NCBI GenBank assembly: GCA_964016885.1
Contig: OZ024752.1
Coordinates: 1,736,001 to 1,800,000, forward strand
Source of the DNA: Eledone cirrhosa
Lineage: Eukaryota
Reading direction: 5' to 3'
Length of the DNA: 64,000 nucleotides
In this document: positions 1 to 64,000 of the stretch, one piece after another
How the letters are laid out: each line of letters opens with the position of its first letter
Numbering within the stretch: position 1 is the stretch's first letter
Translations under genes and position numbers: made by a program
Notes under the pieces: generated by a model
Told to the model about the DNA's origin: nothing
What the model saw: the letters and a program-made list of their open reading frames with translations, nothing else
Database searches by the model: none

Positions 1-2771
1 TTATTCATTTAGACAAATATTGGAATCACTATTCGAAATCCTATAAATATGTAACAAAATACCTCTTTCTAGAAATTCATAAGAATCTCCTTATCACAAT
101 CTGTACCAATAATTATGACACGAGAATAATAATGATTTGCTTTATTATCTCGGAGGTCAGAGACTGAGAACAGGATAAAGTCAACAGGTGAATGAAAACT
201 GTGTGCTATTTTAAAATACACTGCATTTTGTTGACGCTGTAAGCACATACAAAAGAGTAAATCCATATTTGAGGAATAAACGTAATGCTGCCAGGTTCTG
301 CATGCCCCGAAAAACAACGAAGCAAACACAAAATCTAAACGGAATTGACTCATATACGTAACGCTCATAGATATTTTTGTGTTTAATATATTACAAATGA
401 CCGTAAATATCAAAATTCAGATTATAAAGACATACAAATCGCACACAAAATGAAAACTAACTAAAATAAGCACAACATTTTTCAGCCGAATGTAACTAAA
501 AATATGTTAACACTTAAAATGAGTTTCATGAAAAAAACAGACGAAGAACTATATGTGCAAAAAACGTAACAAACTTGATACAAACACACCGGTTCCAGGT
601 GAGAATCATGATATTCTAAATGTAGAACTGGACTTTGCTCCTCAAGCACCAACAATGAAATTGAAGATACATCAAAAGACAAGAGAAGAATATACGCTGA
701 TCTTATAATCGTATTTTACGGCGAAACGAAAATACAGAAGCATATTAGGATGAAATATTGGCGAAAGATAACAGAGAGCTTAATTTAAGGCTCGACCCAA
801 ACAGATTATGTAACTTAAGAATATACATATAAAAAAGAGCTAACACATATAAGAATATGTATAAGAACGCATAAACCACGACCAGAGAAATACCGACAAT
901 GAAGCAACTAACAAAAATAGAAATACTTAGAATAATAACAAAATGTTAGAAATAACAGACACAATGTATAACAAACTCGACCAACCAAACTCCCTGGAAC
1001 ATCTACGGATCTGGAACAACGTAAATGGAAATACACATGAAAGGGAATAAATGGACGATGTGGAAAAAGCAATCTCTTATGAGGGAATTCAGAACAACAA
1101 AAGGATAAGGAGGGAAATGATGTGTGAATACAACGTGGACGAAAGAATGCGTCTTCGGAAGAGAAAACCCCCTCACAGAGGAGCAACAATTACCGTGAAA
1201 ATTATGATGATGTTGGTTATTCTTCGTGATATCGGCGAAGTTGTGGATGTTGATAATTATGATTAAGATGATAATGTTGATGATGTTAATGAGAATCCTC
1301 ATAGCATTTATCATCATTTCGAAACTATACATAGATAAATTTTAAGCCGAACAAACAAAATTGAATCCAATACCATATATAAACAACGGTAAACAAGAAC
1401 ACTGCATATGATATAAGAACTAGTATAATGTTTTCTATACAAATCATTCATCCATATCATGCTTTGTGAGTTTCTTTCAAGGAATATTTTTAAATATGCC
1501 GTTTTATATGAAACAAATGAGTGTCATTAATCCTTGAACACAAGAAACCATCAATTATGTAATTTATATTAACAACTTATTAATGGGGATTTATGAAAAC
1601 TACTCTGTAATTCAGTGTGGATTTTTCGAATTGATATATAATATCTGATAAAACTGATGTCATATGTTGGGAAATATTTCTCGAATTGTTACGCTGGTTA
1701 ATTCAAGGTCAATTAGAAAAGATTGATTTGCATCGAACGTAGGGGGATAATAAACAATTTCTTATATTTGAAGCCAATATTCGAAAAAAACATAGTTATA
1801 TATCAAGGAGATTACACTACATGCTCTATGTATATGTAGTTATATTTCCCATAATTATTCACAGCATGCTAATACGAAAGGAGCTAACTGATTATATGTA
1901 TTCCGAACTACTTTAGAATAAAATCCATGAGGTTGGGTTAAAAATAATTCCTTTCCTTTCTCTGATATAGTAGTTTAAAGAAATAGTGATATTCGAGAGT
2001 AAGAGAGAGAAAAGCACAGAGCGATTATACACAAACAGAAAGACACACGCACACATATACACAGACACAATTATATATATATATATGTATATGGAGATAA
2101 TTATAAAGAATTAGTATATCTACAAACATATATATACAGATGTATACCTATGCTAGCAAATATATAGGTTTTGTCTTAGTAACGTTGTGGTTCAATGCAA
2201 GGGGATGCAGAACAATTATATGAAAGACGTAAAATAAGAAAATTATAAAAATGTACTTACTAAAATTTCACTCCAACTAATTAGTTTCTGAAGGGGAATA
2301 TATATATAATTATGTAGTCATTGCAGAATGTATGTAGTCATTGAAATAAAGAGACTTGCCAAGGAAAAGAATATAACGGATTATTCAAGCTTTTGTTTTT
2401 CGATGAATAGTAAACTTTTTCTGTTTTGTGCAATGCAGGATGGCTGAAACTTCGAGCATGCATAACAGCATTAGTAAGCAGGAGATTCGTAGTTTCTGTG
2501 TGTATTTTGAGCACATTGGAATTATATATGTTATGTAGTCGAATATGGTTTTCTATTTTTTATTCCATTCTAGATATCATGTCCCCGATTTTATTCCACT
2601 ATATTATGGTTAATTTGTGTTGTAGTAGACTTGACAAAAAATCAAAATACTGCACTACACATGTCCCGATGTCTCCAAACGCACCCGCACTCTTTCATGA
2701 ACAAGCAAACACACATATACGCCACTCCACCCCCTTAAACTTTAATCTGTCATTTCAATAAATAAATAAAG

Positions 2772-2776
<5 letters not shown>

Positions 2777-2843
<67 letters not shown>
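2777..2843. repeat. (TA)n microsatellite
   Basis: Pure TA dinucleotide run. Confidence 0.95.
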
Positions 2844-2849
<6 letters not shown>

Positions 2850-2859
2850 ATATAATTTC

Positions 2860-3400
2860 AGCGAGATCGTATTTCAGCGGTGTCCAGAACAAAACGAAAC
2901 GCTATCTTCGAGGTTTGTCGGCAAGCGTTCAATGGTCTATGAAGAAGCCAGAGCAATTAACATGCGTTATAAAGGCCACACACATTGAACACAATGGTTG
3001 TGAAGTCACAAGCCACGAAAGCCGAAAAAAAAAACGAACAAGCTAATCAGGTTAACAAATAATTACCTGGACCTTGCCGGGAAGTGGTGGTAAAATCCAA
3101 TGAGAGGTTTCTGTGACCTCTAAATCAAGTATACTGTCTGCTCTCGTTGTGAACATTTGGTATAAAGATCGAACAAGGCAGTCACCTTGTCAACAAGTTT
3201 TTGTTCTAAACGCCTACGGGATTCAAATGAAGCATTAGTGGAGTTACTGCCTCACGTGGTTACTCTGCAAGGGAGGTAACCCCGGCTTTTGGGGGTGCAT
3301 TTATAATATGTAAAGGAATTGCATAAATTTGCTAAAAACTGCACAAATCGAAGTAAGCTCTCGATCGGGTTGTTTTTAAATAAACTTAAGCAATTAATCA
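2860..3400. repeat. Unclassified dispersed repeat, family A (copy 1)
   Basis: Collinear, diverged similarity to 24215-24730 (shared blocks GGTAAAATCCA, GAACAAGGCAGTC, CAAGGGAGGTAAC, CACAAATCGAA). Both copies start next to (TA)n. Confidence 0.7.
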
Positions 3401-3439
3401 GTCAATAGAATAGAATTGTCTAATTGAATTAGAAAATGT

Positions 3440-3628
3440 TAAAGTTTAAGTAAAGAATCGCTGCTTTCACCTTTAACGGGAACTTCTGAAACTAAAAAAA
3501 TCAATCTGTGGACGCAGAAGTAAATATTTCGAAAAACTTTACAACCGAAGGCAAACAGGAAGACGTTACTTTTGTTCGTGACGACGTTCCCTGGCAATGA
3601 ACGGGAACAAAAAGAAGATAATTACGTC
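3440..3628. repeat. Unclassified dispersed repeat, family B (copy 1)
   Basis: Close match to 20311-20499 (AAAGAATCGCTGCTTTCACC...GACGTTCCCTGGCAATGAACGG). Confidence 0.85.
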
Positions 3629-4088
3629 GATGTCTGTGTCGAGCTGGTCTGTCTTCGTGAAACCTTTGGTAAATGGAATAATGTGTGTTTTTCTTTACAG
3701 GAATTTCAAACCACCAGCGTGAGGAGAGGCATAGGAAAAACATTAAAATTAAAAGTATAAATTAAAATGACAAACCAACCTCATATCTAAGTCACACATG
3801 TACATACTCACTAGGAGAATGTTTCGCCATTTAAATGGGTTCTAATTCGGCCCTGTGGGTCATCAGCATGTGGGAGCCGATTTTGTCCGCACTACTAGAG
3901 AGAACTAAAGTAAACTACTTTTCGCACGTGTAGATATAAGGGAAATGCGTGCGCGAAGCAGTAACCGGTGGCATGAACAGAACAAGCTGGTAGAGATGGC
4001 AGCCTATACTATTCAATTTATGGTGCTCAACAGTACAGAGAGCGCAAGGGGCAAAAATCAAGTAAAATAACGGAGCAAAGGACTCGCG

Positions 4089-4261
4089 TATAATCCTGTA
4101 ATTAAATGAGCTCAAAGGAAAGAGTTTTCCTGGGTACTTTAAAATACAATATATAGAGGGGAAAGTAAAGTAAATCACACACTTCTGTGTATTTCCCCTC
4201 TATATATTGTATTTTAAAGTGCCCAGGAAAACTCTTTCCTTTGAGCTCATTTAATTACAGG

Positions 4262-4267
<6 letters not shown>
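4089..4267. repeat. Fold-back inverted repeat (76-bp arms), probable non-autonomous PLE-type insertion
   Basis: 4089-4164 is the reverse complement of 4192-4267 with one mismatch; the right arm runs straight into (TA)n. Confidence 0.85.
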
Positions 4268-4307
<40 letters not shown>

Positions 4308-4312
<5 letters not shown>

Positions 4313-4655
4313 TCTGCCCCCTCGTTATCGAGTATGGCCATTGCACGAGAAAAAACAAAACAAAATATAATAATAAGAATGATAATAATAACAACAATAA
4401 TAATAATAATATCCATATATATATACACACACGCACATACATAAACATATCTATACACACACAAACACGATAGCAATTAACAGCGCTGCGATCGAATGTG
4501 GCTTTTTAGCCCAGACAATGATCTAAAATGTCTTGCACAGAGTCGGCAACCAAAACATTCATTGGGAATAGCCAGCTGTGGTTGGAGTTCGTGTACTTTT
4601 GCATGTCGTTTGAGCCCTCCTGCTGATTTACATTCTCTACCACATGCTTGGCAAG
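4308..4655 (-). mobile_element. 3' end fragment of RTE-clade LINE (same family as 7688-9290 and 42328-44031)
   Basis: Shares GCCCCCTCGTTATCGAGTATGGCCATTGCACGA and AACAGCGCTGCGATCGAATGTGGCTTTTTAGCCCAG...GGCAAG with 42328-42830. Confidence 0.85.
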
Positions 4656-4669
4656 AATTATATATATAT

Positions 4670-4858
4670 AATTGTTTCTACTTTTGGCACAAGGCCAGCA
4701 ATCATCCAGTGTATTACTGGTACTTTATTTTATCGACCCCATAAGGATGAAAGGCAAAGTTAACCTCGGCGTGATTTGAACTCAGAATGGGAAGGGCCGT
4801 AACTCCATGTGTCAAAGCATGGCGTCCGACCCTCTACCGATACTGCCAATCTTCCGCC
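4670..4858 (-). mobile_element. tRNA-derived SINE, family 1 (GCCTTTCATCC...TCGATAAAATA central domain)
   Basis: Reverse complement of the family seen at 4875 and 29716: A-box-like TGGCAGTATCGG, B box GAGTTCAAAT, central GCCTTTCATCCTT, 3' GGCCTTGTGCC...AGTAGAAACAAT. Confidence 0.85.
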
Positions 4859-4874
4859 CTTATATATATATAAT

Positions 4875-5064
4875 GGCGATGGATTAGCAGTATCGGTAGC
4901 GGGTCGGACGCCATGCTTTGCAGCAAAGACTTACGGCTCTTTATGATCTGAGTTCAAATCCTGCCGAGGTTAACTTTGCCTTTCATCCTTACGGGGTAGA
5001 TAAAATAAATTACTAGTAATGTACTGGGTAATTGCTGGCCTTGTGCTTCAAGTAGAAACAATTA
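4875..5064 (+). mobile_element. tRNA-derived SINE, family 1
   Basis: B box GAGTTCAAATCC, GCCTTTCATCCTTACGGGG, 3' end AGTAGAAACAATTA; collinear with 29716-29903. Confidence 0.85.
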
Positions 5065-5089
5065 TATATATATATTTACACAAAGCGTG

Positions 5090-5830
5090 GTATGTCATTT
5101 ATTAATTATAATAAAATTGAAGCGTACAACTGGGAGCTAGAACTTAGTTGGGGAGCGGGCGACCGTGGCTTTATGTAAGATTTCGTCACGATTGACCCTG
5201 TGACCCTCGGATTCCTCCTCTATTGGGCAATTTCATTTGTTTTTATTCCAAGGCACTTATCACTACTGTTTTCTTCTCCCATATATCACGAGGGCGCTAT
5301 TATATATCCACATCTGTCATTTGTCTACCATAGTTGTCTCGCTTATTGTGCTCTAATAAATTATCTGACGGTATTTATTATCTCAATAACACTTCTCAGT
5401 TGTATATCCCAGCGTTAACCCGAATATCACTCCTAATTAATTTGCTTTCGTCAGCCTTTGAGCGTCTTGCACTTTCCTTCGATTTAATCACATAAGTTTT
5501 TTTGATTTCACTCAATCTAGTTTGTCTACAATGGAGTATGGATTCGTGCATCATTCATAGGCAATTCAGCAGTAGTTGCCGAACAACCTTGTTTTAATAC
5601 TTCGTGTGCTATGTCTATTCGTTTTTTTTTCGCAGGTTATGATATCGTAATTACCTTATAGATATCTCCAGTTTTCATTCTGTTTGTTTGTCCCCAATCA
5701 ACACTTGTCATTTTATTTTTCAGTCTGATTATTTTTCTCCATTGTTGTTCTTTAATATCATGTAAATGCTGCTAAGAAATTTATTTTATATGCCTGCTAT
5801 ATTGTTGTGGGGAAAAAAACCCTGAATAGC
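5090..5830 (-). mobile_element. Possible heavily decayed Penelope-like 3' fragment
   Basis: Minus-strand traces K.GDIYKV...ITCE...RSIKTRL resemble a GIY-YIG domain; degenerate HHR-like GTCAC..GTGAC-GAAA at about 5185-5212 (-). Confidence 0.25.
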
Positions 5831-6697
5831 CCCGTGTAAGACGAAGAGCCTATAAATAAGAAGTAAAGTGAACTGTCGGGTAGATTGTATGTACGGATTC
5901 TCGTTGTATAGTTTCGTTGGGAGTTCAGAATTACGCCTTTTGAATACCTTGGTTTTACCCTTGTTTCATGCAGATATACAGAACAGATGTGTCACACCAT
6001 TATACCAATATATTTAGGTTCCGACAGCAACTGAGAATATTTGATCTTTCAGCCACTTTATGGTTCGACAAAAAGAGAAAATAAAAGTTAGTAAATAATA
6101 GAGACACCAGAATGGTATTACATGGTAGCATCAATTATGAAAATAACATTGAATTCAAATACAGTATAGCTTTAGTATAACATAAGTATTTTTTATTCGG
6201 TTCTGCTCTGTAGTAATTCATACTTAATTACAAGTATTTATTATCTTATAACTTGAATTTCAACAATAGTTAATCTGATAAACTTTTACATCACAATTCT
6301 TTCCAACATTGACTAAGCTGAATCTAATTCATATATAAAGCATCTAAAATCATAATTTTAATCGCTGGTAAATTTAATCAGTATATTACAGATGGTGTAG
6401 TGAAAATGTTTCAAAACTGGAATATCAAATGGGTAAATCATTATAAATGTCCCTATCCTAAATCATTATAAATGTCCCTATCATAAATGGAACAATAACA
6501 ATATGAATTAGTATTATGAGATGGTTTGGGCAATACACATGGTTTATTCTAATCAATCTACTATGGAGATATAAAATAAGACAATTACCCCATATTTTAA
6601 GATTTGGGCTTAGGATAGATTGTAAATTAATGCTAATTGCGGAATGCTGTTGATCTATTTCCATTAGTAGTATCAGGCTATTTAATGATGTAAATGA

Positions 6698-6699
<2 letters not shown>

Positions 6700-6732
<33 letters not shown>

Positions 6733-6746
6733 TTTATACATACATG

Positions 6747-6827
<81 letters not shown>

Positions 6828-6913
6828 AAGTATATATATATATATATATATACACACACATACACACACATACACACACACACACACGTTTATATATATA
6901 TATATATATATAT
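6700..6913. repeat. Compound (TA)n/(CA)n microsatellite
   Basis: Directly visible. Confidence 0.95.
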
Positions 6914-6919
6914 AATACT

Positions 6920-7521
6920 AATGAATTTAATCCAAATCGAAATTGTGGGTGTCATGCCATAACGGCGTGCGCCATATCGCCCGGAAATAAGCTCAAAGAT
7001 AGGTCCGAGCACTTTATAATAACTAGCAATTGATTAACAATACAAACATGAATAATCACAGGAGATAATTTTTACAAGCGTGTAACCACGCATAGCTAGT
7101 TGGGTAACAAATAAATAGATACCTTTTAATATGATTAATCTTCCCCGTATATAGTCCATTAAAGAAATATATTTCACCAATTAATCAGATGGTAAGTCAC
7201 GGAAAGTGGATATTATTGGATTATCAACAATAAGAATAATGTACAGCAATCCATGCTTAGACAGCGAGTTCAAATCCTCAACTGGCCGCTACCACGTGTT
7301 GCACTTACACATGACAGCAGTCTCGTCTCAGTGGCGTGAATAGGTATTCGACAACTAGAAACAGCAGTCTATTCCCTTCAACAGAATTAGCTCTACAATT
7401 AAGGAGCCGTATTTATATATCTATATCCAATTTCGATTTGGATTAAATTCATTTATTTATCTTAATTTTGGATATAGATATATAAATACGGCTCCTTAAT
7501 TGTAGAGCTAATTCTGTTGAA
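6920..7521. repeat. Interlocked inverted repeats (26-bp and 54-bp perfect arms)
   Basis: 6920-6945 = revcomp of 7428-7453; 7377-7430 = revcomp of 7468-7521. Confidence 0.85.
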
Positions 7522-7534
7522 TTATATTACGTTT

Positions 7535-7571
7535 ACACACACACACTTACACACACAAATTCACACACACA

Positions 7572-7602
<31 letters not shown>

Positions 7603-7609
7603 GCACAGG

Positions 7610-7683
<74 letters not shown>
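7535..7683. repeat. (CA)n microsatellite at the RTE 3' end
   Basis: Directly visible. Confidence 0.95.
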
Positions 7684-7687
<4 letters not shown>

Positions 7688-7690
<3 letters not shown>

Positions 7691-9290
7691 GGCTGCCCCC
7701 TTGTTATCGAGTATGGCTATTGCACGATAAAAAAAGGAAAACAAAACACACACATATATTAATAGTTAACGGTGCTGCGACGAATGTGGCTTTTTAGTCC
7801 AGCCAATGATCTGAGATGTCTTGCACAGAGTTGGCAACCAAAACATTCACTGATTGTACCCGGCCGTGTTGGGCCTCATGTACGTTTGCCCTCGTGGTAA
7901 TTTACACTCTTTTCCACATGCCTGACAGGTTTCGTGAGTAGCATCTCCGACAGCAGCCTAGTATTCAACCACTGGTCTCACTTTATTACTGCGAAGATGA
8001 CATTTGAATCCAGCTTTTCAGAGGCAGAGTGTGCATGTCAGCGCCATAGTAGAACCTTTCCTGTCTGGAAATGTAACAGCAATGCCTTTCCTGACATTCC
8101 TATTTACTTCTTCGTACGCGGTTCCAGAAGCTTCAAAAGCAACTTTCCTTTCTTGTACAGTCTTTCTCCATTTATTACGATCAGCAGCTACGCTTCTCCA
8201 TGTATCAGCGATGTTAGCGTCTTTCAAGGAGGCTTTCAACTAATCCTTATAGCTTTTTTATGGTTAATGTGGAGGTCATTTTCTTTTAACTAACTTTTCA
8301 TAAAATACTTGTTTTGGTATCCCAGAATCTTTCCTCCTGGCAAGGTGACTATCCCATCGGAGTCTTTGCTTAATCACAAGAGCTTCTATGCTTTTACACA
8401 AAGAGATTTCCAAAATCCTGACATCACTGATGGGGTCACTGCAGGGAACGCCATGGATCCGTCTGAGACGCCTCTGATGGAAACATTCCAACTGTTTAAT
8501 GTAGTGTCGATATGTGACCCAGGTCTCCCAGGCATAAAGAAGAGACGAGACCATGCATGCCTTGTACACCTTTATCTGTCTCCTCTTGCATATGTCTCGC
8601 CGACCCCAGAGGCGCCTTTCTAGCTTTCCGAAAGCCTCACTTGCTTTCCTAATCCTGTGTGGAATTTCATTATCAAGATTGCTGTATCTATTGACAGTAC
8701 TTCCCAGGTAGATAAAGTGATCAACCACTCCAAGTCGTTTACCATGCACATAGATATTTGGTTCACGGTACTGCTTACCAAAGGCAGGTTGGTACATGAT
8801 GACGGTTTTCTCGAGATAAACAGTCAATCCTAGGGCAGTGTAAGCATCAGAAAATGCATTCAAAATGTGCTGCATATGAATCACTGTGTGCGCTACGAGA
8901 TCTCAATCATCTGCATACAAGAGGTCTCTTATGATAGAGGTAAATACTTTTCTTTTTACAGCAAAGCGCCTGATGTTGAATATGCTGCCAGAGGCTCGAT
9001 AGTAGATGTAACACCTGAATGCAATATAGAAAACAATCACAAAATATATGCCAAACATGGTCGGTGCTGGAATACCCCTCTGTTTCACTCAATTTTTCAC
9101 TGAGATAAGCTTCGATATGTTACCTCTGACATTGACCCAAGCCTTCATGTCGTCATGGAAATCTTGATTAACAACAGACGGCTGTTACAAAAGTTCATCA
9201 AAACGATCTGCCCACCTTCGCAGAATTATCTGTGAGTCACGAAGAAGTTCCCTGCGATCCCTGCTGCGATCCCAGAGAAGAAGATGTTCA
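7688..9290 (-). mobile_element. RTE-clade LINE, 5'-truncated, internally deleted and frameshifted
   Basis: Minus ORFs give IRDLLYADD, FIYLGS, LLYAWETW, RLRW..HLAR; paralogous to 42328-44031. Near 9175 the RT sequence jumps to the upstream RRWA.RF linker. Confidence 0.9.
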
Positions 9291-10659
9291 ATAAACTTCA
9301 CGCGAGAGACTCTACATCAGCTTTGTTTTATTGGAATTTGATGCAGCTTGTATCTCATATATATATATATATATAGTGGTAGAACACTGCAAGGTAATAT
9401 CCGTAGTGGTAGAGCACTCAGTCCATGGGACGAGTTAGGTAGAAGTGGTTACACAACAGTTAGTTCACCATACCGAGAACTGTTGTTTCACCTTGCTTCA
9501 TCTTTGCAGATGATTGGCCTCTCCCTATGCACCCCGATCAAACATCACCAAACGTCCGTCCGTGGCCCCCTAGGTGGCTTTCAAGTCCAGCATTAGATTT
9601 GCACGTTCTTCAGCAAATGTGACAGACCGAAGGCACGGCCTTATTGGATTTATTGGGTCCGTTTGTGGGATGTCATCCTTGTATACCCAGATATCCCATT
9701 TAAGACCAGAGATTGATTTACAGATCTTTTTGCACACCACACATGTCTCACATAGCATTGGAGGGATAGTGCTGCATACAGGTGACTTTTTATGTGATTT
9801 TAAATGTGTGATATACCCAGATTTAGAGAGCAGTAAACGACCACACACCTCACAACTCCAGCTCCCTATATTCTTATAGAGGTTCATACTGTGGCCTTTT
9901 CGAACCTGACGTTTAAGTTTTTCATTATAAAGACGTCTCTCTCGAAACGTTCTGCACCATTCCTTCACATGTCCTCTCCATTTACCCCCTCTTTAAAGCA
10001 CATCCCAGTTCTGAATTTCAAACTGTAGATCTTCCAGGTTGTTTTTTATGCAATCCTTATATAATTTTCTTGGTTTGTGCTCAGGATGTTTCCCAGTGAA
10101 CAATTGACTGTAAATTAGTTGTTTTCGGAGTCTCTCCTCATTCATGCGCATAACATGGCCTACGCAACGCATTTGAGAGGATATGATGGTAGATTCAATG
10201 CTCGAGCAACAAGCATCTATAACGATTTGTGTCAGATATTTTGTGTTGTCATTTGACGTTTAGGATTCATTTAAACACTTTTGATTAAAGTGTTAAAGTA
10301 AATTAAGTTGTCTACGATGTACTGTCCACTTTTCCGAAGAGTACAACAGAGCACTCAGAATGCAGGCATTGTACACACTAATCTTGGTCTTGAAGTTCAT
10401 TCCATGATCCGACCTATTTCTCTTTTTAAGTTTTCTGAAGGCTTCAGAGGGCTTCTAAATGCGTAGGTGTATTTCTGAATCCAGTGAGTCATCCCTTGAT
10501 AATGCACTGCCCAAATAAACGAAAGTGTCAACTACACCCAACCTTGTTCCATGCACCATTATATTTGGCTCCATATATACTTCCCCTGGTGATGGGGTAA
10601 ACATTACCTTGATAATATTTAGATTAATTGTCATGTCAAATGCATTACAAGAAGCTGCA

Positions 10660-11055
10660 AAGTCATTACTAAGTCCAAGCCATACGCAAGGGGCAATCCG
10701 TCGTGTGGACTATGTATCGATGAACGAATACATATTCTAAAGAGATTACGCAATCGCGATTGCCTAAACTCAGGAAATGATTTCTTCGCACGTTGGCCAC
10801 ACATCTGGATACACCTCTACAAAGCTCCGGATTGAATTACAACAACATCCTAATTTTCTTATCAACTAGAAACTTTCGGACTGTCGCAGTTATCTCCCTT
10901 ACACCTATCGCACGCAATTTAGTATTGCCTGTGTGAAGTAACCGTTTCTGCACATGCCCGCTCGTACGGTTGTCCTTCCTGTTCCGTATAACCATGTCCA
11001 TTACGAGCTGAGTGTCCACTAAGGTGAAACAATTGTTCTCGGTATGGCGAACTAT
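10660..11055 (+). mobile_element. Penelope-like element 3' fragment nested inside the RTE RT domain
   Basis: Plus frame KVITKSKPYARGNPSCGLCIDERIHILKRLRNRDCLNSGNDFFARWPH* aligns by eye with the C-terminus of the GIY-YIG ORF at 33816-34540. It ends in an HHR-like hairpin and interrupts the RTE between AHSEDD and FAASCNAF. Confidence 0.7.
10998..11047 (+). ncRNA. Degenerate type I hammerhead ribozyme
   Basis: CCATTACGAG-CTGAGTG-TCCACTAAGGT-GAAA-CAATTG-TT-CTCGGTATGG: helix I pairs and helix III is palindromic (ACAATTGT), but the CUGANGA core is damaged. Confidence 0.5.
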
Positions 11056-14000
11056 GGTGTCATCTTCAGAGTGAGCCATAAATTCAACATCGTCATCGTA
11101 CAGGAGTTCTCTAATTAATATTTGAAACACTTTGGATTTGAAATTGAACTTTCTTAGGTCAGATATCCTTCCTGTAGGTCTAACTTGAAATAGAACACCC
11201 TTTGCACAGTCCTGAAATTCATGAGTCAGCATCACAGCAAGATAATATTGAAAACAATGTGGGAGCCGGGATATCCGTTCAACACAACCTGAGCATTTAT
11301 ATTTCTGTGCAGTCGGACGAACAAACCAATAAACGTTGGTGGGCACCCTATTTTCCTAATATTTTCCACAGTGCACACCTCTGTTCATTGTATCAAAGGC
11401 CTTTGTCAGATCAACAAAAATCTAATACAGAGGAACCCGTAGCTCAATACATTTCTCATGAATCTGCCTTGCAGAGAAGATTATATCAATCGTCCCTCTG
11501 CCAGATCTATAGCCACTTTGTGATTCAAGGATTACTGTAGGAAAAATGTCCTCCATCAACCTGTTCAACAATAATATTGCAAGAACTTCGCAACAGAGTG
11601 ATGCCACGGTAGTGATCACAGATTCCTTCATCCCCTTTACCTTTAAACAATGTCACCAAGATACCATCTATCCAATCTTGTGGTATAGGAGCTCCAGCCC
11701 AGCACTCTGTGATGAGATTGAGTATTTTTTGAGTTATGCTCTTATTAACAACCTTTTACAATTCCACAGGGATTCCATCTGGTCCAGATGCCTTACACGT
11801 GTTTAATTGGTTGATGGCTATTTTAAACTCCTTATAACCCGGTAATCGATCCATTTTCAGATTTACAACACATTGGGGGGTGTCATCTAGCACATCATGA
11901 TCAACTAATGATGGATGGATTATCAAATATATGAGTAAAATGTTCTTGCCAACGCTTAAGGATTTTCTCCGATTCCTTGATGATATCAATGTCGTCTTTC
12001 GACCTTATAGGAACAATAGATGAATTATTGGACAATATACTGGCACAAAAGACTACCAAACAGTTTTGAATCCTTTGCACAATAAGCAACTTGAATTTCT
12101 TCAGAGATATTCAACCATCATTTATTTTTAAGCCTTCTCAGCTAGCATTGTAAGGTGGCTTTATATTCTTTATATATCTTTTTAATAGCAGTTAAATTCG
12201 TAGGGCACTCCCCCAGAAGAATTTCACGGAGAGCATGTTTTTTCTTTAATAGTTGGCTGGTAACCCGATAATATCATCAAACCAGTCTTTATGTTGCTTT
12301 TTCACAATGAATCCAAGTTATCCTGCTTCTGCTGTATACCTGGATCCCTGAAGTTTTTCCATGTTCCATCAAAATCAGTATTATTCAAATGTTTATTCAA
12401 AGCCCCAGGTACCTCTTGCTGTTTTAACCATCAATACGCTTCAGAGTTTTGATCCCACACATACGAGATTATTTCCAAATACGTAACTTCAATTTCCCCT
12501 AAACCAACATAGGGTATATGTTGCATTCTACACTACGGATGACGCACACCTTACAGACATCATTTAGGTCGCATCCCTGGGTTACTATGAAATCTAGCAT
12601 GTGGCCATATGTTGACCTGAGGCTTATCCAGGTAATGTTATGCTTCTTCTTTTGGCGGAATAATGTATTGCAAATAGCTAGGTTGAATTCTGAACAGCGC
12701 TGAAGCAGCTTCAAGCCAATGTCAATCATCTTACCGATGCCGTAATGGCCTAGTGCGTCCCATGTCTCGTGATCTCTACCAACTCGGGCATTAAAATCAC
12801 CAAGAAGGATCACTTTTTCTTCGACTGGAGTAGATGCAATTGTAGCACGAAGGGATTCAGAGAATGCCATAATACTTTCTTCACTGGCCTGAGAGTTGGA
12901 CATAAACCGGCAGAAAGGTTGCACATCACCGACATGCAACTTCATTATATGGTCACTGATTCTAAATGCTCTGCTAGTGTTTCTCGCACTGCAAAACCGA
13001 CACCACCATCTCACCGTTCTCCTTTTGGTTTCCCTGTCCAGAAAAGTATGAAACCTGATGATGCTTCAGTCAGCTGATCACACCCTGACAGACGTGTTTC
13101 TGACAAGTATACAATATCTATATTTAATCTTGGAGTTTCTTTGTTATCAGTGCGGTTCTTCTTTCTGGTCAGTTCTATGAGTTTTGGTCCAGGAGGGTTC
13201 TGACATTCCAGAAGCAAATATGTAGTTTGATTCGATTCTTCATTAATGATTTACTTTGTAATTCACTTTTTCTTTTCCTGCTTCAATGAACTGCCGATAG
13301 CCGCAGTAAACTACCCAACGTTGATGTGACAGGCAATTTTCTATGCCCCTTTTCTAGCAGCTGATAGTGCTCTTCCTGATAGGACTGCTCAGGCACAGGA
13401 GTCTCCACCAGAGTTACAGGAAGATATAACAACGATGATCTGATAAGACCCCTGCCGCCTATGTGTAGATTTGCAACTATATGCTTCCAACTGGTCAGGT
13501 GTGCACGCATCACCACTCCTCCATCGCCTTAGGTCTTTCAGCTGTAAAAATGACAGGAGAAAGATAAAAAAAGAGACATCTGTACATTATTGGATTATAG
13601 TGGCAAACACTTGTACTATACGAAATATGAAGTATGAAATGAAATTCCATCTGTTGATATTTATTGAAATACTTAATATAGTCGCTTAGAAGTCGCATAA
13701 ATATGTTACTATGATGTAAATGTTTGAATTGTTGTGTTAGTTGTCTACCATAACGAGTTATACTGTAATTATAATTACTCTGTACTTGAGAGATTGAGTG
13801 GAATATAAGATTTTGAGTTCAAATTTTAGAATCCATGACGTGTCCGAAACCTTGCAAACATTGAATTTGTTTTTCATTTGAAATTGCTATCACCTGTACA
13901 AGATAAGCAGTAGGCAGCCAGCAGGTAATGAAAGGAGTTAATGCAAATGAGTACTGCGACTAATAAACGTACATTTCTTCTTCTTCTTCTCCTTCTTCTG

Positions 14001-14329
14001 CCACTACTGCTGCTGCTACTACTATTATTGGCTGTCAGACAGTGAAGACGTATTTTTTGTGAGCTCCAAAAGGTAGTGTGTTTCAAGATTTTTGTAATTG
14101 TATTACTTGCTTTATTTTTTACAAAAAGGTTCGTAAGACTTCCGTCTTTGCCCCTGTGAAGGGGAGAAGCTATTATATTTAGGCCTTTTGGCCCAAACAT
14201 TTCAACTTTGTATGAACAATTTTTTTCTGAAATAAAAAAAATAACATGGCTGGGCCCCCCCCCCCCCCCCCCAACATTAAGTCTGCTATCAGCAGCTTAA
14301 ACGTTGAGAGGAGGGATACGGCAGGCACA

Positions 14330-14535
14330 AAAATATATACCACAGACACTTATAGCAACAACAAATTTAGCAACACCACCACAAACAATATGAACAACGA
14401 TAGCGGCAACAGCAACAGTGAGAATACTAATGTAAAAAACAAAAACGACAACATTTGTAACAGCGACAACAAAACCACAGACAACAGAAACAATGACAGC
14501 AAAATAAGGATAACAGCAGCAACATCAACAAAAGG
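14330..14535. repeat. Degenerate (AAC)n-like low-complexity tract
   Basis: AAC/AGC/GAC trinucleotide periodicity. Confidence 0.7.
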
Positions 14536-14719
14536 AGTACTTTCGCGGTCACAGTAGCAAAATGCCAAACGCTGCATAACCTGACCTTAGAGAAAAAAGA
14601 ACTTTTGGCCCTAGCGGAAACACTTTATTACAAGAGAGAAAAGCTAGGCCAATTTAAACGTAAGAAGTAATGGCAGCATAGGAGAGGATAATTCTAAAAT
14701 GTCGATGCATTACTCTCAA

Positions 14720-17700
14720 ATCCCAAAAAGCCAAGAATGCCTCCGAAAGTTAGGAAGAGGCAGGACTGATATGCATCGAGTAGGCTCCTAAAGGGGTTCC
14801 CAATGGAAACCCCACAAACCATAGAAGTCAATCAACCCGATCGACACAAAACTCTAGGAGGTAAGTAAATGTTTCCGCTCTCCTTTAGCCTGCCACCATG
14901 GTCATATTAGGAGTATGATGTGCAGGTTTTCGTGACCTGGGGTCGCCCTGGAAGAAGGGTCACCTGCTCAACGACCTCAGGTCTTTAGAAATGGATGTAA
15001 TTGCCGTCAGCGTGACTAGGATTTCCGGCACGTGCAATCTAGATCTTCGGATGTGTTAGGTGGCCGGGAATGGGAGGTGGGGTGGCAGTGCTGTTTAGGA
15101 AAGGCCTGGAAGGCGAGTATAAGGTCGATCTTCCGCGACACGGATAGTAGGTTGGTGGTCCTGGATGTGAACAATAGCGAATATTCTCCGTTTTAAAACA
15201 GTCGCCTATTAAGATCACACGCTTGTGATATGTATGGTCAACCTAGATAAGACGGGTAGGTTACGACCTGGTTACTAGAAGCTTAACATGTCGTTTCAGG
15301 CGCGTAAGACTTACAGGGACCGCCTAAACTACTAGTTAAACAAAAGTTGATGAGATGGGGGATCGTCAACAGCGGGCGCGGGGTTCTCAAAAAGAGTTTA
15401 GAATAATTTCGACAGGGTTTAAAGAAGTAACGTTAGAGAAAAATAGAAAAGAGGGGGAGCTATTAACTAATTAGACGAGGCTATTTGTAGTGGCATTGCA
15501 ATTGACGTGCTAGTGGTGAGAGGCTTTAGACCATATCTTCACTGTGAAACACGAAGGTTGCATTGTCAGATCTAAGGCGAGTGCTCTGAGAATCGAGGGA
15601 ATCAAAACTGTTCTATGGGCCAGCGTGGCAGAGGTGCAACGTGGTAATAAAACGACAATTCGGTTTTGACGGGCTGAGACGGACAGATGTTCGATTTCAA
15701 GTGGATGGGTGAGGCCTTTGGCGAACACTTTGCTCGGTTGTTCGGGGCGAGTGGTGGATCAGAGACGGTAGCGGATATCAGTCCCTACCTCGAGGGCTGG
15801 GCGCGCCGCTCGACGGCAGACGCTGAGTGCTGCGAAAGGCCGATCACTTAAGCCGACATGCCCTTGTCGGCTTGTTCCCCGATCACCTCGAAGCGCTTAA
15901 CTGCAACTGGCAGCACAACGGGAGTATTCCCAGTACTGTGAGCCAAGGCGTAGTGATGCTCAAAAGGAAAGGCGAGAACAAGAGCGGCACATTAGATAAC
16001 TTCAGGCCCATAACACTGCTCAACACAGAGTTTAAGATGTTGGCCAAGGTGTTATCGAAGAGACTTTTACTTGTCTTCGAAGACTTCGCTGGGGAGGCGC
16101 AAACGTGCGAAATTCCGACCAGCTCCTTACAGGACAGCCTCCACCTCATGTGATGCATCACAGAGAGGGTAGGGTGTAAACTTGGCTTCGGGTGGGCTCT
16201 GATCAATTCAGATTAATCGAAAGCATTCGATAGGGTCGATCATTGGTACCAAGAAGCTGTCCTCAAGGCAGCTGGCTTTGACCCCGTCTTGAGAAGCTCT
16301 ATCACTGCAATGTACAGCGGTATCTGTTCGGTGGTGAAAGTTAATGGCCACCTCTCGGAACCATTTCCGAACTCCCGATCGGGCCGTCAAGGGTGCCCTT
16401 TCTCCTCTCTTCTGTACGTATTGACGCTATTCCCTTTACTGCGGAAGCTGCAGCTGCTTCGGGGCTTCCTGCTCAAACCGGGACGCGGAAAGGCTATGTC
16501 GGCTTATGCGAACGACATCGCTTGATGGTATCGGACACCTCGGGGTTCGAGGTGGTCATCACCTAATTGGAGGAATATGAAAGATTGACGGAAATTGAAA
16601 ATTACGTGGAATAATCGGCGGGCTTGCAACTCGGCACCTGGAGAAGCAAGTCTATGCTGTCCAACAGCGTCGTTAGGCTGTGTACGGCTGGACCGGTAAA
16701 GTAGCCCCAGGTTTGTTTCGGACAAGGACTCCAGTTGGATAGGAATAGGGATGAGATGTCGGCCAGGGTAGCCAGTCTCAGGGGCTGCGAGAAAGCTATC
16801 ACTGAAAGGTCGAGTGGAGGTGGCGAATACGTACATCGCGTCCGTCATCTACGACCACCTGACCGTCGTGTCTTTCCCCCGTCCGCACCTCACCAAGTTG
16901 GAACGGCTACTCTTCAAATTATTGTGGTGGGGATGGGTTCCTTTGATGAGGCAGTCCATCTACTACAACCATCCTATACGCGGAGGGCTGGGCATGCTGT
17001 GGCTAATGATACACAGGCATACGCTGAGGCTGCGGCTTCTCCAGATATTCGGCCTAAATGGTGAACAGATGTGGTCACCATTTGGCAGACGGGCCTTTCC
17101 GCAGCACGTCTCTTTGGCTGAGATCTGAGAGAGGCTATGGGCGCCGACGAAGTCCAATTAACCAGTCTGTTCCGGAGGACTTTTATGCGACGTTCGATGG
17201 AACATTTAAACAAATCTTTCGCTTGGCAGTGCTACCGGGCACTGCTGGTTCGAGGTAAAACTTTCAGGCACCGAAGTGTTGTCAGACGGACCTGCTCGAG
17301 ATGAGCGCAGAGCGACAACACTTTTCTGCGTGCACTCGTCCAGTGTCCGTGCATTACTGACTTGTGGAGTTATGTCGAACAGCTGTTGTCGCATGTAGAA
17401 CGGATCCAGCTATCGACCGAGTTCGTAGTGAAGATCGATCATCCGCCTCCTTTGGGCCAGGAAAGGCAGCACTTTTTCTCTGTCTGGTGGCAGTAGCGAA
17501 AGACGTTGCGTGGTGTACTGAAGGCAGACACTTTATTCTTGGGCCAATCTCTCATTAATTTTTTCAAATTTCACTTGGAAAGGAAGGTGACTGTGGGGAG
17601 AGAAGTGCTGGCCCACCACCCTCAGTACATTTGCTGAAAGGTGAGTGAATGTGGTGAGAGTGTCCCGTGTGATATGGCCTACTCTGATCATGCACCTGTA

Positions 17701-17937
17701 GGCTGGTGAATTTGCGGAGTAGAGGGGTGACCTTCCCTAGTGCCCTCGAAGCGTCGCGTGGTTAAGGTTTGGTGGGGTACCTGAGTCAACCCTGGGGAAT
17801 TTAAATTGTTGTATTTTACTTGTTTATTGTTATTGTCTTCCTATTTTTTTCACTCGATTTTCGTGTAAAACCTACACTGTACTCGTCTATTGTATTGTCC
17901 CCTATATATCGGCCCTTGTGGCCAATAAATGAAACCA
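14720..17937 (+). mobile_element. Decayed L1/Tx1-clade LINE (ORF2 remnant to poly(A) signal)
   Basis: DNFRPITLLNTEFKMLAK, KAFDRVDH, GRQGCPFS.LLY, SAYAND, GGLGM motifs across broken frames; 3' end GGCCCTTGTGGCCAATAAATGAAA. Confidence 0.85.
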
Positions 17938-18876
17938 TTAATATTCTTGTCATTCTTTCTTCTCCTCCTCATTCTCCTTATTCCTTCTTCTTCTTTTTTT
18001 CTTTTTCTTTTTCTTATTTTTCTTCATTTATTTATTTATTTATTTATTGAACATTTCGAATATTCTATAACATCTTTGGAATGTAAATTTTCCCCAAAGG
18101 TTTAATACATTTTCCTTACAAATGAATGTTTACTCATTTAAATATTTTCAGTATTTCGCAACTTTTAATTATGAATCAAATGCATATTGAAGACATTTTT
18201 TATACCTAATATATAACAGCATATAATTGATAAATTCTTTAGAATTGTCTTTTAAATCTCGGCGGCAAGTGTGTGTACTATTTTAGGATTCACGTAATGT
18301 AATTCCTATAATTATGACGATGAGCATCACTTTGTTTAAATCGTATAAATATTTCAGCGTTCTGATTTCAGAGCTGATGTTTTTCATTTATTTCTCAAAC
18401 AGTCAGTTCTCATCAAAATTTGCTTTCAACTATTTACTTCACTTCTTAATTACAATTCTTTCTGCTTATAGAGTTTCGTTCATCTCTCGATATAGCTGCT
18501 AACTATCATCACATCGCCTCACTCATATAACAAAATTACAACCTCCACAATAGCAATATTAACATCATTATCTAATCTTAATTTGTCAAGATTAATTTAA
18601 ATTACTTAAATATATTTCCTTTCAAATGCAGTGCCTTTCAATAGCAGTCGATTTCTTATAAGATTTATCGCAAAATATCAAAAATACAATTTGAATACGG
18701 GTGCAGCAATAGCTCATGAATCAGATCATATTTTTATTTAGGACGATCCAGCACATGAATAATTATATTGATAAAAATTCCAAAGCAAAGAACATTTCGT
18801 AGGCGTAAAAAATATTTCCATTAAGCTCTAATTCACTAATAAATATCATTTCTCGGGTCCGACAATATCCGTTCAA

Positions 18877-19110
18877 ATTTCTGGCAATATTATAACAATA
18901 TGACCCTCCCCAAATATAACAATATTTGTTTCTTCACACTATTTCATATAAAAAACCTTGCAAAACAAATTCATCGCCGTCATGGCACCAGCCTATGCCA
19001 AGCTGAAAGGTTATTCAAAGACACTGTTTTCTGTTATCACCAAACAGTGAGTGTGTTCTGTTATTATTTCTGATAATATTATAACAATATGACCATCCCC
19101 GAGTATAACT
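18877..19110 (+). mobile_element. Tandem terminal fragments of the PLE family ending at 50762 (one with tail, one tail-less)
   Basis: ATGACCCTCCCCAAATATAACAATAT...CTTGCAAAACAAATTCA (18877-18973) matches 50682-50755; 19066-19110 repeats the tail-less part. Confidence 0.65.
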
Positions 19111-19147
19111 ATATATATAACTATATATATAACTATATATATATATA

Positions 19148-19202
<55 letters not shown>

Positions 19203-19212
19203 AGGCGTATAT

Positions 19213-19320
19213 ACATTATATCGAATATTAATATTAATATTTGATGCGTTTGTAAACAAACGGCTCGTTTAAACTGTGCCGTGCCGATATCAAATTGTCA
19301 TCCGTTTTTCAACACTGGCA
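19213..19320. repeat. Unclassified dispersed repeat, family C (copy 1)
   Basis: Reverse-complement similarity to 26139-26240 (TATCGAATATTAATATT...TTTGTAAACAAA...AAATTGTC...TTCAAC.CTGGCAT). Confidence 0.7.
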
Positions 19321-19524
19321 TTGAGGACTATCAACATGTTTTGGGATCATTGCCCCTCTTCTGGACTGTATACCTCTGCCCATCTGTTGAACGGTTGAAA
19401 ATAGATTGTATTTCCTTAACTACACATCGGCTGAGCGACTTACGGCTGGCCATGCCGAAACTAGAAAAAAAAATAGAATTTTATTTCTCGCCCTAACACA
19501 GCTGATACAGATATATATAAGTAT

Positions 19525-19683
19525 GCATACGTACCCACATACACCCACATACACACACACACACCGTCTCACGCACGCACTCGCACACGCACTCACACGC
19601 GCACTCACACACATACACACCCACATACATACACACACACATGCCCACATACACACACATACACACACACACACAAACACACA
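19525..19683. repeat. Imperfect (CA)n microsatellite
   Basis: Directly visible. Confidence 0.9.
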
Positions 19684-20310
19684 AGTTAAAAACTCACGAA
19701 AATATACCGAGCGGAAAATTGTTTTTTTATTTGGAGAAAATTAAGAAGTTCAAAGTACAGTTTAGCTGTCTACGTGCATTGTTCATAGAAATATTGTTGA
19801 GCCCCTTCTTTTCATACTTCTCTGGAGTAAATGTGAAAGTGAAAGCCACAGGTTAAATTGGCAGAAGGTTTCAGTGCCATAGCAGTAAGGCCTAGGCTAC
19901 TTACCTCAAACAGTTCATTCGTACTCTTTCCAATAAGTTACTCTTTCTCTCTATCCCTCTCGCTGCAGTCCCTTGCGAATTTCTGGCGTAGGCCTGGTGT
20001 AGATTTACACCCGATCCATCTGCCCGATGCACATGTCCGCTCTGTACGGCTTTTGGAGGAAGAAATGACCAGCAGTACGTTGTTCGGTATTATTACGAAA
20101 AGGTGTAGCAGAGAATCCCGCGTGAACTAAAAGCTGGGGAAGAAACTGCTTACCTCGAACATTCATTTGCCATCGTTCTTGTCAATGCTCCGTTTAGTTG
20201 GTATTTGTTGGTCTACAGTTAGATGAATGGCACACAAAGGGTTAATGTTTATTGGCAGGAAGTGCAACTGGGCTGGCTTGCCTCGCTTATATTATATATT
20301 AAAATAACAG

Positions 20311-20499
20311 ATAAAAGTTTAAGCAAAGAATCGCTGCTTTCACCCTTCACAGGATCTTCTGAAACTAAAAAGGTCAATCTGAGAACGCAGAAGTAAATAT
20401 TTCGAAAAACGTTGCAACCGAAGGAAAACAGGAAGACGATATTTTGGTTCGTGAAGACGTTCCCTGGCAATGAACGGAAAATAGCGAACATAATACGTC
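20311..20499. repeat. Dispersed repeat family B (copy 2)
   Basis: Matches 3440-3628. Confidence 0.85.
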
Positions 20500-20502
20500 A
20501 TT

Positions 20503-20576
20503 AATTGTTTCTACTTTAGGCACAAGGCCAGCAATTAGCCAGTGCATTACTGGTACTTTATTTTATCGACCCCGTA
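20503..20576 (-). mobile_element. SINE family 1, 3' fragment
   Basis: AATTGTTTCTACTTTAGGCACAAGGCCAGCAATT...TTTTATCGACCCCGTAA = revcomp of the 3' half of 29716-29903. Confidence 0.8.
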
Positions 20577-20774
20577 ATGTTTGTCAGAATGTCGTAATGC
20601 TGACAGCCAGGCATGCAGACAGATATTATAAGGGCGTGACGGAGATGGATAACCGGTGCCTAACACCCTTTTACCAACAGAAAATTGAAAAATAAAAGCT
20701 GCAGTTAATAGATTTAGACCACAATGAATATAATAATGCAAGTTTGAAGTCAATCGGAGTAGAAATGTGGATGT

Positions 20775-21555
<781 letters not shown>

Positions 21556-21557
21556 AT

Positions 21558-22228
21558 AGTATTTACGTATCGAGAAAGAGAGAAAAAGGAGGGATAGGTG
21601 ATACATATAGTTATTTGCCAAGTAGCGTATGCCAAAGGTGCTCGATACTAGTGCCGGCAGTATTAAATATTTGAAGTGTTAATATTTAGTGGGCTAGAGA
21701 GTTAACAGAGCGTAAGCACGTGGGAAAGTAAAAACCGGAGAATAGACCGTTAAAACATGTTTATTTAAAATATCACCTACGTACGTTTCGCCCAGTTGGG
21801 CTTCTCAAGGGCATAAATAATCACAAGTGCTCCTTATATAGTTCGGAAAGAGTTTTGGGGGTTAAATCTACATCAAGATTCATTGCTCGCAAAAATATCT
21901 TGTTTTGATTTTGCAGCAGGTCAAGGGAGGTAACTCTGGCCGGTGTTAGGGCAGTCTTTCCCGGATAATTTATTTATTTATTTTTTTTTTTTCGCCGCAT
22001 CGGTTTGTCTGATGCTGGGTCTGGTATGCAAGGATTGTTTTCTGGGTGTTATTTTGCTGCGCCTGCCCACCGGGGTGTTAAGACTTGTTGCAGGGAGATC
22101 CAGTGTACTATTTCACTCTTCATTCTTAACCCATCTAAAGAAGGATATTTTTAAGCCATGTGTACAACTTATCGCTGTTTCAGCTCTGCTGTTGATGAGC
22201 TCGTGGGGTGCAGTTATGATATGGTAGA
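21558..22228 (-). mobile_element. Penelope-like element 3' fragment (GIY-YIG C-terminus + pLTR with HHR + tail)
   Basis: Minus frame [29 protein letters not shown] resembles HNIIFSNRNLLNKKSEVFATCQHRLRHSF of the 33816 ORF; followed by AGAGTTACCTCCC, TATATAAG and an HHR. Flanked by (TA)n on both sides. Confidence 0.7.
21776..21811 (-). ncRNA. Minimal type I hammerhead ribozyme, U3-A8 core variant
   Basis: Minus strand CC-TTGAGAA-GCCC(AACT)GGGC-GAAA-CGTACG-TA-GG: palindromic helix III ACGTACGT, GUA cleavage triplet, very short helix I. Confidence 0.65.
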
Positions 22229-22229
22229 T

Positions 22230-24210
<1,981 letters not shown>

Positions 24211-24214
24211 AATT

Positions 24215-24790
24215 AGCGAGAATCGTTTTCAGCTCAGGAATTAACGAAAATCAACGTCCGATATGTGTGGCAAGCGCTCGATGAATCATATGAATCAGAG
24301 CTACAACATACGTTAAGGGCCAAACACACTGAGATGATGGTTAAACATATCATCCGCACAGCCAAAACAAAACGACCAAGTAATTCGGGTCAAACAATAA
24401 AAATATATGTGTTGTTTCCCGGACCCTGGACTGATGGTAAAATCCAGTATTGGTTTCTGCGACTCCAAATCAGGTACTGTCCGCCTACATAAAGAGTGTT
24501 GGGCTTCTGGTGAGATGATGAACAAGGCAGTCGTGTTTTCAACGGGTTTTGCTCCAATATGCTATAGATAGTGTAGCTATTACTGACCCCTCGTGGGATT
24601 CAGCAAGGGAGGTAACACCTCTATTAAGCGAATGATTCAGTTGTGTATTATTGCGAGAATGCAAAATATCACAAATCGAATTAAAGCTCTCAACAGAATG
24701 GTTAAATATAACAGAGCCATTCAACAGTCAATATATGTAACTGAAAAAAATCAATAAAATTAACTGCTCAATAGCTAGACTCTGGAGATT
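24215..24790. repeat. Dispersed repeat family A (copy 2)
   Basis: Collinear with 2860-3400; flanked by (TA)n on both sides. Confidence 0.7.
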
Positions 24791-24806
24791 AATACAAATA
24801 TAATAC

Positions 24807-25152
<346 letters not shown>

Positions 25153-25186
25153 ATATATATATATACATGTATATATATATATATAT

Positions 25187-25232
<46 letters not shown>

Positions 25233-25399
25233 GTATATATATTTATACATATATGTATATATTAGAAAGTGAGTTTTTTTTACAAATTGAAAAATAACCG
25301 AGGAGTCCTAGACGAGTGAAAGTATAAAGAAAAAGAGATGAAATCGAAAATGCAACTGGAGTCTTATTTAAAAAAAAAATATATATATTTATTTGGTTC

Positions 25400-25435
25400 C
25401 TTTACCGGTTTCGCAGTTCTTCTGCTTTTCAAAAG
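25400..25435 (-). ncRNA. Minimal type I HHR, U3-A8 variant (inverted copy)
   Basis: Exact reverse complement of 25484-25519. Confidence 0.65.
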
Positions 25436-25483
25436 TAGAGTTGAGATGGAGGGTCTGTGGTTTTTCCCTCCATTTCAACTCTA

Positions 25484-25519
25484 CTTTTGAAAAGCAGAAG
25501 AACTGCGAAACCGGTAAAG
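25484..25519 (+). ncRNA. Minimal type I HHR, U3-A8 variant
   Basis: CTT-TTGAAAA-GCAG(AAGAA)CTGC-GAAA-CCGG-TA-AAG: palindromic helix III ACCGGT, GUA triplet. Confidence 0.65.
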
Positions 25520-25611
25520 GAACCAAATATATATATATATATTTAAAAAAAAAATAAGACTCCAGTTGCATTTTCGATTTCATCTCTTTTTCTGTATATA
25601 TATACATATAT

Positions 25612-25685
<74 letters not shown>

Positions 25686-25687
<2 letters not shown>

Positions 25688-26061
25688 AGTAAGAATATTT
25701 TCGAAATAGCGAGTGGGTTTGAAATTATTAGAAATGTAACCTATCGCCGTAATTTGTAAAAGAAATTGAAGAAATTATTTAGCCTGATAGTTAAGAACCC
25801 TCGGAGAAATGGAAAAAGATGAATATTGACGTACATGGGAGTCGAACCAACATCTTTGTTTATCCGGACCACTATGCAACCATTTACGGGTGATGTATTG
25901 GTGTAAATGGTAGCACAGTGGTCCGGATAACCAAAGATGTGGGTTCGACTCTCATGTACGTCAATATTCATCATTTTCCATTTCTCCGAGGGTTCTTAAC
26001 CCCACTAAAAGGCTAAATAATTTCTTTAATTTCTTTAGTCCAAATACGGCGATAGGTTACA

Positions 26062-26070
<9 letters not shown>
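25686..26070. mobile_element. Fold-back hairpin + tail element with a tRNA-derived head
   Basis: Arms 25726-25887 / 25903-26070 (imperfect), tail 25686-25725, embedded in (TA)n. Confidence 0.85.
25892..25963 (+). pseudogene. tRNA-like cloverleaf (SINE head, not a functional tRNA)
   Basis: GATGTAT-TG-GTGT(AAATGGTA)GCAC-A-GTGGT(CCGGATA)ACCAA-AGAT-GTGGG(TTCGACT)CTCAT-GTACGTC-A. A and B boxes present; C at position 33 and several G-U pairs argue against a functional tRNA. Confidence 0.75.
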
Positions 26071-26125
<55 letters not shown>

Positions 26126-26138
26126 ACATATGTACATA

Positions 26139-26240
26139 TGCCAGAGTTGAATAAACGCACGACAATTTATCATCAGCATGGTACAGCTTTGATCCGGCCT
26201 TTTGTTTACAAATGAATCAAATATTAATATTCGATATAAC
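26139..26240. repeat. Dispersed repeat family C (copy 2)
   Basis: Revcomp similarity to 19213-19320. Confidence 0.7.
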
Positions 26241-26276
26241 ACATACGTACACATGTATCTGTGTGTGTATATGTAT

Positions 26277-26307
<31 letters not shown>

Positions 26308-26320
26308 CACACACACACAC

Positions 26321-26354
<34 letters not shown>

Positions 26355-26364
<10 letters not shown>

Positions 26365-26676
26365 AGACCAAAAGATGGTTAAAAGAGTTCCATGTATTTT
26401 ATTATGCGCATTTCAAAAACAAATATCATCATGCAATAATATGTGTTTTTATCAGATAAAATAGGAAGACATGATATGAAGGTTAAAAAACACTTGTGGA
26501 TAGTGCAGTTTTAAATCAACATATTTGTTTTTGAAATGCGCATAATAAAATACATGGAACTCTTTTAACCATCTTTCGGTCTTATATATTATGTATACTC
26601 CAGTCCTACAAACTGTAGAGTGCTTCTTATGCGATATCTGCATTGCTTTATTGTACTACAATAAAACTCACCTCCT

Positions 26677-26680
<4 letters not shown>
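26355..26680. mobile_element. Fold-back hairpin + tail element, family D (copy 1)
   Basis: Arms 26355-26426 / 26521-26592 (1 mismatch), tail 26593-26680; same outer end and tail as 44446-44603. Confidence 0.85.
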
Positions 26681-26753
<73 letters not shown>

Positions 26754-26869
26754 CGTGCGTGTGTGTACGTATATATATGTCTGTGTTGTGTGTGTGTGTA
26801 CTTGTGCATACTTACATTTATGTATCAGCCGTGCTCGGGCATGAAATAAATTAGAATTTTATTTTTAGT

Positions 26870-27106
26870 CTTCGGCAAGGCTAGCCATAACTCGGTCGGT
26901 ATGCAACTGAGAGTACAAGACTCCTGCTTGGGCAGGACGACGCAAGTCCATCGCAGGATGAAACCCCTCAACTATTGTTGGTACTCATTTTCAGCTGAGT
27001 ATACTGGAGCAACATGAAATGAACTGTTTTGCTCAAGAACACAACACGCAACCCACGACATTATGATCGTAAGTCCAACACACTTACCACTAGGCTACAT
27101 GCCTCC
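26870..27106 (-). mobile_element. tRNA-derived SINE, family 2 (CORE-like central domain)
   Basis: Minus strand GGAGGCATGTAGCCTAGTGGTAAG...TTGTGTTCTTGAGCAAAACA...GTTGCTCCAGTATACTCAGCTGAAAATGAGTACC; paralog at 40715-40969. Confidence 0.8.
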
Positions 27107-27147
27107 ACTCACACACATGTGCCCCAACGTACACACATACAAGCATA

Positions 27148-28480
27148 CGATAGCCGAAATCTGAGCAATTGATGTTACGACTAGAAAAATACTAAACAAC
27201 ACCAGAAACTTCCACATCGATAGTGAAATAGACCGCCTCTACTTGAAACTCAAGCAGGGAGGCAGAGGCTTAACATCAGTTCAGATAGCATTTGAATGTC
27301 GCATCATATCACTTCGACAACAGTTACGAACGTCGAAGCGTATGAGCCAATCTATAAAGCAACTCTATCTGCATGAGACAGATCAGATCATGAGAGTTTG
27401 GAAGAGACTCTTTGAAAGATATTCCCTGCGTGGTAATCAAAGACTCACATCTCGGAAAGTTGACAAAGCAGTACCGCAGTGAATCCATGGATGAAACACT
27501 CCATAGTTATCAACAAACCATCATGCATGATATGTTGCCAGGAAGCTCCAGAGTGAGAGTAATATAGATGAACTAAGTAGTCTCTTGGGCCAACAAACGC
27601 TCTATTGGCTCCCACTTTGAAAGATATGCTTTTGCAATCCAAGAACAGGAAATCAACACGAACATCCTGATTCACAAAAGTAATAGAGACGTAGACAAAC
27701 CCTTATGTCTTAAGCAGCTGTCCAGAGATATCATCGCGGTGCTATTTACCTATGAAACATGATGTAGTGGCCAATGTACACTGTACAATGCAATATGTTG
27801 ATAGCCGCGATGATAGACACATTAAAAGCTACAGCAATGTGGAAGACATACATATACGTAATATGGAACAGTACCGGTGGAATGTTCCAGTAAATACCCC
27901 AATAAAATATAGGCATAACAGACCAGATATAATGATATGGGACAGGGAAAAGAAGGCATGCACAGTAGTGGAACTTAGCTGCCCAGTAGATGCCAATATA
28001 ATATTAAAGATTAACGAAAAGGAGGACATCTATTCATAACTAATGAGAAATCTGCATATACTGCATGCTCTCTATCCATTCAGATTTATGCCTGTGATTA
28101 TTGGGGCACGGGGATATGTTAGTAACTGCCTCAATACAAAACTTGAGAAGCTGGACTTCACAGAAACAGAAGGAACATGGTTAGTTAGGAAATAACAAGT
28201 AAAATCCATTAATGGGACAGTAAAAATATGTAAAACATTACAAAAATTCTGCATTTAATAACTGCATATACATTTGTACTGATACAAATCATATGCACAA
28301 GCACACACACAACTCAAAACATCCACATCTACACATACAACAACATCCATACATGTACACACATGCATGCATACATATCTACCGAATTGATGTTGTGTAA
28401 ATTCCAATGGGAGAGTCTTGTAACTATGTTAGAAACCGACCCTCTCTCTATTGGCAAACATTTGTGAAATTATAAAATCG
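27148..28480 (+). mobile_element. Decayed R4/Dong-like non-LTR element (RLE type), 5'-truncated
   Basis: DRLYLKLKQGGRGL, AIQEQEINT, HDVVAN, W...HNRPDIMIWDREKKACTVVELSCP...EK..Y, P.IIGA.G: the PD..D/E restriction-like endonuclease C-terminus. Confidence 0.8.
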
Positions 28481-29715
28481 GAAGTCCATAAACACACGCG
28501 CACATGCAAATGCACACGCACACGCATATATAAATATAATAAATGTAATCTGAGTTTTTCGAATATTAATGATAATATCGATTCGTTTGCAATTATTCAA
28601 ACAGCCTCTTTAAAGTCATGTCAGTAGAATGACTTCATCATTCTTGCTCTTGTGTTCGTATGTAAACATAACTGCAGACACTAATGGCCGGCCGTGCCGT
28701 ATTCAAACTACATTTATTGTATTCAGCCATGCATAGCGATGAACTATTTTTTTGTTTTTTGAATATAGGCAAAGCCGGCTATTAATCGCTAGTATACATG
28801 AGACTGATGGCCTATCTGCTGACATGCACATCTTGCTGATGAGTGGATCTGCTTATACGCAGACATGACTGATCAGACAGCCTGCTAATATGGATATCAG
28901 GCCGATTAATCACTATGTTTTAGAAAATATCATATATTTTCACTAGCTCTGACTGTTGGCATCTAAGCGGTAATCTGTACCGATGAAGGGTAATCACCCA
29001 GAAGCATTAGTGTTTGCAGTTCTGCTTACATGCCAACATAAGAGCAAGAATGGCGAGGACATTCAATTATGGAAAGAGTTATGATATAGAAAAAATGTAA
29101 GATATTGCTATATACGTAATTATATGGTCTTGAACTAATTAAAGGAGGTATTAATAAATATGAAAAATACACCATTATTAACAAACTAGTAGTATGGCCA
29201 AAAAGGCGAAATTAATTTCTTAAGATAGATAATGGACTCACATACAATAAAAAAAATAAGTTAAAAAAGCCAATAACTCAAAATAAAATGAATTGTACTA
29301 AATTAGTTTGGGTACGCTATTATGATTTCATTCTAGATTTTAAGAGCCTACATGGTGATGTATTCGTATTAGAAGCTTCCGTAAGAAATGTTGAATGACT
29401 GTGATAAATAGGATCGCTTTAATAAATATTATTCAATGAATACAATTTATTATTCCTTGTTAAAAGCTCAAAAAGTATCAGCGGAGATATTATCAAGGAA
29501 AAAAAAACATATGTTAGAAAGGCTGCGAGGTGATACAATGATATATATTAGTAGCTATATCACAAGCTGGGCCATAGGGAACACAACGAAAGACATACAG
29601 ATACTGTGTGAAATAAAAATGTTGGAAGCAATTTTTAAATGAATCAGATTGAGAAGCGGTAAAACATATTAAATGAAAAGTTGTCATATCGTCAATACAC
29701 AATTATTATAAGTAT

Positions 29716-29903
29716 GGTGGATTGGCAGTATCGGTAGAGAGTCGGACGCCATGCTTTCCAGCATAGTTACGTCGCTTTACGGTCTGAGTTCAAATCCCGC
29801 CGAGGTTTACTTTGCCTTTCATCCTTACGGGGGTCGATAAAATAAAGTACCAGTAATGCACTGGGTAATTGCTGGCCTTGTGCCTAAAGTAGAAACAATT
29901 ATA
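29716..29903 (+). mobile_element. Full-length SINE family 1 with 11-bp TSD
   Basis: A/B boxes TGGCAGTATCGG and GAGTTCAAATCC; direct repeat ATTATAAGTAT at 29705-29715 and 29898-29908. Confidence 0.9.
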
Positions 29904-31423
29904 AGTATATCAATACCCATACAGTGGTGATTATAATAATTAAGAAAGGATAGAAAATACATCAAAATAAAACAAATGATTTCCCGGGAGTGTTTTAAAG
30001 TTTCTCTGAAGAATTGAACAACTATGTATTGTGGCAGAATAATTCTTCAAATTCCTCAAATTGCGTTTGATACATAATTAAATATTGGCAATTGTTGAGA
30101 ATATATCAAAGAGTATACTTAATTTTCTACTGAAATTTAATTAAACACTTGGGGATATAATGCATCCATAGCTTTTGTAACAATATTTTAAACATTCAGA
30201 TTTTAAACACCCATGTGTAAACATTACTAAACAAGAATTTTATGGAATAAATCAATAAAAAAAAATAACATCGAAACGCTTAATTAAGTACATGAAATAT
30301 GACTTCTCACATAAACACGCAAGCACGCTCCAGCATAAAGTCAGTTATGGACATATATATATGTACCCACCCGTGCGACCACGTGTGTGTGTGTGTACAT
30401 ATACACAGGATTTGTTCAAAGTTTGAGTTTTTCAGTACTCTTAACTATTGTATGAATATATTAATGTATACATGTACGTCTGTGTCTGTGCGTTTGTCAG
30501 TAAGTAAATATTTTAATCCATACAATAAACCAAATATAAATAAAAGGCAGTGAGCGAGAGTAACATGCAACAATTTAACTTGTGAAAATATAATAATATA
30601 ATATATATGCTAAAAGACAGAGGTCTAGTTTACAGCCGTGGCAAAAGTCGACATCGTAAAGATGAACAGCATGAAAATATACACAAAAAAAGAAAAAGGA
30701 GCTGCTCTGCATTAAATATTGAAGATACCTGAGAAAATTCCACGCAGAAGCGATGGAAGACCTTCAAGAATACACAATTACCAGATGTTCTGCATAAAAA
30801 ATAGCTGCTGAATATGTGAAGGCTTGGAAAGAACAGTTAGAGATATTCACTAAAACAAATTACAGAGTTTTGATTCAGAGGTGGGGATAATAGTAACTAG
30901 GTCGATTCTCAGTGTGTGTGAGTGTGGTTGGATACCTCTTACTAAATGAAACCAAGTATCATGTGTTATTGAAAGAATTATCATAAGAAATATTTGTGGG
31001 GTTTGATGACATTATAAACTTGAAGATATTTCCGCATTATGAAATAATAATGTTAACACAAATACAATAATCATATCTTAGAATTAACAACCGTCTATGC
31101 TGTTTCCTTTATGTATGGGGCGAATATAACCTAAGGGCTCGATGATATTCTCGAATAGTACTAGGAAAGTACATTTGTCTTTTTTTGTAATACCCCTTAA
31201 CTTATGATAAAACATCCCACGAACAAATTCAGAAAATATCCAAATATACATACGAATATGGATATAGATATGTCGGCTGATTATATAAACGAAGAAATTA
31301 AAATAGATGTTTTGCAATAATTGTAAAAGTCTATATTCACACAAATACATACTCAAAAGTCGGTACTTATATATATGAACAACATGCAGTAAATGGCACA
31401 CAAAGAATATATATATATACACT

Positions 31424-31774
31424 TCGTTTTAGAATTTGTTTTGCAAGATTTCTTATCTGAAACCGTGTGTTGCAACACATATTGTTATACTTTGGGAGGG
31501 TCATGCTGCCAATAGAAAGACGCGCACCTGGTGTTTTCGCTTCAATTTATCACAAATTTCCGGTTGGCTGGTTGGATAACCAGATGGTTATCAATATTGT
31601 CAAAGCTCTTTCGCCACAGGAGGTTCCATAATGCCTGACGCAAGAGCCTTGACTATATATAAACAATCATACGATTATCGAACCAAACAACCAGAGTTAT
31701 AATAAAATGAATTGAAAATCTTCGGGTGCGTGTGTGTTTATTGGCAACATAACCCTCCCAAAGTATAACAATAT
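31424..31774. mobile_element. Fold-back hairpin + tail element made from the 3' end of the PLE family at 49750-50762
   Basis: Diverged arms 31479-31617 / 31636-31774, tail 31424-31478. Both arms and the tail are collinear with 50528-50762. Confidence 0.8.
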
Positions 31775-31783
31775 ATATATATT

Positions 31784-31837
<54 letters not shown>

Positions 31838-31902
31838 TATATATATATATATATATTGGTATATATAAAATATATATATTGGTATATATATATATATATA
31901 TT

Positions 31903-31977
<75 letters not shown>

Positions 31978-32005
31978 TGTATACATATATATATGTATAT
32001 ATATG

Positions 32006-32038
<33 letters not shown>

Positions 32039-32078
32039 GTATATGTATATATATATGTATATATATATATGTATATGT

Positions 32079-32131
<53 letters not shown>

Positions 32132-32148
32132 GTATATATATATATATA
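31775..32148. repeat. Interrupted (TA)n array
   Basis: TTTG/TTGG then TG interruptions. Confidence 0.95.
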
Positions 32149-32352
32149 GTATTAGTTATACTATTTATGGTTATGTAAATACAAAGCCTTAAGCAGTTGT
32201 AAGTATTTTACACACACCCTAAATAGTGGTAGGCAGTAATGTATTACTACCTTATTACCAGTAAGTTAAGTAGCTCAATGTAAAAACATCAGATGATTTA
32301 CAGAGCAGTTATATGAAATATAAGAATCAAAGAACTGTTCAAAACATTATTG

Positions 32353-32399
32353 TGCTTACAGCTGTTTCCTCCAAACCGAGGTTTGGATTCTTCGGAGCA
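32353..32399 (-). ncRNA. Type I HHR in the 3' pLTR
   Basis: Revcomp of 34607-34653. Confidence 0.75.
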
Positions 32400-33815
32400 A
32401 TTTATTAATGCATGGACAGTTATATGACCTCCTTTTCAGCCGAGAGACATACCAAATACATATTCAAACATTGATACATATTCAAACATTGTGGGTCAAC
32501 ATTCATTACAGAATTTAGAGTGGCAGTACACACTTCGAGATTACATTTATATTAATAGGTACAATCAAAAATCAAAGATATAGGTTAAAGTACAACATGA
32601 AGATAAGTGGTTATATAGTGCAAATGTTATATGTGTGGCACGCATGTGCGTCTTGTTTATATAGTGTGGCAGAGAGATATGTGTGGTAGAGGCACTTAGG
32701 TAGGTAAATAAGAGTGTTAGGTTGGTAGGTCTGGTGGCAAAGTCTTTATATGATTGATATAGTCTGTGTGTGGAGAAATATTATAAGCATTAAAGATAGT
32801 GCAAGCATTAAAAGTGTTATAAGTATTGGAGATGCACAGCGCAGGGATGTCAAGTAATTCATGTACTTCGGCATTTTCATGGTCAAGGGAGTGTATATTT
32901 CGATTATATGCCTTTCACATAATCCACGACAATCCAGTAAGAGATCGTAGTCTGGTGTTCTTTAGTTCGATACAGGGGGATGTTACGTTTCGAGAAACGC
33001 CATTGAATACCGGAAGTGTGTGTGTGGCTAAGGGGAGTTAATGCATGCGGGGAGGTAACTCTGGGGTTTCTATATCTAGCCATTAAAATGTGTCCCAATA
33101 TAGACCCTAAATTCTATGGTGAGGTGCACCTTCCAAGAGAGACTTTTAAAGCATAAAGTGTACTAACTATAGAGTAGTTTATATTATTATTAAGGTGGAT
33201 TAACCCATCTTAAGGTGCTACAAATGGAAATTATAGATGATGAGCGAGGATTCTAAAATGATCTCTGTGGTTGTAGTCTGCTCATATGACCAGGCGCGGT
33301 GATTGCAGGATTGCTTCAGGACCCAATGATCTCTGGTAAGATCTGGGTCATCGCTTGCTACATTGGATGTCGAAAGATAATCGTCCCCAGGCAGGCCAAG
33401 GTCAATCCGCAGTCCTCGCGACCCCTCTCTGACCGTCAGATCATCCATATACGTACAACCCGCACGGCAGTTGCATTGCATTCACTCACTGCGCTCAGCA
33501 GCCCGGTCCTACTGGTCAACAGCGCTACTCGATTAAATCATTTTACATCTGTCTAAGGAAGGTGTTTCCTCTGCCCAACAACATCCAACCGATCAATTCA
33601 TGCTCAAAATTACCCTTAGAGCGGTGTAGTGCCATCAAGTGGGTGGATGTTGTCACACCTGCCGTAGAGGTATAAATGGGTATTTTCCCTGCGAAGGGTT
33701 CCAGAGGGATGCCGTTGTTTGTGTTATAATGGATCAGCTAGTGTTGGGTATGTAGTATAGGGTGTGTTTCTGGTGTTTGATGCTAGATGTGGTGTTAGGT
33801 TCCAGTCCGACATTG

Positions 33816-34540
33816 CTATATATAGGGCTTAAAGTTTTGGAAGGAATGTCTGAGGCGGTGCTGGCAAGTTGCAAACACCTCAGATTTTTTGTTAAGTAGG
33901 TTACGGTTGGAGAAGATAATATTGTGTGTCTCTAGAATACAGAGGTTACAGAATTTATTAGGTGGTTTGTACGAGGTCGCGCTGCCTATCACTTCCCATT
34001 TGAGTGTGTATGGTTTATTTTTAGATTTTAGATAGTGTATGTAGCTAGAAAGTGAGGTGGAGTTGGCTAGGCTGTGCTTTTTGAACGAGTGGATGTGCGA
34101 GTTATATCTGATTTTGAAGCAGTTAGAAGTGGAGCCTACATAGGTTTCTGAAGAGTTATTAGTCGTGACTGTGCATGAGTATATGACATCCTTGGTTAGG
34201 CATTTTTTATCTAAAGGGCAGGTTCTATTAGCTCTACAGTTACAATTATTCTGTGCGTTAGTCCGCTGGTTATAATGCAATGCGGAAGTCTGTGTGGTGG
34301 ATATAGGATTTTGGGTGTTCGGGTTGGCAACCCTGGTGTTATTACTTATACTAGTGTTATTTCTATTGTTACTGCCGTTGCTATTGTTGCTTGCTACAGT
34401 GGTATTTAGAGGGTTTGCATCCTGTTGTGATTTTGTTTGTTGGAAGTAAGAACTAATTTTACTATTATTGCTGCTAGCTATGTGGTATGCTAAGTTAGGC
34501 GTCGTAGAGTATGAGATTTTAATGGTGTTTTTGTTTAAGA
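33816..34540 (-). pseudogene. PLE ORF C-terminal fragment: linker, Cys-rich motif, GIY-YIG endonuclease (RT lost)
   Basis: NTIKISYS..PN...CNCR...CPLDKKC...VIY...YVGST...FK.RY..H..SF...STSLS.YI..LK...W...CNLC..E...LLNKKSE...CQH; frame uninterrupted. The N-terminal MHGQ..LLFS repeats in the ORF track come from the inverted pLTR. Confidence 0.9.
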
Positions 34541-34606
34541 GGCTGAAAAGGAGGCTGAAAAGGAGGCTGAAAAGGAGGTCATATAACTGTCCATGCATTA
34601 ATAAAT

Positions 34607-34653
34607 TGCTCCGAAGAATCCAAACCTCGGTTTGGAGGAAACAGCTGTAAGCA
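34607..34653 (+). ncRNA. Type I HHR in the inverted pLTR (U4C core variant)
   Basis: TGCT-CCGAAGA-ATCCAAAC(CTCG)GTTTGGAG-GAAA-CAGCTG-TA-AGCA: helix I TGCT/AGCA, palindromic helix III ACAGCTGT. Confidence 0.75.
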
Positions 34654-34711
34654 CAATAATGTTTTGAACAGTTCTTTGATTCTTATATTTCATATATTTC
34701 ATATATTTCAT

Positions 34712-34743
<32 letters not shown>

Positions 34744-34772
34744 ATGTATATATATATATATATATATATATA

Positions 34773-34803
<31 letters not shown>

Positions 34804-34828
34804 ATGTATATATATATATATATATATA

Positions 34829-34917
<89 letters not shown>

Positions 34918-34918
<1 letters not shown>

Positions 34919-35141
34919 TATTAAGTGTAATGAATTCTTTTACAATGGAATTAGCTCGAAGAAAGAAATATTTCTGAGCCGTGTATAAACAAATATATAT
35001 GATGAAACACAAATACCAACACATCTGTATTTATATTGCAAAAGAAAATTTAGCAAGTATACTTCATTCTGGCTAAATTTTCTGTTGCAATATAAATACA
35101 GATGTGTTGGTATTTGTGTTTCATTATATATATTTGTTTAT
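34918..35141. mobile_element. Fold-back hairpin + tail element
   Basis: Arms 34985-35054 / 35072-35141 (near-perfect), tail 34918-34984, (TA)n flanks. Confidence 0.85.
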
Positions 35142-37430
<2,289 letters not shown>

Positions 37431-37995
37431 CGTATATGTATATATGCACACACATGGATGGATTGATGCGTTAATTATAGATATCGAGCACCAAAATTTG
37501 TGTGACCATTGAAATGTTTGTATTTTAGTTAAACATGTAAATAAGTATTTCGTTAAAATTAATTTGCGCTAGTACAGTGTGCTGGCAAATAGATTAAATA
37601 ATTATTTCGTGATATTCTAAATAGATTAGTCCTTTTAATGCAAAAACAAATAGTCTATATCTTAATTAGACAGTCGTATCCGTGACATATAACGAAATAC
37701 ATTGTGCATTTATATACATTTGTCCAATTTATATGACTATATATCTCTGCGAGAGGCTAATTGTTCGTCACGAAATTGATATACCAAATATACATCTTCA
37801 TTATCCCACAAATTCGTTACTGTGTGTAGCACTTTTCAATTAATATATGTTCATGTGAAGTCAATCTATCATGGTTGTCATCGAATGATAAAGCAAGAAT
37901 TCAATGTATTTTGCAACTTGAATTCGATCAGAATTCCTTTTTCGGAAAACATGTTCCAATTTTACCGTTACACTTGAGTCACCAGAAAAAAGATT

Positions 37996-38041
<46 letters not shown>

Positions 38042-38132
38042 ATATGTAAAAGGTAAACATAAATAACAACATAATTGGTACAGTAATTGGAAGATATATA
38101 TTAGGTTAACGCTTGATATAGCAGGAAGAGGG

Positions 38133-38168
38133 CCTAAACGTTTCGGATGCTAGTCCTTCGTCAGAAGA
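38133..38168 (-). ncRNA. Probable degenerate minimal HHR in a short PLE-type remnant (about 38045-38400)
   Basis: Minus TCTT-CTGACGA-AGGA(CTAGCA)TCC-GAAA-CG-TT-TAGG: core intact, helix I weak. Confidence 0.5.
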
Positions 38169-38396
38169 AAGAAAGAGAAATAAGACAGATCGAGGGGACG
38201 GGCGGACTGGAATTGGAAAACTTGTCTTTAGATAAAAATAACAGGTCCATTCATGATGACATCTCTTGCAAAACTGTTGGTGCTGGCGTTTTGTGTATGA
38301 TTTATTTTTGAGAAAAGTGGTGATGGAGCGCATCTACCTGAAATGGCAAAAAACCAGTTTTCTAAAAACAGCTATACTTGTCCACGTGCGTAAGCA

Positions 38397-38441
<45 letters not shown>

Positions 38442-38580
38442 CAAATGCTTTAAATCCTTGATGTTTCTAAGCTTAATGTATAACAGCTCCGCGTGACCCC
38501 CTCTGTATTGAGCTTTATATCAACCTGTAAAAAAGTTTATATATTCCCCTTAATTTTATAACTACAACGTTAATACATTG

Positions 38581-38646
<66 letters not shown>

Positions 38647-39649
38647 TATATATATATATGTGTGTGTTTGTGTAAAAACATGTCAGAGTCAAGGGGTGAA
38701 GGAGAAAGAGGGTTGAGAATTAGACATACATATATGAAGTCAGATACTCTTTTGCAGAATATGGCATGAGTAATTGCATATTTCCTGGTTCTTATCTTCT
38801 AAATTCATACGGGAAAATATTCCTTTTTTTCATAGTTTCCTTTAATAGAATTCGACTAAAGTATTAAAAAACTATTCTGTACGTTCAATGTAATATTCAA
38901 ATCTGTACATTAAACTAATCATTTCTGTTTAAATATATTAACACTATCATGAGTAAAACAAATTACGAATACGTAATTATTAATTCTGTCATGTTTACTC
39001 TTCGCCGTCATCTAGTGACAAAGAAATTGAGAATGTAACTTAAGTCTTTGTAAACGTAATTTCTACCGAAATTTTGTGTTCTTGAAACAGTAGTGATTTT
39101 AATGCCGCTTGTGTGCACCGGTTTGCTTTCTTTATCAAATAAGTATTTCTTCTTTAGGCACAAGGCCAGTTTCGTTTATCAAATCATGAAACCGCGTGGG
39201 AAGCTTTAACTGAAATATCATTAATTTTTAACATCTCAATTTAATGTAACTTAATTAACAGGTAGAAATTAAATTAAAACTTTATGCGAAACAATTATAT
39301 ATATATATATATATGTATATTACAAATTATTTCAATAATTTTTCGGATACATGCGTCTGATGAGAATGAAAATATCTAAAAACGATGACGTCTGTATTTA
39401 TGTTTTAATAACATACCAAGACATATTCTAGAAATGTATTATTCTGTGTAATTAATTGTCAGCTTTAATTAAATATAAATCTTGAAATGTTTATGTTGTT
39501 CAAATATTCATCGTATTACTTATGCCATCCTCACTTACAATTGTTTTAGATGAGAGAAATATCATGTATCATAGATAAGTATTCAGAGAGAGAAAAAATC
39601 AATAGGCCGTTGACAATACATCATTGTGAGTAGAATATACATCACCTCC

Positions 39650-40300
39650 ACTACTGAATTTCTGGAAGCATCTCATTGCACCAACGTTTCAGACAAGTTA
39701 TATATATATGTAGTAGAGATATGGTTGTAGTATTAGCAAGTAGTTCAGAGTGGTTAAGCCCTAGGTGGGTTAATATGTAGTTTAGGTGTATTATAAATAT
39801 CTCTGAATTCCAACTTGCTTTTACATGACCTTGTAGTTGTTCCTTGACCTGCAGAGTTGGTAGTAGAGGAGGTGCATTTTTTTCTCTCACGAAACCCGAT
39901 ATCATGTGTATCCGGATATCGATGTGAGAATGACTCATCTCCTGTATCAAAATATCATATGATATATGCGCTCTCTTATCGACTTCTCGCTACACATTTC
40001 CTCGATTGCATGTGACCCTTGATACTTTATACACAGTGTCATCAGCTGTCATCAGTGTCATCAACTTTCATAAGGACTGAATATATATATAATATGAATG
40101 TTGAATTACCCATCCATGAACCTGATAACAACACTCAATTTAAGACATCATGGTTTACGTGGAAACTGGGATGTTCTTCTAGTAGCATTTTCTTGTCCCT
40201 TTGAGGTTGAAAAAAAGGTAGTTCTCCCCGTATGCGTTATGCAGTTCAGATTTGCATAATGAATGGACGCACGACATAGATTTGCGTGTAACAGATAGGA
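39650..40300 (-). mobile_element. Possible decayed mariner transposase remnant
   Basis: Minus-strand DTGDESFSHRYP resembles the mariner TGDE.W..Y.P motif; downstream KVM...WNSEIFI resembles KVM..FWDS.G.I. No TIRs seen. Confidence 0.35.
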
Positions 40301-40714
40301 GGAATTTCCGTTTGGTTTTAGTATAAAGGGAATTAGATCAAAGTATGGAGAAACATACCGGATGATCATAATTGTGACAGACGCAAAAGAAAATAATAAA
40401 AAATATGCACCTATGCACAGGGGCCTAGGAGTTGTATTTCATAAATTCTCACAAAAATTAAAGGTATAATGAGGGAGGAGTATTTGCACATTTCTCATTC
40501 GTGCATCACATATGTAATCTTTACATGTATGTATGTATGTATGTATGTATGTATGTATGTATGTATGTATGTATGCATATATATAGATGATTCTGCATGT
40601 GTGTACGTGCGCACTCCCGAGTTACCACTAATATTTCATTCATATAAATTCTATTTCGGCTGAGTGAGATATGTTTCAGTCACTATATATAAGTGTAAGG
40701 TCTGTCTTAAGGCA

Positions 40715-40969
40715 GAAGGCTCATTTGGCCGGTGCTTACTCCGATTTCTTGGCGTGAAACGACAGAGTACAAAACTCCCCGCTGGACAGGACGCCAGGCC
40801 ATCGCAGGGTTAAACCCCTCAGATATTGATGGTACTCATTTTGAACTGAGTATACTGGAGCAACATGAAATGAATTGTTTCGTTCAGGAACACAACACGC
40901 AGCCCAGGAATCGAACACACGACATTATGATCGCAATTCCAACACACTTAACACTAGGCCAGTGCCTCC
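40715..40969 (-). mobile_element. SINE family 2
   Basis: Collinear with 26870-27106; retains a GTTCGATTCC B box on minus. Confidence 0.8.
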
Positions 40970-41335
40970 ACGCACCCATGCGCACACGCGTACACGTGCG
41001 CACACACACAAACCCAGACACGCACATGCGCGCGCACAAACACATACAGACAGATTTCATGAGAAAATTTAATTGAAAATTCGAATTACAGAAACAAAAA
41101 ATATTATTAATGAAACATTTGAAGCTACGTGTATATCTAGTTTTAAGAGAATTATATAATCAGGTAAATATATTTGTGCATAACATATCATATACATAGC
41201 ATAACATATACAAGAAGCATATTGAATGTTATATGCTAAAAATACAAGGCATATTTTCATTTTCGTTTAACAAATATATATTGTCAATAATAAAAACAAA
41301 AGACACACCAAATAAGATTCTCAGTACTGTGCAAC

Positions 41336-41548
41336 ATAGTGGATTGACAGAATCGATAGAGCGTCGGACAAAATATTCGGAATATTTAGTTATTTCTCCT
41401 TACGTTCTCATTTCAAATTCCGCCAAGTTTAGCTTTTCCTCTCATCCTTACAGGGTCGATAAAATAAAGTACCAGTAAGCACTGGTGTCGATTTAATTCA
41501 GTTTCCCCTTCCATTTAAATTGTTGGCCTTGCGCCTAAAGAAAAAACG
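41336..41548 (+). mobile_element. Diverged SINE family 1
   Basis: GGATTGACAGAATCG...TTCAAATTCCGCC...TCATCCTTACAGGGTCGATAAAATAAAGTACCAG...GGCCTTGCGCCTAAA. Confidence 0.75.
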
Positions 41549-42327
41549 CTTATTATTATTAGGTTTATTATTATTATGCTTGTTATATATTGGATATCGT
41601 TAGAAAAACGATTTTCTTCCCTACGCAAACTAATTGTTCAGCTGAACTGTTATTGGAAAGAATACATAATCTAAGTTGACATCAACTACAATGTTAATAT
41701 GACAAATACAATAACACCACGGATATTACTGGAACTATTTTAAACTAGCATAACATCTGAGAGGTATCGCTTCTGACTCACTTGATCAGCTCTGACATCT
41801 CTCTACATCATTTAATATCATTTTCATGTCACGACATTAGAATAGATACCTAGTGAATATGGCCTCTTATCTCTGGAGGCAAGTAAATATTGTAAGACAA
41901 GAATTAACTGACATGCTTCTTATTGCGACTAGCCAGATCATTGTAAACTGGATACTGTGATCAATTCGATTTTTACAGTCCGATATATCGTGTTTTCTCA
42001 TTATTCAGAGGGGAATGTCTATTTATTTCAAAACAATAGATACCTTTGTTAGGCAAATCAAATTACAATACTGAGGTTGATGTGTAGCTTCAATTGTTTA
42101 AGTCCAGAGGGGTTTTTAATGCTATTATCTATTGACAATAAATGTATACTTATCTGATACTTACATACGTATTTACCTCTATTCACAAGCGCAAACACAC
42201 ATAGAAGTCCCCAAAACTACCAACATCACACCCACACACACATACACACACACGCACACACATATATACATACATACACACACACACATACACATACATA
42301 CATACATACATATACATACATACATAC

Positions 42328-42576
42328 ACGATGGCTGCCCCCTCGTTATCGAGTATGGCCATTGCACGAGGAGAAAAAAAAATAATAGATGAATAAAAAA
42401 TAAAATAAAATAAAAAAAAAGAAATATATATATATATATACACACATACATATACATATATACACACATATATATATACATACACACATATACATTAATA
42501 ACAATAATAATAATAATAACAGCAATAATAATATACATATACATATATATATACACACACACGCACACACATAAAC

Positions 42577-42646
<70 letters not shown>

Positions 42647-57059: not shown

Positions 57060-57288
57060 ATATATATATATTAATATATGTGTGTGTGTGTGTATGTATA
57101 TATGTACGTATATATATGCAAGTATATATATATATGTATATAAATATCTATATATATGTATATATATATATATAGATATGTATATATATATATGTATATA
57201 TGTATATATATATGTATATACGTGTATATATATGTATATATGTATATATGTATATATATGTGTATATATGTATATATATATGTGTGTG

Positions 57289-57353
<65 letters not shown>

Positions 57354-57414
57354 GTAGGTATGAATGTATGTATATATATATATATGTATATATATACATG
57401 TATATATATATATG

Positions 57415-57506
<92 letters not shown>
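57060..57506. repeat. Interrupted (TA)n array
   Basis: Directly visible. Confidence 0.95.
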
Positions 57507-57507
<1 letters not shown>

Positions 57508-58636
57508 CATCATCATCACCGTTTTACGTCCGTTCTTCCACGCTAGCATGGGTTAGACGGGTTGTCCTGTTGTGTGCAGTGTCTGGTCGGCTGACCATGC
57601 CTTGCTCATACAGGAACTGATCTGGCTTGATTTCTACAGCTGGATGCCCTTCCTAACACCAACCTCAGTTACAGTGAGTGCTGGGTGCTTTTTCGTGGCG
57701 CCTACACGTCCACTTTACAGTGTGGGCTGGGTGCTTTTTTGCCGCGGCACCTCCACGACCACCTTGCGGTGGGGTGTGTGGGGGGATATTGTTTATATGC
57801 TTCAGCATGTAACCATGGGAGGTCGGGTACTCTGTATTACTGCGTGACGCCAGAAGTCACGGTCGTGTGTCATTGTCTTTGAGAGGTGTAGTTGGGTAAG
57901 GTCGGCTTTTATCACCTCATCCCAGGCCATCTTGGGTCTCCCCACTCCGCGGTTTCCATCAACTTCTAGTGCTCTGCACCTTTTTATGCAGCTGTCATCC
58001 TTCATACGCATCACATGTCCATACCAGCGCAACCGCCTCTCCTGCACACAGCATTTGATTCCTCTTATGCTCAGTCTCTCTCTCAATTCATTTATGCTTT
58101 GTCGTTCACGTATATTACTGTTACACATCCATCGGAGCATGCAGGCTTCGTTTCTCTCTAATCTACGTAGCTCTTCCACCTTCAGCGCCCAGGTCTCACT
58201 ACCATGCAACATCGCTGTTCGGATACACGCATCATACAGTCTGCCTTTCATTCTGAGGGAGAAGCATTTTGCAGCTAGCAGTGGTAGTAGTTCCCTGAAC
58301 TTCTTCCATCCCGTTCTTACCCTAGTTATTGTACTTTCTGAACACCCACCTCCGTTGCTAATTCGGTCACCTAGGTAGCAGAAGCTGTCTACTGTTTCTA
58401 CAGGGCCCTTCCAGAGATTGGTGGTAATTGTTTCCTGTGGCTGTTTGCTGCTTGCTGTTTCAGCACAGCTGCTGCATGTGAATCCTACATTCTTAATTAA
58501 GCTTCCTGAGATCCCGCTACATCTCTTGTGTACCCATTGTTTGCATTTGGGGCAGAGAATGGAGTTCTTACCTACACCTTTCCTACATACTGAGCAAGGC
58601 CATTTCCCTGAGGGGATCTGGGTTCTGTTTTCTCGT
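57506..58636 (-). mobile_element. 5'-truncated RTE-like LINE with a Cys-rich (PHD-like) insert in RT and (GAT)n tail
   Basis: Minus [24 protein letters not shown]...FTCSSC, SFCYLGD, KGRLYDACIRTAMLHGSETW, RLRWYGHVMRM; 3' UTR has GGATGCCCTTCCTAAC on plus and ends in CATCATCATC. Confidence 0.88.
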
Positions 58637-62184
<3,548 letters not shown>

Positions 62185-62390
62185 AACGGAAAAAATGAAA
62201 CGATATTTCATTTCCCACTCTTAGTACGGCTGTTACTTAAATATAAGTATGTACACGTACATACATATATGTATACCGACGTACAGTAGTATGTATATAT
62301 ATATATACATACATGCACACATATATATATGCACGTATGGATTCACCGAACATTTATTATAATGCTCAGTATATACATATATGTATACCA

Positions 62391-62517
62391 ACGAGTGTGA
62401 CTTTTTAGTCCAGTCGCTGGCTGGACTAAAAAGTCACACTCGTCAGCGCATCGGTAGGCGTTCTCCTACATGGATTTAAGGTAGTGGCCGTATTCGAAAA
62501 CGAGTTGGCAGCCACCA
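62391..62517. repeat. Small fold-back hairpin (23-bp perfect arms) plus tail
   Basis: ACGAGTGTGACTTTTTAGTCCAG (62391-62413) / CTGGACTAAAAAGTCACACTCGT (62421-62443); unique sequence continues to (TA)n at 62518. Confidence 0.75.

Positions 62518-64000
<1,483 letters not shown>

Follow-up and report, generated by a model that had tools for sequence, protein, structure and literature searches.

We describe here a non-coding unit of 272 nt, devoid of any ORF. It is probably a non-autonomous retroelement that an endonuclease-bearing Penelope-type element (PLE) copies in trans, and it likely relies for its transcription on a tRNA-type Pol III promoter of its own. One copy lies at positions 25686-26070 of the window, a stretch of 64,000 nt from Eledone cirrhosa (contig OZ024752.1). 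The unit, its tandem runs, its two 3' end sites, the rule by which these ends are paired, its targets, the clusters of its 5' ends and one hybrid insertion with a PLE were all observed directly.

The window copy consists of two inverted arms set between two (TA)n target tracts recognised from their sequence, at 25596-25685 and 26071-26118 (no strand assigned). A reading made from the sequence alone had proposed that this was a tRNA-headed, SINE-like RNA duplicated in inverted orientation by PLE machinery, and much of its description held. The tRNA-like cloverleaf lies at 25892-25963 on the forward strand, where it scores 40.2 bits with the Rfam model RF00005 against a gathering score of 29; ARAGORN places a tRNA-like sequence at 25891-25964. 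The label tRNA-Ser(GGA) given by ARAGORN is not meaningful, and the sequence is not a decoding tRNA: its anticodon loop differs among subfamilies. On the same strand, sequence motifs resembling an A box (25899-25910), kept in subfamilies A to E, and a B box (25943-25951) are found. The left arm (25686-25887, reverse strand) is the reverse complement of the right one with 89% identity and, as had been noticed, it lacks the first 11 bases of the tRNA and carries a 40-nt extension at 25686-25725. Neither a poly(A) nor a visible TSD accompanies this copy, both outer ends of which adjoin (TA)n.

On the other hand, the proposed layout of a tRNA followed by about 105 nt and a tail proved wrong, the element being a circularly permuted unit of 272 nt. 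The numbering of this unit, u1 to u272, is taken from L028:1501-1772 and places the tRNA-like sequence at u7-78. The window copy lacks u228-272 (about 45 nt), a stretch that tandem copies possess. Its left arm is long-ended and runs from u18, where it is 5'-truncated inside the D arm of the tRNA, to about u227, with its 3' end towards the left (TA)n tract. The right arm (25886-26070, forward strand) is short-ended and runs from u1 or u3 to u185, with its 3' end towards the right tract. Both outer ends of the copy are 3' ends, and the two arms overlap each other by 2 nt (25886-25887). The 40-nt extension of the left arm, on the reverse strand, corresponds to a PLE-type tail comprised between the short and long 3' end sites, that is, the end clusters u183-190 and u217-231. 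This copy is older than average, with 11 of 200 positions off the subfamily majority against a mean of 2.7%, and two non-majority variants are common to both of its arms.

Other short fold-back elements are found in or near (TA)n in the window, at 25028-25149, 25329-25592, 26364-26583, 4095-4261, 7377-7521, 44447-44514 and 62393-62441, and throughout the genome several of them are again found next to copies of the studied family. A different and common tRNA-headed SINE forms a head-to-head pair at 4675-5058. In three loci (L148:900-1200, L012 and L185), SINEs of this kind also abut arms of the studied family in 5'-to-5' orientation with no spacer, which could reflect either a common machinery or a later insertion. 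Finally, L009:1890-1950 contains a same-direction chimera: another tRNA-SINE contributes the 5' half of its head, and the studied element takes over at the T arm.

The window element is not a chance arrangement, since a 24-mer from the body of the unit has 1,457 exact matches in the 3.0-Gb genome whereas its reversed control has none. A 24-mer from the head gave 1,537 exact matches and one specific to subfamily B gave 666, again with none for the reversed controls. In genomic copies, the sequence extends beyond the long end and re-enters the tRNA every 272 nt, and head-to-tail runs of the unit also occur, including a 10-unit array on contig C4 that shows signs of local duplication. Five subfamilies, A to E, have this layout in common. 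The unit measures 272 nt in subfamily A, and spacings of 246, 256 and 258 nt are observed in the others. Subfamily A is about 2-3% diverged from its own majority, while E, the oldest, has copies that are 81-86% identical to the E query; the lead to the latter came from two sequencing runs of one study, and the search made with it returned 1,358 candidates. In E copies (L303-L325), the part of the unit lying between the long end and the junction includes a (TA)n stretch of its own. In one of them (L314, G000:C12:34715110-34715499), the short-end segment is present as a tandem of about nine repeats of 43 nt, as if copying had restarted several times. The copies score between 40 and 51 bits with the Rfam tRNA model. 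The strand counts of the head 24-mer in G000 present a forward excess (863 against 674), which may come from a large array of a further subfamily; the counts for subfamily B are balanced. A large master array, as these counts suggested, was not found with A, C and D, searches for which gave at most 10 units among the scored candidates, these array counts resting on best-match lists.

The way in which these copies are inserted carries most of the argument. We analyzed the 83 distinct insertions behind the first 100 of the 1,457 body matches, taken by position on one chromosome, a sample in which the u163-186 search pattern forces one arm to reach u186. Fifty-three of them are inverted, 52 of these with their 3' ends outward, 28 are solo and 2 are tandem. 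Among the 134 outer 3' ends, 45 fall at u183-190, 65 at u217-231 and 24 elsewhere; the two main sites, about 38 nt apart, thus gather 110 ends, and (TA)n adjoins 122. The two ends of an insertion are not drawn independently: in the 52 pairs scored, we counted 31 long with short, 15 long with other, 3 other with other, 2 short with other, a single long with long and no short with short. Like ends are hence paired only once in 52, and none of 100,000 shuffles gave so few (shuffle mean 16.1). The same two end clusters were recovered in 58 loci obtained with other queries (60 minus 2 duplicates), 45 of which are inverted. Of 47 arm ends in subfamily E, 21 are short and 14 are long, 8 fall between the two sites and 4 run on. 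All subfamilies retain a stem, with one compensatory pair, whose loop contains the short end; the long end is situated immediately 3' of this stem. Arm lengths are variable and reach 826 nt, some arms exceeding one unit. The two arms of one insertion tend to derive from the same source, since opposite arms have 22% of their variants in common (69 pairs) against 4.4% in 3,454 random pairs. No TSD was found in 137 subfamily-A loci, only 3 of which had both flanks free of (TA)n.

These features are those of endonuclease-bearing PLEs, which are described as leaving an inverted 5'-truncated copy, a tail of 30-40 nt at one end and insertions in microsatellite targets (PMC8557442, PMC3846280). From what is reported of the anole PLE protein, it cuts and extends both strands, and two internal start sites on the RNA delimit the tail (PMC11167929); a competing model, antisense self-priming, has also been put forward for the same head-to-head layout (PMC3846280). 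The claim of the sequence-only reading that PLE machinery mobilises the element is therefore well supported, by the inverted arms, the 3' ends about 38 nt apart, the long-with-short pairing, the (TA)n targets and one hybrid with a PLE, and we have little doubt that it is correct.

This hybrid (L164/L271) displays in order (TA)79, an 81-nt long-ended arm of the studied element, a 5'-truncated PLE, the short end of this PLE and (TA)46. The arm meets the PLE without spacer and without microhomology, no ORF sequence is found to the left of the arm, and the insertion obeys the long-with-short rule. The PLE part contains an open frame of 507 codons with a reverse transcriptase motif, a Cys linker and a GIY-YIG domain, followed by a pLTR in which a hammerhead-like core is present; the only Pfam match is a weak one, to RVT_1 (E 0.0014). 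It belongs to a young family, with 97.5-99.3% identity in the main alignments to 17 other copies, and by eye at least 9 of these 17 loci show long and short ends of their own. From its linker, as defined in the consulted part of PMC8557442, we would tentatively call this family Neptune- or Nematis-type. Its tail is longer than that of the studied element (45-60 nt against about 38 nt). In two loci (L289 and L290), its frame, measured from stop to stop, reaches as many as 1,216 codons and includes a long stretch rich in Asn, which resembles the N-rich inserts described for Adineta PLEs. The hybrid suggests that the element and this PLE use a shared enzyme complex, but it could be a later PLE insertion beside an older arm. 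From reading the non-TA 5' joints, it is the only clear hybrid among the 83 insertions; a possible second one, L146, appears to pair two short ends. The Neptune-type family of the hybrid is a plausible, if tentative, candidate for the driver of the element.

The sequence-only reading had also raised the possibility that the 3' part of the element matches an autonomous PLE, and here we found no such match. DNA similarity to the unit was absent from an 832-aa PLE family present in the window (24 loci), from the family of the hybrid (17 loci) and from 723 kb of flanks containing pieces of many PLE families; only a short motif, in a different register, is common by eye to the tail of the unit and the tails of two PLEs. 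The window itself contains, at 33819-34682 on the reverse strand, the GIY-YIG end of this very young 832-aa family, for which 150 of 150 scored genomic matches are 100% identical over 146 aa; many of its copies have an open 832-codon frame, and its two ends lie about 150 nt apart. The GIY-YIG end and pLTR of a Neptune-type family related to that of the hybrid, with a similar short-end sequence, are found at 49750-50780 on the forward strand.

We then have to consider how the template is made. The idea that it is a Pol III RNA received mixed evidence. In its favour, 5' ends cluster just upstream of the tRNA: 10 of 134 arms end at u1-9 and 13 continue into the upstream unit, the former number exceeding what the neighbouring stop rate predicts (Poisson p 8e-7). 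Their mode lies at u3, a G that follows a pyrimidine and precedes the tRNA by 4 nt; this position corresponds to 25888 on the forward strand of the window and would be the RNA's 5' end, likely a Pol III start; by eye, 6 arms of subfamilies B to D end at u2-4. Against it, the sense strand has a single stretch of at least four T, a T5 at u88-92 situated 10 nt past the tRNA. Because this T5 precedes both start sites of reverse transcription, a plain Pol III transcript would tend to terminate before reaching them. Moreover, A58 of the B box is kept in 135 of 140 copies of subfamilies A to D but is replaced by T in 22 of 25 copies of E. On balance, we consider it rather likely that the Pol III promoter is in use.

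An alternative would be that the element is indeed mobilised by a PLE but that its tRNA is a mere passenger or folding module, the templates coming from Pol II read-through and the promoter being unused or giving only a dead-end RNA of about 88 nt. The presence of the T5 directly behind the tRNA in all subfamilies would agree with this, as would the 1,358 candidates returned for E despite its lost A58, the existence of a 10-unit array and the statement, in the portion of PMC7761336 consulted, that metazoan retrozymes lack promoters. However, read-through leaves the sharp 5' ends at u3 in A and u2-4 in B to D unexplained, and RNA structure does not explain the u3 ends either, because the 3' strand of the stem has already been copied by then. 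The A and B boxes are also kept in A to D while the anticodon loop drifts. We thus regard such a passenger tRNA as unlikely.

Most arms stop before reaching the start of the tRNA. The 5' ends of 61 of 134 arms lie at u61-80, and the joints of arms stopping in this 3' half of the tRNA use overlapping 4-nt palindromes; 17 further arms fall in the bin u41-50, mostly through alignment overruns through the T arm. The modification m1A58 was considered as a cause of this truncation hot spot and rejected, A58 being mismatched in 3 of 136 cases without any excess. Another position attracted our attention: in 22 of 122 passes, the G at u28 is replaced by T, A or C or is missing, against a median of 4.3% altered for 37 non-CpG G positions and 5.9% and 7.1% at the two remaining AGC sites. 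Within a single insertion, its state disagrees in 12 of 13 informative loci; in subfamilies B to D, the effect is weak (5 of 65). This fits an error site of reverse transcription on an RNA template. The base corresponds to tRNA position 22, however, which is not known to be modified.

Arms longer than one unit raise the question of a template whose ends are joined. A T-rich strand at u80-95 (25965-25980, forward strand) is predicted to pair with the last and first bases of the unit, a pairing that would set the 3' and 5' ends of the RNA side by side. The same strand, which holds T5 in the family and T4 in the window copy, is also a potential Pol III terminator. Formal covariation is nil, with a RNAalifold covariation term of 0.2 kcal/mol and 1 compensatory pair out of 55 in A to D, and single-sequence folding gave z = -0.8. 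The end-joining stem of E is longer by 2 nt on both strands (modal lengths 23 against 21 and 9 against 7), a double change that suits a circular or terminally redundant RNA template; duplexes combining an E with a non-E strand are for the most part less strong than matched ones, and, in all three groups compared, pairing is better in the sense than in the antisense strand. Among 39 long arms, in a set that favours long arms, includes the query and counts one array once, only 1 of the 30 arms reaching the second u3 stops at this position, while 10 of 23 do so at the first one (Fisher p 0.0005), a difference that is only suggestive. Error-prone joining of the ends was rejected: the junction has the same length in 86 of 90 passes, and three control stretches behave likewise.

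Three templates can be envisaged for the tandems. An RNA circle closed on the stem between end and start is slightly preferred among them. A terminally redundant transcript with strand transfer, as could be drawn by analogy from the account of Cassandra in PMC10886601, comes only a little behind it, and read-through of long genomic arrays is on an equal footing with the latter. We found no ribozyme that could process such RNAs: in the window, only the tRNA passes the Rfam gathering score, and a junction-spanning copy gave at E<=10 the tRNA and two chance matches. No hammerhead core followed by a fitting second core exists on either strand of the unit; the layouts of Twister, HDV and pistol did not fit it by eye.

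Coming back to the mobilising machinery, an ordinary SINE dependent on a LINE, with an R4/Dong-like or RTE-like partner targeting TA or TAA repeats and inversions due to twin priming or later fold-back, is very improbable and can be considered as largely refuted. The tRNA head, the 28 of 83 insertions that look solo and a TSD of 13-14 bp read by eye at one subfamily-B copy (L206) could be taken as its marks, and Dong-R4 and RTE are reported to be active in Octopus vulgaris in what was available of PMC13282606. However, several of these solo copies carry a tiny inverted arm, and PLEs make TSDs too, according to the part of PMC3846280 at hand. Solo copies with a LINE tail are not the majority: 55 of 83 insertions are inverted or tandem, which speaks against a single linear copy form, and neither a LINE-like 3' tail nor a poly(A) or simple-repeat tail is found, the copies ending at two internal sites past which the tandems continue. 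Twin priming by LINEs gives non-overlapping parts and would not duplicate the 3' region, unlike what we observe, where the same 3' region lies on both arms. The pairing of long with short ends and the tandem permuted units argue in the same direction, and the 723 kb of flanks contain no similarity to LINE pieces. Finally, a fold-back DNA transposon (MITE) or a DNA-level satellite with a captured tRNA, to which the inverted arms, the TA at both ends and the locally duplicated 10-unit array could point, has hardly any chance of being correct and is refuted because we found neither fixed terminal inverted repeats nor a fixed length, the arms being unequal, variable and asymmetric at their ends with inner joints that vary, while both the 5' stops and the error site at u28 agree with reverse transcription.

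Altogether, we propose the following scheme for a PLE-copied element with its own promoter. An RNA in the tRNA sense would have its start at u3, which precedes the tRNA by 4 nt. The PLE protein involved, likely of Neptune type as in the hybrid, would nick both strands of a (TA)n tract, and reverse transcription would start at two internal sites, in the loop of the stem at about u187 and just 3' of this stem at about u224. Such a start at two sites matches the behaviour in vitro of the anole PLE, as far as it is given in PMC11167929. Synthesis of the two cDNAs would mostly end within the tRNA's 3' half or at u3; they would be joined 5'-to-5', in many cases at short palindromes, and arms longer than one unit would need an end-joined template. 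A more specific version, in which a tRNA-like RNA made by Pol III and modified like a tRNA would close without ribozyme into a circle on the splint stem and be copied in successive rounds by a Neptune-type enzyme sharing no sequence with it, appears to us questionable; if true, it would provide a natural 272-nt substrate showing how PLEs regenerate tandems.

One would also wonder what such an element would teach us. Elements of the SINE type are classified as dependent on LINEs, and it is only recently that Pol III passengers of LTR elements received a name. A passenger of Penelope enzymes with a tRNA promoter, if true, would represent a third SINE-like route after the LINE- and LTR-dependent ones, and annotation pipelines would misfile it as a SINE, a MITE or a tRNA gene. 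Because the unit is short and provides thousands of arms, its end statistics are informative on PLE transposition: they bear on whether both nicked strands prime cDNA, on the need for a ribozyme, none having been found here, and on how the tandem structure is regenerated. The 272-nt unit is also a ready substrate for in vitro work.

The sequence-only reading had presented a partnership between a SINE and a PLE as something not well described. This stands insofar as a literature search, mostly restricted to non-subscription sources, revealed no tRNA-bearing, ribozyme-free PLE passenger; Repbase, Dfam or the supplements of the retrozyme preprint may list the family. The consulted portions of the O. 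vulgaris repeat annotation (PMC13282606) and of a review (PMC9659126) describe no such passenger. However, the partnership is not as unprecedented as suggested: in the accounts at hand, PLE mobilisation has been proposed for non-LTR retrozymes, and SM-alpha is a SINE-like Pol III tandem element with a hammerhead. What is new here is the hybrid with a candidate partner, the change of stem length on two strands, the u28 error site and the damaged B box in the oldest subfamily.

A parallel can first be drawn with metazoan non-LTR retrozymes, which, as far as the accessible parts of their descriptions go (PMC7229834, PMC7761336, bioRxiv 10.64898/2026.07.22.740005), are also short non-coding units found as monomers, dimers and arrays, with PLE mobilisation and a circular RNA template proposed for them too. 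These are defined by a type I hammerhead and are said to lack promoters, and the Xenopus families resemble pLTRs; the studied element has no hammerhead, resembles no pLTR that we found, and for want of a hammerhead fails to qualify as one of them. It also fails to qualify as a LINE-dependent SINE. The nearest Pol III tandem element is SM-alpha of Schistosoma, which like Sj-alpha is a SINE-like tandem unit apparently transcribed by Pol III into multimers (PMC6765202, PMC8490949). In contrast to the studied element, in which no ribozyme was found, both carry an active hammerhead that cuts monomers, and the descriptions consulted name no mobilising partner and no PLE-type inverted insertions. The TRIMp3 elements Cassandra, Helenus and Ajax, according to the available text of PMC10886601, likewise combine in a repeated unit a Pol III promoter derived from a small RNA with a retrotransposon system other than a LINE; Cassandra RNA is terminally redundant, and these elements need no LTR homology to their partner. 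They nevertheless depend on LTR retrotransposons, with a PBS, a PPT and a fixed TSD, and possess neither inverted arms nor a tail.

There is also a likeness with the PLE world itself. Endonuclease-bearing PLEs (Penelope/Poseidon, Neptune, Nematis and Naiad), in the parts of PMC8557442, PMC3846280 and PMC11167929 at hand, have in common with our element partial tandems, an inverted 5'-truncated arm, a tail of 30-40 nt at one end, AT-rich or (TA)n targets and two start sites near a stem-loop; Naiad elements, like it, are without canonical hammerheads. The studied element differs from them by having no ORF and no pLTR similarity that we could find, and by its internal tRNA-like sequence. Chlamys elements such as MRC1, as presented in PMC8557442, are non-autonomous PLE passengers with multicopy head-to-tail insertions as well; they share 3' sequence with autonomous families and no tRNA is reported for them there, unlike the element studied here. 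In its mode of insertion, the 272-nt unit thus works like a non-autonomous PLE passenger.

Follow-up and report, generated by a model that had tools for sequence, protein, structure and literature searches.

Perfect short tandem arrays at either end of the inverted arm of a Hydra-clade Penelope-like element in Eledone cirrhosa: a junction scar likely formed by slip-back copying

How did two short sequences, each present once near the 3' end of a Penelope-like element (PLE), come to stand in tandem at the two ends of its inverted arm? The locus lies in the window, by which we mean the whole stretch of 64,000 nucleotides of Eledone cirrhosa DNA that was analyzed here and to which all positions refer. 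A sequence-only reading had proposed that the reverse transcriptase (RT) of the element, as a relative of telomerase RT, repeatedly re-anneals to a short template window and recopies it, both at initiation and at a strand switch. We find a real and clean junction scar in an otherwise ordinary insertion of a Hydra-clade PLE, and the scar was likely formed by slip-back copying when the element inserted.

Judged by its sequence, the element is a 5'-truncated Hydra-clade PLE inserted within (TA)n, and (TA)n arrays border it on both sides (Table 1). The 3' boundary of the main copy was placed where the (TA)n run begins. The ORF remnant comprises, in this order, the end of the RT region, an Asn-rich linker, a CxCX5C motif (C99-x-C101-x5-C107) and a GIY-YIG-type endonuclease with CxxC (C197-xx-C200) and CxH (C225-x-H227) motifs, and its endonuclease core contains one cysteine only. 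Hydra-clade PLEs are described as having a C-terminal GIY-YIG-type endonuclease with a CxCX5C linker, CxxC and CxH (Craig et al. 2021, PMC8557442), and we assign the element to this clade because all three motifs are present and the CCHH cysteine pair is absent, which is the signature given in that paper. A Neptune label for the element was dropped against the same definition.

Table 1. Features of the insertion, ordered by position in the window
Feature	Positions	Strand	Remarks
(TA)n target array, 3' side of main copy	31771..32148		
Main copy, 5'-truncated Hydra-clade PLE (ORF remnant, long 3' region, hammerhead motif, tail)	32149..34540	-	
Tail, 161 nt, present in main copy only	32149..32309	-	missing from inverted arm
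Single-copy counterpart of inverted arm	32310..32441	-	contains each repeated window once
Hammerhead-ribozyme-like core and stem II, then short palindrome	32365..32395	-	pattern and stem scan, fold
Internal perfect 18-mer duplication	32456..32491		15 nt from arm boundary, off any junction
ORF remnant, 240 aa	33816..34538	-	protein alignment, motifs
12-mer, three copies at head-to-head junction	34541..34576	+	two extra copies
Inverted arm	34565..34696	+	reverse complement of 32310-32441, 132/132
Hammerhead-like core within inverted arm	34611..34641	+	
9-mer, four copies at outer end of arm	34685..34720	+	three extra copies, leads into (TA)n
(TA)n target array past arm	34719..34918		own repeated interruptions

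With the Hydra-clade PLEs described in PMC8557442 the element further shares a hammerhead motif, a (TA)n target, the 5' truncation, an adjacent inverted 5'-truncated copy and a tail at one end. It differs from them in the length of the tail, 161 nt as compared with 30-40 bp, and in the Asn-rich linker. Between ISYS and CxCX5C (34245-34505, - strand) this linker spans about 87 residues, 21 of them Asn by hand count, as against roughly 26-37 residues in relatives, and it recalls the Asn-rich inserts in rotifer Penelope ORFs (PMC3846280). A protein search with the remnant retrieved 1817 representatives at E 1e-10. In alignments, the remnant is 39-45% identical to the C-terminal part of proteins that combine RT and endonuclease, and its best protein relatives are just 34-50% identical; the first 90 query residues are misaligned in alignment A1. 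Related proteins carry RWK (P0004-P0005) or RWR (P0006) and DKT (P0004-P0006) in the part that is truncated in the window copy. A Pfam search gave no family for the remnant.

Minimal hammerheads have been described in PLE repeats (PMC4209133), and a hammerhead core pattern with stem II, in a variant form, is found in both arms as a predicted ribozyme; Rfam returned no match for the element up to E 1. The distal end of the tail lies 216 nt beyond this core, and the segment 32149-32290 has a predicted structure (z -2.57, equalled by 3 of 200 shuffles). Parts of the element occur in 16 of the 22 public sequencing runs listed, 6 of which contain half or more of it, and no RNA run is among the matches listed. 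No DNA-level match to the element was found in 79 metagenome loci, and 133 candidate stretches in viral_contigs included no relative.

The 12-mer occurs in direct succession on the + strand (starts 34541, 34553 and 34565) and once on the - strand (32430-32441), while the tandem 9-mers start at 34685, 34694, 34703 and 34712, with one copy in the 3' copy at 32313-32321 and five further singletons at unrelated sites in the window. A sequence search confirmed the positions: three 12-mers and four 9-mers, each single in the 3' pLTR, had been reported exactly. Counted in register, the arrays extend over 34539-34578 (3.3 copies) and 34684-34724 (4.6 copies), the first reaching 2 nt into the body of the main copy, and they lie exactly where the inverted arm begins and where it ends. 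Their copy numbers are those of the assembly, accepted on trust. No exact three-copy tandem with a unit of 7-20 nt arose in 300 Markov resamples of the element. The window contains 48 such tandems, only four of which begin outside masked microsatellite: the two arrays described here, and two inside a degenerate AT array at 60.7-60.9 kb. Outside microsatellite arrays, the 12-mer and 9-mer arrays are the sole such tandems of at least three copies in about 46 kb. Duplications occur outside junctions too, as the internal 18-mer duplication illustrates.

Both the tail on one side and the inverted 5'-truncated copy belong to the usual build of a PLE (PMC8557442), so that only the two arrays are unusual. 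The identity of the arms at every position and the perfection of both arrays indicate that the insertion is young, with little opportunity for change since then.

The windows that were reiterated have a property in common. In single copy, each has terminal redundancy, 4 nt for the 9-mer and 2 nt for the 12-mer, i.e. an A-B-A' layout that allows the end of a product to slide back. Redundancy of at least 4 nt at period 9 is found at 0.9% of element positions, and of at least 2 nt at period 12 at 7.8%. A stem bounding the template window gained no clear support: upstream of the 12-mer window, the 18-mer duplication can fold into a hairpin, but a weak one, with z -1.56 alone and -0.13 when the 12-mer window is included.

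The outer end of the arm lies 55 nt beyond the hammerhead core. Among 55 related hammerhead-to-(TA)n ends, counted by hand, 27 fall 40-73 nt and 24 fall 100-145 nt past the core, and the position of the arm end within the proximal cluster makes it a likely start of reverse transcription. Purified PLE protein uses two internal start sites in vitro, with both target strands cut and extended (PMC11167929), in agreement with the two clusters. For the 9-mer array, this is in line with initiation as proposed in the sequence-only reading; the start-site match does not extend to the 12-mer. The 9-mer unit is moreover fixed, with no extra TA, whereas other reiterated (TA)n edges vary in their TA run (10, 10 and 16 at 19105; 11, 14, 13 and 12 at 58630), which modestly favors an RNA template.

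Related junctions were compared at 79 metagenome loci, 13 genome-contig loci and 100 regions around hammerhead or ORF matches in one genome bin, G001; these are related loci, not copies of the element's own family. G001 is filed as a bacterium and holds many PLE-rich, animal-like contigs with nested (TA)n insertions (L080-L092 and later loci), which are likely host DNA in the bin. The tallies exclude L093-L126, which overlap with other loci, and 12 of 17 later loci. Most metagenome comparators look like short-read assemblies, in which such repeats may be collapsed. At (TA)n junctions, none of 59 related loci has at least three exact copies and five have two, mostly T-runs, 4-mers or apparently family-encoded repeats. 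At inverted-arm junctions, at least three exact copies are present in one of 31 pairs (50 inner ends), a pair count made partly by hand and retaining two cases that are probably not PLE arms (L092 2674 and L151 2681).

The one match, L085:2972-2995, is a 7-mer repeated 3.4 times exactly at the inverted-arm junction, with 2-nt redundancy, and present once in a longer sibling within L081. Its family has a Neptune-type endonuclease, as labeled from motifs, and L085 represents a comparable junction in another animal's PLE from an unrelated assembly. With 0.0012-0.0023 expected per position, a single match has P 0.06-0.11, and this match was noticed before the test was defined; 11 pairs scored under a rule fixed beforehand have no inner end out of 20 with at least three copies. 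Two-copy tandems show no clear enrichment: they are seen at 6 of 50 inner ends, compared with about 0.04 per position, and several of these are not junction products. Over the 31 inverted pairs and 59 (TA)n junctions, an enrichment of exact tandems at junctions is not established. Post hoc, we noted a 55-nt unit present twice with 2 mismatches at the L211 junction, and at the L241 junction a 25-nt patchwork filler derived from the arm end, out of register, which its siblings lack. Templated reiteration at PLE head-to-head junctions recurs, in 3 of 31 pairs, but is occasional, and the idea that it forms a regular step of PLE insertion does not survive these counts. A 24-mer duplication (L081:8529-8578) lies off the junction, inside a PLE copy, where it interrupts the match to the inverted sibling.

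On balance, we propose that the arrays arose at insertion, when a DNA end slipped back over 2-4 matching bases and the stretch was then recopied. Both target strands would be cut, each priming reverse transcription, and the main copy would begin at the distal start (216 nt past the ribozyme core) and the arm at the proximal one (55 nt). The arm primer, a TA run, would anneal to TATA in the RNA; on this still short hybrid, the RT would copy 9 nt up to a second TATA, slide back, and do so three times. Synthesis of the main cDNA would end within the ORF, 2.4 kb from its start, and that of the arm cDNA would reach 132 nt. Growing inward from the second target strand, the arm would meet the main cDNA head-to-head, and microhomology of 2-3 nt would serve to join the two ends, the 12-nt window being copied in two abortive rounds. 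Two cDNAs from opposite target strands, joined in this way, account for the layout, so that the strand switch postulated earlier is unnecessary. For the 9-mer array, the RT is the more probable source, slippage by it having slightly better than even chances. The 12-mer array was very probably formed at insertion, while its enzyme is a coin-toss, the chances being about evenly split between the RT and polymerase-theta-type joining by the host.

The host could also have made both arrays, with polymerase-theta-type end joining producing the 12-mer array, later slippage at the (TA)n edge producing the 9-mer array, and no reiteration by the RT; we regard this as rather unlikely. The patchwork at L241 resembles the templated insertions of fly polymerase theta (PMC2895639), so that the 12-mer array, too, may be a product of the host. 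Such insertions, like the window element, involve short microhomology and repeated rounds of synthesis from junction-adjacent sequence, and the 12-mer array, L085 and L241 all present filler copied from the flank with short microhomology. However, polymerase-theta insertions are typically patchwork and imperfect, whereas the arrays of the window element, the 12-mer array included, are perfect tandems in register. As for the 9-mer, the window has kilobase (TA)n arrays rich in repeated interruptions, and edges that do not belong to PLEs are also reiterated into (TA)n, namely those of a fold-back element (35131-35165) and of an element with a PHD-bearing ORF (58638). That none of the 59 PLE/(TA)n junctions from other sources is reiterated likewise points to the host. 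The constancy of the 9-mer unit, which has gained no TA as the other edges have, argues against such an origin, and the youth of the insertion against slippage at a later time. The proposal that the RT re-anneals to and recopies a short window accordingly stands in part: the arrays are absent from the single 3' copy, lie at the arm ends and fit the terminal redundancies, but sequence alone cannot separate the RT from host end joining (12-mer) or (TA)n-edge slippage (9-mer).

Nearest to the earlier notion of a strand switch is an account in which one polymerase does everything: it would finish the main cDNA, leave the RNA for a site 2.1 kb back in its own cDNA, stutter on restarting (12-mer), copy outward and stutter a second time on joining the TA target (9-mer). 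Slippage is expected where the hybrid is short, e.g. at a restart (PMC3415434), the body end shares 2 nt of the repeat register, and self-priming has been proposed for inverted junctions of PLEs (PMC3846280), which in rotifers show microhomology joining and are palindromic. The junction studied here, however, has neither palindrome nor fold-back, its mirrored site is 2.1 kb away, and the position of the arm's outer end at the proximal start distance would be left to chance, all of which makes a single polymerase improbable. Self-priming by fold-back was ruled out, as the arm mirrors a site 2.1 kb off. An error of sequencing or assembly beside the AT repeat, in one array or in both, is in our view also very improbable. 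Such an error is possible for the 9-mer, which adjoins a (TA)n array, and the interruptions of the long arrays are strand-biased (G at least five times C in 8 of 12), which could be technical. It is unlikely for the 12-mer array, which is of mixed sequence, perfect and about 110 nt from any microsatellite, and a like junction is present in an unrelated assembly.

Slippage of this kind has precedents outside PLEs. Eel UnaL2 slips at priming in a manner called "reminiscent of telomerase" (PMC1636434), and in L1-driven Alu insertions the tail expands by slippage at priming (PMC3415434, where the I factor and R2 are cited). In both, a short window is recopied at the start of target-primed reverse transcription, as proposed here for the 9-mer array, and the process is explicitly likened to telomerase. 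The UnaL2 and L1/Alu templates have repeats or poly(A) at their ends from the outset, whereas the stretch recopied here is single-copy and internal, and unlike the LINE cases the window element has a second array at the head-to-head junction. Because the same slippage is already published for LINEs (PMC1636434, PMC3415434), kinship with telomerase, which the earlier reading had invoked, is not needed as its cause.

Telomerase and bacterial DRT10, whose RTs fall in the same clade as those of PLEs, need an A-B-A' template and a boundary stem (PMC12632851). The realignable A-B-A' layout is common to these systems and the windows described here. They have, however, a dedicated template and a boundary stem and are processive every time, in contrast to the 2-3 extra copies at few junctions seen here. 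Reiteration in the window element resembles telomerase realignment, yet it is an occasional stutter and not a programmed repeat-addition step, as is evident from the two different windows, the small number of extra copies and of junctions, and the lack of a clear boundary stem. Among PLEs, the PAc Poseidon element is similar in that both strands of an AT-rich target are cut and extended and two internal starts give rise to a tail (PMC11167929). The start used by its purified protein had no homology with the target, unlike the TA-TATA priming proposed here, and the main text reports no reiteration ("slip" occurs 0 times). In PMC8557442, which calls the formation of PLE inverted ends unresolved, no mention of tandem reiteration at arm ends was found, and the main text uses neither "slippage" nor "microhomolog". 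In a retrozyme preprint (10.64898/2026.07.22.740005), nothing on junctions was found. The literature searches, which covered the main texts of open papers, turned up no account of tandemly repeated copies at PLE junctions.

Several other repeats in the window end in or consist of (TA)n. A second PLE-like family terminates at 19066-19199, where it meets (TA)n; its final bases recur there three more times, in variable register (near 19110). A fold-back element of about 150 bp with arms of roughly 55 bp (34988-35165) has its right end reiterated into a 2.3-kb (TA)n array. A LINE-like RT fragment (22729-23903), presumably CR1/L2-like, has a 10-mer twice directly before (TA)n, a type of 3' repeat attributed to slippage in LINEs. 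In the long (TA)n arrays between 20776 and 63994, interruptions on the + strand are strongly G-biased in 8 of 12, whatever the neighboring element, and in the array at 48331-49382 they number 77 G to 0 C; the bias may reflect a polarity of biological origin or have a technical cause. Positions 4089-4267 and 4656-5077, with related pieces at 20502, 29707, 41336 and 44942, contain palindromic elements together with a dispersed family whose members are paired head-to-head about short TA runs. Other PLE pieces lie at 49382-50762, 31410-31770 and 18877-18975, with a GIY-YIG ORF at 49750-50283 and hammerhead-like cores at 50509-50537 (+) and 49616-49640 (-); they include related repeat and ORF-start segments, one of which is a diverged inverted pair. 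Further retroelement pieces, all on the - strand, are a PHD-finger ORF (57802-58635), an endonuclease fragment (12499-13065) and an RT fragment (42682-43851).

Reiterated junctions are modestly new for PLEs, slippage itself being known from other retrotransposons. The basis so far is one striking copy and three comparators, and slippage is common to several RT families. A more far-reaching version, which we consider doubtful, is that PLE RTs retain telomerase-type realignment on single-copy A-B-A' windows and employ it where the second cDNA begins as well as where it ends, and that stuttering on TA-rich windows helps to build the interrupted (TA)n arrays that are targeted. In the literature found, repeat addition is known in telomerase and bacterial DRT10 and not shown for PLE RTs; if PLE RTs do add repeats, all three branches, telomerase, DRT10 and PLE, would have this activity. 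The copy described here offers two exact windows that can be tested in the existing in vitro system. If realignment by the RT is borne out, it would have been shown in the closest eukaryotic relatives of telomerase; if not, the scars would be the work of host repair.
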